Below, piece by piece: positions 1 to 53,838 of a stretch of 53,838 nt of DNA. The position numbers and the translations under genes were made by a program. Below the pieces are notes generated by a model. That model did no database searches. It saw only the letters and a program-made list of their open reading frames with translations, and had not been told where the DNA came from. Position 1 is the stretch's first letter; the number at the start of each line of letters is the position of its first letter. Source of the DNA: a virus (Duplodnaviria > Caudoviricetes); IMG/VR virus record IMGVR_UViG_3300025425_000025, positions 1 through 53,838 of that record, one strand, 5' to 3'.

Positions 1-405
1 CGTCACACAAAGAATGTTCTAGATGTGTGGGAAGATGGTTTTAAGCAAATCGCTAAGTATGCTGATTCTAAGGCAAGCGAAGAACAAACTAAGCTTCTAG
101 AAGCCGTTAATTACCGGATTGTTGATATAGATAAGACGGTAACTAATGAAAGTGAGGCTGATAGGGATTTGCGCCGGTCAAAAGAGGCTAGTGCATTCCT
201 TACCTCTAAGCTGGCATTGCCAGTAGTATCCAAGAAGCTGGTTGAAAGTATCAAATCTAGCTTCATTGTTGCTGAAAAGCGCCCGATTGATAGTTTGTTT
301 GATTGCGTTACAGCAGTAACGGAACATGCAAAGACTATTAAGTTTCAAGATGAACGGATTAAGTTGGAAACTGCGGGTGGTAAGCTTATGCGGTTGATCA
401 ACTAG
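1..405 (+). CDS. hypothetical protein, probably 5'-truncated by window edge
   Basis: Frame is open from base 1 to TAG at 403-405; no recognisable motif. Confidence 0.6.
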   Translation, partial: RHTKNVLDVWEDGFKQIAKYADSKASEEQTKLLEAVNYRIVDIDKTVTNESEADRDLRRSKEASAFLTSKLALPVVSKKLVESIKSSFIVAEKRPIDSLFDCVTAVTEHAKTIKFQDERIKLETAGGKLMRLIN

Positions 406-688
406 AGGTCATACATTCTAAGTCTAGGCGGGGTAATTCTTGCCTAGGCTTATTGAGTATGACGATAAAATTAAAATACATGATTAGCTCACCCTAATAA
501 TGGGCTAACTACAAGTCATGTATCCCTAGCTAACGAGGTTTAAAAGCTAAGTTATACAAGCTTAGTCGTTTGTTAGCGTACTCGACTTAATTCCAAACCA
601 TTTAGGAGAATGGTAAAATGAAACTAACAAAACCGCAACAGAACGCATTGTTGAAGGTCTTTAACCGGCATGATAGGAGAGTTTCAAT

Positions 689-865
689 ATGAAGTATGAA
701 ATCCGTGATGGTAAAGGCGAGGCTGTAGATACCACCATGATCGAAGATCAAGCTATTGAGAAGGTCAAAGCGCTTAAGGTGGCCACTCCTAAGGCTGATT
801 TCATGGTTGTCCAACTGGTGCCAGTGTATGACACTTCTAACCCACCTGTTGAAATTGAGTTTTGA
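689..865 (+). CDS. small hypothetical protein (58 aa, MKYEIRDGKGEAVD...)
   Basis: AGGAG RBS upstream of ATG 689; below ORF-track cutoff; read manually. Confidence 0.6.
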   Translation: MKYEIRDGKGEAVDTTMIEDQAIEKVKALKVATPKADFMVVQLVPVYDTSNPPVEIEF

Positions 866-1194
866 TAAAAGGCAAAGGTCTTTTCTGTTGATGAAATATG
901 AGTGTAAATAAGATGAATTATGATCTTAGACAGTACATAGCGTTTAACATTATAGGAGGTATTATAATCCTAGCCCTATTCGGACTAGCGTATCTAAGTT
1001 AGCTAATATTTAGGGGATTGTGAGTTAATGAAAGGGGAGAGTATGAAAACACCGGTCAGAACTGCCATAATTTTTTGTATAGTTGTGTCTGTCTTGTTAT
1101 ATGTCTTTCTTGCAATGTATTAATTAGTTTCTACGCGCAGGTAGGAAAAGGCAAATTGACGCGCGTAACGGTAAAATTAACCAAGGAGAAAGAA

Positions 1195-1509
1195 ATGTTT
1201 AGCTACAAAACAAAAGAGCTAATTCCTGATTTCACTAATCGGCTTATTGCTTTTGTTAAGACTAAAAACCCTAAGGAAGAATACCATTCACTTAATCTTA
1301 CGGAATGTGCCTTAGGCCAGTTCGTGGCCACATATGGATATGTTGGCCAGTCCACTTTTTTTATGGATAAAACTAAGCAGTACGTGCAATATTATAACAC
1401 TACTCTATACCATACTGTACTTGGTTACAGTCCTGTTGATCCTGATACGTATAAGGTTAGTACTCATACATTTGGTGATCTTGCTAAGAGGTTAGAATTG
1501 GTATACTAA
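1195..1509 (+). CDS. hypothetical early protein
   Basis: AAGGAG RBS before ATG 1195 (track start 1075 is too far upstream). Confidence 0.65.
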   Translation: MFSYKTKELIPDFTNRLIAFVKTKNPKEEYHSLNLTECALGQFVATYGYVGQSTFFMDKTKQYVQYYNTTLYHTVLGYSPVDPDTYKVSTHTFGDLAKRLELVY

Positions 1510-1584
1510 TCCCTCTATTAATCATTCTATAGGGAGCTTGAAATATAGCTCTCTATATTGGGATTAATACAAAAGGAGTATCCC

Positions 1585-1992
1585 ATGAAGAAAGTTAGAC
1601 GAGAGTTAGTTAATTGGGCTAAACGCAATAACATTGATTTAGTTATTGAGCAACGCTCTAAACATTGCCTTCTTGACGTGTCAAGCAGCCTTGTTGTTAC
1701 GGTGAATTATCTTTTGAAGGATATGTATAATTTCGATTATACCTCATATGACACCTTGTCAGATGCATTTGACGGCTTTGCAGCGATAGGGGCTGCTATT
1801 ATCGCTCTTGAAACTGAGGTAAAGAAGAATAATAAGTATACAGTAGACGATGAACAGTATGTACATCTTGCTGTTGATCTAATGTCTGGTATTGGGTATT
1901 TTGTGTTTATGGAGCACTTGTCAGAGTTCTTTTCTTATGCACAACAAAAGGCAAGAGAGGCTTATACTGATTCTCTACTTCTGCTCAGCTAG
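1585..1992 (+). CDS. hypothetical early protein
   Basis: AAGGAG RBS before ATG 1585. Confidence 0.65.
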   Translation: MKKVRRELVNWAKRNNIDLVIEQRSKHCLLDVSSSLVVTVNYLLKDMYNFDYTSYDTLSDAFDGFAAIGAAIIALETEVKKNNKYTVDDEQYVHLAVDLMSGIGYFVFMEHLSEFFSYAQQKAREAYTDSLLLLS

Positions 1993-2107
1993 GTTAAACT
2001 TACTGGCAGGATCAATTAACTTTGGTCTTGCTACTTGGTTTAACAAAGGAGAAAACCAAAATGTATGACTATGTTATTTTAGGCCCTATTGGGGCGTATG
2101 GTGAGCG

Positions 2108-2135
2108 TTGACACCATCCAACCAGCATGTATGAT
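2108..2135 (+). promoter_or_regulatory. sigma70-type promoter of GC-rich moron
   Basis: TTGACA 2108-2113, TATGAT 2130-2135, followed by GGAGG RBS and ATG 2161. Confidence 0.7.
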
Positions 2136-2160
2136 GGGGACATCGAAACAGGAGGACGAC

Positions 2161-2448
2161 ATGACCAACCGCACCACATTCCAGATTGGCCGCACCCACA
2201 AATTCTCTGCCAACGTCACCAGCCAAATCACTTGGTCAGATACCAAGTCCATCGCAGGCGTTAAGGCCTGGGCTCGCGACGAAGCGACCGGCCACTATGT
2301 CCGCGTATTCGAAACTGGCCCCACCGAGTGGGTCGATAACGAGCCGCAGGCTTGGTCAACGGGCAACTTTGAGACTGTTGCCGATGCCCAGCGGTGGGCG
2401 AGCGCTGCCTACCATTGGATCAATAAGAACCGGAGGGCGGCGGCGTGA
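2161..2448 (+). CDS. hypothetical protein on a GC-rich inserted segment (moron)
   Basis: GGAGG RBS; C/G-ending codons unlike flanks; GC hairpin at 3' end. Confidence 0.75.
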   Translation: MTNRTTFQIGRTHKFSANVTSQITWSDTKSIAGVKAWARDEATGHYVRVFETGPTEWVDNEPQAWSTGNFETVADAQRWASAAYHWINKNRRAAA

Positions 2449-2479
2449 GCCCCTCTTCCTTCACCGAGGCAACTAGACT

Positions 2480-2674
2480 ATGATAAAGATTGTAAAGAAC
2501 ACTATCGTAGTCGGTGACATTGTTATTATTACTGATACTGACAATGAAGGTGAGGTACTTGCGATAGAGGATCAACCTAATAAGTTTGATTATATGTGCA
2601 AACATGCTTATGTAATGTTTGAAGATAATTCAGACTGGATTGAATTAACAAACTTGGAGTTAGTGGATGGATAA
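2480..2674 (+). CDS. small hypothetical protein (SH3/KOW-like 'VGDIV' start)
   Basis: GAGG RBS, 64-aa ORF. Confidence 0.55.
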   Translation: MIKIVKNTIVVGDIVIITDTDNEGEVLAIEDQPNKFDYMCKHAYVMFEDNSDWIELTNLELVDG

Positions 2675-2680
2675 GAAAAG

Positions 2681-3016
2681 ATGGACAGTTACGATTGCAT
2701 GTGTATTTTTATCGGAGCTTCACCTAGAACGCTTTGGCTTGAAGAGACTTTAAATCTGTCTAGTAATAAATATATTCTTACTGGATTTGATTTGTTACAG
2801 GATCAAATGTTCTGCTCAGCTAATGGCATAGCGAAGGAAAGCCCCATAGATGGCTCAGGAACGCCGATTATACCTCTCCCCTATGAGACTAGCCTGTCAG
2901 GCGTGTTTGCTGCTGGTGACGTGCGTAGCGGCTCTACAAAGCGTGTTGCGGTTGCGGCTGGTGAAGGTGCCGGGGCGTTGCAGAATGTTCATAAATATCT
3001 AAGTGGATTGGAATAA
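2681..3016 (+). pseudogene. internally deleted thioredoxin reductase (TrxB-like FAD oxidoreductase), C-terminal part
   Basis: IFIGASP...ETSLSGVFAAGDVRSGSTKRVAVAAGEG matches the TrxB C-terminal FAD-binding segment; GxGxxG, CxxC and NADPH domain absent. Confidence 0.75.
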
Positions 3017-3180
3017 TGAAAAGAGAAACAAAAGCTATAGTTCAAGATTATGCAACTACGGACGTTCTACCTGAATTTGTAGAAAGTGTCAGGAAACGTA
3101 CTATTAAAGAAGCAGTACATAAAGGAACCCATAACTTTGAAACGTTTTATGGTGATCCAGAGGATTATAAATCCAAATAA
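3016..3180 (+). CDS. small hypothetical protein (54 aa)
   Basis: ATG overlaps previous TAA (TAATG); read manually. Confidence 0.5.
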   Translation: MKRETKAIVQDYATTDVLPEFVESVRKRTIKEAVHKGTHNFETFYGDPEDYKSK

Positions 3181-3204
3181 TTAAACTACCTACTAGGCAA
3201 AATT

Positions 3205-3246
3205 AAACCCCGCTAAGGATTGATTTCCAAAGCGGGGCTTTTTTTC
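3205..3246. terminator. intrinsic terminator between convergent units
   Basis: CCCCGCT/AGCGGGG stem, T-run on right, short A-run on left. Confidence 0.8.
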
Positions 3247-3259
3247 GTCTTAAATTTGA

Positions 3260-3505
3260 TTAGAGGCAGCGATCACCGCTAGGCGTGTTATGGACAGTTT
3301 CAGGCAGGACACACACAAGAGGGGCACTCTTCCGCGACGTGCTACCGTTCCAATTCTTCAACGCATCACAGTAACCCTGCGGGGAAGTACCGTCAATACA
3401 GCCCTGCGGGATATGAGTACCAGCAGCAGACACAAGGCCAGCAGTACCAAACAGCATACCAGCAGCGAGAGCAAGAGAAATAATCTTATACATAATATTT
3501 TCCAT
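3260..3505 (-). CDS. small secreted Cys-containing protein
   Basis: Signal-peptide-like N-terminus (MYKIISLALAAGMLFGTAGLVSA), four Cys. Confidence 0.6.
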   Translation of the reverse strand: MENIMYKIISLALAAGMLFGTAGLVSAAGTHIPQGCIDGTSPQGYCDALKNWNGSTSRKSAPLVCVLPETVHNTPSGDRCL

Positions 3506-3583
3506 TTCATGTTATGCCCGTTAAAGTTTAATTACATTCTGCTGGGCTACACAGTAATGTAAGTTGGTTTGATTAGTTTTTAG

Positions 3584-3937
3584 TTACTTCTTTGCGGTCT
3601 TAACCTCAGACTTAACTTCCTCAAGAACAGGATCAGCTTCAGACTTAACTTCAGTAGTGATAGGATCAGCCAGACGCCAAATCTGGATTACCTTAGTGCC
3701 ATCCTGTTCAACAGTCCGAGACCCAAACTTACTAGGTGCGCGGGTCTTACTACCACGAGAGAATGCAGTAGCAGATGCACGAGCTTTAATACCACTAGCA
3801 TCATTGGGGAAATCACGATGATCGCCAACTTCAAATTCGTCCCAGTTATGCTTAACAGCAACAGCACGAGACTTAATGGTATCAGGGATATCTGAAATAG
3901 TTCCCTTAACAATACCCTGAAACTTAGGAACAGACAT
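3584..3937 (-). CDS. conserved phage protein (DUF7303-like, putative DNA-binding)
   Basis: W/F-D-x-FEVGD...KFGSRT...IQIWR pattern; GGAG RBS; own promoter. Confidence 0.6.
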   Translation of the reverse strand: MSVPKFQGIVKGTISDIPDTIKSRAVAVKHNWDEFEVGDHRDFPNDASGIKARASATAFSRGSKTRAPSKFGSRTVEQDGTKVIQIWRLADPITTEVKSEADPVLEEVKSEVKTAKK

Positions 3938-3990
3938 TTTATTTACTCCGGTTTGTTGGTTTCAAATTTGCTCTTTCGTGAGCATAGATG

Positions 3991-4020
3991 ACATATAGCC
4001 AATGGTTAGGAACCTGTCAA
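3991..4020 (-). promoter_or_regulatory. sigma70-type promoter
   Basis: TTGACA (4020-4015), 17-nt spacer, TATATG on - strand. Confidence 0.6.
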
Positions 4021-4126
4021 GCGCTATTTTGGCATGTTCGCCATTATGGATATGAGCCAGCCCCAAACGACGAAAAAACCCACAATCTTGTATAGGGGGA
4101 TCATTTGACGCTTTCAAAATAATAGT

Positions 4127-4465
4127 CTAGTTATGTCTCCAACCATTAACATGAGCCATTTCATGTTTTAATATACAGGCATTAGCTTTTGAGTTGCCAG
4201 TATCATACAACATAATTAGGGTTTTACCTGTTACTCCACTTTTATAGAAGCAACCATATGCCACATGAGTAACTGGTATTTTACAGAATATTCTAACTCT
4301 TTCCTTATCCTTAGTAAGTACTAGTTCATCTGGCCATTGAGATATATTAGTAACAAATTCATCAGGTGGCACACTAAATGAACAAGGATCAAAGTCTAAT
4401 TCTTGACTAAAGCTAATTGAAGTACTAGCTAATAGTAGTGCTACAGTACACAATATCTTATTCAT
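4127..4465 (-). CDS. secreted HExxH metallopeptidase-like protein
   Basis: Signal peptide MNKILCTVALLLASTSISFS; C-terminal ILKHEMAH. Confidence 0.6.
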   Translation of the reverse strand: MNKILCTVALLLASTSISFSQELDFDPCSFSVPPDEFVTNISQWPDELVLTKDKERVRIFCKIPVTHVAYGCFYKSGVTGKTLIMLYDTGNSKANACILKHEMAHVNGWRHN

Positions 4466-4491
4466 CTAGGTAACTCCGGTTCAATGGGTGT

Positions 4492-4520
4492 AGTGTATGG
4501 GCCTTCTGTACCCATGTCAA
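4492..4520 (-). promoter_or_regulatory. sigma70-type promoter
   Basis: TTGACA (4520-4515), 17 nt, TACACT (4497-4492). Confidence 0.65.
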
Positions 4521-4617
4521 GGAAAAACATAACTATTCTATATCTATCTGTTTTTTATTAACTAGTCTATCGTATTTCTTACGGTCACGAACTATTCTCT
4601 TTCTGAATACTGGGTCT

Positions 4618-4902
4618 TTAAGTTTGCTTGCTATCGGGTTTCTTTTCTTTATTGTTCTTTTCATAATCCTGCCATGCAACTAACTTACCGTCTACTATAG
4701 TAGAGAAGAAGAAGATAACATTCTCTTTGTTATGTCCATGCTTAACTACATAGTCAAATATCCACGTAGGTTCTGCTTGGTTATTATAACACTCATTACA
4801 TGTTGGGTAACATGCAGATATCAATGATGACGTTATAATTGATTTAGCCATTCTATCGTGACATACTCCGCAAGGCAGATTTACACAAACTCCACAAGCC
4901 AT
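4618..4902 (-). CDS. Cys-rich hypothetical protein (putative Zn-binding)
   Basis: CGVC..CGVC..C..CNEC; RBS just downstream of thyX stop. Confidence 0.55.
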   Translation of the reverse strand: MACGVCVNLPCGVCHDRMAKSIITSSLISACYPTCNECYNNQAEPTWIFDYVVKHGHNKENVIFFFSTIVDGKLVAWQDYEKNNKEKKPDSKQT

Positions 4903-4906
4903 CTTT

Positions 4907-5605
4907 CTATTCCTTTAAAGCGTTCCAACTATTCGATAACTCTGATAATGACCCAATTTCATTATCCCACTGTTTTGCTAGAAATTGAATTTCTTTTTGT
5001 GCGTGTCCATGTACTCTCTGCTTATAGGCTCTACCCCAAGCTGCAAGGGAGCCAGTAACATAATATGAAGTAAACATAGACTGCGGTAGCATCATTCTAG
5101 CTTGTTCTGGTGCAACATCATTAGCTAACATAGTTTTGTACAGCTTTGTTGCTGAATCTATAAACTCATCATATTCATCATCTATATAGCTATGATTTAA
5201 TATGCGTTCATCATCCGAGCCCTGTTTCTTATCTTGTGAGCGTTTTCTCCAAAAGTCTGGATAATAGAAAACAGGATCATCATCTACATATCGTCGGCTA
5301 ATTTCATTATATGTGAAACCAACCATATGTTTAAATCGCTGTCTAGCAACAAAGATAGGAACTGTCTCTCTCATTTGAATCTGAACATGGCTAAATGGAG
5401 TCCAGTGTCCATTTTTTGCTAGATACTTAATAAGCTTTTTATCTTTATCTGATAATACATAAGATACACTATTATTGTGTATAATATCATCTTCTATTGT
5501 AGTATCCCAAATTGCCTCCCATTCGCTTTCCTTATCAAAGCTTACTCTAGCACTGTTAACAACAGTTAAGTCTGATCCCATATAATCAATTAAGTCTGCC
5601 CGCAT
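4907..5605 (-). CDS. thyX: FAD-dependent thymidylate synthase
   Basis: VNSARVSF, HWTPF, RQRFKH...YNEISRRY, PEQARMMLP, HAQKEI motifs; AAGGA RBS places start at 5605 (MRADLIDYMG). Confidence 0.93.
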   Translation of the reverse strand: MRADLIDYMGSDLTVVNSARVSFDKESEWEAIWDTTIEDDIIHNNSVSYVLSDKDKKLIKYLAKNGHWTPFSHVQIQMRETVPIFVARQRFKHMVGFTYNEISRRYVDDDPVFYYPDFWRKRSQDKKQGSDDERILNHSYIDDEYDEFIDSATKLYKTMLANDVAPEQARMMLPQSMFTSYYVTGSLAAWGRAYKQRVHGHAQKEIQFLAKQWDNEIGSLSELSNSWNALKE

Positions 5606-5644
5606 TATTTTCCTTATTTCCGGTTGAACTGGGTCTAGCCTGCC

Positions 5645-5710
5645 TTTATACCTGTCCCCACCAGAAAAGTCAATAGGGGATTGACAGGAGCCAGCCAATT
5701 GGGTTATAGA
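5645..5710. promoter_or_regulatory. back-to-back divergent sigma70 promoters (thyX leftward, integrase operon rightward)
   Basis: - strand TTGACT 5673-5668 / TATAAA 5650-5645; + strand TTGACA 5681-5686 / TTATAG near 5704. Confidence 0.65.
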
Positions 5711-5763
5711 GATTAAGGCGTTCCATATATGGGAGGCTGGGAACCCTAACAGGAGTTAAACAG

Positions 5764-5932
5764 ATGAAACAGCAAATTCTACAAGGTATTGTGGATAAGA
5801 ATATTGAGACATTCACATTTATTAAGTCCCTTGCTGATAAGTATGATAACAATTCTAAGCTTTCTACTTAGGGTGATTAGTCTACTATCTGAAAAAGCTA
5901 TTAATGAAATCAATAAGGAACTAAAGGGATGA
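5764..5932 (+). pseudogene. small frameshifted ORF upstream of integrase
   Basis: AGGAG RBS; MKQQILQG...KLST* continues in another frame as LRVISLLSEKAINEINKELKG*, ending in an ATGA overlap with int. Confidence 0.45.
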
Positions 5933-6780
5933 AACTATCAGCATTATTTGACTGGTATAGAGAAACTAGAGAATACAGAAAGCTTGCTACTAATAGTAAG
6001 ATTATGTATGAACAGATGATGCAACATGCTCTTACTAAGTTTATGTTTATGAACAAAGTAGAGCGCATTAATGAAAGAACTGCTGATGATTGGTATGACG
6101 AGTTAGTAGCTACTGGTAAGACTAATAAAGCAGTAGCCACAATGAAAGTACTAAGAAGAATCTGGAATGTTGCTAAGCGTAAGGGAGTTGTGGATAATAA
6201 TCCATTTGAAAAAATGGGGTTAGCTACTCCTGAACCTAGATCACAAGTATGGTCTAAAGACATAATTGAAATGTTTAGGTTAAGAGCACTAAAAGAAGGT
6301 AAGCATAATATATCACTACTAATTGATATGTCTTACAATCTTGGTCAACGGCCCGGTGATCTTATAAAGCTACCTGTAAAAGCCTATAATCAAAAAGATG
6401 AGTATGTTACTATTAAACAACAGAAAACAGGTACTACTGTTCAAATCCCTGTCTATTCACCTTTTAAGGAACGTCTTAAGAATGAGATGAATAATAGGAA
6501 TGTAAGACAATGGGGTACTTTCCTGCCTCAATATCACTACAGTCAATACAATAAAGATTATAGGCTAATTCGTGATCTATTGCTATTGCCTAATACTCTA
6601 CAACTGAGAGACATTAGAAGAACAGTACTAACTGAGATTCTAGAAACTGGTGCAAGTGATGCACAAGGACAGTCAATCAGTGGACACGTTGACCGGGATC
6701 AGCTAAACACCTATGGCCCGTATAATTTGGCTATGGCAAGGTCTGCAATGGAGAAAAGATTTGGAATATCAAAGGCTTAA
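5929..6780 (+). CDS. int: tyrosine recombinase / integrase
   Basis: Catalytic residues GQRPGD (R), QQKTG (K), RDIRRT, SGH, final Y; N-terminal core-binding helices. Confidence 0.88.
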   Translation: MKLSALFDWYRETREYRKLATNSKIMYEQMMQHALTKFMFMNKVERINERTADDWYDELVATGKTNKAVATMKVLRRIWNVAKRKGVVDNNPFEKMGLATPEPRSQVWSKDIIEMFRLRALKEGKHNISLLIDMSYNLGQRPGDLIKLPVKAYNQKDEYVTIKQQKTGTTVQIPVYSPFKERLKNEMNNRNVRQWGTFLPQYHYSQYNKDYRLIRDLLLLPNTLQLRDIRRTVLTEILETGASDAQGQSISGHVDRDQLNTYGPYNLAMARSAMEKRFGISKA

Positions 6781-6798
6781 CCAAATTAATTTTCCCTC

Positions 6799-6826
6799 TT
6801 GACAGATTAACTTTTGGGGGTATAAT
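6799..6826 (+). promoter_or_regulatory. consensus sigma70 promoter for replication operon
   Basis: TTGACA-16-TATAAT. Confidence 0.8.
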
Positions 6827-6890
6827 AGACCTGCGTTTAGCAGGCTTCTATCTACACTACCCCTCTAACCCTATAATAGAGAGATAAGAC

Positions 6891-7265
6891 ATGCTTCCTA
6901 CTATACTACACCCCAAATTTATCTTTAGAGGTCTAGATGACTACAATAAAGATAACATCTATATTATTAAAGAGGTATCATGGTTTAAAGACAGAACAAC
7001 TCCTACACCTATTAATAAGCTTTTAGCTTCAGTAGAAGCATTAGGTTTCATTCCTATTAATGAAGACTATGAGGCAAATGATAATACTTATGTTCATCAA
7101 GTAGCAGTAATGAATCATCCTAGTACTGGTGAAATGCATATTGGAATTGTAGGAGGGCCAGACTTTGATGTAATTAAGGCCTTGTATGAACCATTGGATA
7201 AGATAATTGAAGAGAAGGCACAGTTTAAACTTAACGTTCATCCTGTACATATAACGGAGCAATGA
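6891..7265 (+). CDS. hypothetical protein
   Basis: 124-aa ORF downstream of promoter, overlaps next start. Confidence 0.6.
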   Translation: MLPTILHPKFIFRGLDDYNKDNIYIIKEVSWFKDRTTPTPINKLLASVEALGFIPINEDYEANDNTYVHQVAVMNHPSTGEMHIGIVGGPDFDVIKALYEPLDKIIEEKAQFKLNVHPVHITEQ

Positions 7266-7501
7266 AAATGGATAATTCATTTCCTAGAGAAATTACGGAA
7301 CAACAAGAAGATGGTACTTTTTATATAGTGTATGACCGGGAGTATGATGAAGTAAATTGGTATAGGGCTTATTTTAAGCGTTTTAATAAGGAATGGATTA
7401 CTACTAATACTGGTGATGTTATCCATCCTACTCATTATGTCAATATATCCTACTCATTATGTCAATATAATGTGGTAATTAGACATGACATAACAATCTA
7501 G
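7262..7501 (+). CDS. hypothetical protein; 3' end altered by a 22-nt tandem duplication
   Basis: ATCCTACTCATTATGTCAATAT twice in tandem at 7425-7468. Confidence 0.5.
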   Translation: MKMDNSFPREITEQQEDGTFYIVYDREYDEVNWYRAYFKRFNKEWITTNTGDVIHPTHYVNISYSLCQYNVVIRHDITI

Positions 7502-7648
7502 AGAGTTTGTTTATCCTAATGGTAAGAATATATTCGTTGTGTATTCCAAAGAGTTCGGATTACTTAAACTAGAAGATGAGCACCATAATGAAATTGTAAT
7601 GCAAAAGCATACATTTGAAGATATTGTTCAATGGATTAAGGATAGTAG

Positions 7649-8461
7649 ATGAGCTATAATGAGCAATTAACTACAGTTAGAAAACTTAAAGTCCATGACG
7701 GGGAATCATCTAGGTTTAACTGTCCATTTTGTAATGGATGGAATACATTAGGTGTGAGTAAAATAAATGGAGTCTTAGAATGGCATTGTTTTAAGTCTTC
7801 CTGTGTTGCTCATGGTATATCTGAGGACGGTATGTCAATTGCCGGGATGAGGGAAAAACTTACTTCAAAGGAATATAATAAACTCGACGCGCCTGTTAGT
7901 GGAAAACCAATACCAGAATTTCTTACAGTAGTTAGGTCAAACGAAGAAGTCTTAGATTATTTGAAATCAGTAAATTCATATCTATCTTATGAGAATAAAC
8001 TGGTTGATATTAAGTTTTCACCTTCTGAAAATAGGGTAATGTTCCCAATACGAGACTCAAGGACTAAAAACGGTCCCATAATTGGATACTCTGGCCGTAG
8101 ACTAGGCCATTATGGGGCTAAATGGGTAAAATATGGTGATCTTAGCTCATTTTTCGCTTGCGGAGTCGGTCCAGTTGGTGTATTAGTGGAGGATGCCCCT
8201 TCAGCCTGTGCGGTTGGCATCATTCCAGACTATACCGGAATCTCATTATTGGGGACAAATTTAACAGATAACTACAAACGTAGGATTATTGACAACTTCA
8301 ATGAGGTAATCATATGCCTCGACCCTGATGCAAATATGAAAGCATTAGATATATCACGTAAACTATCAGGAACCATAAAAACTAATGTAATCTTCATCCC
8401 TGATGATCTTAAATACTATACACCAGAGAAAATAAAGGAACTATTAAATGGAAAAGATTGA
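7649..8461 (+). CDS. DNA primase (Zn finger + TOPRIM)
   Basis: CPFC...HCFKSSC zinc finger; VLVED and CLDPDA TOPRIM motifs. Confidence 0.88.
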   Translation: MSYNEQLTTVRKLKVHDGESSRFNCPFCNGWNTLGVSKINGVLEWHCFKSSCVAHGISEDGMSIAGMREKLTSKEYNKLDAPVSGKPIPEFLTVVRSNEEVLDYLKSVNSYLSYENKLVDIKFSPSENRVMFPIRDSRTKNGPIIGYSGRRLGHYGAKWVKYGDLSSFFACGVGPVGVLVEDAPSACAVGIIPDYTGISLLGTNLTDNYKRRIIDNFNEVIICLDPDANMKALDISRKLSGTIKTNVIFIPDDLKYYTPEKIKELLNGKD

Positions 8462-8771
8462 TATCCCTAACATTAAGTTTAATGAAGATGTTGATGCCGC
8501 TGTATTTAGTGACAATAAGCATCCTAACGACTTGTATGTTGTATATGGAACTGGCTACCATAGTGATGTTGATGAATACGATAGGGCTATGATGTCATAT
8601 ACTATGCGTGAACTTATCTCTGATGCAGAAGAAACTCTTGATTTTACCTTCACTGGTGATTTTAAGAGTTTTGCAGCAGAGCATCCGTTTACGGCGGATA
8701 AGGCAGAATATTCTAGCAATATTTTTAAAGCTCTTACTGGCGTATTTGTTGCCGCAACTAAGATCAACTAA
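8448..8771 (+). CDS. hypothetical protein
   Basis: AAGGA RBS, overlap with primase stop. Confidence 0.6.
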   Translation: MEKIDIPNIKFNEDVDAAVFSDNKHPNDLYVVYGTGYHSDVDEYDRAMMSYTMRELISDAEETLDFTFTGDFKSFAAEHPFTADKAEYSSNIFKALTGVFVAATKIN

Positions 8772-8775
8772 GATC

Positions 8776-8925
8776 ATGGTAATCAGATCAACTAGCTATG
8801 ATTTAGCAGAGTATGACTTGTATTCTGATTATGCAGATCAGGTTATTTCAAAGAAAGAGTTTGAAGAAAAACTAAAGGCTCTTAAAGAGAAATACGAAAA
8901 CTTAGAAATGAGTAATAAGAAATGA
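8776..8925 (+). CDS. small hypothetical protein (49 aa)
   Basis: ATG 8776; ATGA overlap with next gene. Confidence 0.5.
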   Translation: MVIRSTSYDLAEYDLYSDYADQVISKKEFEEKLKALKEKYENLEMSNKK

Positions 8926-9734
8926 GTAGACTAACATTTAATATAGCTGATCTTCATGGTCGATCTGATATTCTTAACATGGCACTTAAAACGATCCGTA
9001 ACTACATGGCAGATAAATACATGGCAGATAAGGATAAGTTTAATATTCCTAACATAGTATTCACAGGAAACTATATAGATCGGGGTCCTGATAGTAAGGG
9101 AGTTATTGATCGGCTTATTAAACTTACTAAAACTAAAACAGCCTATGGATTGAAATACAATAGTGTAGTTACTCTTAAGGGTAATCATGAATCCTTTATG
9201 CTAGATGCTTACCTAGGTATTGGCATAGACTTTTGGGTTATGTATAATGGTGGGGCTCAAACCTATAAATCATATGGTCTTGCTCCATTTACTGCTAATT
9301 ATCAATTCCCTGAAGAACATATCAGGTTTGTTCTAGGTCTACCTTTGTATCGTGACGATGGTAAGCGTCTATATGTTCATGCAGGAGTAGATAACGGTAA
9401 ATCTCTTGAAGATCAGGAAGAATCTAGACTTAGATGGAAGATGTATAATAGTCACCCGTCTAGACTATCACAAAGAGAAGATGGTCTAGAGGATAGTGAT
9501 ATGTACAATATCTATGGCGAAACTCATGATATGGATATTGGAGTTAGACATGTAGTTCATGGTCATCATCAGTTTGAAGACGGGCCAATGCTATTCACAA
9601 ATAGGTCTAATTTCGATACATTAGCTTGGTATACTGGTAGACTAGTTATCGGAGTATTCGATAGTGATACAAAGGGTGGTCCAATTGATACCATTGAAGT
9701 TAACGGTTCACACTACAACAGAAGATATCGTTAA
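8922..9734 (+). CDS. metallophosphoesterase (lambda NinI/PphA-like Ser/Thr phosphatase family)
   Basis: DLHG, GNYIDRGPDS, GNHE, HAG, HGH motifs. Confidence 0.85.
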   Translation: MSRLTFNIADLHGRSDILNMALKTIRNYMADKYMADKDKFNIPNIVFTGNYIDRGPDSKGVIDRLIKLTKTKTAYGLKYNSVVTLKGNHESFMLDAYLGIGIDFWVMYNGGAQTYKSYGLAPFTANYQFPEEHIRFVLGLPLYRDDGKRLYVHAGVDNGKSLEDQEESRLRWKMYNSHPSRLSQREDGLEDSDMYNIYGETHDMDIGVRHVVHGHHQFEDGPMLFTNRSNFDTLAWYTGRLVIGVFDSDTKGGPIDTIEVNGSHYNRRYR

Positions 9735-9952
9735 TGCGTGAGGAAAGGGAATAAAAATAATGGCGAAGAATAGAGAACTGATTTCTTTACGTGAACGTGT
9801 TCGGGGGCTTAATAAGCGGAATAAGCAGCTTGTTAGTGGCCTTAACAGCGCACATGAGGGACTACATTACTGGAAAGATAGGGCTTTGTTCCTAGAGGAT
9901 AGTCTTAAGTACAGCCTTAAAACAACAGATGATATCTTTAATGCGTGAGGAA
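9724..9952. repeat. 22-bp direct repeat pair (1 mismatch) flanking a 62-aa gene
   Basis: GATATC[G/T]TTAATGCGTGAGGAA at 9724-9745 and 9931-9952. Confidence 0.8.
9760..9948 (+). CDS. small coiled-coil hypothetical protein
   Basis: AAGGGA RBS; 62 aa. Confidence 0.55.
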   Translation: MAKNRELISLRERVRGLNKRNKQLVSGLNSAHEGLHYWKDRALFLEDSLKYSLKTTDDIFNA

Positions 9953-10165
9953 TATGTCTTATCATTAGAAGATTATACCTTCTTAGTTGAATATGCTAAT
10001 AGACTAGACAAATTTGATAGATTGGATAATATATTCCCTTCAGAAAATATGTCTGGTGTTAAGTTAGCATGGATAGAACTAGGAAAAAAGTACAAGTTCA
10101 ATCCTTGGACAGTAGAAAAATTACCCAACTCATATTATAAATTCACAGCAGAAAGTGTAGCATAA
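9941..10165 (+). CDS. hypothetical protein
   Basis: MREEYV... ORF; TAATG coupling to next gene. Confidence 0.55.
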   Translation: MREEYVLSLEDYTFLVEYANRLDKFDRLDNIFPSENMSGVKLAWIELGKKYKFNPWTVEKLPNSYYKFTAESVA

Positions 10166-10428
10166 TGACAATTACTAAATCACATAATGATCCGTCCCTT
10201 GTTTGGAAACAGTGGACAGGTGGAGAAAATCCAATTAAGCCCGGTGAATATTTTCATCTTAGGTTCCGGGGAGACTCTGATCCTGATCTTAAAGAGTTTA
10301 TGAATATTATGCTACCTCCACCAATGCAAGGCGATTATGAAGAGGCAACCCATCTAGTGTGGAAGCATCACAGTGCTAATTCCATTATGTATGTCGGTGA
10401 TATTGTTGAATACGCGGTATTTAAGTAA
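10165..10428 (+). CDS. hypothetical protein
   Basis: 87-aa ORF with W-x-GGE-x-P...DIV pattern common in phage proteins. Confidence 0.55.
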   Translation: MTITKSHNDPSLVWKQWTGGENPIKPGEYFHLRFRGDSDPDLKEFMNIMLPPPMQGDYEEATHLVWKHHSANSIMYVGDIVEYAVFK

Positions 10429-10439
10429 GGGATAATATA

Positions 10440-11654
10440 ATAGATAAGCAGATTTTAAAGAGCCTGCTATCCTATGACTTTTGGAGCGATCATAAAGCAC
10501 AAGTGGTCGCTCCACTTTTTTCTGAGGAACTTAGAGAACTGTTTGAAGTTATTGTAGCCGCTCATAATAAGTATCACAAAGACGTTTCAACTGATGAGCT
10601 ACTAGCATTATGGAAGGATGAAAATCCTGTTGCAACTCGTGCTGAAGTAGACGCAGTTTCTAATATAGTAGCTGATATAGAGCTACAAGAAGTTATGTCA
10701 GATGATGTAACCTCTGATGTAATTGACGGATTATGGAAAAGAGAGATAGGCCGTAACATTGCTGGTCTAGGTATATCTATATCTGAAGGTCGTACTGAGG
10801 CTTTTGAAAAGCTAAAACGACTATTAGAACAGGTTGATGCTGGTTTTACTCCTGATGATTTCGGAGAGCTAGTATCAAACGACATACTTGCATTGTTAGC
10901 AGTTAGTGATGACGCTAATAGATGGAAGTTTAATATCAGTTCCCTATCAAATAGGGTATATGGTATTGGCCCTGCCGAATTTATGATTGTATTTGCTAGA
11001 CCGGAGACAGGTAAAACTGCTTTCGGTGTTAGTCTTGCTTGCGCTCCCGGTGGGTGGATTGATCAAGGCGCTAAGGTCGTATACCTAGTTAATGAAGAAG
11101 CTGCTATTCGTACAAAGTTACGGGCAGTCTCAGCTTATACAGGTATGAGTAAAGAGCAAATAGTAAAGGCTCCATTACTTGCAAATAGTAAGTTCTCAGA
11201 AATAGCAGATAGATGCATTATCCATGACTCTCATGGTTGGGATACAGTTAAGCTTGAGGCATTCTTAGAGCTACACAAGCCTGATATCGTAGTAATTGAT
11301 CAGCTTGATAAGATTAACATTGATACCAATCAAGAAGGCCATGCCAAGCTTAGAGAGTTGTACATCTGGTTTCGAACTTACCTTTCAAAACATACAATAG
11401 CTGGAATAGGATTATCACAGGCTTCTATTGAGGCGGATAATAAAACTATTCTACTTCCTAATATGATGGAAGGATCAAAGACTGGTAAATACGCAGAAGG
11501 TGATCTGATTATTGGTATTGGTAAGATGCCAGATAATGCTGATGGTACTCCTGAACTACTTAGGTATCTTACAGTTGGTAAGAATAAGTTAAATGGGTAT
11601 CATGGAACAGAGATTTGTAAGATTGAACCGGAGATAAGTAGATATGTCAATTAA
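10440..11654 (+). CDS. DnaB-like (SF4) replicative helicase; probable ATA start
   Basis: Walker A FARPETGKT, VVIDQLD, GLSQAS, GSKTGK..EGD, KNK; frame open from 10425 with AAGGGA RBS 7 nt before ATA 10440. Confidence 0.9.
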   Translation: MDKQILKSLLSYDFWSDHKAQVVAPLFSEELRELFEVIVAAHNKYHKDVSTDELLALWKDENPVATRAEVDAVSNIVADIELQEVMSDDVTSDVIDGLWKREIGRNIAGLGISISEGRTEAFEKLKRLLEQVDAGFTPDDFGELVSNDILALLAVSDDANRWKFNISSLSNRVYGIGPAEFMIVFARPETGKTAFGVSLACAPGGWIDQGAKVVYLVNEEAAIRTKLRAVSAYTGMSKEQIVKAPLLANSKFSEIADRCIIHDSHGWDTVKLEAFLELHKPDIVVIDQLDKINIDTNQEGHAKLRELYIWFRTYLSKHTIAGIGLSQASIEADNKTILLPNMMEGSKTGKYAEGDLIIGIGKMPDNADGTPELLRYLTVGKNKLNGYHGTEICKIEPEISRYVN

Positions 11655-13782
11655 ATACTTAGTACTTGATATTGAAAACTCTGTACAATTCATTGAAGAA
11701 GTAGATGAAGATGGAAAGATCAAGAAGGTAATTGATAACGCCCCATTCAATCCATTAAACAAGTTAGTAGCTGTAGGTTGGGTTACTGTAGTTGACAGTG
11801 TATTAGGAGAATACAACAAGTCATTCTTCAATCATAATGATCTTACAGAGTTTGACACTAAGGAACGACTACAACAAGCTATTGATGACTGTGATGTAAT
11901 TGTAGGTCATAACGTCAAATATGATATAATGTGGCTTATCGAATCGGGGTTTGACCTTGATGGTAAGGATGCATATGACACTATGATTGGGGAATACATT
12001 CTTGCTCGTGGAGTAAGGGCCAAGCTTAGCCTAGAATATGTATCTCAGAATAGAGACGTAACTCATAAGAAAGCTGACCTTGTTAATGGTTATTTCAAGA
12101 GTGGTGTTGGTTTTGAAGAAATCCCGTATCCTATTGTTGACGAGTATCTTGAAGCAGACGTAATGTCAACTGCCGAAATTTTAGTTAAGCAACTTTCTGA
12201 CTGGCTTAGACCAGAGAATTCATCACTTACTACAATTGTAACTCTGATGAATGAAATGCTACTATTCTTAGTAGAGATTGAGCGTAACGGTATTGCGATT
12301 GATACTGAAGAACTAGCACGAATTGAGAAGGACTATATCAGTGAACGTGATTCTCTTGAAACTGATCTGAATATAATTGGTCAAGAGGTATTAGGCGATA
12401 CTCCGTTTAGTCTAACATCACCCGTAGATATTTCAAAGATTGTATATAGTAGGGAAGTTACTAATCCTGAATTACATAAGTCCTCATTTAATCTTGGACT
12501 AGTAAATGGGAAAAAACAGTATCCACCATATCTTACTAATACTGCTTTTGGTGATATTGTTAGACAAACTACAAATATCATTCGTAAGACAAAAGCAGAC
12601 CAATGTACTGTTTGTTATGGTAAGGGATTTATAAGAAAGGCAAAGAAGGATGGTTCCCCGTTTAAGAATGATAGTAAGTGTGCTACATGCGAGGGAAGGG
12701 GGTTTACCCTATCAGATACATCGGCTGTAGCAGGCCTTAAGCTAGTACCGGAGGGGGCACAAGATGCGTCTGTACATGGCTTCAGTGTCTCTAAGGTGCA
12801 GTTTGACCGTCTTACCAGGCAGGCAGAAGTTTCTGGTAAGGATAAGGCCAAAGAATTCCTTGAAAAGAAGAAACGACTAAATGCTGTTAATACTTATCTA
12901 AATTCATTCGTAGAAGGTATTAAAAGGTGGACAAGAGAAGACAATATACTTCACCCTAATTTTAATCAGACTGTTGCTAGAACTGGTAGACTATCTTCAT
13001 CTAGACCTAATTTTCAGAATCAACCTAAAGAACGTAAGTTCCCTATTCGTGGTTGTGTGATTAGTAGGTTTAAAGATGGTGTTATTACTGAATGTGATTT
13101 CAGTGGTCTAGAATTCGTTGTTGCTGGTGAACTGTCTCGTGATCCTCAAATCATTCAAGATATTAATGATGGTAAGGATATTCATAGACAGACAGCTTCT
13201 ATTGTTCATAGAAAGCCTAAAGAGGATATTACTAAAGATGAACGCAATGAGGTTAAACCTTACACATTTGCCCCGCTCTATGGTGGACAGGGTGCATCAG
13301 AGCCCGATCACATTAAGAAGTACTTTAATGAATTCTTCAAAATCTACAAGCGTCATGGGGAATGGCAAGTAGAACAAATGGAAGGGGTTCTAAATGATGG
13401 CTTTATTAGAACTCCATCTGGTAGAGAATATATGTTCCCCGGAACTAAAAGAACTAGAAATGGACGTACTACTAATGCTACTGCTATTGTTAATTATCCG
13501 GTGCAGGGATTTGCTACTGGCGATATTGTTCCTCTAGCTTGTATTAGAGCTTTCGATGAGTTTAAACGTAGGGAGCTAAAATCAGTACTTATTCTAACTG
13601 TACATGATAGTATTGTTGCTGATACTCACCCTGATGAAAAAGATGAGGTTAAAGAAATCCTAGAGTGGGCTACTACTGGTTGCCCGATTGAAATCAAAGA
13701 ACGTTGGAATTACGACATGGTATTACCTCTTAAGTCTGAAACTGCTAGAGGTATTAACTGGATGGAATTGGAGACTGTATAA
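11644..13782 (+). CDS. polA: family A DNA polymerase with 3'-5' exonuclease and DnaJ-like zinc-finger insert
   Basis: Exo motifs LDIE, GHNVKYD, YLEAD; TGRLSS, DFSGLE, KPYTFAPLYG, NYPVQG, VHDS; CTVCYGKG and CATCEGRG. Confidence 0.95.
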   Translation: MSIKYLVLDIENSVQFIEEVDEDGKIKKVIDNAPFNPLNKLVAVGWVTVVDSVLGEYNKSFFNHNDLTEFDTKERLQQAIDDCDVIVGHNVKYDIMWLIESGFDLDGKDAYDTMIGEYILARGVRAKLSLEYVSQNRDVTHKKADLVNGYFKSGVGFEEIPYPIVDEYLEADVMSTAEILVKQLSDWLRPENSSLTTIVTLMNEMLLFLVEIERNGIAIDTEELARIEKDYISERDSLETDLNIIGQEVLGDTPFSLTSPVDISKIVYSREVTNPELHKSSFNLGLVNGKKQYPPYLTNTAFGDIVRQTTNIIRKTKADQCTVCYGKGFIRKAKKDGSPFKNDSKCATCEGRGFTLSDTSAVAGLKLVPEGAQDASVHGFSVSKVQFDRLTRQAEVSGKDKAKEFLEKKKRLNAVNTYLNSFVEGIKRWTREDNILHPNFNQTVARTGRLSSSRPNFQNQPKERKFPIRGCVISRFKDGVITECDFSGLEFVVAGELSRDPQIIQDINDGKDIHRQTASIVHRKPKEDITKDERNEVKPYTFAPLYGGQGASEPDHIKKYFNEFFKIYKRHGEWQVEQMEGVLNDGFIRTPSGREYMFPGTKRTRNGRTTNATAIVNYPVQGFATGDIVPLACIRAFDEFKRRELKSVLILTVHDSIVADTHPDEKDEVKEILEWATTGCPIEIKERWNYDMVLPLKSETARGINWMELETV

Positions 13783-14034
13783 ATGGAAGATATTGATGAA
13801 CTAGAGAAGTATAAAGGTAATCTTATAAGAGAGGTTCATGAGGTAGAGTACAAGAATAACGAGTTGCGTATAGAACTAGAAGATAAGGATGACCATATAC
13901 TAACCCTACAACGCTTCTTGAATTCCTTACTACTTAATATGCCTATTGATATTGTATATAACACTACACACTATTATGATATTGCTAAAGCGATACAAGC
14001 AAGACTGGATAGATTGGAAGGATTAGATAAATGA
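13783..14034 (+). CDS. hypothetical protein
   Basis: GGAG RBS, operonic. Confidence 0.55.
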   Translation: MEDIDELEKYKGNLIREVHEVEYKNNELRIELEDKDDHILTLQRFLNSLLLNMPIDIVYNTTHYYDIAKAIQARLDRLEGLDK

Positions 14035-14237
14035 GAATAGTTGATAATGAAGTGATCATCACTATAAAAGAATATTATGGATTACTAAGAGATTCTGAAA
14101 TCTTATTGAGAGTAGGTGGAGTTGATACTTGGGATTGGGATGGGTACGGGGATTCAATATGGAGTAAGGATTTCAATTATGAATCTATGGATGATTGGGA
14201 ACTTAGAACCAAAAAAGAATTGGGCCTTTCCGACTAG
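14031..14237 (+). CDS. hypothetical protein (GVDxW.GY family)
   Basis: TIKEYYGLLRDS...GGVDTWDWDGY pattern common in small phage proteins. Confidence 0.55.
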   Translation: MRIVDNEVIITIKEYYGLLRDSEILLRVGGVDTWDWDGYGDSIWSKDFNYESMDDWELRTKKELGLSD

Positions 14238-14245
14238 AATTTGGC

Positions 14246-14274
14246 TTGACATGGCCGGAAATACCCGGTATAGT
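14246..14274 (+). promoter_or_regulatory. sigma70-type promoter
   Basis: TTGACA-17-TATAGT upstream of SSB. Confidence 0.75.
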
Positions 14275-14341
14275 ACCTGTTCCCTCATGGGGATTGGAGC
14301 GGTATATAGACACATAATACCAACAAATATAAAAGGACTAA

Positions 14342-15208
14342 ATGACAAAAAATCTCCCAGCACAAATTAATCAAGCAGAACTAGACGCCTTCATTTCCGA
14401 TAACAGACTATCGGCTGAAGACCTATCAGGTGGAGGTGATTTTCTACCTCAACTTAGAATTGAGTATACAGACGAAGTAGAGTTTAACGGCGAGAAACTA
14501 GAAGTTAAGCCCGGACTCTTTACATTATCAGGACAGGAAGTACCGTCCTATGCTAAGAATGTAACCTTCCGCCCACTACTACAAACATACCAGTACATTA
14601 ACTTTGATAGCGTCAAGAAGGTCGTTGTCAATAGATCAGTTCTGTTTAATGACTTCTCAGAAGAAGCACGAGACGAACTAGGTACTCTGCGTTGTGGTAA
14701 GCCAGAGGGTAAGGTTCTTAGAGACAATCCATCACTTAAAAAGAAGTATGAAGATATTAAGCTTTACCGTTCTGTTGACGGACTAGTATCCTATAATGGT
14801 ACTGATCCTAAGGGGAATGAAGTAAAGGTTGAGAATATCCTTTGCACATTTAGAGGCAAGGGGGCTAACTTCATGCCGTTTAGTGAGGAATATACTAAGC
14901 TGATGCCTAAGGGTTCCCTACTATGGGACTTCAATCTGAAGCTTGGTGTTACTCGCCATAAGAATGATCCTAGTAGCGCTGTATACTACTATGTAGCTCG
15001 TTTTGATCCTGACTTCACTAACAAGCTAACTCTTGATATTGATACCTTTGGTCAAGTTAAGGAACTTAAGCGTCGTATTGATGCGACTAATAAGGAAATT
15101 AATAAGAAGTATTACCAAGCTCTTGAGGAACATAGTGTTACCGCACAGGCTGAAAAGGTAATTGAAGGCAATCTTAATGAAGATTTCGATGATGATGAGG
15201 AAGTATAA
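14342..15208 (+). CDS. putative single-stranded DNA-binding protein
   Basis: Position between polymerase and exonuclease; acidic tail EDFDDDEEV. Confidence 0.65.
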   Translation: MTKNLPAQINQAELDAFISDNRLSAEDLSGGGDFLPQLRIEYTDEVEFNGEKLEVKPGLFTLSGQEVPSYAKNVTFRPLLQTYQYINFDSVKKVVVNRSVLFNDFSEEARDELGTLRCGKPEGKVLRDNPSLKKKYEDIKLYRSVDGLVSYNGTDPKGNEVKVENILCTFRGKGANFMPFSEEYTKLMPKGSLLWDFNLKLGVTRHKNDPSSAVYYYVARFDPDFTNKLTLDIDTFGQVKELKRRIDATNKEINKKYYQALEEHSVTAQAEKVIEGNLNEDFDDDEEV

Positions 15209-15213
15209 GAATA

Positions 15214-15429
15214 ATGCATGACTCAACATTTGAATATCTAAAGCCTACAGAAGAACAAATAGAAACTATGGCTACTGTTAGAGCAGCCACTAAGACATTC
15301 TATACTGTTCTTGAGGATAATTTACCATTAGGTCCAGATAGAACATACACACTACGGACACTGCGTACTGTAGGAATGTGGGCTAATGTTTCTATCACAA
15401 GAACAGAAGATGGTACTCCTAGAAAATAA
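15214..15429 (+). CDS. Acb2/Tad1-like helical-hairpin protein (putative nucleotide-signal sponge)
   Basis: FEYLKPTEEQ...LP.GPD...MWANVSITR resembles the Acb2/Tad1-hairpin (DUF7681-like) consensus. Confidence 0.6.
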   Translation: MHDSTFEYLKPTEEQIETMATVRAATKTFYTVLEDNLPLGPDRTYTLRTLRTVGMWANVSITRTEDGTPRK

Positions 15430-16304
15430 TGGCAGACACTGGATTTAATGAAATTCAAACTGCTATTCATATGACTCTTGATCGGCTCTCTAATAATGAG
15501 CCGGTCGAGGTTGATGAAAAGTGGATTGATGAGGCGGCAGAGCAATTTAAAGCCTCTCTTAAACGGCAATTAGTTCCTAGGTCTGAAGAGTTCAGACTAC
15601 GAATGTCTAATCTAGGAAAGCCACTATGTCAGCTTCAAAACGAACAGGAGAAAGCTCCTAAGGGCCGTATGCCATACAACCATATCATGCGAATGATTAT
15701 TGGTGATGCTGTAGAAGCGGCTATGCTTGTTGTGATCAAAGCATCAGATGTTAATTTAACAGATCAAAAATCCCAAGTTAGTATGAAGATTAATTCAACT
15801 CTTGTTAGAGGTGAGGATGATCTACAAATTGATGGTAAGGTATGGGACGTTAAATCTTCAGCACCTTGGGCCTTTGCTAATAAATGGGCGTATGGTTGGA
15901 ATGGTGTATATGAAGGGGATACATTCGGATATGTAGAGCAACTATATGGTTATGCTACTGCCCAAGGAAAAGAAATGGGTGGATGGATAGTTGTTGATAA
16001 GTCTTCTGGCGAAATTAAAGTAGTTGAAGCAAATCCCACAGCATCACAGCTTAATAGCATTAAAGAGAAAGTCAACTTTACTGAAAGAGCATTAGCTACA
16101 AAGATGCCTTTTAAACGAGGGTTTGAAGAACAGCCGGAAACATTTTATAAAAAGCCAACAGGTAATATGTTAGTTCCTAGAACCTGTACGTTTTGTAACT
16201 TCTTGGGACACTGTTGGCCAGATGCTACTCTTAAACCTAAAGCAAGATCAACTGCAAAGGTAGTAAATCCTGTATGGTACAGTCAGTGGACGAAAGAAGA
16301 GTAA
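15429..16304 (+). CDS. PD-(D/E)XK exonuclease (Cas4-like)
   Basis: LRMSNLGKPLC, GEDD, WDVKS, YVEQLYGY, CTFC..CW. Confidence 0.8.
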   Translation: MADTGFNEIQTAIHMTLDRLSNNEPVEVDEKWIDEAAEQFKASLKRQLVPRSEEFRLRMSNLGKPLCQLQNEQEKAPKGRMPYNHIMRMIIGDAVEAAMLVVIKASDVNLTDQKSQVSMKINSTLVRGEDDLQIDGKVWDVKSSAPWAFANKWAYGWNGVYEGDTFGYVEQLYGYATAQGKEMGGWIVVDKSSGEIKVVEANPTASQLNSIKEKVNFTERALATKMPFKRGFEEQPETFYKKPTGNMLVPRTCTFCNFLGHCWPDATLKPKARSTAKVVNPVWYSQWTKEE

Positions 16305-16369
16305 AGGATGATAGAAAGTATTGTGGTAATCACCAACCACCTATCAAACCATATAGTATAAGAGACAAG

Positions 16370-16531
16370 GTGTACATTATATCCCTCTTTAAGTATGGTG
16401 AAGGTGAGCCAGCATTCTTTGAAACAATTATACTGGCTAATACTTCCGATCATGCATTATTCTATTACACAAAGTCAAAAGATAAATTACCTGAACATAA
16501 AGCCATTAGCATAAAGCTACAAGGAGAGTAA
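16370..16531 (+). CDS. small hypothetical protein
   Basis: GTG start after GAG; start uncertain. Confidence 0.4.
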   Translation: MYIISLFKYGEGEPAFFETIILANTSDHALFYYTKSKDKLPEHKAISIKLQGE

Positions 16532-16532
16532 A

Positions 16533-16739
16533 ATGGATGATAAACTAAAGAGTGATTTCTGGAATATTAAGTACTACGGACTTATTGAATCAAAGGTTGT
16601 ATTTGACGAACCTGTAAATCAAGAAACTGCTCTAGATTACTTTTATACTTACAAGCATCAAGATGTAACAGAATCACATGAGATTTGTATTGATGAAGTA
16701 GTCGATATGGAAGCCATCGGTGAGATTGTAATTGACTGA
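16533..16739 (+). CDS. hypothetical protein
   Basis: AAGGAG RBS. Confidence 0.6.
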   Translation: MDDKLKSDFWNIKYYGLIESKVVFDEPVNQETALDYFYTYKHQDVTESHEICIDEVVDMEAIGEIVID

Positions 16740-17001
16740 AATACCTGTACGTCTAAGAGATAAGGGATCATGGCGGCATGTAGATGGTGGATTGAATCTA
16801 ACTAAAAAGAGGTTAGGTGATTTCTTATATTCTCTGTTGTCTCATGGTGTACATATAGGGGGCTGGTATGTATTTGATCGTAGATATAGATTCACACATG
16901 TATCAGCCGCTATATACTTAACAAAAGAAATGGAACAGGAAGTAATGAATGATTGCCCTTGGTTGATCTTAGTTGACCCGCCTGTAATTAGTTTAAATTA
17001 A
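16732..17001 (+). CDS. hypothetical protein
   Basis: TTG start, fills operon gap. Confidence 0.5.
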   Translation: MTEIPVRLRDKGSWRHVDGGLNLTKKRLGDFLYSLLSHGVHIGGWYVFDRRYRFTHVSAAIYLTKEMEQEVMNDCPWLILVDPPVISLN

Positions 17002-17354
17002 TGAAAACACAATCAGCTAAAGCTAAAGGTAGGAAGCTACAACAATGGGTTAGGGATAAGCTATTGTATGAATTTGACTTAGATGAAGGTGAGGTTATTT
17101 CAACGTCTATGGGTGCTGGCGGTATGGATATTCAATTATCACCAAAAGCAAGGACACTAATACCTCTAGCTATTGAATGTAAGGCCCATCATAAGTTTGC
17201 TGTGTATTCTATGTATGAGCAGGCTATTAGTAATAGTAAAAACCTAGAACCTGTTGTAATTATAAAAGGCGATAGGAAAAAACCTTTAGCCCTAGTTGAT
17301 GCTGAATACCTGTTTGCGTTACTACATAAGTCTAATTATAGTGGAATAGCATAA
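17001..17354 (+). CDS. Holliday-junction-resolvase-like PD-(D/E)XK nuclease
   Basis: MKTQSAKAKGRKLQQWVRD...SMGAGGMDI...IECK. Confidence 0.75.
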   Translation: MKTQSAKAKGRKLQQWVRDKLLYEFDLDEGEVISTSMGAGGMDIQLSPKARTLIPLAIECKAHHKFAVYSMYEQAISNSKNLEPVVIIKGDRKKPLALVDAEYLFALLHKSNYSGIA

Positions 17355-17548
17355 TGCCAGTAAGTAATAGACGGCTACGTCATGGATATGACATTAAGAA
17401 GGATTTGAATTATCTTGATGTTAAGATATGGATGCCGACTGATGTTAATAATGCACCGATAATTAAGGCTTTTGCTGTATTCGTAGACTTGATAGTAAGA
17501 GCAAACAAACTGGATAAATATAACCGAAAGAGTAAATATGACACTTAA
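17354..17548 (+). CDS. hypothetical protein
   Basis: TAATG-coupled 64-aa ORF. Confidence 0.5.
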   Translation: MPVSNRRLRHGYDIKKDLNYLDVKIWMPTDVNNAPIIKAFAVFVDLIVRANKLDKYNRKSKYDT

Positions 17549-18071
17549 AGAAGGCGATATATTTTATAATGACGAGGGTAGCCCCCTAAAGGTACTGAAA
17601 GTTTATTTTGATGCTTCATTTTTAGCTTCGTATAATCTAGAAGAAGAATTTAAAGTTGATGAGGAACACAGATATGAAGCATTCAATGATGTAAATCTGT
17701 ATGCACCTAAGACTACCACTCTACAACCTTCATACGTTGGTCAAGATGGTGCTAATGGTATGAAGTATGATAACGGTAAAGTTCTAGCTTCAATTATTAT
17801 TGATGATTTTCCTAGGGCGCTGAATGCTGTAGCACAAATTGCAACATATGGAGCTAATAAGTATGCTAGGTCATCATGGACTACCGTTCCTGATGCTGAA
17901 ACTAGATACCGTGATGCTATGGTACGACACCAATTAGCCTTTAGTACTGAAGGATTGTATTCTATAGATGAGGAAAGTGGACTACTGCATCTTGCTCATT
18001 TCGCATGGAATGCTTTAGCTATACTAGAACTACAGGAGTTAAAGAAGGACAAGAGCCATAGCAACAATTGA
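17538..18071 (+). CDS. dATP/dGTP diphosphohydrolase domain protein (DUF5664-like)
   Basis: GMKYDNGK...YGANKY..W...RY.DAM.RH...DEESGLLHLAHFAWN. Confidence 0.8.
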   Translation: MTLKEGDIFYNDEGSPLKVLKVYFDASFLASYNLEEEFKVDEEHRYEAFNDVNLYAPKTTTLQPSYVGQDGANGMKYDNGKVLASIIIDDFPRALNAVAQIATYGANKYARSSWTTVPDAETRYRDAMVRHQLAFSTEGLYSIDEESGLLHLAHFAWNALAILELQELKKDKSHSNN

Positions 18072-18285
18072 AGATCAGATTGACGAGTTACAACAGGCAC
18101 CAGATAACAGGCTAAGTTCATATGAAGTTAGAGTAAGACGACTATTAGTAGACATATATGAATTACTTGCAGACCTTCAAATCCAGAATAGAGATTTAAG
18201 TAACAGAATTGAGAGCTTGTCAACCGACATAATTAAAGAATTGCCAGTAATTCCTACTGGTAAAAAGACAAAGAAATCTGTATAA
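18058..18285 (+). CDS. coiled-coil hypothetical protein (75 aa), probable ATA start
   Basis: Open frame with no ATG/GTG near start; AAGGA RBS 8 nt before ATA; fills the gap exactly. Confidence 0.5.
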   Translation: MATIEDQIDELQQAPDNRLSSYEVRVRRLLVDIYELLADLQIQNRDLSNRIESLSTDIIKELPVIPTGKKTKKSV

Positions 18286-18301
18286 TAAAGGATTACACTA
18301 A

Positions 18302-18901
18302 ATGAAAAGAATAGCTTCTTCTAAGAGGCTGTCTTCAGGAAAGTATGTCAATTTATCCGAACTAACTAAAGATGATATTGATATTGCAGATATTTCACGC
18401 TCACTGAATTATATCTATAGATTTACTGGGCATTGGAAAGATAAGGAACCGCTAACTGTAGCACAACATACACGGTTAGCGGTTCATCTTTCTGGAATTC
18501 TATTTCCTGATGATGCGCTTATTAAGTTAGACGTAACAATTCATGATTTTGCAGAAGCCTATACAGGTGATGTAGCTACCCCACTCAAAAAGCTATTTGG
18601 TATTGGGTTTAAAGATTATGAAAAGGCAATTGAAGATGTTGTCTATGAAAAGCTTTGGGTTGCTAGTAGCCCGCACACAAAAGAAATCTATGAAGCTAGA
18701 AAAATCTGTGATCTATTAGCTCTTGATATTGAGCGTAGAAATCTTTGGTCAAGTCAAACTGGTAAGGATAATTGGCCGGATATTCCACATGAAGGATTAT
18801 TCTCAGTAAAAGAAAAGAAAGATATTTTTGATACTATTGCTAAGGAACGTTATGTTGATATTGAAGCAATGTATTATGACGCAATAAAAGGACTTAAATG
18901 A
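18302..18901 (+). CDS. HD-domain nucleotidase (YfbR/DatZ-like)
   Basis: RFTGH, TVAQH, HDFAEAYTGD..TPLK, CDLLAL..E. Confidence 0.82.
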   Translation: MKRIASSKRLSSGKYVNLSELTKDDIDIADISRSLNYIYRFTGHWKDKEPLTVAQHTRLAVHLSGILFPDDALIKLDVTIHDFAEAYTGDVATPLKKLFGIGFKDYEKAIEDVVYEKLWVASSPHTKEIYEARKICDLLALDIERRNLWSSQTGKDNWPDIPHEGLFSVKEKKDIFDTIAKERYVDIEAMYYDAIKGLK

Positions 18902-19278
18902 AACTAACATTCGAAGACTATCAAGCAATGTCAGAAGAAACGGCAATCTATCCGGGTAAGGGTAGCCTAGTAGGACTTATGTATGTGGGACTTGGACTAG
19001 GAGAGTCTGGTGAAGCCCAAGGTAAGATTAAGAAGATTCTACGTGATGATTTCGATAATGAAGATATCGACGCTATCGGTTTGCTAGCTCTTAATAGTGT
19101 TCTCACTAATGAGAAGAAGTATGACCTTAAGAAAGAATTAGGTGATCAGCTATGGTATATAGCACAAGCTGCTACAGAGCTTGACCTATCACTAGAAGAT
19201 ATTGCTTCTGCTAATCTAGAAAAGCTACAATCTCGTAAAGAACGTGGAGTACTGAAAGGATCAGGTGATGACAGATAA
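18898..19278 (+). CDS. MazG-like nucleotide pyrophosphohydrolase
   Basis: GLGESGE...KKILRD...KELGDQLWY...NLEKLQSR..RG...GSGDDR. Confidence 0.88.
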   Translation: MKLTFEDYQAMSEETAIYPGKGSLVGLMYVGLGLGESGEAQGKIKKILRDDFDNEDIDAIGLLALNSVLTNEKKYDLKKELGDQLWYIAQAATELDLSLEDIASANLEKLQSRKERGVLKGSGDDR

Positions 19279-19435
19279 GAAAAAGAAAGCTACAGATATA
19301 GAATGGCTACGGTATTTCTTTGACAATGCAGACTTTGGACCAGCGCATGAAGATGTTGTTAGTATCCTAGTTGACTCATTTGAAAGCGATACTGGTAAGC
19401 TAGTCCCTTCAAAGTATGATTATAGGAAGTATTAA
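19268..19435 (+). CDS. small hypothetical protein (55 aa)
   Basis: MTDKKKKATDIEWLRYFFDNADFGPAHEDV...; read manually. Confidence 0.55.
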   Translation: MTDKKKKATDIEWLRYFFDNADFGPAHEDVVSILVDSFESDTGKLVPSKYDYRKY

Positions 19436-19436
19436 T

Positions 19437-19607
19437 ATGCCACAATTCATAGACATTGATGATCCCCGCGTAGTAAAGATTGCTTTAGATGTTAAAGAAA
19501 AAAACAGCAGTAGACGTGAATTTGTAACGGCATTAGAAGACCTAGAAATTTCTGAGGATATGATTGATGACATTATCGAATGGTATAGAGGGTATTACCG
19601 CCACTAA
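19437..19607 (+). CDS. small hypothetical protein
   Basis: AGGA RBS before MPQFID. Confidence 0.5.
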   Translation: MPQFIDIDDPRVVKIALDVKEKNSSRREFVTALEDLEISEDMIDDIIEWYRGYYRH

Positions 19608-19800
19608 CACGCCTTATTATGTATTTGCCTATCTAGATGCTTTGCGAGATAGCGGAGTAACCAATATGTTTGGCTCAAGTAGGTATGTAGTTGAAGACTT
19701 TAATATCAGTAAAGAAGTAGCTGATGCATTAGTAGGAGCATGGATGAGAACCTTTGATGGAGAATCCTCTATTGAAGATAGATTAAGAAACGTACAATAA
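19564..19800 (+). CDS. conserved phage hypothetical protein
   Basis: YLDALRDSGVTNMFG motif seen in many phage ORFs; start uncertain. Confidence 0.6.
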   Translation: MMTLSNGIEGITATNTPYYVFAYLDALRDSGVTNMFGSSRYVVEDFNISKEVADALVGAWMRTFDGESSIEDRLRNVQ

Positions 19801-19816
19801 AAAGAATTGGAGAAAA

Positions 19817-21541
19817 ATGTACAAAAGCAACCTGAACCCTATGTTTCGAAGTAAATTTTCTGAGGACATATTTAACCAAAAATACAAACATGAGCGAGCC
19901 GAAACGTGGGAGCAGCTAGCAGAAACACTAGTAAAAGATGTTAATGGTACTCTAGACATATATCAGCCCGGAGTAATAATTTCTAATAATGACGGCCACC
20001 TATCTAAGACTGAAGAAGATCAATTAATTCAATATATTAAGGAATTAAAATTCATTCCCGGTGGAAGATATCTGTATTATGCTGGACGAAAGAAAAAGTT
20101 CTTTAATAACTGCTTCCTTCTAAAGTCAGAGAAAGATACAAGAGAAGATTGGGCCGATCTATCGTGGAAAGCTGAAAGCTGCCTTATGACTGGTGGCGGT
20201 ATTGGAAATGATTATTCCGTCTATCGTGGTAAAGGTCATACTCTAAGCCAAACAGGCGGTCTATCTTCTGGTCCTATTCCTAAGATGAATATGATTAATG
20301 AGATTGGGCGTAATGTAATGCAAGGCGGATCAAGACGATCTGCTATCTATGCTTCCTTGAATTGGCAGCATGATGATATTGATGCTTTTCTAGTTGCTAA
20401 AGACTGGAAGAATATGATGGTTGGAGATACTGGAAAGTCTCTATGGGATATCAAGCAAAACGATTTCAATTTCCCTGCACAATTAGACATGACTAATATT
20501 AGTGTTAACTATGACACTGCATGGCTTAAGAACTACTGGAATACAGGTAAAGTTGGTGAGGTATTCTCTAAGAATGTTCGACAAGCTCTAGAGACTAGTG
20601 AACCGGGATTTTCATTTAACTTCTTTGATAAAGAGAATGAGACATTACGAAATGCGTGTACTGAAGTAACCTCAGAAGATGATAGTGATGTATGTAATCT
20701 AGGCTCTATCAATATGGGTCGAATTGATAATATTACTGAGTTCATTGATATCATTACTCTATCAACTAAATTCTTGTTACTTGGTACGTTACGTGCTGAT
20801 CTACCTTATGATAAGGTGTATGAGACACGAGAAAAGAACCGCCGATTAGGTCTTGGCTTAATGGGTATCCACGAATGGCTAATTAAAAAAGGCTATAAAT
20901 ATGAAGTCGTTCCAGAACTTAAGAAATGGCTTAAAGCGTATGAATCACAGTCTGATAACGTTAGTAGGACTTATGCCGATCAACTGGGAATTAGTCGTCC
21001 TGTCGCAAACCGTGCTATTGCCCCAACAGGAAGCATAGGTATCCTAGCAGGTACTACTACTGGTATTGAGCCTATCTTTGCTGTAGCATACAAGAGACGC
21101 TATCTTACTTCAGGTACTAAATGGAAGTACCAATATGTAGTCGATAGTGCAGCACAAGAAATGATTGATATCTATGGGGTTAATCCAGATGAAATTGAAA
21201 GTGCCTTAACTCTTGCTGAAGATTATGAACGTAGAATTAAGTTCCAAGCAGACATTCAAGACTTTGTTGATATGTCAATTTCATCTACTATTAACTTACC
21301 AGCTTGGGGTAGTACTCTAAATAATGAAGACACGGTTGAAGGCTTCTCTAATACTCTAGCATCCTATGCTCATAGGCTTAGAGGATTTACTGCATATGCG
21401 GATGGATCAAGAGGCGGTCAACCATTAACTAGCGTACCATATCTAGAAGCTAAAGAAAAACTAGGTGAGGTATTTGAAGAAGGAATTTCTACCCATGATA
21501 TTTGTGTTATCGGTAAAGGTGGAGAGTCTGGTTGTAACTAA
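19817..21541 (+). CDS. nrdJ: ribonucleotide reductase, class II (cobalamin-dependent)
   Basis: PGGR, NNC, EPG, NACTE, CNLGS, RRLGLG, APTGSI, SISSTIN, C-terminal Cys pair; no nrdB small subunit in window. Confidence 0.85.
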   Translation: MYKSNLNPMFRSKFSEDIFNQKYKHERAETWEQLAETLVKDVNGTLDIYQPGVIISNNDGHLSKTEEDQLIQYIKELKFIPGGRYLYYAGRKKKFFNNCFLLKSEKDTREDWADLSWKAESCLMTGGGIGNDYSVYRGKGHTLSQTGGLSSGPIPKMNMINEIGRNVMQGGSRRSAIYASLNWQHDDIDAFLVAKDWKNMMVGDTGKSLWDIKQNDFNFPAQLDMTNISVNYDTAWLKNYWNTGKVGEVFSKNVRQALETSEPGFSFNFFDKENETLRNACTEVTSEDDSDVCNLGSINMGRIDNITEFIDIITLSTKFLLLGTLRADLPYDKVYETREKNRRLGLGLMGIHEWLIKKGYKYEVVPELKKWLKAYESQSDNVSRTYADQLGISRPVANRAIAPTGSIGILAGTTTGIEPIFAVAYKRRYLTSGTKWKYQYVVDSAAQEMIDIYGVNPDEIESALTLAEDYERRIKFQADIQDFVDMSISSTINLPAWGSTLNNEDTVEGFSNTLASYAHRLRGFTAYADGSRGGQPLTSVPYLEAKEKLGEVFEEGISTHDICVIGKGGESGCN

Positions 21542-21873
21542 TGAGGAACCCTGTACAGAAGATGTACACGGATGCCAAACTAAGAGCAGCTAAAAGGGGA
21601 TTTGATTTTAATATTGATATTGCAGATATACAAATACCTGAACAATGTCCAATATTAGGATTGACTTTAATGCACAATAAAGGTCATAGTAAATCAAACT
21701 CACCTTCCATAGATAGATTAGATAATACTAAGGGATATGTAAAAGGCAATGTATGGGTTATTAGCACTCTGGCTAATAATATGAAAAATTCAGCCGGATT
21801 TAAAGATTTGCATATTTTTGCTGATTGGGTGAAGGCCAACATTCCCCTTGACAAGCCCGGAGCTATCCCGTAG
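21541..21873 (+). CDS. HNH-like endonuclease
   Basis: CPILG...SPSIDRLDNTKGYVKGNVWVIS..AN.MKN. Confidence 0.75.
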   Translation: MRNPVQKMYTDAKLRAAKRGFDFNIDIADIQIPEQCPILGLTLMHNKGHSKSNSPSIDRLDNTKGYVKGNVWVISTLANNMKNSAGFKDLHIFADWVKANIPLDKPGAIP

Positions 21874-21876
21874 TAT
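21848..21876 (+). promoter_or_regulatory. sigma70-type promoter
   Basis: TTGACA-17-TAGTAT. Confidence 0.7.
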
Positions 21877-21883
21877 CCCCCCA

Positions 21884-21953
21884 ATGCCCGTTCATTCTAG
21901 TATTCATATGTTCAGCATACGCAGTTAATAGTCTCTTAAGAGTGAACGGGCAT
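21884..21953 (+). ncRNA. candidate structured leader/small RNA
   Basis: 15-bp stem ATGCCCGTTCATTCT/AGAGTGAACGGGCAT starting at the predicted TSS. Confidence 0.45.
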
Positions 21954-21993
21954 ACTCTCCTAATAATTTAATAAGAACACTTAAGGAGCTAAT

Positions 21994-22185
21994 ATGCAGT
22001 ATATTAATAAGAAGGCCTTTGATAGAGGCTTCAAAGATTTTAAAAGCGGTTCTCTATGGGATAATCCATATGATGCCGCTTTATGGGATGGTAAGGAATG
22101 GATGAGGGGTCAAAACTACGCCTTCTCTATTGTCCTTGGTAGAAACCTTCAAAGAGAGAGATATAGGAAAACACTCAATGCATAA
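21994..22185 (+). CDS. small protein with RMF-like 'G..DF...NPY...EW.RG' pattern
   Basis: AAGGAG RBS; AFDRGFKDF..NPY..EWMRG. Confidence 0.55.
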   Translation: MQYINKKAFDRGFKDFKSGSLWDNPYDAALWDGKEWMRGQNYAFSIVLGRNLQRERYRKTLNA

Positions 22186-22603
22186 GTTTAAAGTAGGCGA
22201 TAGGGTTGTACGTAGTGTTTCTGATCATCATACAAGTGTATTTGATGTTGGAGATACGGGGACTGTAATAGGCGCTATTGATCCTGCTACGTATTATGTT
22301 AGGGCAGATAAGACGGGTAATGTTCATTACTGTACGGAAAAGTATCTAGAGAAAGTCTACAGTAAGCCTACAAAGTATAATATGTTAGTTCCTCCTAATC
22401 CTAGGCCAACTCTTACTCTTAGAACTACTTCCGTTGAGATTAATGGGCATACAATTAATGTAGAGACTTTCGGTTCCGTTAATTCAGAAGAAGTTCTTAT
22501 TGATGTTGATCCTAAAATTTCTAGATGGAGTGAAAAGTCTCTAAGAGAAACAGCAGAACTATTCATTGAAATTGCAGATGCACTAAAGGAAGTAAATGGT
22601 TAA
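22178..22603 (+). CDS. hypothetical protein (N-terminal KFKVGDRV SH3-like)
   Basis: AGGA RBS before ATG 22178. Confidence 0.6.
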   Translation: MHKFKVGDRVVRSVSDHHTSVFDVGDTGTVIGAIDPATYYVRADKTGNVHYCTEKYLEKVYSKPTKYNMLVPPNPRPTLTLRTTSVEINGHTINVETFGSVNSEEVLIDVDPKISRWSEKSLRETAELFIEIADALKEVNG

Positions 22604-22739
22604 ATCATTAGCAGTACTTGGTCTAGTGGTACTATTACCAGTATTTGGATTAGGTATCTACTGGCTAACTATGGTTCCCAGTGGTGCAGTTCCATTCTTG
22701 AATGTTGATCCTAATGCTACTGGTGCAACTAGAGACTAA
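22596..22739 (+). CDS. small membrane protein (47 aa)
   Basis: MVKSLAVLGLVVLLPVFGLGIYWL...; read manually. Confidence 0.5.
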   Translation: MVKSLAVLGLVVLLPVFGLGIYWLTMVPSGAVPFLNVDPNATGATRD

Positions 22740-22822
22740 TGTCTGACAGGGTGTATGTAACCATAATCTTCCACTGTCTTATTGTGGATAGTGTTAGCAC
22801 CACAAGTCTAAAGGAACAGAGT

Positions 22823-23080
22823 ATGAAATTTTCTAGTAGGCTTAATGAGGATTATCCTGATAAGAAATCTATTGATAATCTGACTATTAATACAATGAAA
22901 GATATGTCTCTTTATGCTCCTATGGGATATTTCCAGAAAGGGTCAAATCTAGTTATGTATTTTTTCAGTCTTCTTGATCCTTCAATGTCGAATGAAGACT
23001 GGAAGATTTTTGAAACTGAATATGACAAACGTGTAACCGAAGAAAAGGAAAAAGTAAATGGCAAGACTAAACTTAACTAG
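22823..23080 (+). CDS. hypothetical protein
   Basis: AAGGA RBS before MKFSSR. Confidence 0.5.
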   Translation: MKFSSRLNEDYPDKKSIDNLTINTMKDMSLYAPMGYFQKGSNLVMYFFSLLDPSMSNEDWKIFETEYDKRVTEEKEKVNGKTKLN

Positions 23081-23279
23081 GAAAACTATTTCTAGTCTTC
23101 TAAAGGACTTTGGTACTAAGGTTCATGATCTGGGACTAGTTGTTGAAGAAGAACAGATCCGTATTGATTTTATTGATAAGACTAAAGAGCATACTAAAGA
23201 GCTATCTCTAGCTCGTAAGGTTGCTAAGAATACTAGTGCCATAATTGGCGAGGATGATAGTGGGGTTTCAAATGGTTAA
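23058..23279 (+). CDS. hypothetical protein
   Basis: AAGGA RBS. Confidence 0.55.
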   Translation: MARLNLTRKTISSLLKDFGTKVHDLGLVVEEEQIRIDFIDKTKEHTKELSLARKVAKNTSAIIGEDDSGVSNG

Positions 23280-23544
23280 TTCAAAGATTACAGAAACGAT
23301 TACGCCAGTAGATAATACTATTACGTATCCTACATTGCGTGAGTATAATAGTATTTTTAATCTTAGCCCCGATAAACGTCTGATTGTACTGTTTACTACT
23401 GAGACTTATGGTACTGTAGTTTTCAATAGCCGGCCAACTATGCAACATCTTAAAGTTGGTAGGCAGTATATACTTAGTGACGCTACAACTGAATACAGAG
23501 AGTTTAAAGGTACTGTTATTCTTAGTAATGAGGAATTTGACTAA
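23272..23544 (+). CDS. hypothetical protein
   Basis: MVNSKIT... ORF, TAATG-coupled to next gene. Confidence 0.5.
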   Translation: MVNSKITETITPVDNTITYPTLREYNSIFNLSPDKRLIVLFTTETYGTVVFNSRPTMQHLKVGRQYILSDATTEYREFKGTVILSNEEFD

Positions 23545-24062
23545 TGGCTAGAACATTCTTTGCATCTGATCATCACCTAAATCATACTAAGATCATTACC
23601 TTTACTGATGCGTATGGAAATAGAATTAGGGGGTTCAATACCATTGAAGGCCATAATAATTATGTAATCAGCAATCATAATGATGTTGTCACTGATGAAG
23701 ACACCGTGTATTTCCTAGGTGATCTTGTGTGGAAGACTAATAAGGAAAGTCTAGCACTTGTAAGTCAGCTTAAAGGTAAGAAGCGTATTTGTGTTGGTAA
23801 TCATGATAACGCTGATTGGCTATTCCGTACCCAACTGTTTGAGCGGGTATATCTATGGAAGTATTTCCCTGATCATAGCCTGATTGCTAGCCATGTACCC
23901 CTGACTGATGCTGATCTTAAGCGGACAGGTCATAACGTTCATGGTCATACACATCAGAAAAGTGCTGTTGAGCTAGGGTATGGTACTGATTTTCATAAGT
24001 ATACAAATGTGTCAATGGAGGCTATTGATTATAGACCTATTGCTCTAGAGGATATTTATTAA
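23544..24062 (+). CDS. calcineurin-like metallophosphoesterase
   Basis: SDHHLNH, LGD, GNHD, SHVP, HGHTH. Confidence 0.85.
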   Translation: MARTFFASDHHLNHTKIITFTDAYGNRIRGFNTIEGHNNYVISNHNDVVTDEDTVYFLGDLVWKTNKESLALVSQLKGKKRICVGNHDNADWLFRTQLFERVYLWKYFPDHSLIASHVPLTDADLKRTGHNVHGHTHQKSAVELGYGTDFHKYTNVSMEAIDYRPIALEDIY

Positions 24063-24437
24063 ATGGTAGATAAGAAAACAATTGAGAAGAATATTAAAAA
24101 CTGGATCAAGGCACTAGAGAGTGGTGAATATACCCAAGGAAAAAGGGCATTGAAGGATCTTTTTGGTTCATACTGTTGTCTTGGATTAGCATGTGAGCAT
24201 GTTCTAGGACTAGAGCCGAAGCTGTACAATAGCTTCTTCTTTGAGGAAGAACAGGGCGGAGTTCTAACTCGTTCTCAAGCTGATCAACTAGGATTAAATC
24301 ACAGTGAGGGTGTCTATGGTGAGTCTTCACTAGTTTCAGATAATGATGACTATAATAGATCATTTAAAGACATAGCTACAATTATTCGTAGTCAGCCTGA
24401 TGGATTGTTTAAAGAACACTATAACCTAGATGACTAA
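24063..24437 (+). CDS. conserved phage hypothetical protein
   Basis: WIKALESGEY.QG...YCCLG...ND...SF..IA. Confidence 0.7.
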   Translation: MVDKKTIEKNIKNWIKALESGEYTQGKRALKDLFGSYCCLGLACEHVLGLEPKLYNSFFFEEEQGGVLTRSQADQLGLNHSEGVYGESSLVSDNDDYNRSFKDIATIIRSQPDGLFKEHYNLDD

Positions 24438-24895
24438 GTAATAGTAAATGTATTAGAGGTGTTCTTTACCTCTTTAGCAACTACATTTACGTTTAACGTC
24501 CATGTAGTAACTGCCCTATATTTACCCGGCTCTGATGGAATGCAATTGGTTGGATACGTCCACCAGTCAAGCGTCACAGGGTCGGGTAAATCATTATCAG
24601 TGTCATAGTTATTGTGTCCATAGGCTGAACATACTCCTGTAAATCTACCCTTACTTTGTTCTTGTTCAATATTAACTACCTATATACCTACATATGTATA
24701 GTTCTATCAACTTCCATTACTGGTAATTTCACCTAAAGCTGTGTCATGTATGTATACTGATTCAACTTCATACCATAAGGATACAGGAATAAGATGCTGA
24801 CTATAAGATAGTAAAATAGTAGCTACCCATAGACCGAGTAATACTATTTCCCATCTTATGTTGATCTTATTTCTTATCGTTTTTAGTCCCGCCAT
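24436..24895 (-). pseudogene. multiply frameshifted membrane-anchored protein at end of lysis cassette
   Basis: TM + PVSLWYEVESV, then PVMEVDRTIH, then CSAYG.NNY...LPDPVTLDWWTYP..C...PGKY, then TSNTFTIT* in successive frames. Confidence 0.55.
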
Positions 24896-25193
24896 TTTTC
24901 CATACCTTAAACCATTCTAATGCCTCTTTTGGATTGTCTAATATTGATAACGCCCATCTAGCTATACTCTCACCAGTTAAAGCAACAATAGCTGTTACTC
25001 CTACTTTATGTATATCAGGGTCTAAATTTAAATACGCTACTACGCTATCTGTGAATACAACAGCAAAGAATATTGCTGAAGCAAAGGATACTATAGATTT
25101 AACAAATCCTACCCACGGCGTTAATATAATACGGATGACTCCGGCTCCTATTGTAGTTAGCCAGAAACTTAAGTCGTGGTTGAAGAGGTTCAT
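24867..25193 (-). CDS. putative holin
   Basis: 108 aa, about 3 hydrophobic segments, basic C-terminus, in lysis cassette. Confidence 0.6.
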   Translation of the reverse strand: MNLFNHDLSFWLTTIGAGVIRIILTPWVGFVKSIVSFASAIFFAVVFTDSVVAYLNLDPDIHKVGVTAIVALTGESIARWALSILDNPKEALEWFKVWKNGGTKNDKK

Positions 25194-25552
25194 ACATTAT
25201 CCCATTCGCCAGTTGTTTGATTGAATTTTTGCCATCTTCCATTAACTAAACGTCTTCCATTGAAGACGCGATAAGGGAAAGGAATAGGATACTTTGTTTC
25301 ATTGTATTTAACTATTTTTTCTTGCTTTAGTTGTTCTCTAGGCCATATAACAGCAATTAAAGTAACTATGATACCGACTATACCAGCTACACCCGGCCAT
25401 CCTGCAATCTTATGAATGAGTACTAGGATATCTTTGAGTCTCCATAATAATCCAATTATGAAAGTAACTGCAAAGAATCCTAGCAACCACCATGCCCAAG
25501 CCGGGATCATGTTTGTTATAGAGCCTATAGGGTCAAATAGTATGTCTAGCAT
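25190..25552 (-). CDS. membrane protein of lysis cassette
   Basis: Two hydrophobic segments; directly after endolysin. Confidence 0.55.
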   Translation of the reverse strand: MLDILFDPIGSITNMIPAWAWWLLGFFAVTFIIGLLWRLKDILVLIHKIAGWPGVAGIVGIIVTLIAVIWPREQLKQEKIVKYNETKYPIPFPYRVFNGRRLVNGRWQKFNQTTGEWDNV

Positions 25553-26221
25553 TTACTTAGCTTTTCTACTATCAAAGAATAAGTATAGTCCTACTCCAAA
25601 TGCTACTACCATAATAAAGGCAAACACCCAAGGGACAGGCCCCATACCATTGCTGAATGCAGCGGCTACTGTTGAGGCAATACCAGCACCCCAACTGACT
25701 GATTCTTTGGTCACTAGGGCAGGCACAGTAGGCCCTACAGCGACGTTTGAAGATGAAACGAACTCACCCTTAGCCCACAGACCCGCCTCCGCAGCACGGC
25801 GATTTACAAGGCCCTTCATTGGCTTTCCATCATTATTAATCCATTTAGCTAACTCTGATGGTACTCGTGCATAATTACCTTTATTCAATTCTCTAACAAG
25901 TGTTGATTTTGAAAAGGCACCTACACCAATATTATGTACGAAAGAGCTTAATGCACCGTACTGATTATCTGATAGTTCTACTGTAACATATTTATCAACT
26001 GCCTCAGTAGCTTCTTTAAGATCGTGTACTAGAAGTTCTTCTGCTTTAGCTTCACTAATAGTAAGACCTTTATACACCTTAAAGAAGTCATCTGAAGTAT
26101 GGCCATATCCAATAGTCCAAGGATGTCCATTACTAGAGCCGGGATCAGGATAGGCTGTTAGCTCTATCCCTTCCCATTGTTTGATTAGTGCAATTGATTC
26201 TTTATTTAAATTTCGTGTCAT
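25553..26221 (-). CDS. endolysin, GH24 (T4-lysozyme-like) with C-terminal hydrophobic helices
   Basis: IKQWEG..AYPD..WTIGYGHT, GLVNRRAAE. Confidence 0.9.
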   Translation of the reverse strand: MTRNLNKESIALIKQWEGIELTAYPDPGSSNGHPWTIGYGHTSDDFFKVYKGLTISEAKAEELLVHDLKEATEAVDKYVTVELSDNQYGALSSFVHNIGVGAFSKSTLVRELNKGNYARVPSELAKWINNDGKPMKGLVNRRAAEAGLWAKGEFVSSSNVAVGPTVPALVTKESVSWGAGIASTVAAAFSNGMGPVPWVFAFIMVVAFGVGLYLFFDSRKAK

Positions 26222-26224
26222 TTA

Positions 26225-29200
26225 TTATTCCTTTGTTGTTTGATTTGGATCAGAGTACAGACCTTGTTTCCTAATAAACCCATCTTCATCGAAGTAGAAT
26301 TCATTTTCATCCATGTATGAGTCTAGATCAAATGCTTCATCAGTTTGTTGATCAGTTGTACGTTGTTCTAGAGCAAAGGCTTTACCCATTCTATCAGTAG
26401 CAATTCTAGTAGTTCCGCTAGTTATGTTATCCACATAAATTCTGATCTTGTCAGGGATACGGAGCCCTGTAGGGTCTTTAGCAAAGTACTTCAATGCATC
26501 TATTGCCGTTTCAGGATTAGTAGATAGGGTTCCCATAATTTCCCTAGCAGCAGCAAGTCTAGATTCTTCAATACCTTGTGTTAAAAGCGCACCAGCACTC
26601 TTAAGTCTAGTACCTGTTCTATTAAGAGGTCCGACTGTGAAGTTAACTAATGCGTTGATACCCTGTCTAATAGTAGTATCCATAGCAGTGTTTGATCCGA
26701 ATGGATTAGGTCTAGAACCTCTAATATTTAGTGACAGATTACCTAGTTCCATAAGCTGATAGATAGCTGTTTGAACATCAGGATTATCAGGGAATACTTG
26801 TTTAATCAGTTCAACATCACCACTAGAATTACCTTCTACCGCTCTTTTAAGCGCACCCTTTGATGCATCCTTAATAGAGTTACCTTCAGCATCCATAGCA
26901 ATTGAAGTACCGGCAAAGTAACGGTCTTGTAAGAATCGTAGGAATTCAGATTGGACTCCCTCTTTAGCAAGAATATCACCGCTAGCATCCATCTTTTCCA
27001 TTAGCTGTTTAACAATATCTGGACCATCTTTATGTCCAAACAGTTCTTTAAATCCTCCACCAGTTTCTAACTTAGTAGCAATATCACCATTACCAGTTAG
27101 ATTAGCAATGAAGAATCTGGCAGAACTTCTACGAGTTTCTTCAATTACATCGGTATATGCTTGTTGTGCTGATTTAAGGGCAGTATCCATATCATCCATA
27201 TTAGCATCAGCCATTCGTAGATTTGAAATAGCATCACGAATTTTTACAGAAGTAGCAGGATCAGTAGCGTCTAATGTTTTAAGTTGCGGCTCAATAGCAC
27301 CCCATAGAACTTCGGCATTCATAGGCTTACCACTCTCAGCAGACTTAACAGCAACATTAAGACCTTCAGCTAGAAGAGCCTTAGTAACTTGCTCATTGCC
27401 GTTAGCTACTTCAGAACTAAATGCCTCAACGAACTTTTGTACATATCCCGGTCCATTAGGGGCTCTAGCAGCCGCAAAAGCATCCTCACCAGCCTTATAG
27501 ACGTTCTCTACACCCTGTAGGCCATTTCCATAGTCTTTAGGAGTACGGGCAATGGTGTCATAATCAGCTAGAGGCTTAATACCGTGCCATGTTTCTGAGA
27601 ACTTCTTATACGAATCAAACGCGCCTTTAATAGTAGGATCACCAGACTTATTAACAAGAAGATCAAGTTCATCTCTAAGGACTACAAGCTGTTCAACAAC
27701 GCTCATATCACCTGCGTCTTTAGCAGCGGATATTCTCTTTGATAGCTTAGGTCTTATGTCTTTAATAATAGTAGACACATCTGTACGACCATTAGCTTCT
27801 AGTAGTTTAGCTAATTCATCAATATCATCTACAGGCGTCATTCCACCAGCACTAGTAGGAATGTTAAAGTCTTGAAGTGCATTAGTTTCTTTTGAAGCCT
27901 TAGAAATAACTTCTGCTAATTCAGTAGGATCAACGTCTTGTGGAGGAATTTGATTGAAGGCTTCATCTACACGAGTTTTAGCTTTTGTCCATGCATTGAA
28001 TAGTTCCTCACCAGTTAGATTAGCTAGTAGTGGATTTGAACTAAACGAACCCTTAAGCTTAGCCTTCTTAAATATACCCATAAGATAATTTTGATCATAT
28101 TTAGACGCACGTTCGCCAACAGCCCTATCAACATTAGATTTAGCTGCTTGGACACCTTCATTAGCATCATTTATTCTAGTAGTGAAAGGCTCAGCTATAC
28201 TTTGTCCAGCAGCATTACCTTCAGCGGGAGAAGCAATTCTATTAGCAGCAGTTTCTAATTCATTACCCATAGCACTAGCTAAGGCAGAATCGCTTTTTGA
28301 TACAGAAGTAGTATCAGCAAGTCCCTTTTTAATTGCAGCAATTTGTTGTACAAAGTCTTGTGCTTTAGTCTCTACGAATTCATTAAACTTCTTGGCACCC
28401 ATAGAACCTTCTAGGTAGTTATAGGATTGACGTACATAGTCCTTAGCACCCATAACCATAGATGTAGTAGTATCAATAGGAATCTTACGGCCAGACAGTT
28501 CTGCATCGAAGAATGAGTACTTCTTAATAACATCAGCTAGAATAGCCCCACGTCTCTGTACTTCTTCCTTAGGAAGATCAGGAGTTATGTCTTCGTCAAT
28601 AGCTTGAAGCCAACGCGTAACTTGGTCATCTGGTTCTTTACCTCTATTGGTTATTGATCCAGTAAGTCTTTTTGCTAGGCCAACTACACCGACAGCTTTT
28701 AGTACAGTAACAATACCTTTAACACCACCCATAAAGGCAGCATTATCGGCCATGTTACCAACAAAGTTATCATCTGTTTCAGGAACAATACCTAGGCCTT
28801 CTGACAACGGTTGTACATCTGATGGTGTAGTAGCTGAAGTACCAATAATTTCACCGAATGCACCACCTAGAGATTTAACAAATAGTTCAAACTTCTTGTT
28901 TGCATTTACAGGATCAGCTTTCTTAAACCCAGCCATTGTTTGTAGAAGCGGACCAGCAAACTTAGCACCTTGAGCGCCTAATAGTCCACCAAGTCTAACA
29001 CCTACAGCAGTACCAGTAGCACCACCAATAATCATTGATGTGATTTCTTGTACAGCTTTTTCTGCCGGATTATTAGCAGGCATAGTCGGGAATGACTCAC
29101 GAATATATTTCTCGTCATTAGGATCAAGGCCAACAGTTTCAGCTAGGTATTCAGCAAGTTCTAATGGAGCCTTAATAGACTCTAGAACACCGCCACCTAC

Positions 29201-29539
29201 CATTCTTTGAATTGATCCCTCACCAGTTATACCTTCAATTCCCCTCATCACAGGACCAGCTACAGGTATATTATACGCTCCACTAGCTTCCATAGGAAGT
29301 GGAGTTAAATAAGAGCGAGGTTCACCCTGATCATTAATACCCTTTTGAGTAGGCACACCTAAGAAGTCACCAGAAGTTGCCCCCTGTTGTTCCTCCATAG
29401 TTTGTGGATTAGTAACAATAGGATCAGCCTGTCTAGGGATATTTTGTGTATCCGTTACTCTAGGTTGTTCCCAAGGGGCTAATTCAAGATCATCTTCTTC
29501 TTGTTCCCAAGGTACTAGTTCTAGTTCTTCATTTGCCAT
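26225..29539 (-). CDS. large internal virion / ejection protein
   Basis: 1104 aa, Ala/Gly-rich, last gene of podovirus structural block. Confidence 0.65.
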   Translation of the reverse strand: MANEELELVPWEQEEDDLELAPWEQPRVTDTQNIPRQADPIVTNPQTMEEQQGATSGDFLGVPTQKGINDQGEPRSYLTPLPMEASGAYNIPVAGPVMRGIEGITGEGSIQRMVGGGVLESIKAPLELAEYLAETVGLDPNDEKYIRESFPTMPANNPAEKAVQEITSMIIGGATGTAVGVRLGGLLGAQGAKFAGPLLQTMAGFKKADPVNANKKFELFVKSLGGAFGEIIGTSATTPSDVQPLSEGLGIVPETDDNFVGNMADNAAFMGGVKGIVTVLKAVGVVGLAKRLTGSITNRGKEPDDQVTRWLQAIDEDITPDLPKEEVQRRGAILADVIKKYSFFDAELSGRKIPIDTTTSMVMGAKDYVRQSYNYLEGSMGAKKFNEFVETKAQDFVQQIAAIKKGLADTTSVSKSDSALASAMGNELETAANRIASPAEGNAAGQSIAEPFTTRINDANEGVQAAKSNVDRAVGERASKYDQNYLMGIFKKAKLKGSFSSNPLLANLTGEELFNAWTKAKTRVDEAFNQIPPQDVDPTELAEVISKASKETNALQDFNIPTSAGGMTPVDDIDELAKLLEANGRTDVSTIIKDIRPKLSKRISAAKDAGDMSVVEQLVVLRDELDLLVNKSGDPTIKGAFDSYKKFSETWHGIKPLADYDTIARTPKDYGNGLQGVENVYKAGEDAFAAARAPNGPGYVQKFVEAFSSEVANGNEQVTKALLAEGLNVAVKSAESGKPMNAEVLWGAIEPQLKTLDATDPATSVKIRDAISNLRMADANMDDMDTALKSAQQAYTDVIEETRRSSARFFIANLTGNGDIATKLETGGGFKELFGHKDGPDIVKQLMEKMDASGDILAKEGVQSEFLRFLQDRYFAGTSIAMDAEGNSIKDASKGALKRAVEGNSSGDVELIKQVFPDNPDVQTAIYQLMELGNLSLNIRGSRPNPFGSNTAMDTTIRQGINALVNFTVGPLNRTGTRLKSAGALLTQGIEESRLAAAREIMGTLSTNPETAIDALKYFAKDPTGLRIPDKIRIYVDNITSGTTRIATDRMGKAFALEQRTTDQQTDEAFDLDSYMDENEFYFDEDGFIRKQGLYSDPNQTTKE

Positions 29540-31263
29540 TATTGTGTTGCCTTACGTAGTTCTTCCGCTCTGTCATTTACTTGATTGGGATCAGGTTGCC
29601 CTTCAGGTTCCCAGTTAGATGGATCATTAAAGTCTCCACCCTTAAATACTAGAACTTGACCAGAAGAGGTTTTGCGTCTTGTTCCTTTTTCTTGTCCAAC
29701 TGGACTAGTAGTTTCTACAGGAGTAGTTGCATCATTTGTATTTGGTTCTAGATTAGTCTTTCTGGCAGTACTTTTCTTGAAGTCTTCAGATAACCATGTA
29801 AGTACATCTTTATCCATCATAGTATCCACCTGCTTTAGGTCTTTCTCAATAGCGGCATATACTTCAGGATAGTCAGTTGAGATAACTTGCATTTCTGCTA
29901 GACTTAGTAGATCAGTTGTTCTACTATTGATACCACTAACCTGCCCTTGTATAAGTCTCTTAATATTGTTCTCAAACGCTATAGGGTCTTTGATTGCAAT
30001 TACTGAATTATAGATATTATCAAAGTCCTTGTTCGAGAAACCATTACCAGATTGTCCCATAGCTCTACCTACAGCGTATGCATATTGAATAGCAGCAGAG
30101 TGGAATTCTAGAACTTGTCTACCTTCTTCAGCAGTATATGATCCGTTTTCAATTTCACCATTAACGAAAGAATTAGCAGCTTGTAGCAGTGTATTCTCAG
30201 CGGGATCACCACCAGCATCTTCAATGATACCTCCGAACAGACCTATGATACCATTAGCTTCACGCTTGATTCCTTCAAAGCCAGCAATACCCATTCCAAC
30301 TAATGTAGTAACTCTACCATTAGACTGAGTTACCATATCTACTAGAGTTTTACCCTCGTTAGACATGCTTACGATATCGGCTCGTTCAGTTCCCATTTTA
30401 ACACGAAGGTCTAATGTTCCTTTAAGAACGTTTAATGCGCCTTCACTTGCAACTGGGTCTTTCATAGCTTCTTCCGCCATTAAGATATCAGGAAGAATAG
30501 CATTGAATCTTTCAGCTTTAGCTCTAACTCTAGGATCATCTGATTTAATACCTTGCGCCGCTTCTACTCTAGCAGCTTTTAGTTTAGAATCAGTAATACC
30601 ATCAGCTAGGCCAAACTCTTCTAGAGGGTTTAAACTAGTCTTCTGTAGAGACATTTCAATAGTTGGGGCTTCAGGTTGAGTAAATCCCTTATTAGTTTGT
30701 GCAAACTCTTCTTCAGTAACACCTAGGGATTCTTTAAGTCTACCAGCCGCCTTAGCTTCTGGTGATTTACCAGCATTAGGGAATATATTAGATGCAGCAT
30801 CAAGTAGACCATCTAGCACACCCGGTTCTTTTGCAGGAGTTTGATCGTTAGGTTGATTAACTGGATCAGGAAGTGGAGATGCAGAAGCTTCTAAACCAGA
30901 GTCAGCCATTTGGGTATCCATATTAGGGTCTTCAACGGCAGTAGGTTCCTCTACAGCATCAGGTACTGCGAACTTAGTAGTACTCATCATTTCATCTACA
31001 TCACTCATAGAGTATCCAGCACCAAGCCATTCAGCAGCCTTAATAGCAGCTTCTTTAGGGGCACCATATCTCTCTGCCATAAGTTCGCCAGCTTTGACGT
31101 TCTTATTCCAAGTAGATTCATCTTCCACATATTGAGACCGCTTATTAGTCCAATCGTCATATGCTACTTTGAACATATCTGATCGGGTTTCGTGGGCTCT
31201 TTGTTGGGTAGACTCAAATGACTTAGAAAAGCCCTTGCCAAACCCGCTCATAAATCCAGCCAT
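29539..31263 (-). CDS. internal virion / ejection protein
   Basis: MAGFMSGFGKGF N-terminus; position. Confidence 0.6.
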   Translation of the reverse strand: MAGFMSGFGKGFSKSFESTQQRAHETRSDMFKVAYDDWTNKRSQYVEDESTWNKNVKAGELMAERYGAPKEAAIKAAEWLGAGYSMSDVDEMMSTTKFAVPDAVEEPTAVEDPNMDTQMADSGLEASASPLPDPVNQPNDQTPAKEPGVLDGLLDAASNIFPNAGKSPEAKAAGRLKESLGVTEEEFAQTNKGFTQPEAPTIEMSLQKTSLNPLEEFGLADGITDSKLKAARVEAAQGIKSDDPRVRAKAERFNAILPDILMAEEAMKDPVASEGALNVLKGTLDLRVKMGTERADIVSMSNEGKTLVDMVTQSNGRVTTLVGMGIAGFEGIKREANGIIGLFGGIIEDAGGDPAENTLLQAANSFVNGEIENGSYTAEEGRQVLEFHSAAIQYAYAVGRAMGQSGNGFSNKDFDNIYNSVIAIKDPIAFENNIKRLIQGQVSGINSRTTDLLSLAEMQVISTDYPEVYAAIEKDLKQVDTMMDKDVLTWLSEDFKKSTARKTNLEPNTNDATTPVETTSPVGQEKGTRRKTSSGQVLVFKGGDFNDPSNWEPEGQPDPNQVNDRAEELRKATQ

Positions 31264-31273
31264 TTAATTTCCT

Positions 31274-31378
31274 TTAGTCGTTATTCTTGTTGTCAAATAG
31301 GCCCTTAACAAATGACCAGATATCATCTTTAAAATGGTAGATTACTCCACCAACTATTACACCGATTACAAATTCCAT
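31274..31378 (-). CDS. small membrane peptide (34 aa)
   Basis: AAGGA RBS; MEFVIGVIVGGVIYHFKDDIW... Confidence 0.5.
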   Translation of the reverse strand: MEFVIGVIVGGVIYHFKDDIWSFVKGLFDNKNND

Positions 31379-31388
31379 TATTCTTCCT

Positions 31389-31775
31389 TTATTTTGGACC
31401 TCTATATTGTCCATCTTTTCTCATTGACGAATTAGACATTTTCTTTTTAATTACCGGCTTCATACGCATACGTTCTTTTTTAATTCGTTCACCAGCAGTA
31501 GGTTTCTTCTTAGGAGGCATTAAGCCTTTCTTAGTGTATCCCATAACCATCTTATCTCTAAGAGACATACCAACACCATCTTCAATAATCTCACTTATAT
31601 CATGAGCAAGAGGTGGCTGATCTTTTTTATGAAAGGCTGATTTACGTTTACGTCTATCTTCAATATTCTTAGACTTAGTACCAGCCGCAGTTATAGCACC
31701 CTTAAAAGTTGACCCTTTTTTTCTAGCTGAACCTAATTTAGTAATAGGTTTCTTTTTCTTAGTAGCTGTTGCCAT
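31389..31775 (-). CDS. very basic Lys/Arg-rich protein
   Basis: Composition; TAATG-coupled. Confidence 0.6.
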   Translation of the reverse strand: MATATKKKKPITKLGSARKKGSTFKGAITAAGTKSKNIEDRRKRKSAFHKKDQPPLAHDISEIIEDGVGMSLRDKMVMGYTKKGLMPPKKKPTAGERIKKERMRMKPVIKKKMSNSSMRKDGQYRGPK

Positions 31776-32296
31776 TATACACTCTCTGGTTCTGGTTTAG
31801 GCATAAATCCTTTTGGTGATTCCATAGGAGCTTCTTGTGCAGGAGGTTTAATAGTTTCTTTATTAGCCTGTAGAGCATTGCCTGCCTTATCAGCAATATC
31901 ATTAGTAATCTTAGCTTTAGACTTATAGTAGCCAATAGTCTTCTCTGGTAAATCTTCAAGACCTAAGTCGTATTCAATTTCTGAATCCTTAGCCATGATT
32001 TCCATCATACGAGCAACTGGGCCAGCAAGTAAGATTGCCATGTCTGGTGTCCACTTACCTTTACCAATACCACTAGTAACTAATATATCAGCCGCTTTAA
32101 CAATACTAACCCCTGATTGAAGATTATTCAATAGGCCATACGCACCTTTAGTAGTAGTAAGTTGTTTAACTACTGTTTCAATAGCTTTATCCATATCCGT
32201 TACCTCTGGCGGTCTATGCCAAGGATAGTTACGGGTATCTGATGTGTAATTCTCACCGGGGATTGGTCCGTTAGGAGTAACGTTAGGATTATCCAT
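31775..32296 (-). CDS. conserved virion-module protein
   Basis: PIPGE..T....YPW.RPP...G.GKWTPD...L pattern. Confidence 0.65.
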   Translation of the reverse strand: MDNPNVTPNGPIPGENYTSDTRNYPWHRPPEVTDMDKAIETVVKQLTTTKGAYGLLNNLQSGVSIVKAADILVTSGIGKGKWTPDMAILLAGPVARMMEIMAKDSEIEYDLGLEDLPEKTIGYYKSKAKITNDIADKAGNALQANKETIKPPAQEAPMESPKGFMPKPEPESV

Positions 32297-32499
32297 TATA
32301 TCTCACTTACATCTTTCTTAACAGGTGTCTTCTTTTTACTTGTACTAGTAGTTTTCTTACTCATAACTTCTTCTTCGAAGTCATCAAAGTACTTCTTATT
32401 ATACACCCTATCTTTTTCTAGTTTAGAATATTCCCACTCGTCATCACCTTTAGCGTAGTACGACTGGATTGACTTCTTAATTGCTTCCTCAAATGTCAT
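32296..32499 (-). CDS. small hypothetical protein
   Basis: AAGGA RBS. Confidence 0.6.
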   Translation of the reverse strand: MTFEEAIKKSIQSYYAKGDDEWEYSKLEKDRVYNKKYFDDFEEEVMSKKTTSTSKKKTPVKKDVSEI

Positions 32500-32673
32500 T
32501 TTGTTTCCTTATTTTAATTTTATTGTGCCTACACCATATACTGGTACTGGTTATTTCGACTAATCAACGCTAGGGGGCCTTAAACAGCCGTACAGTGGAT
32601 TCTCTGTGTCCCAGTATGATTCCACCTGAGCATATACAAACGCCTCTCCTGAGCAGGATATGGAGGCTGTATT

Positions 32674-32985
32674 TCAAAATTTACGGCAATTTGCGTCGTA
32701 ATCAGTAAGTTCGTCTTTTCCTGTTGCTTTTTGTAGGTAATTAATAGCAGATAGTAGTGTTTTTTGATTATCCCTAAACATTCCTAGTCCTATATTGCAA
32801 TTATTGCATAGTAGTACTCTCGTATTATGATCATGGTCTACAACTAGTGGTCGATTTAGTTCTGTAATAGGCCTGCTACAAATTGCACAGTTATTACTTT
32901 GTTCTTCTAGCATGTCATCGTATTCTTCTAGGTTTAATCCATAAACCTTTATTAATCTATATTCTCTATTCTTTATTTTTGACAT
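32674..32985 (-). CDS. endonuclease VII-family (homing-type) nuclease
   Basis: YGLNLEEYD.M...Q...CAIC...VDHDH...LLCNNCN.GLG.F.DN. Confidence 0.8.
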   Translation of the reverse strand: MSKIKNREYRLIKVYGLNLEEYDDMLEEQSNNCAICSRPITELNRPLVVDHDHNTRVLLCNNCNIGLGMFRDNQKTLLSAINYLQKATGKDELTDYDANCRKF

Positions 32986-32990
32986 TAAAC

Positions 32991-34544
32991 TTAGAACAGC
33001 CAATCAAAGAATGTCCCTGCTCCGGCCCCAACTATGGTTCCTAGTATGTTTCCAAAGCCTTCTGAGTCTGCAACTTCAGCATTTAGATCACCAGTCAGCT
33101 TAATCATAGCAAGTTGGTTGTTTCGTTCTGATTGATTATCAGCAGTCTTCCATAGATAGTCTAGAAGTGCGTCTGATCTATCCCAAACCTGATTTAGTTG
33201 TTCTACAGATATGCCAACCATATTCTTAACATCAGTAGCAGCAGCTTCAAACTTTTGATCTAGTTCTTTAGTTGTTAATTCCTGTCTCCATTTAGCATTG
33301 GCAGTATCAACAGCAAATTGCATACTGGAATAGAATTGTTCACGAGAATCCTCCATACTTGCATTGAATTTCGATACGTCCGTAGAATTCGTAGCATTGT
33401 ATTGTGACATAGCATCTGATTGTGCTTTATTAAATTGATCAATAGAAGCCTCTAGACTTGCATAGTATTTGTCTTTATCGTTTTGACTATCTGCCATGAA
33501 TAGTCTATTAGCATTCTCTGCCTTACCATCTTCAAGGATAGACTGGATTCTAGCTTGGTTGTTAATAACTCTAGTTTGCTGATCATTACTAAGATTAGCC
33601 ATATCCATTTGTAGGAAAGCTTGACTGTTAGTAACAGCAGCCGTAAGCCGAGCATCCATATTAGCAAGATCAAGTTTAGCTAACACGTTAGCCTTATTAA
33701 TAGTTGCCTCTTGTCTATTGTTTAGATTAGTAACTGTTAGAGTTTGAAAGAATTCAGCATCTTGTTGAGCAATAGGAATACTGGCTTCCATTAAGGCTTG
33801 TGACAATGCAGCCGTAGCAGCACTACCAGTCATTCCGTTGAAAGCAGCAATCTTTTGTACATTTCTAGCAGTAGCAGAAGCCCATGACGGAACCTTAGGA
33901 TTACCATTAGGATCAGTAAATTCGGATTGCAACATTTCAAGCTGCCCTTTAAGAGTAGCCTTGCTATCAGTATAATTACCATCACCAAGTTGTTCAGCTA
34001 ATAGTTTACCAGCAGAAGTTGTAGTATCAATAATATTACTCATATTTTGAGCAGCATATTGATTTAACGAATCCCCTAGTGCATTCTCCCCATTATTAGT
34101 AGCGTCTAGATCAGCAACAATTTGATTAGGATCAACTGAAGCTTGATTACTAACCGTACCTTGTGCGGCAGTCATAGTATTATTAGCTACGTCTTGTTGC
34201 GTAGTAGCAGTTTGTACTTGGGCAGCTTGATTATTAGAGGTGTTTGTCTGTACATCAGGAGAGCTAGTAGCCTGTTGTGCATTAGCTTGTACACCTTGAG
34301 GATCACCATTATATGCAGGATTATTAGGGTCTATTTGTCCATCAGCAGTTTGTTGTGCTGTAGAAGTAGGCACACGATCACTTAACTCCATACTTTCATT
34401 TTGAAGTGGAGTGCTAGGATCATCCTGTGTAAGTAATAATGAAGGATCAGTAACAAGTTGACCAGCAAAGTCAGCAACATTAATCTGACTATTACCTTCT
34501 GGCATAGTTGGTACTACTTGAGGATTTAGTGTAGTTTGTGTCAT
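32991..34544 (-). CDS. internal virion / ejection protein
   Basis: Gln/Asn/Ala-rich coiled coil with Gly-rich C-terminal helix. Confidence 0.65.
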   Translation of the reverse strand: MTQTTLNPQVVPTMPEGNSQINVADFAGQLVTDPSLLLTQDDPSTPLQNESMELSDRVPTSTAQQTADGQIDPNNPAYNGDPQGVQANAQQATSSPDVQTNTSNNQAAQVQTATTQQDVANNTMTAAQGTVSNQASVDPNQIVADLDATNNGENALGDSLNQYAAQNMSNIIDTTTSAGKLLAEQLGDGNYTDSKATLKGQLEMLQSEFTDPNGNPKVPSWASATARNVQKIAAFNGMTGSAATAALSQALMEASIPIAQQDAEFFQTLTVTNLNNRQEATINKANVLAKLDLANMDARLTAAVTNSQAFLQMDMANLSNDQQTRVINNQARIQSILEDGKAENANRLFMADSQNDKDKYYASLEASIDQFNKAQSDAMSQYNATNSTDVSKFNASMEDSREQFYSSMQFAVDTANAKWRQELTTKELDQKFEAAATDVKNMVGISVEQLNQVWDRSDALLDYLWKTADNQSERNNQLAMIKLTGDLNAEVADSEGFGNILGTIVGAGAGTFFDWLF

Positions 34545-35039
34545 TTAGTTTCCTTTTGTAGCACCTTTAAGTACTAATGGAACAGCCTTTTTCAATTCAT
34601 CTACTGTAGAGGCATTAGAAATGCTAATATCGTCTGTTACATCACGTAAGGCTTTCTTTTGTTGAGCAATACTTGCCTTTTTAGCTGTATCACCCACTTC
34701 ATCTGCCATTTGATACTCAATGTCTAATTTAGCTAATAGTGGGGCTCTAAGTTTGCGTAATTCCTTCTTTTGAATTTCACGAGCCTTAGGCATATCGACT
34801 TTAATTCCTTCTTTAGAGTTTTCAATATCCCATGCACCACGATAAGTTCTATCAGAAGGTGGAACCCAATCAGACGGCATGATTTTAACGTCATTTCTGG
34901 TAAAGCCATGTCTTTCTAATACGAAGTCTTCATATTCGATATCAGTAAGCTCTCTACCTAAAAGACGCTCTATATTATACTTAGGTGCGGCAGAAGTTAT
35001 ACTAACTGTATCCTCTTCATTTTTTCTTATAAATTTCAT
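34545..35039 (-). CDS. tail fibre assembly chaperone-like protein
   Basis: DRTYRGAW...DMPKAREI...R.PLLAKLD...KKALRD; directly after fibre gene. Confidence 0.65.
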   Translation of the reverse strand: MKFIRKNEEDTVSITSAAPKYNIERLLGRELTDIEYEDFVLERHGFTRNDVKIMPSDWVPPSDRTYRGAWDIENSKEGIKVDMPKAREIQKKELRKLRAPLLAKLDIEYQMADEVGDTAKKASIAQQKKALRDVTDDISISNASTVDELKKAVPLVLKGATKGN

Positions 35040-36724
35040 TATTGGTCTCCAAAGGCTACGAAGTAGATTGCGTTGGGGTCATTGGGGTCTTCTTCGTTAC
35101 CTGACCATGAGGCGTTGCCCAAATTACCGGCCCTGATACGCAGTTGACCTGCGGTTGGCCCTGTTGCATCTGAAATCGAGTAATTGATCATGTAGTTGCC
35201 GCCATTGTGCATACCGCCGCTGACGAGTGCCGCATAATTTGCGTTTGAGAAATCTGTCGCGATGTTGACCGTCCAGTCACCCTCACCGTTATCGGTGATG
35301 CTAGTAGTATTATAGCTATCCGCTATAGTTCCAGAACTATTGAATTTAACCCAACATTTAGCTGCGCTCTCATGATAATGCTGTCTACCCGGTGTAACAG
35401 CTACAGTAGTAGATGATCCTGCCTCTTGTTCTGCTTGAGACGCAGCAGCCATACCACCATTATTATCTACATAATCTTTAACAGCAGCAGTAGTTGGTAA
35501 GCTCGTATCATTATCACTTGAACCTAATCCTTCCGATTCTGTAACAATAGCACTAGCAGCAAAATTATCTACTTCAACGTTAGATAAGGAATTTCCAGTA
35601 CCATTAGCATCGAATGTCTTATTAGTTAATGAAGCAGAAGATGAGGCAGTTATCTTTGTATCAAGTTGTGTTTGAATAGCAGAAGTAACACCATTAAGAT
35701 AGTTGTACTCAGTTGTTGAAACTGCACCACCACCAATCTTACTAGCATCAATAGCAGCCGAGGCATTAATATCAGCATTTACAATAACACCAGCATCAAT
35801 ACTCCATACAGTCCCACTACTAGATACAACAATATCGCCTTTGTCTCCATCAGCAATAGCTCCACCACTAACCGCACTATCTACATAATCTTTAACAGCA
35901 GCAGAAGTAGGGATAGTTGTATCATTATCATTAGAAGCAATATCATCAGATTCAGTAACAAGAGTAGCAGCCGCAATCAATGAAGTTGTAATTTCATCTT
36001 CGCTAGCTAATGCACCTGCGTCTGTTACATCAGATAGAGTATGTGTATGTCCTGTTGCAGATTTTCCATCAATCTGTGCTTGAATATCTGAAGTAACTCC
36101 ATCAACATAATTCAATTCAGTTACAGTAGCAGTAATACCATCAAGTACATTTATTTCAGTAGCCGTAGCTGTTAATCCTAATGTTACTAATTGAGCGGCA
36201 GCATTTGCATCATCTAATAATGCTCTACCAGCAGACGTTAAGTCTGTAGTACTAAATGTATCAGCACCAGTAGCGTATATTAGTTTATCAGCAGAAACAG
36301 TAACACCAGCTAAGGCGGTTAGAGTAGCATCTAAAGATTGCCATCCAGTTGTGTTTCCGATATAAAGCCATACAGCAGAAGTTGCCGTAGCATCCACACA
36401 TACATACGCTCTATCATTCGTTGTATCAATCCATTGTGAACCAACAGCATAATCACTATCTTCGTCATCAGTTGCAGTAGGGGCAGTAGTAGCATTCAAC
36501 TTGTGAATACCATTAATACCACCTTGAGATACACCTAATATACCAGCAGTGCTTGTATTTAGATTAATCTTAGGGCCTTCACCAGTAGTTCCGTCATGGG
36601 AATGACCAGAGCTTAAATGGAAAGCAGATTGAATCTGATTGAATTCAGCATTTAGTGGAGACGCTTCAACTGTATTACCTGAAACGATTTCACCAGATGA
36701 TTGTCTTACGTAGCCATCACCCAT
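35039..36724 (-). CDS. tail fibre protein
   Basis: GYVRQS...LNAEFNQ...GHSHDG N-terminal anchor; repeated TELNYxDGVTS.IQ and PTxAAVKDYVD; AKCWVKF tip domain. Confidence 0.8.
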   Translation of the reverse strand: MGDGYVRQSSGEIVSGNTVEASPLNAEFNQIQSAFHLSSGHSHDGTTGEGPKINLNTSTAGILGVSQGGINGIHKLNATTAPTATDDEDSDYAVGSQWIDTTNDRAYVCVDATATSAVWLYIGNTTGWQSLDATLTALAGVTVSADKLIYATGADTFSTTDLTSAGRALLDDANAAAQLVTLGLTATATEINVLDGITATVTELNYVDGVTSDIQAQIDGKSATGHTHTLSDVTDAGALASEDEITTSLIAAATLVTESDDIASNDNDTTIPTSAAVKDYVDSAVSGGAIADGDKGDIVVSSSGTVWSIDAGVIVNADINASAAIDASKIGGGAVSTTEYNYLNGVTSAIQTQLDTKITASSSASLTNKTFDANGTGNSLSNVEVDNFAASAIVTESEGLGSSDNDTSLPTTAAVKDYVDNNGGMAAASQAEQEAGSSTTVAVTPGRQHYHESAAKCWVKFNSSGTIADSYNTTSITDNGEGDWTVNIATDFSNANYAALVSGGMHNGGNYMINYSISDATGPTAGQLRIRAGNLGNASWSGNEEDPNDPNAIYFVAFGDQ

Positions 36725-36734
36725 TATTTATTCC

Positions 36735-38375
36735 TTATCTTCGTCCTTTAACACTATATTCAAGTACAATACCATGAACTGTGTGAGGGGCTTCTGTTCC
36801 GTTTGTCGTATATGAAAGCTGTATAGAGAAGAAACTTCCTTCTAGGGCTTTAATAGCTATAGGGGTTACAGCACCACCATATAGAGTTGATAGGTCATTA
36901 TATAGTGATGTTGGATCATCGTATAGTGTAGTAACAAACTGTAGAACTAATGAGTACGGCGTAGGGATTGCTACATCAATAGAACCCCAATCATATCTTA
37001 CTCCTAGAATAAGGTCTACCGTTTCTTCACCATTCATAAATGTCGTTACTTTTTCAATTACCTTACGAGTCTCAGTATCACCTAAGTCTAGATAAGGAGT
37101 CATATAGATTGAAACAACATTACTACCATTGAAATCATTACCTGATTCCTGTCTATATACTACACCATCATAGTCGCCATGTAAAACTATTTCTGTTCCA
37201 TTGACATATTTAGACGCACAGCATGATGCTCTAATACCTAGTAGTTCTCCAAATTCCCAACCTTTTTGTTGATCAGAAGTTCTAAGAGACCCAATGATAC
37301 CTTTAGAGTCAGCAACATTAATAGAGCTACTACTAAAGAATACTCTAAATTGTGACTTACCTCTAATAGCAACAATATTCATATTGGCACCGGAATTACC
37401 TTCAACTCTATTTTTAACTAGGCTTTGAATAGCCTTGGATAAAGCTTCGATTTGAATATCGTTAATTCTGTCAGTACCGGCAATAGGTCTAAATCCATCA
37501 GGAGCTAAGAAGATTAATTGTCCACCTAACTCAACTACAGCATCAGAAGAAATTAAACCAATATCCTTAGTTACGTCTTCCACTAAGAAAGTAGTGTCTG
37601 ATATGACAATCTTCTTAATGATGTTAATTCCGAATATAAACAGATTGTCTCTGAAAGGTTTAATCTGTGTGACTTCAAGTCCCGGTATAATCTGTCCAGA
37701 ACCGTTAGCGGATATGAAGTCATAGAATACATTAGGAGCAGAATGGGCGACAACACCTTTATAGCTGTTCTTTGTGTCACTAGCTAAAAATAGATGCTTC
37801 TGGAAGAATGACACATATGTAGGCGCGTCTAATGCCATAGCTCCACCTGCATGGTCCATATCAGCACCAGTAGAACCACTATCAATGAATTCCCAATCTG
37901 TACCATCATATAGCACAGCGTTATTAACACCATCAACAATACATAGTACATTAGCAACACCATTGTTACCAACGTCATATCGTAACTTATCTACTGTTGA
38001 ACCCCCTGTTACAAAGTAATGAGTTAGTCCAGTTGAAATAGCAACCCAACCAGTAGCGAATTCGTACTTATACAAAGTATATTCATCTACTCCTAGGTCT
38101 TTTCTAGCAGCTATAATATCTGTAGCACCAGATACGCTATTTTCAAATAGGATAATACCTAGAATCTTACCTTCAGCAACGCCTACACCTACTTCAGCAT
38201 AGTTTGAATCATAAGGTTGAAACCCTTCAATACGCTTATATCCACCGTCAAGACCAACTTCATAATTAGTCAGTACTACACCAGCACCGGGCTTATTAGC
38301 AGATAGATTGATATGGTTATTAGAGGTGTCTAGTCCACCTTCACAAATAACTCTTGATGATGTTTTATAGTCCAT
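36735..38375 (-). CDS. tail tubular/nozzle protein (tube B-like)
   Basis: 546 aa beta-rich, follows adaptor gene. Confidence 0.7.
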   Translation of the reverse strand: MDYKTSSRVICEGGLDTSNNHINLSANKPGAGVVLTNYEVGLDGGYKRIEGFQPYDSNYAEVGVGVAEGKILGIILFENSVSGATDIIAARKDLGVDEYTLYKYEFATGWVAISTGLTHYFVTGGSTVDKLRYDVGNNGVANVLCIVDGVNNAVLYDGTDWEFIDSGSTGADMDHAGGAMALDAPTYVSFFQKHLFLASDTKNSYKGVVAHSAPNVFYDFISANGSGQIIPGLEVTQIKPFRDNLFIFGINIIKKIVISDTTFLVEDVTKDIGLISSDAVVELGGQLIFLAPDGFRPIAGTDRINDIQIEALSKAIQSLVKNRVEGNSGANMNIVAIRGKSQFRVFFSSSSINVADSKGIIGSLRTSDQQKGWEFGELLGIRASCCASKYVNGTEIVLHGDYDGVVYRQESGNDFNGSNVVSIYMTPYLDLGDTETRKVIEKVTTFMNGEETVDLILGVRYDWGSIDVAIPTPYSLVLQFVTTLYDDPTSLYNDLSTLYGGAVTPIAIKALEGSFFSIQLSYTTNGTEAPHTVHGIVLEYSVKGRR

Positions 38376-39109
38376 TATCTAAAATAGTCACTGCTAACTA
38401 TTCCTCCTGCGATACTAGGTCTATTTATAATAGTACCTTTCATAGTATCATAATTATTAATTAACATGCTTCTCATTCTGCCTAGCCAACCAGTGAAGTT
38501 ACGTTCAGCTTTATCCGCCTGTTCACTATTGTCTCTAAACATATAGAAATGGTATAGGGCTCCTTGAATAATAGCTTCATCAAACATTGGAGGGATAGTA
38601 GATTGATCATCATAGGCTACTAGTCTAACTGGGTATGTGAAGTATTCATATGTTACTTCATAAGCCTCATCAGGACTAGGACTTATACCAAAGCCTGCAC
38701 CATGTTTAGGATATACGTATAGAGGAACATTCAGTCCAGCAGCACCAGCATTATCATCATCATTCTTTAGATATCTATTTCGAACATCACGATCAATAAA
38801 CTGTAGTCTATGCCCATTTGTTCCTAGAGAAGCGTCTTTTACTAAATGAAAGGTATCCCATTTAACTGTCTTAACTGTTGCTCCAAAAGTGTATTCTTCT
38901 GTTCCTGCAACTAATGTTTCAGTAGCCATAGCAGAGTTAAACGGCCATTCAAACTCTTGTATATTAATAGCTTCAATTGAAGAGTTAATAACCGTCTTAG
39001 CCATAGCCTGTACGCCTCTAGTAGAAGCGAAATCTGACTGAGCAATAATAACTTCATTGAGTCTTTCAAGAAGTCTATTTGTCAGAGTCATATAAGTTGT
39101 TATTGCCAT
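38375..39109 (-). CDS. head-tail adaptor (tail tubular protein A-like)
   Basis: TYMTLTNRLL..LNEV...WPF...PSPD..Y. Confidence 0.72.
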   Translation of the reverse strand: MAITTYMTLTNRLLERLNEVIIAQSDFASTRGVQAMAKTVINSSIEAINIQEFEWPFNSAMATETLVAGTEEYTFGATVKTVKWDTFHLVKDASLGTNGHRLQFIDRDVRNRYLKNDDDNAGAAGLNVPLYVYPKHGAGFGISPSPDEAYEVTYEYFTYPVRLVAYDDQSTIPPMFDEAIIQGALYHFYMFRDNSEQADKAERNFTGWLGRMRSMLINNYDTMKGTIINRPSIAGGIVSSDYFR

Positions 39110-39125
39110 TTACTGTGATTTCCAT

Positions 39126-39165
39126 AAAAAAAGGGTTGAGGCATATTTTACACCCCAACCCTATT
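39126..39165 (-). terminator. intrinsic terminator after capsid operon
   Basis: AGGGTTG/CAACCCT stem followed by U-run on - strand. Confidence 0.75.
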
Positions 39166-39194
39166 AGGTAGTTAGTTTTTAGTTGTCATTTGGA

Positions 39195-39692
39195 TTAGCT
39201 CTTTAGAGCAACTAATCCGGGCTTACGTTGATCAGAAATATCACCATAAATTACCCAAACTCGTAGTTCACCGGCAGAGAGAGTTCCGCCAGAAAGTGTT
39301 TGCAGTTCTACATCTACTGTATCGCTAGCAGCGAATACAACAGGATAGAAAGCGGCAGGCTGTACGCCAAAGTCACCAACACCACCAGCAGCCCAATCAT
39401 ATCCATCAACGAATATGTCAACCGCTGTTCCAGTTACACCAAGGTCTACGGTTAAAGTAGTAGGTCCAACTGCGTCGGTAATAACTTCAAAACCAGCAGC
39501 CAGTACAATAGAGTTTGCAGGAAGTCTTACGGCTTCGATGATATCACCGGCAGCAAGTCCAGAACCCTTAGCTGTAGCAGCAGCCCCCATTTCGATGTTA
39601 TTTTCAACATAGTGAAGAGGAAAACGAGTTGCAGTAACAGATGGAGCTAAATCAGCGCCAATAACATTGTCAAGAGTTTCGACTGTAGACAT
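39195..39692 (-). CDS. minor capsid / decoration protein
   Basis: 165 aa beta-rich, immediately after major capsid and inside the same terminator unit. Confidence 0.6.
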   Translation of the reverse strand: MSTVETLDNVIGADLAPSVTATRFPLHYVENNIEMGAAATAKGSGLAAGDIIEAVRLPANSIVLAAGFEVITDAVGPTTLTVDLGVTGTAVDIFVDGYDWAAGGVGDFGVQPAAFYPVVFAASDTVDVELQTLSGGTLSAGELRVWVIYGDISDQRKPGLVALKS

Positions 39693-39705
39693 TATTTATC
39701 TCCTA

Positions 39706-40761
39706 TTACTTGCTTGCATTCCAGATAGAACGTACTAGAGCTTCTGAACGAAGAACCTTACGACCATATAGATGCATACCACGTACAACGTCACCGAACG
39801 TATCAGTAGCACGAAGTCTTTCTGTCTTAGTTAATTGTTGCGCCGTAGCAGTAGCGCCATGATGACCAGCAACCACAACACCGTAGTTAGTTGATGAACC
39901 AGCAGTACTTAGTACTGAAGGTCCACTACCAATTAGAGGAAGGTTGTTTGATTCATACATAGTAAATCCACGAATCTTACCGCGTAGGACTTGTCCGTTA
40001 CGTAGCTGTTCGTCTCCACGACTGTCATAGTCACGGTTTACCAGCTTAGAATCTTCATCATTTAGAAGTTCAATGAACACAGGATCAACTACGCACCAAC
40101 GATCTTCTTCAGGAACGTTCTGTTCGTCTAGTAGACGCTTAAAACGGTTCAGTAGACCAAGTGGCGTAATATCATAAGTTCCGCTTACTCCAACTGGAAT
40201 ACTGTTAGTGCCAGTACCAGAAGTAGAGAAAGCATTCTTAGTTAGCTTATGTGCAGAAAGTAGTTCATCCGCATCAGCAGACGCACGAGCTAGAGTACCT
40301 ACAGTTGTAGTACGAGCCGTCCATACAGCAGATTCAGGATTGGCTAGTTCGAAACCAGATAGATAACCTAGAATGTCGCGGTCAATAGCCTGTGCCATCT
40401 TATATGCAGCACGGTTAGACGCTAGAGATTCCCAATTCACATGAGACTGTGAAGTTTCGATATCATCCACACGAAAGGCAAAATAGTTTGCACGATCAAC
40501 CGTTAGGGTGAAGTCTGAATCCTCTAGGTCTTGTGGGGTAATCTTAGCACCACGCGAATAGGGAGTAACTGTGATTTCAGGTTCTACGATGATCTTAACA
40601 GAGTCACCAAAAGATGAGATTTCTCCAAAGTAATCATTATTCGTGATCGCTTCAGTTACCGAACTCTTGCGGTAAATCTTTTGAACCTTCTTAGAGTAAA
40701 TTGTTGGGCTAAACACACCATTAGGTAAGTTATTCCAGCCTGTTGCAGCTTGAAAAGCCAT
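39706..40761 (-). CDS. major capsid protein (HK97 fold, P22-coat-like family)
   Basis: NLPNGVFSPTIYSKK...TNNDYFGEI..FGDSVKI...F.VDDIE...FGDVVRG..LYGRKVLR; AGGAGG RBS. Confidence 0.92.
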   Translation of the reverse strand: MAFQAATGWNNLPNGVFSPTIYSKKVQKIYRKSSVTEAITNNDYFGEISSFGDSVKIIVEPEITVTPYSRGAKITPQDLEDSDFTLTVDRANYFAFRVDDIETSQSHVNWESLASNRAAYKMAQAIDRDILGYLSGFELANPESAVWTARTTTVGTLARASADADELLSAHKLTKNAFSTSGTGTNSIPVGVSGTYDITPLGLLNRFKRLLDEQNVPEEDRWCVVDPVFIELLNDEDSKLVNRDYDSRGDEQLRNGQVLRGKIRGFTMYESNNLPLIGSGPSVLSTAGSSTNYGVVVAGHHGATATAQQLTKTERLRATDTFGDVVRGMHLYGRKVLRSEALVRSIWNASK

Positions 40762-41040
40762 TGTCTAAAACCTCCTTATAGGTTTTGTTAAAAATTAATA
40801 ACTTATCTCATATACGGGATAGTTACTAAACTAGAACATTATCTATCTTAGAGGCTTGTTTTTTAGGGTGGCGCTAGCAAGGCGGGTCTATACTTACAAG
40901 GTAGTCTGAGTGATTATTTGTTCTTTAATGTATCGTTTTATTTTAATGTTACTTATATAGTAGCATTAATATTCGGTAGCCATTAAAGGGGCGAATGATA
41001 GGGTGGCATAACGGGAGCAGAGCATTACACCACCCTAAGT
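40762..41040 (-). promoter_or_regulatory. long structured 5' leader of capsid gene
   Basis: About 280 nt between promoter and ATG; several hairpins with a repeated internal-loop motif. Confidence 0.6.
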
Positions 41041-41044
41041 ATTA

Positions 41045-41073
41045 TTTATACGACATTTTGTGACTAATGTCAA
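41045..41073 (-). promoter_or_regulatory. sigma70-type promoter for capsid operon
   Basis: TTGACA (41073-41068), 17 nt, TATAAA (41050-41045). Confidence 0.7.
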
Positions 41074-41130
41074 CACCTTAATGTATAGTATCTAATACAT
41101 TAAGTTACCTAGTGTACAATTAACTGTACA

Positions 41131-41907
41131 TTATCTAGCTGCACCAGTCATGTCATATAGGATACGGCCATCACGTTGAGCTTTCTCAATTGCAGCTTCG
41201 TTATCGTCGTATTGCTTACCAGTCATAGCTTGAATCTGCGACTCTGTGAACTCGTAGTCAACGCTTCCATCATTAGGAGATACAGATGATCTACTAGGGA
41301 TATCATCAGCAGCATTGTTCTTTTGAGCAGACTTCTTAGTCCTAATTCCTTTTTCAGCCTTATATAGTGAAATTACTTCAGATGCAGCAATCGGATCATC
41401 ATCTTCATATAGGGCGTCTTGCATTCTCTTTGACTTACCATCTAGCCAATCCTTAAACTCCACACTAGGCATGATAGTGCTAAAGAAATCAGGGTGCAGC
41501 TTCTCTAGTTGCATTTCAGCCCGTTCTTTATGATTTGCAGCTTCTCTAGCTTGAAGTTCATCAAAGCGTGAGGACACATCTTCAGTAACAGAACCTAAGT
41601 CCATACCAATTATGCTCTTAACAAAAGCATAGGGCTCTGGATACTTCTTAGACCAATTCTCAACCTCTTCCTTAGTCTTAGGAAGATTAACTTGAGGCTG
41701 ATTGACTTGTTTAGTTAAGGCGTCAACCTTCTTTTCTAAAGTATTAATCTGTTTCTGAGAGTGACTTCGTAAATTACTATAGCGACTTTTCCAATTTAGA
41801 TTTTCATCTTCGTGAGCCTCTTGTCCCTTATTCTTTTCAGTAGGGGCATTAGGATCAACTACGATTTCATTATCTTCGTCTTCATAATCTCTTTTATATA
41901 TTGCCAT
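41131..41907 (-). CDS. capsid scaffolding protein
   Basis: WKSRYSNLR, coiled coil, LHPDF, F..W, C-terminal I..A..DGRI; upstream of MCP. Confidence 0.8.
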   Translation of the reverse strand: MAIYKRDYEDEDNEIVVDPNAPTEKNKGQEAHEDENLNWKSRYSNLRSHSQKQINTLEKKVDALTKQVNQPQVNLPKTKEEVENWSKKYPEPYAFVKSIIGMDLGSVTEDVSSRFDELQAREAANHKERAEMQLEKLHPDFFSTIMPSVEFKDWLDGKSKRMQDALYEDDDPIAASEVISLYKAEKGIRTKKSAQKNNAADDIPSRSSVSPNDGSVDYEFTESQIQAMTGKQYDDNEAAIEKAQRDGRILYDMTGAAR

Positions 41908-41918
41908 TCGTTTTTCTC

Positions 41919-42000
41919 CGTTGGGGCTATTAAGTAGCTCAAACTAATCAGTGTGACGTAATTGTCACAAAGTTGATCGAGGGTTAAAGGGTAGCCAACC
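41919..42000 (-). promoter_or_regulatory. structured 5' leader of scaffold gene
   Basis: Long hairpin with two GCUACY/RCCC internal loops ending at the GGAG RBS. Confidence 0.6.
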
Positions 42001-42060
42001 TTTATATTACTACATAAAACTATTCAATGTGCTATTCGATGGAGTAGACCTTGGAGAAGA

Positions 42061-42666
42061 TGACCCTGAACTTGTAGTAGTCGTTCCTGTTCCACTATTA
42101 GTTGTCTTAGTAGAGGTAGGACCATGACCCTGAACTTGTAATAGTCGTTCCTGTTCCACTATTAGTTGTCTTATCAGATGTACTCTTAGTAGTCGTTCCT
42201 GTTCCACTATTAGTTGTCTTAGTAGATGTAGGACCAGCCATAAAGCCACTTGATGACCCTGAACTTGTAGTAGTCGTTCCTGTTCCACTATTAGTTGTCT
42301 TAGTAGATGTAGGATCAGCCATAAAGCTACTTAGGCTCCCAAATGAAGGCATTGAACCTACAGGACTATAATTAGAACTACCACCTGAGCTGCTAGTACT
42401 ACTACTGTTACTAGATGAGCTACTATTTTTATCAGACGTAGGCGTAGCTGAGTTATCAATAGAAGTATTACTAGATACATTACTACCATCTGATGCTTTA
42501 CTCATTAATCCAGTAGTCTTTTGATCAGCATCAGAACTGAAGTTACTTAGACTCCCAAATGAAGGCATTGAACCTACAGGACTAGAATTAGAACTAGCAT
42601 CAGAACTGAAGTTACTTAGACTCCCAAATGAAGGCATTGAACCTACAGGACTAGAATTAGAACTAA
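42061..42666. repeat. coding tandem repeats in 3' end of 1024-aa gene
   Basis: About 4 copies of (PTSTK)TTNSGTGTT unit in 42061-42307; 69-nt (23-aa) tandem SSNSSPVGSMPSFGSLSNFSSDA x2 at 42527-42666 plus partial copy near 42327-42380. Confidence 0.9.
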
Positions 42667-45181
42667 CACTTAATGCTGGCATAATATCAATAGGAGTATT
42701 CTTATCAGGCTGTTTAGTCATGAATGCTTCTTTAGCTCCAAATGATGAAGCCGGAGTGAACACAGGGCTAGGTTCCTTCGTAGGATAGAAGGTATGATTA
42801 CCAATACTCATGGCACCTACACCCTCAGTTATAGCCTCATCAGCCCAATATGGAGTAATATTATTAGTATGAAATTGTAAGCTTCCATATGTATTATCAG
42901 GCATAGTATTATTAAATACGCTTTGTACGATCTTCAATGCTTCTTTATATTCAGGACTTCCTACAGGGAATGTAGCTGCCGGATTATTTCCACCTTCACT
43001 AACAGCATTCCATGCAGAGAATTGCTTCTTCTGAGTAGCTACATCTTTAGGATCAGGAGGGTATGCACCACTAAGGGCACGATTCTTAATGACATTAGCA
43101 ACAGCTAACATACCTTCAACACCCTCACCAGATGCTTCACCTAGAACTGTCTGTACAAGAATACGTTCTCTTTCCTTATCATTAAGAGAGTAAGGACCAG
43201 TCATATCCTTTGTACTTTCTTCAGTATTAGGAGCATATGCACTAGCCTGTGAAGATGTATTAGTACTACCACCAAAGGCGTCATCAATAGCCCCTACATC
43301 ATCCACTTTAGTAGTAGGTGCAGCGGCCATAAGGTCATCTTGCATATTGGTATTTGTGTTATTCACAAATGATGATGGATTAACAGCACTAGATGGTAGA
43401 CTAGTAGGAGTAGTATGCGTAGGTTCCCAAGGAATTACTAATCCATCAGCAGCGGTAAGAGGTGGCTTAGCTACAGGAGGTGTAGGTGTAGGGAAACCTT
43501 GATTAGAGTATGATTTATTTAGAGACTCTAATACAGAAGCAAGTCTAGGATTAACATAAGACACTTCTTCTTGTATAGAAGTTTGACCTTTAGCAATAGC
43601 TTGCATTACATTAGGATCATTAAGTTCTTGTTCTACAGCAGGTTTGGTTACTCGTCTAAACCCTACTACATTATTAGCTCCATAAGTTGAAATACTTACA
43701 GAATTATTTTGGTTTCCTCCTAGTACTTGATATGTTCCATCAGGATTAATACTAGAAACAATACCAACATGTCCATCCCAAGTAGCATTAGTTGCAGGTC
43801 TATCCAGTACTATAATGTCTCCAACCTGTACATCACCATTTCCTACAGATTCACCTACATCTAGGAAAGACTTAGCAACAGGGCTACCCGAACCTTCTAT
43901 ACCTGATTCAAATAGAACACCATTTAACCATGCCGCGCACCATGCAGTTTTGTTAGGGTCTAATGCTCCACCAGTAGAAGGATCAGAAATACCAGCTTTA
44001 GTAAAAAATGCACTTAATGCTTGGGCTTGTTCTGGATTAGCTTCATCATACCCTAACCATGCTTTAGCGACTTCAAGAGGATCATTAGTTTTCTTAGCCG
44101 CAGCTACAGCAGCTTGAACATTAGGAGCATTTTGTTGATCTATAATCCCCTGAGTTTTAGTTGCAGGAATAGGAGTTTGGCTATATGTGCTACCAGATGA
44201 TTGTGTAGAGCTAGGCGGCAGTAATCTACCAATAAAGTCTTCAACCTGTTGAATACTATTAACACTATTACCAAATGTTTCTGCTAGATTACCAATGTTA
44301 CCAAATATTTCTGCTAGATTAGAAGTAATTGAAACAGGAACACTATCCAGACTTTCTTTAAGCGGACCACGAGCAACACCTGGAGCTACAGCTAATGTAG
44401 CAGCTTCAAATATATTTAGTGGCTTTCCAGATGCCTCTCCCATAATTTTAGCAAAGTTACCAACTTCCTGATCACTCATGCCATCCACAATCTTTAACAT
44501 TGTTTCTTTTGGATTAACACTTGCTAAGGCTACGTCAATAGCTTCACCAATACTACGAATTCCGTCACTAACATTAGGAACACTAACACCATTAGATGTA
44601 TTACCTGTAGATACTAGTTGGCTACCTACAGTACTATCATAAGACTTACCTGTTGAAGTACCTTCTACTACATTAGGGCTTATAGACCCGTGAGTTGTGG
44701 GTATAGCTTCATCAGTAGCGCCAGTCTTGAATTCTTGAACTTTGTTATAATCCGACTTACTAAGAAATCCTACTGGATCAGCAGTAGTTAATCCTAGGGC
44801 TTCAGCAACAGTACCTTTAACATTTAATGGTATGTCTCTCTTTAGATCACTGGCAGTATGAAATGCAGCTTTAAGGTCTTCAATAATATTACCTGAACCC
44901 TTAGATACATTAGGATTTTCATACCATTCTTTCCAGTAGTTACTATTATCAGAAGATGAACCACCTCCACCACCAGAAGACGAATCAGAATCAGTATTTG
45001 TACTACCTTCAGATGGAGTATCAGCACCAACAGGAGGATTAACTCCTTGATCTATAACTGTATAGCCCTCTAAACTAGATAGCTCTGCTCCTGTTTCAGC
45101 ATCGAAGAATGCTACTCGTAACCCTATACCATTGGAATTACGTACTACTCTACGATATGCTTTTTTTAGTGCTTCTGGCAT
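42107..45181 (-). CDS. large virion-associated peptidoglycan hydrolase (NlpC/P60-TIGR02594-like + SleB-like domains, Ser/Thr-rich tail)
   Basis: AWCAAWLN...GDIIV...GHVGIV...LGGNQ; GEASGEGVEGMLAVANVIKNR...QFSAWN...IGNHTFY. Confidence 0.8.
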   Translation of the reverse strand: MPEALKKAYRRVVRNSNGIGLRVAFFDAETGAELSSLEGYTVIDQGVNPPVGADTPSEGSTNTDSDSSSGGGGGSSSDNSNYWKEWYENPNVSKGSGNIIEDLKAAFHTASDLKRDIPLNVKGTVAEALGLTTADPVGFLSKSDYNKVQEFKTGATDEAIPTTHGSISPNVVEGTSTGKSYDSTVGSQLVSTGNTSNGVSVPNVSDGIRSIGEAIDVALASVNPKETMLKIVDGMSDQEVGNFAKIMGEASGKPLNIFEAATLAVAPGVARGPLKESLDSVPVSITSNLAEIFGNIGNLAETFGNSVNSIQQVEDFIGRLLPPSSTQSSGSTYSQTPIPATKTQGIIDQQNAPNVQAAVAAAKKTNDPLEVAKAWLGYDEANPEQAQALSAFFTKAGISDPSTGGALDPNKTAWCAAWLNGVLFESGIEGSGSPVAKSFLDVGESVGNGDVQVGDIIVLDRPATNATWDGHVGIVSSINPDGTYQVLGGNQNNSVSISTYGANNVVGFRRVTKPAVEQELNDPNVMQAIAKGQTSIQEEVSYVNPRLASVLESLNKSYSNQGFPTPTPPVAKPPLTAADGLVIPWEPTHTTPTSLPSSAVNPSSFVNNTNTNMQDDLMAAAPTTKVDDVGAIDDAFGGSTNTSSQASAYAPNTEESTKDMTGPYSLNDKERERILVQTVLGEASGEGVEGMLAVANVIKNRALSGAYPPDPKDVATQKKQFSAWNAVSEGGNNPAATFPVGSPEYKEALKIVQSVFNNTMPDNTYGSLQFHTNNITPYWADEAITEGVGAMSIGNHTFYPTKEPSPVFTPASSFGAKEAFMTKQPDKNTPIDIMPALSVSSNSSPVGSMPSFGSLSNFSSDASSNSSPVGSMPSFGSLSNFSSDADQKTTGLMSKASDGSNVSSNTSIDNSATPTSDKNSSSSSNSSSTSSSGGSSNYSPVGSMPSFGSLSSFMADPTSTKTTNSGTGTTTTSSGSSSGFMAGPTSTKTTNSGTGTTTKSTSDKTTNSGTGTTITSSGSWSYLY

Positions 45182-45189
45182 TTATTATC

Positions 45190-45414
45190 CTATTTTTTAA
45201 CGCTATATTCAGACGCTAGTACTTCGTCTCTTAGAGACTTAAACCTTCTTAGTTCTCTTATCTGTCCCTGAATAATAGTTGCATCCCTTCCTTCTGATGT
45301 TTCTAGTATCTTATGAAGGGATGCAATTCTATAATCAACATACTCTAATACTATGTTAAAATAGTCTACATTATTAACTAATGGTAACAGCTTTTCACCG
45401 TCTTGTTTATTCAT
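45190..45414 (-). CDS. small conserved protein downstream of portal
   Basis: LLPLVN...L....IQG.I.ELRR...LRDEV. Confidence 0.65.
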   Translation of the reverse strand: MNKQDGEKLLPLVNNVDYFNIVLEYVDYRIASLHKILETSEGRDATIIQGQIRELRRFKSLRDEVLASEYSVKK

Positions 45415-45813
45415 TTATACTTTCTTTGCATACGCTGATAAAGAAGTAGTACCGGCACTTGATATAGCTGCTCTTACATAACCAGAAGGGAGAGCAAATG
45501 CTACTCCACCATCAGTAGTTAAAGCATATGTAGAACCAAAACCAATCCAAGTACTATTATCAGCAGACCATTCTAGTGCAGCCGTAGCACCATCCCATGT
45601 GCCATTTACGAAGAAGATACCATTACCTCCGGTCCAAGCTTTACCAGCACCCGTTGTGTCACCATCTTCTAGTAGCTCAATAGTAGCCTCATTTGATCCG
45701 CCAGACACGCTTGATACGATAAGTCTACCACTAGCATCAACTTGAAGGTCTGCCCATTGATCATTAGCTACAGTAGGTGGAGTTGTATTATGTTTTGCAC
45801 GAATATTAGCCAT
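45415..45813 (-). CDS. putative structural protein
   Basis: AAGGA RBS; beta-rich, G.W.GA...LEWS.D...W. Confidence 0.6.
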   Translation of the reverse strand: MANIRAKHNTTPPTVANDQWADLQVDASGRLIVSSVSGGSNEATIELLEDGDTTGAGKAWTGGNGIFFVNGTWDGATAALEWSADNSTWIGFGSTYALTTDGGVAFALPSGYVRAAISSAGTTSLSAYAKKV

Positions 45814-45867
45814 TTTATTTTCCTTTTTGCTATTCCGATTTATCCAACCGGAGAATTTATATTACTT

Positions 45868-46152
45868 TTATGAAACCTGTACAGCTAGAATCTTATAGTA
45901 TGTACCAGTTGAGTCTTTAATCATTAGTGTATGTGTTCCAGAAGCTTGAGCATCTTCTGCTGCTGCGTTGTCTAGAGTTAGATCACCAGTAAGTACTAGA
46001 TCATCTACTGATAAACTATCTAGGTCATCCTTATGGACAACGCTATCTAAAATATCTAAGATTAGTTGTGGCTTAACACCATCGACAGTAGACTTATTGC
46101 TATCTCCATAACGAAGTCTTGATTGTAGTTCAGTTAAAGTTCTTTCAGTCAT
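45868..46152 (-). CDS. hypothetical protein
   Basis: AAGGA RBS. Confidence 0.6.
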   Translation of the reverse strand: MTERTLTELQSRLRYGDSNKSTVDGVKPQLILDILDSVVHKDDLDSLSVDDLVLTGDLTLDNAAAEDAQASGTHTLMIKDSTGTYYKILAVQVS

Positions 46153-46162
46153 TTATTTTCCT

Positions 46163-48298
46163 TTATGCGTTTGCATTACCGGCAGCATTACTACCGCCAT
46201 TATCTCCACCACCACTACCAGAGAAACCAGCAGCACCTGGTTCAGGGGCAGCACCGGGAGCTATATTACCCCCGCCATTGCCTGTAGGATCAGAAGGATT
46301 AGGGGTACTCATATTGCCCTGTCCACCTTGTCCTTGTTGTTGTGGTTGTATACCCATAGCATCATTCATCTTTTTTAATAGATGAGCTTGGATAGCTGCT
46401 TCTCTAGGATCATTAACAACCTTATCTTCTTCAAGATCAAGAGTAATAGCAAGCTCACGAAGTAGATAGTCTCTCTTAACAAACGGCGCATCCATAGGAG
46501 TAGCTGTAAGTTGTAAGAACTGTAGAAGCTTTTGGCTTCTTACTTCATTACGCATTAGGCTTTCAGTACCCTTTGCAATGATAGCTAGATCACCAATAGT
46601 ATCCTTATCATAGTTGAATTGCATATTAAACGCAAACGAATCTTTACCTAGAGGTAGAAGAATATAATCATCAACATTACGAACTACTGCTTTAATATTC
46701 AAACTAGCAGCACCCATAAGCATACTCATACCGGCAGCAGTACGGCCCATACCTTGAACACCAGTACCACCATGAGCATATGACGGCATACCAGTTGATT
46801 CGTCTGTTAGTTGTCTTGCCTTCTCATACACTTGAAGAAGTTCATTTGTAACAGTAGGGAACTTTACTCCATGAACTGACTGTCCAACTTGACCACCTTG
46901 TCTTCTGAAAATCTTACCGGGATAAATACGCATATCTTGACCGGGAACTAGATTAGTTTCGTCAATATCAAATACTAGGCTTGCTGATAGTGCGAGATTA
47001 TCAATAGCCATACGCATAGTGCCGTTCATAAGCCTCTGTGTATCAACCATATTCTCAGCAACACCAATACCAAAGAATGAATATGGATTCATTTCATATG
47101 GGCAAGCATGATACGGAATTCTTGTAGGAGTAAACGGATTAAGAACTAATCTAATAGTTTGTCCATTACATACCCATACATTAACTTGGAACTCTTCAGA
47201 ATCTTCTAACTCTTCAGGAATTTCAATCTCTGTATCTTCAAAGATAGTTCTGTCCATAACTCCCCAATATTCTAGAACTTCATAACTCTCATTTGATACC
47301 ATTGACTCATTGTCATCTAGAATTGACTCCCATGTTTCAGGTGAGTAATTAGGACCACGATCAATAGCAGCATCAATACTTGAATTTCTAAAATGAGGTC
47401 TACGCTTTAATTCTCTAAGCTTAGATTTACTCATCTTATGACGTTCTACAACATATTCAGCTTCAGCCATATTCTTAGCTTCTGCATCAGGGTAGAAATT
47501 CCAAATACTACATGAAGAAATCTTGGGTACTCTCTTTTTAATTGGAGTGTACTTACCTTCCTCATCCCATTTAGGATAATCTTTATTAGTTACGAATGGA
47601 CCTTTAATAACACCATGTCCAAATAGAGATAATTCAAAAGCCATGAATCTTAAATGTGTACTGGCTTCTGATTCTTCTAATTGATCATGGATTTGCTTTT
47701 CCATTTTCCTAGCAGCAATACGCACAGGTTCCCACGTAGCCGATGACGGGGTTAGCCCTACGCCCTCTTTGAGACTGTCTGTAATGCGCGAGAGAGTCTT
47801 GCGTAGTGACCCTAGCTGTGGACGGGCCATAGACGCTCTAGGGGCTTCCTCTTTGTCCCCTGTCTGGTCTTTAGGATCAAACATAACGTTGTCTGGCGTG
47901 TCGCCAATACTGACAGGAGTAGGTTCAACACCAATAGGGAATTTCCCACCAGCAAATAGCACATCTACTACTTGAGCATATGCAGCTAGAACTTTAGTCT
48001 TAGTAACCTTAATGAAAGCTCTAGACTTCTCTTCTTCACTGAATTGAACTTCAGGACTATAGCGACCACGATAATTACGATAGGCTTCTAGCCAACGATG
48101 TTCATCAGGTTCTCTTCTAGTTCGTGATCTATTGAATCGTTCATTAACGTATTCTACAATCTGATCCAGACGATATACGTTTTCTTCAGGATTTTTTTCT
48201 TCTTCTAAAGATATAGAATGATCCTCAGTAGAAGGAACAGATGTTTCTGCCCCCTCTTGATTATCCGCTCCTGAAGTTTTGTCTGTTATAAATGCCAT
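46163..48298 (-). CDS. portal protein
   Basis: WLEAYRNYRG.Y...TKTKVLAAY...FYPD...FFGIGV...RMAIDN...RTAAGMSMLM; follows terminase. Confidence 0.9.
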   Translation of the reverse strand: MAFITDKTSGADNQEGAETSVPSTEDHSISLEEEKNPEENVYRLDQIVEYVNERFNRSRTRREPDEHRWLEAYRNYRGRYSPEVQFSEEEKSRAFIKVTKTKVLAAYAQVVDVLFAGGKFPIGVEPTPVSIGDTPDNVMFDPKDQTGDKEEAPRASMARPQLGSLRKTLSRITDSLKEGVGLTPSSATWEPVRIAARKMEKQIHDQLEESEASTHLRFMAFELSLFGHGVIKGPFVTNKDYPKWDEEGKYTPIKKRVPKISSCSIWNFYPDAEAKNMAEAEYVVERHKMSKSKLRELKRRPHFRNSSIDAAIDRGPNYSPETWESILDDNESMVSNESYEVLEYWGVMDRTIFEDTEIEIPEELEDSEEFQVNVWVCNGQTIRLVLNPFTPTRIPYHACPYEMNPYSFFGIGVAENMVDTQRLMNGTMRMAIDNLALSASLVFDIDETNLVPGQDMRIYPGKIFRRQGGQVGQSVHGVKFPTVTNELLQVYEKARQLTDESTGMPSYAHGGTGVQGMGRTAAGMSMLMGAASLNIKAVVRNVDDYILLPLGKDSFAFNMQFNYDKDTIGDLAIIAKGTESLMRNEVRSQKLLQFLQLTATPMDAPFVKRDYLLRELAITLDLEEDKVVNDPREAAIQAHLLKKMNDAMGIQPQQQGQGGQGNMSTPNPSDPTGNGGGNIAPGAAPEPGAAGFSGSGGGDNGGSNAAGNANA

Positions 48299-50230
48299 TT
48301 AGTATCCCATTGTTGGGTCTGATGGACGGTAGGTTTGTCCAAAATCCATTCCACCAAAGTCAAAAGGTGAGATTGCTCTAGGTCGAGTCATTATACCATA
48401 CCTTAAAGCATCATACGTATGATCGCTTAAATACCTATCGTCAATATCTTCTTTTCCATCAGGATGAGAAGGCAACATAGGAAGGTCAGTAATTAGTTGT
48501 CTGCATGTATTGAATATCTTTATTCCGGGCTCATTAATTATTTCGTTGTAGTCATTAGTTCCTACGTCTCTCACACGTAATAGTTCATGAAGTCGATTCT
48601 TTCCATTAGTCCTAGAACCAGCACCACGATCAGAAGGACGCCATCTACAACCTCTAGCAATCATTTCTTCAGCAATAGAAGGTCCAGTTTGACCTCTTTG
48701 ATGCCATACAGAACTATCCATAACTCCATACTGCATGTGTTCACCAGCTTCTAGCTCAAGAATCATATCAGCTAGTTGAGCGCCAGTCTTTCTAGTAACA
48801 TACAACTCTCTATATAATATCAGAGTTTCATACACCGGGTCAATAGCAAACCACAAAACAGCAGCATTACTTGAATAACCATAGTCACAACTTCTAAATC
48901 GTTTCCATGATGATGGAATAGTGAAAGGCTCTATAACATGTACAGATTGTTTAAATTCACTAAATGCCGCACCTTCAACCATATTCCAGTCACCTTCAAG
49001 AAGTTGTCTTCTCTGAGCTTCAGGTAGGGATAGTAGCGAGGCTTCATATCTTCCATCAGCATATAGATATGGATTATCACTTAGCTTAGCAGGTATGAAA
49101 CGTCTTTGAAATAGTGGCGCATTAGGATGAATAGGATGATCAGGAGGATATCTTAGTATATTACCAGTATCAGTATCAGTCGCATAAAATGCTTCTCCCC
49201 AAGGAGCAGGATCAATAAACATTTTCTTAATCCATGTGCCCCCAACACCACCGGGGTTAGCTGTAGCTCTTTGACTAAGAGGAATGTTTGAATCAGTAGA
49301 ACGTAGTCTAGAACGCATATAGTTCCAAGTGTAGGGGCTTGCCCAATGTCCTAGTTCATCAAATCCAATCCAAGTAAAAGCCTGTCCCTGATATCTCTCA
49401 ACGTCTTCATCACGATCAAGATACGTCATCCATAGTTGTGCGCCACTAGGGAATACCCATGATGACGTTTGTTCTTTCCACTTTGCACCGGGAAAGGCTC
49501 TAGGATATATTAGACGAGACTTTTGTTTTAGTTCTCTAAGTTCGTCATTTGTCTTTCTGAATAGGATAGCATTACAACTAGGACTATTGAAATATCTCAT
49601 AGGGTCAGCTAACATAGCGTAGGATTTACCTCCACCAGCAGCGCCACCATATAGTACTTCTTGTTCAGGTGCAGCTAGGAAATCAGTTTGAGGACCACTA
49701 TTAGGTTTGAATACTACATCAAGATCACTATCATCTTTAGGTTCAGCAGGGATAGAATACTCAGATGCTTTAACTTGATCATCAGCAGTAGTAATAGCCT
49801 CTTCAAGATTCTTAGTACGAATGGATAAAGAACGCTTAGCACCAGATACCTTATCTTTAAGCTTCTTTAACTGTTGTTCTTCTTTCGTTCTTGAAACACG
49901 TCTATTCTTACTTTTTTCTTTTAGTAAGGCTGCCCGTTCATTACCGGCAATACCTTTTCTATGCTTCTCCCAAATCACTTTGATACCCTGGTGAGATATA
50001 GGCTTACCACCAATTGCAGGAGAGCGATCAGAATACCAATCAGCTACAGATCGAAAGGAATTACCCTGATCTACAAAATCCATAGCCTCTTCTAGAAGTT
50101 CAATTACTCTAAGATCAGGGACGAATACTTTTGTATTTTTATCGTCTTTTGTATAACCATGCGGCGTTCTAGCTGTTAGGTTTATTCGTGGAATATTATC
50201 CCATGTGTCTTTTGGAGTAAATTTAGGCAA
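48299..50230 (-). CDS. terL: terminase large subunit with N-terminal HTH/coiled-coil extension
   Basis: LYGGAAGGGKS, WIGFDE, ATANPGG, DNPYL, LLEGDW, DYG, DHTYDALRY; TTG start with AAGGA RBS. Confidence 0.92.
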   Translation of the reverse strand: MPKFTPKDTWDNIPRINLTARTPHGYTKDDKNTKVFVPDLRVIELLEEAMDFVDQGNSFRSVADWYSDRSPAIGGKPISHQGIKVIWEKHRKGIAGNERAALLKEKSKNRRVSRTKEEQQLKKLKDKVSGAKRSLSIRTKNLEEAITTADDQVKASEYSIPAEPKDDSDLDVVFKPNSGPQTDFLAAPEQEVLYGGAAGGGKSYAMLADPMRYFNSPSCNAILFRKTNDELRELKQKSRLIYPRAFPGAKWKEQTSSWVFPSGAQLWMTYLDRDEDVERYQGQAFTWIGFDELGHWASPYTWNYMRSRLRSTDSNIPLSQRATANPGGVGGTWIKKMFIDPAPWGEAFYATDTDTGNILRYPPDHPIHPNAPLFQRRFIPAKLSDNPYLYADGRYEASLLSLPEAQRRQLLEGDWNMVEGAAFSEFKQSVHVIEPFTIPSSWKRFRSCDYGYSSNAAVLWFAIDPVYETLILYRELYVTRKTGAQLADMILELEAGEHMQYGVMDSSVWHQRGQTGPSIAEEMIARGCRWRPSDRGAGSRTNGKNRLHELLRVRDVGTNDYNEIINEPGIKIFNTCRQLITDLPMLPSHPDGKEDIDDRYLSDHTYDALRYGIMTRPRAISPFDFGGMDFGQTYRPSDPTMGY

Positions 50231-50295
50231 ACTGTATTCCTTTTAAGTATACCAAATGATAACAGATATTTAGCTACTTGTAAAGTAAGACAAAC

Positions 50296-50333
50296 AAAAA
50301 AAATCCCCAAGGCCAATTAAGACCAAGGGGATA
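50296..50333 (-). terminator. intrinsic terminator downstream of tRNA array
   Basis: ATCCCC/GGGGAT stem followed by long U-run on - strand. Confidence 0.75.
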
Positions 50334-50357
50334 TAAGTTTAGTGACAACGGTTTATT

Positions 50358-50684
50358 TATAGATTCTCTAGAAACGTCCTAAATAAAGGCTTATTGTCCT
50401 TCATAAGAGTTGTTAATCCAGGTTGATAATCTAGATACAACTTCTTCTTCTGTATCCTTTTCCTTAATTCTAAATAGCGCGTATAATGCATGTAACATTT
50501 CATGGATAATAGTATCTACATTATCTGACTCATGATGATGACGTACCCATTCTATCTTATTTAGTATTTCATAATGGTTTCCATATGACTCCATATCAAT
50601 AATGGCTGAAGGTTCTGTTCGTTCTACAAGATCATATGTCTTATGAAGTATTTTAATGTGTTTTGGGTATGTTACTTTAGTCAA
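50358..50684 (-). pseudogene. HExxH phage protein with 1-nt frameshift near 3' end
   Basis: IIHEMLHA; after VVSRLST the expected GLTTLMKDNKPLFRTFLENL* is in a shifted frame. Confidence 0.55.
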
Positions 50685-50701
50685 TAAATTATAACTCCAT
50701 T

Positions 50702-50777
50702 TGGTGCTAAGAGTAGGATTCGAACCTACAGCGCGTAATGCTTCAAACTACCGTTCTACCATTGGAACTATCTTAGC
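50702..50777 (-). tRNA. tRNA-Phe(GAA)
   Basis: Cloverleaf, loop TTGAAGC, TTCGAAT T-loop, encoded CCA. Confidence 0.9.
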
Positions 50778-50787
50778 TAATATTCTT

Positions 50788-50841
50788 TTAACCATGACGA
50801 CCAGCAAGATTAGAACCAAATACTAATATATGAGTAATCAT
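50788..50841 (-). pseudogene. 17-aa remnant MITHILVFGSNLAGRHG*
   Basis: VFGSNLAGRHG is the N-terminal motif of a widespread phage protein family; truncated by TAA. Confidence 0.55.
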
Positions 50842-51005
50842 TATGTGACCCTTATATCCTTACTACGAATATACTCATCTTCATTTAGATGTATTACAAC
50901 CATAGTTGAAGCTATAGCTGCTGATAGGCTATCTGCATTTACTTTAATATACCTATCGAATTTATGTGTGCTATATAAATAGATTGGAATTGTATATGTA
51001 TTCAT
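50841..51005 (-). CDS. small hypothetical protein (54 aa) between tRNAs
   Basis: Read manually; TAATG-coupled to remnant. Confidence 0.45.
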   Translation of the reverse strand: MNTYTIPIYLYSTHKFDRYIKVNADSLSAAIASTMVVIHLNEDEYIRSKDIRVT

Positions 51006-51022
51006 ATAGTCTATCTTTCATT

Positions 51023-51098
51023 TGGAGCCGGAACAAGGAATCGAACCCTGATCAACTGATTACAAAACAGTGGTAATAGGCCATTATACTACACCGGC
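51023..51098 (-). tRNA. tRNA-Thr(TGT)
   Basis: GCCGG acceptor, loop TTTGTAA, CCA. Confidence 0.85.
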
Positions 51099-51103
51099 AA
51101 AAT

Positions 51104-51175
51104 TGGATCGGGGAGTAGGGGTCGAACCTACGCTTAGAGGGTCAAGGCCTCTTTGTCTACCATTAACACCCCCGA
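51104..51175 (-). tRNA. tRNA-Gln(TTG), atypical (short D-arm, C33)
   Basis: Stem AGAGG/CCTCT, loop CCTTGAC, CCA; 72 nt. Confidence 0.65.
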
Positions 51176-51394
51176 TTAAGTCTCTGATACTATCCTATTA
51201 ATTATATATACAAAACCAAGTATGACAGTAGAAAAGAATAGAAGAAATCCTAAGTTAGCGAATACATATATACCAAATGTCATTGATGTACTAAAGAAAA
51301 CAAAACTGAATATTCCTGATATTATTGTCAATGATGTTATATTCTTAGAAAGCCATGTTCCAAAATCTGGAAGATCAGGTAACTTACTATTCAT
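51176..51394 (-). CDS. small membrane protein
   Basis: AGGAG RBS; two hydrophobic segments. Confidence 0.6.
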   Translation of the reverse strand: MNSKLPDLPDFGTWLSKNITSLTIISGIFSFVFFSTSMTFGIYVFANLGFLLFFSTVILGFVYIINRIVSET

Positions 51395-51409
51395 TTCTAC
51401 TCCTATATT

Positions 51410-51485
51410 TGGTAGTCACACTACGATTCGAACGTAGATCGAGGTTCTTATGAGGAACCGGCATTAGCCATTATGCTATGTGACT
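51410..51485 (-). tRNA. tRNA-Met or Ile2 (CAT), elongator type
   Basis: Loop CTCATAA, paired 1-72, no GGG/CCC initiator stem, CCA. Confidence 0.85.
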
Positions 51486-51734
51486 TTCTTTTAATAAAGA
51501 ATATGATTTCTAATATGCATTCCGTATCTATGCAATGAATTGTATATGTCCTTGGCATCTTTTTCAGAATCGAATACTAGTCTAGTAATATCATAGTCAA
51601 TAATAGGTATACCTTCTATCTCACCAGCATTATCCCAATATCCATCTAAATTATCATTAGATAAAGCCTACACCACCTCTAGACACTACAGTATCTTTTT
51701 CTCTTAATTCATCTATTTACTTCCATTCATAATT

Positions 51735-51809
51735 TGGTTGATCCTGAGAATTTCGAAATCTCGACTTTCAGTATGTAACACTGACACTCTGCCTCTGAGT
51801 TAAGGATCA
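51735..51809 (-). tRNA. tRNA-Val(TAC)
   Basis: Stem TCAGT/ACTGA, loop GTTACAT, CCA. Confidence 0.85.
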
Positions 51810-51810
51810 A

Positions 51811-51887
51811 TGGTGGAATCGGTGAGAATCGAACTCACTACAGTATGCTTGCAAAGCACTCTCGCTACCCTTAGTACATGCGACCCC
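51811..51887 (-). tRNA. tRNA-Ala(TGC)
   Basis: G3-U70 pair, loop TTTGCAA, CCA. Confidence 0.85.
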
Positions 51888-51894
51888 ATTTGTT

Positions 51895-51983
51895 TGGCGG
51901 TTAGGGTAGGATTCGAACCCACGGAACATTACGTTCGTCTGCTTTCAAAACAGGTGCCTTAAGCCAGACTCGGCCACCTAACC
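51895..51983 (-). tRNA. tRNA-Ser(TGA)
   Basis: Long variable arm, G73, loop TTTGAAA, CCA. Confidence 0.88.
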
Positions 51984-51997
51984 ATTATTATCTTACT

Positions 51998-52072
51998 TGG
52001 CATAGGGTGTAGGATTCGAACCCACATCATACGGGATTGGAAGCCGGTATTTTGCCATTAAACTAACCCTAC
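51998..52072 (-). tRNA. tRNA-Trp(CCA)
   Basis: Loop TTCCAAT, G73, weak anticodon stem, CCA. Confidence 0.75.
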
Positions 52073-52079
52073 AGATTAT

Positions 52080-52161
52080 TGGAGTCTAGCGTAGATTATC
52101 GCATCTACATTCAGATGGGGGAACGTTTCTTTTCCCTTCTAGTACCTATACCAAACTAGAC
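52080..52161 (-). ncRNA. tRNA-like element with acceptor stem and CCA but no canonical anticodon or T loop
   Basis: GTCTAGT/GCTAGAC-T-CCA; GTAGAT/ATCTAC stem; GGGAA/TTCCC stem. Confidence 0.55.
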
Positions 52162-52268
52162 ATATATGGTAGTTGTGATACGTCTACGGTCCATCCTAGG
52201 CCTACATACATATTTAGAGTATTTTCTAAATCATAAGCATTTGAGTGATGTATTACCATATACTTCAT
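52146..52268 (-). CDS. small hypothetical protein (40 aa)
   Basis: TAAGGT RBS; MKYMVIHHSNAYDLENTLNMYVGLGW... Confidence 0.45.
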   Translation of the reverse strand: MKYMVIHHSNAYDLENTLNMYVGLGWTVDVSQLPYMSSLV

Positions 52269-52288
52269 AGTTAATATTACCTTATGTA

Positions 52289-52362
52289 TGGCGGATCATA
52301 CGGGACTCGAACCCGTTTCACAGACTAGACAGGTGAGTGTAATACCTATATACTAATGATCC
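52289..52362 (-). tRNA. tRNA-Asp(GTC)
   Basis: GGA acceptor start, G73, loop CTGTCTA, mismatched anticodon stem, CCA. Confidence 0.78.
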
Positions 52363-52593
52363 AGTAGTACCTTTCGTCTCTTTAATTATTCAAATGATTA
52401 TTCTAATTAATTTTCTTCATAGCCATAGGAATTCCACCTTCAACTTTACTACGTTCAATTCTATCGTAGTTCGTACCCCAAGTCAATGATGAATTCAAAG
52501 CCTGTTCGTCTTTTGAAGGCAAATCCCATTCATTAAATTTACCTTTATACAAATCATAAGCCTTAATGGTCTGCATGATATCTACTTTCTAAT

Positions 52594-52678
52594 TGGTGTT
52601 CCTGATAGGACTCGAACCTACAAAGCTACGGCTTCTAAGACCGCATAGTATACCAATTCCTAACTAAGCCACAGGAAC
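52594..52678 (-). tRNA. tRNA-Leu(TAG), non-canonical fold
   Basis: Loop CTTAGAA, A73, Leu-type D-loop, 9-nt acceptor-D linker, short variable region. Confidence 0.8.
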
Positions 52679-52685
52679 GTTAATT

Positions 52686-52770
52686 TGGTGTCTAACCGGG
52701 GACTCGAACCCCGAAAGCTACCGGGCTTAAACCGGCATAGTGTGCCCATTCCTAATTAAGCCAGTTAGAC
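52686..52770 (-). tRNA. tRNA-Leu(TAA), non-canonical fold
   Basis: Loop TTTAAGC, A73, same 9-nt linker and short variable region. Confidence 0.8.
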
Positions 52771-52816
52771 GATTGTTTGTTTATACATCAAAAGTAATAA
52801 TTACTTCTCTTTTGTT

Positions 52817-52894
52817 TGGCTGACTCTGTAGGCATCGAACCTACCTAAATACTGCTTAACAGGCAGTCGCGTACACCTTGTTCGCCTAGAGCCA
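52817..52894 (-). tRNA. tRNA-Asn(GTT)
   Basis: Stem ACTGC/GCAGT, loop CTGTTAA, G73, CCA. Confidence 0.87.
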
Positions 52895-53098
52895 TTATAG
52901 TTCTTTCCATTCCACTTCTGAATATACCACTTTAGCATCCACACCGTGTTTTTTAAGATTAGTTACAATACTTTTTGGTCCAGTAAGAGAAATGTATATT
53001 TTTTCTTTTCCATCACTACGTTGTTCATACCATCGTCTAGATACAGAACCTTTTCTAATTTCACCGTTTATAACAACTGTGTATACTTTAGCAAGCAT
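52895..53098 (-). CDS. small hypothetical protein between tRNAs
   Basis: AAGGTG RBS; ends SEVEWKEL like neighbour 53195 ORF (SEVEWEVV). Confidence 0.55.
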   Translation of the reverse strand: MLAKVYTVVINGEIRKGSVSRRWYEQRSDGKEKIYISLTGPKSIVTNLKKHGVDAKVVYSEVEWKEL

Positions 53099-53113
53099 TA
53101 TGCACCTTAAATT

Positions 53114-53188
53114 TGGAGTGCCGGGTGGGATTCGAACCCACGTCTTATGGTTTAAAAGACCAACGCTAAACCTCTCAGCTACCGGCGC
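53114..53188 (-). tRNA. tRNA-Lys(TTT)
   Basis: Loop CTTTTAA, canonical T arm, CCA. Confidence 0.87.
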
Positions 53189-53194
53189 ATTAAT

Positions 53195-53371
53195 TTAGAC
53201 TACTTCCCATTCTACTTCAGATTGAACGGTTTCATATTCTTCATTAGAAATATGATTTTGAGCATTTCTAGCCGCTCTTGCATCATTCAATCTATAATAA
53301 AAAGGATTAGAAGTGTTATATTTAGTAACTAATCTTTTAGTTTCTTTATTTCTAACTGCATATACTAACAT
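53195..53371 (-). CDS. small hypothetical protein between tRNAs
   Basis: MLVYAVRNKETK...; track start overlaps a tRNA so was shortened. Confidence 0.55.
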   Translation of the reverse strand: MLVYAVRNKETKRLVTKYNTSNPFYYRLNDARAARNAQNHISNEEYETVQSEVEWEVV

Positions 53372-53387
53372 AGTGTATACCCAAATT

Positions 53388-53464
53388 TGGAAGACCAACC
53401 GAGATTCGAACTCGGACAACACGACTTAAGAGGACGTTGCTCTACCATTTGAAGCTATTGGTCT
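53388..53464 (-). tRNA. tRNA-Lys(CTT)
   Basis: Loop CTCTTAA, canonical D/T arms, CCA. Confidence 0.85.
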
Positions 53465-53777
53465 ATTGTGTATTACGTATCTTACGATTATCAAAAATCT
53501 CTTTTAGCTTATTAAGCTTTTGTTCATCGGTATCAAGAACCCATTTATCTTGACCATCATATGCGTCTCTCTTAGACGGATCAAATACTGCCCAGATATC
53601 ATAGAACGTATTATTGTATGCTCTGATAGCACTTTCCATAGAGTTACCATGCTGTTGTACTCTTTCAATAGTAGCCTTAAGACCACTAAAATCACTAGTC
53701 TCAACCATTGTTCTCATGGAATCTAACTCATCACATAGAACCTTATTCAATTCCAGAACTAGAGTAACTTTAGCCAT
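53463..53777 (-). CDS. hypothetical protein
   Basis: AGGA RBS; 104 aa. Confidence 0.6.
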   Translation of the reverse strand: MAKVTLVLELNKVLCDELDSMRTMVETSDFSGLKATIERVQQHGNSMESAIRAYNNTFYDIWAVFDPSKRDAYDGQDKWVLDTDEQKLNKLKEIFDNRKIRNTQ

Positions 53778-53838
53778 TAAACAAATTCCTGCTTGTAAGA
53801 TACAATAGTACCGCGTACAGTGTTATTAACAGTCTTGG

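Follow-up and report, generated by a model that had tools for sequence, protein, structure and literature searches.

Putative five-helix leucine tRNAs encoded in phage genomes

[quoted passage not shown] The sequence-only reading of the DNA analysed here had held that leucyl-tRNA synthetase (LeuRS) reads A73 plus tertiary shape, which agrees with that portion. In the work of Fan et al. (2019, PMC6614811), type I tRNA-Leu from S. coelicolor was not charged by the LeuRS of E. coli. Thus, at least some LeuRS enzymes are sensitive to losing the arm. Catalogues of odd tRNAs hold molecules with altered stem lengths or lost arms, and no added helix. Here we describe two phage genes, tRNA-Leu(UAG) and tRNA-Leu(UAA), in which the linker between the acceptor and D stems could pair with the variable region. 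Both genes are real and probably functional, and a structural variant of tRNA. We put at about 0.72 the probability that they are functional phage leucine tRNAs of a conserved five-helix architecture, serving the codons CUA/CUN and UUA/UUG.

The window (the whole stretch of DNA that was analysed) is a 53.8-kb virus record, estimated to be 96% complete. It encodes a DNA polymerase, a portal, a major head protein and a large terminase, the last about 55% identical to its counterparts in podoviruses of the HMO-2011 type, which infect aquatic alphaproteobacteria (for example, Roseobacter phage CRP-3). The two leucine genes lie in a tRNA cluster beside the terminase gene:

50702..53464, minus strand: tRNA gene cluster with both Leu genes, made up of 12 ARAGORN calls and the missed Leu(UAG)
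48299-50230, minus strand: terminase gene, with the tRNA cluster directly upstream

The record ends within this cluster, and an identical twin contig (L018) continues past position 53838 with six further tRNA genes (L018 2218-3497: Met, Pro, two Arg, Glu and Lys). Seven small open reading frames of 54-104 amino acids are interspersed among the tRNA genes (window 50391-53777, minus strand); none matched a Pfam family above the cut-off, and one had a weak match to DUF2232 under it. Another tRNA of the cluster (51998-52072, minus strand) has an irregular anticodon arm. ARAGORN assigns it no isotype and reads four bases, 'tcca', as its anticodon; Rfam scores it at 52 bits with the 7-nt loop UUCCAAU, so that its anticodon would be CCA (Trp), with two non-standard stem pairs. 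Positions 52450-52950 showed zero differing letters among the contigs of four DNA runs, which thus offer no population variation at the locus. No listed RNA run contains the locus.

Both leucine genes are read from the minus strand, where the tRNA text of the sequence-only reading matches the DNA letter for letter. From 5' to 3', each has an acceptor strand of 7 nt, U, GGCU, UARU, a D arm (3-nt stem strands around an 11-nt loop), U and an anticodon arm (5-7-5). These are followed by AGCU, UU, a T arm (5-7-5), the second acceptor strand of 7 nt, A and CCA. The linker between acceptor and D stems is 9 nt in both genes, compared with the usual 2, and the variable region is the 6-nt AGCUUU; a long arm (a hairpin of at least 10 nt) is absent. 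We call the pairing of GGCU with AGCU helix X, and tRNAs of this five-helix layout type A. The parts are as follows:

52770..52686, minus strand: tRNA-Leu(UAA), 85 nt, five-helix type A; anticodon 52729-52727, A73 at 52689, encoded CCA 52688-52686
52759..52762, minus strand: Leu(UAA) helix X 5' strand GGCU, directly 3' of U8 (52763); its alignment columns 9-12 covary with 54-57
52755..52758, minus strand: Leu(UAA) 4-nt connector UAAU from helix X to the D stem, A/U-rich family-wide
52738..52754, minus strand: Leu(UAA) D arm, a 3-bp stem UAG/CUA and an 11-nt leucine-type loop GAAU.GG.A.A
52716..52719, minus strand: Leu(UAA) helix X 3' strand AGCU, which abuts the anticodon stem and is followed by the invariant UU (52715-52714)
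52678..52594, minus strand: tRNA-Leu(UAG), 85 nt, five-helix type A; anticodon 52637-52635, A73 at 52597, CCA 52596-52594
52667..52670, minus strand: Leu(UAG) helix X 5' strand GGCU, after U8 (52671)
52663..52666, minus strand: Leu(UAG) 4-nt connector UAGU (from sequence partition)
52646..52662, minus strand: Leu(UAG) D arm, UAG / GAAUUGGUAUA / CUA (from sequence partition)
52624..52627, minus strand: Leu(UAG) helix X 3' strand AGCU, then UU (52623-52622)

All four standard stems are perfect in Leu(UAA) and Leu(UAG), including 7-bp acceptor stems followed by an unpaired A and CCA. Each gene also has a tRNA-type anticodon arm (5 bp, 7-nt loop, U33), a T arm (5 bp, UUCGAGU-type loop) and GG in the D loop. 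Helix X consists of G.U, G-C, C-G and U-A in both. The two genes are identical at 57 of 85 positions and differ in the acceptor, anticodon and T stems and at a few loop positions. It had been claimed that these stem differences are compensatory and that the linker and AGCUUU are kept, and this is borne out: the linker varies at R alone and AGCUUU is identical.

ARAGORN missed Leu(UAG) and mis-framed Leu(UAA) as a 76-nt gene (52686-52761). We rejected the 76-nt frame, which has an acceptor mismatch and wobble pairs, compared with the perfect stem of the 85-nt frame, which covaries in relatives. The Rfam model RF00005 matched Leu(UAG) with 34.5 bits in a local search (gathering score 29; E = 7e-6), skipping the D region as a 24-nt local insert, and gave zero matches to Leu(UAA), even at E up to 10. 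We ran ARAGORN on 45 type A genes, each with flanks of 40 nt: 1 was called exactly, 13 were mis-framed and 31 were missed. The type A gene is also unannotated in all three cultured-phage records that carry it. With 44 of 45 genes missed or mis-framed by ARAGORN and the gene left unannotated in GenBank records, phage tRNA complements are incomplete, as are the codon-based inferences drawn from them.

Relatives of the two genes were collected with pattern scans followed by covariance-model searches. A first pattern (linker plus D arm) matched 16 stretches; the true relatives lay in three viral contigs and 13 were chance matches. One pattern-matched contig (L097) gave no tRNA match. Helix X letters were left free in some pattern scans and fixed in others. 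[quoted passage not shown] The covariance model, R1, was built from four sequences with the four standard helices only, and helix X is thus absent from it. Leu(UAA) scores 105.3 bits with R1 by construction. Searches with this model after the pattern scans turned up independent members in contigs of other phages, scoring 60-100 bits. The R1 searches yielded 65 distinct sequences, of which we kept the 42 that measured 83 nt or more in total, with 25 nt or more separating the acceptor stem from the anticodon stem. The 23 dropped rows were type B (short leucine tRNAs described below), class II and His-like tRNAs, the 80-nt L129 and the truncated L164.

The 42 distinct sequences (83-86 nt) represent 68 type A matches in 55 sources, and their anticodons are exclusively those of leucine: UAG in 26, UAA in 9, CAG in 4, CAA in 2 and AAG in 1. 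All 42 share U8, U33, A35 and A73, the D-loop A and GG with two further A, the UU preceding the T stem and the T-arm G/TTC/A/C; an encoded CCA is frequent in the family. Among prokaryote genomes (one per species, 185,579 species), 12 pattern matches were found, of which 2 were real and 10 lacked a type A gene. The two real matches sit in dense tRNA arrays on MAG contigs, with 27 genes in 3.2 kb (L160 937-4078) and 20 genes in 3.5 kb (L163 1393-4865). This context is phage-like. Three ARAGORN calls in the L163 array have 2- or 4-base anticodons, and a 351-kb 'gammaproteobacterial' contig among the L163/L160 MAG contigs may be, or carry, a large phage.

A blastn search with a 251-nt region against 50,697 phage records gave no match at E 1e-5. 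Looser BLAST searches with single tRNAs found type A genes in three cultured phages:

Rhizobium phage RHph_I1_18 (host Rhizobium phaseoli), MN988519.1 9260-9342: type A gene flanked by tRNA-Pro and tRNA-Tyr, in a gap that carries no annotation
Synechococcus phage BUCT-ZZ01 (host Synechococcus elongatus PCC 7942), ON615601.1 122321-122403: record without a tRNA feature at the type A gene
Pseudomonas phage PHB09 (L187), 1201-1283: unannotated five-helix tRNA-Leu, with a hypothetical-protein coding sequence over it

The coding sequence in the last of these, PHB09_028 (L187 1214-1348, 'hypothetical protein'), overlaps both the five-helix tRNA-Leu and a tRNA-Cys (1291-1366), and is probably a false gene call. 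We also looked among relatives of the window's terminase, keeping 80 of 314 loci, many of them short, which may not reach the tRNA cluster; type A genes were found in only L018, the window's twin, and L019. The latter, a sister phage with 65% terminase identity, has kept a Leu(UAG) gene of type A whose stem changes are compensatory.

We aligned the 42 sequences by MAFFT, and the alignment is thus not fitted to any structure, helix X included. Helix X corresponds to columns 9-12 with 54-57. The family layout has a 7-9-nt connector, whose opening 3-4 nt downstream of U8 pair with the 3-4 nt immediately past the anticodon stem. Both window genes have this connector pairing, the U-run before the T stem and the leucine anticodon that define the five-helix class. 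Under the five-helix structure, 94.5% of cells pair, compared with 62.2% in shuffles, and helix X has a covariation score of 0.454, compared with 0.172 ± 0.028 in shuffles; neither observed value was reached in 500 shuffles, although kinship among the sequences means that these controls overstate significance. Pairing reaches 97.6% of cells in the acceptor stem, 98.1% in the anticodon stem, 99.5% in the T stem and 89.3% in helix X. When the partners of helix X were slid by 1-3 columns, covariation was 0.02-0.13. We also compared the longest complementary run between linker and variable region (own 3.68, permuted 3.23; 1 of 5000 permutations as high). The U-rich variable region gives this measure a high background, and the register-fixed counts were used in its place.

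Three of the four helix X pairs change on both sides. Pair 9-57 is GU in 40 sequences and GC in 2; pair 10-56 is GC in 29, AU in 9, CG in 3 and other in 1; pair 11-55 is CG in 31, GC in 5, AU in 1 and other in 5; and pair 12-54 is UA in 22, AU in 3, CG in 2, UG in 2, GC in 1 and other in 12. The variants include GGGA/UCCU, GACC/GGUU, GGAC/GUCC, GGCG/CGCU and GCC/GGU. Cells that do not pair come from a subgroup with a non-standard, purine-purine fourth pair (12 of 42) and from four 83-nt members, which fit only a 3-bp helix X in a shifted register. We aligned this 83-nt subclass separately, with the cultured-phage genes included (L143, L138, L121, L133, L183, L186 and L187). A 3-bp helix X pairs in all seven, as GGU/ACC, GGC/GCC or GAC/GUU, and two of its three pairs thus change on both sides. 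The first D-stem position of the subclass is an invariant U opposite U (7 of 7; alignment A6, columns 15 and 31), which leaves two standard D-stem pairs only.

As far as aligned sequences can tell, helix X is supported by evolution, its pairing kept via compensatory mutation across phages. The extra GGCU/AGCU helix predicted in the sequence-only reading is thereby upheld by its covariation and by the compensatory changes in the 42 relatives and the 83-nt subclass. The same changes support the further suggestion that an alternative tRNA topology is kept by selection. Decaying pseudogenes or chance resemblance would account for the low Rfam and ARAGORN scores, yet this explanation has next to no probability: the four standard stems are perfect in both genes, compensatory change is abundant among relatives in which 94.5% of cells pair, contigs from several runs are identical over the locus, and both the five-helix pairing and the helix X covariation contradict it.

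Predicted energies do not favour or oppose the helix. The nearest-neighbour energy change from helix X is -0.1 kcal/mol in both window genes, and over the 42 sequences its mean is +1.2 kcal/mol (negative in 24). Given these neutral energies, the case for helix X is one of covariation, not thermodynamics. Minimum free energy (MFE) folds are not cloverleaves, and in both window genes the linker sequence GGCUUAR pairs with the anticodon loop. These two genes and L010 alone have a linker that could form 6-7 bp with the gene's own anticodon loop and 3' stem strand:

52663-52670 with 52628-52638, and 52755-52762 with 52720-52729: linker/anticodon-loop complementarity, which dominates the Leu(UAA) MFE fold

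This pairing and the zero predicted gain in stability are what one might expect if the genes were real leucine tRNAs in which helix X forms only in a precursor or alternative conformer, with a role in processing, folding or anticodon sequestration. We consider this unlikely. Complementarity between linker and anticodon loop is not a feature of the family, as the longest run averages 3.81 with a sequence's own loop and 3.88 with permuted loops (1599 of 2000 permutations at least as high), and the near-invariant outer G.U and invariant U8 and UU flanks of helix X resemble a fixed tertiary core. We also examined the linker as an anticodon mimic or sequestering partner. The linker R agrees with position 36 of the anticodon in both window genes. 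In L014, the anticodon is CAA and the linker reads UUAA. On the permutation test and this counterexample, we rejected such a role as a family feature.

The preferred reading, that these are working leucine tRNAs, is consistent with what the genes retain. Both genes have A73 and A35, a D loop of leucine type and bases that could form A15-U48 (inferred numbering), and these are invariant in the 42 sequences. The genes keep the whole of the universal tRNA core and every member of the bacterial leucine identity set, the leucine positions being assigned by our own numbering. The phage's codon usage is also in keeping with the sequence-only reading, which had the tRNAs serving abundant CUA and UUA codons. 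Among 1019 leucine codons counted in 48 open reading frames, CTA ranks first (36.8%) and TTA third (22.4%), together 59% of the phage's leucine codons. Leu(UAG) would decode CUA and probably other CUN codons, and its pair-mate Leu(UAA) would cover UUA/UUG, so that the pair may supply the phage's most-used leucine codons.

No LeuRS domain was found in the phage record (96% complete, with the tRNA cluster cut at the window's end). Charging of type A would fall to the host LeuRS; in bacteria, this enzyme recognises A73 and the D/T elbow, not the long arm. Type A and ordinary class II tRNA-Leu occur together in L014 and L160, where one host LeuRS presumably charges both.

An alternative is that these are tRNA-like RNAs outside translation, acting as decoys for host enzymes that target tRNAs or in another regulatory capacity. 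Such a function would suit an architecture seen only in phage or phage-like DNA and scored poorly by standard models. It would leave unexplained, however, a fully canonical anticodon arm with invariant U33 and A35, anticodons that are leucine only in 42 of 42 sequences and fit the phage's commonest leucine codons, and the retention of A73, acceptor stems and an often encoded CCA. We therefore rate it as quite improbable.

If the molecules are leucine tRNAs with five helices, their geometry can be sketched from the spacing of the parts. Helix X would run directly on from the anticodon stem's 3' strand, without a spacer, and would be separated by 1 nt (U8) from the acceptor stem, by 2 nt (UU) from the T stem and by 3-4 A/U-rich nt from the D stem. 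With these spacers, helix X would lie side by side with the 3-bp D stem, and may span the distance of that stem, from the level of 26/44 to that of 8-14/15-48. There, a short duplex might replace the single-strand base triples 9/45/46, or the base of the class II long arm.

The sequence-only reading had also described the linker as replacing the long variable arm. The arm is indeed absent and the linker present, but 'replacing' is too strong, because phages also encode short leucine tRNAs that have neither the arm nor the long connector. These type B tRNAs carry leucine anticodons and A73, are 76-79 nt long, and combine a D loop of leucine type with a 2-nt connector and a variable region of 5-7 nt. 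Helix X is thus not the sole way to dispense with the arm. Type B is common in phages (L019 5214-5289 and 5389-5464, L103 9825-9901, L184 290-366), cultured enterobacterial phages included, the last being the annotated tRNA-Leu of Salmonella phage PVP-SE1. Three further tRNAs (L112 2635-2712, L127 6872-6949 and L141 3538-3615) have a GUG (His) anticodon, yet share the GAAUUGG-type D loop and 6-nt U-rich variable region of the short leucine tRNAs; in L112 and L127 the discriminator is C.

When the 7 nt after U8 are deleted on paper from a window gene, a 78-nt molecule of type B layout remains, as would be expected if the extra 7 nt were an insertion removed after transcription to leave a type B tRNA-Leu. 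The segment covaries with the variable region, however, which shows that it is read as part of the folded RNA, and we hold its excision to be very unlikely. We know of no bacterial or phage mechanism for excising a 7-nt piece at this tRNA position.

Why phages would keep a five-helix leucine tRNA is a matter for tentative proposals. In principle, an arm-less leucine tRNA could escape tRNA-targeting toxins of the MenT/AbiEii nucleotidyltransferase kind. The five-helix shape might then be a form of counter-defence, in which the long arm is dropped, the core is braced by helix X and charging by the host LeuRS is retained; we regard this as conceivable, though rather doubtful. If it were so, CUA- and UUA-rich phage genes would still be translated when the host tRNA-Leu is disabled.

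More generally, if the connectors 8-9 and 44-48 pair and an ordinary LeuRS charges the product, a widespread elongator tRNA would represent a new solution to the L-shape. It would offer a natural test of which core features are needed by LeuRS, EF-Tu and the ribosome, and the five-helix shape may serve as a scaffold for engineered tRNAs. As cultured phages carry type A genes, their structure, charging and function are testable.

The sequence-only reading knew of no structural description of such a fold, and our literature searches also found none. Full-text searches, with supplements and older subscription papers on phage tRNAs outside their scope, found no helix joining the variable region to the 8-9 connector. 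The same helix is absent from the available portions of PMC6614811, PMC7609411, PMC5389517, PMC9976931, PMC11541572 and PMC2265525. Natural departures from the 7/5 form include the 8/4 and 9/3 allo-tRNAs, tRNA-Sec, tRNA-Pyl and the armless mitochondrial tRNAs, some of them in phage tRNA clusters (available parts of PMC5389517 and PMC7609411). As described in those parts (Mukai et al. 2017; Krahn et al. 2020), these alter stem lengths or lose arms; in none is a helix added that links the variable region with the connector at 8-9.

Other leucine tRNAs are also among the closest counterparts. Class II tRNA-Leu (for example, L166:7605-7691, L132:5787-5875 and L014:10942-11026) shares with the window genes A73, leucine anticodons with A35, a standard T arm, a 3-bp D stem with an 11-nt GAAUUGG-type loop, and a similar length (85-89 nt). 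The window genes differ in that they lack the variable hairpin, have a connector of 9 nt rather than 2, and have a connector that pairs with the variable region. Type I tRNA-Leu, comprising the S. coelicolor tRNA-Leu(CAA) (available part of PMC6614811), the animal mitochondrial tRNAs and phage type B, is arm-less like the window genes, and for both a bacterial-type LeuRS presumably does the charging. Phage type B further has in common with them the D loop and a U-rich variable region of 5-7 nt. Type I and type B have an ordinary 2-nt connector and four helices, whereas the window genes carry 7 extra nucleotides after U8, which would form the fifth helix.
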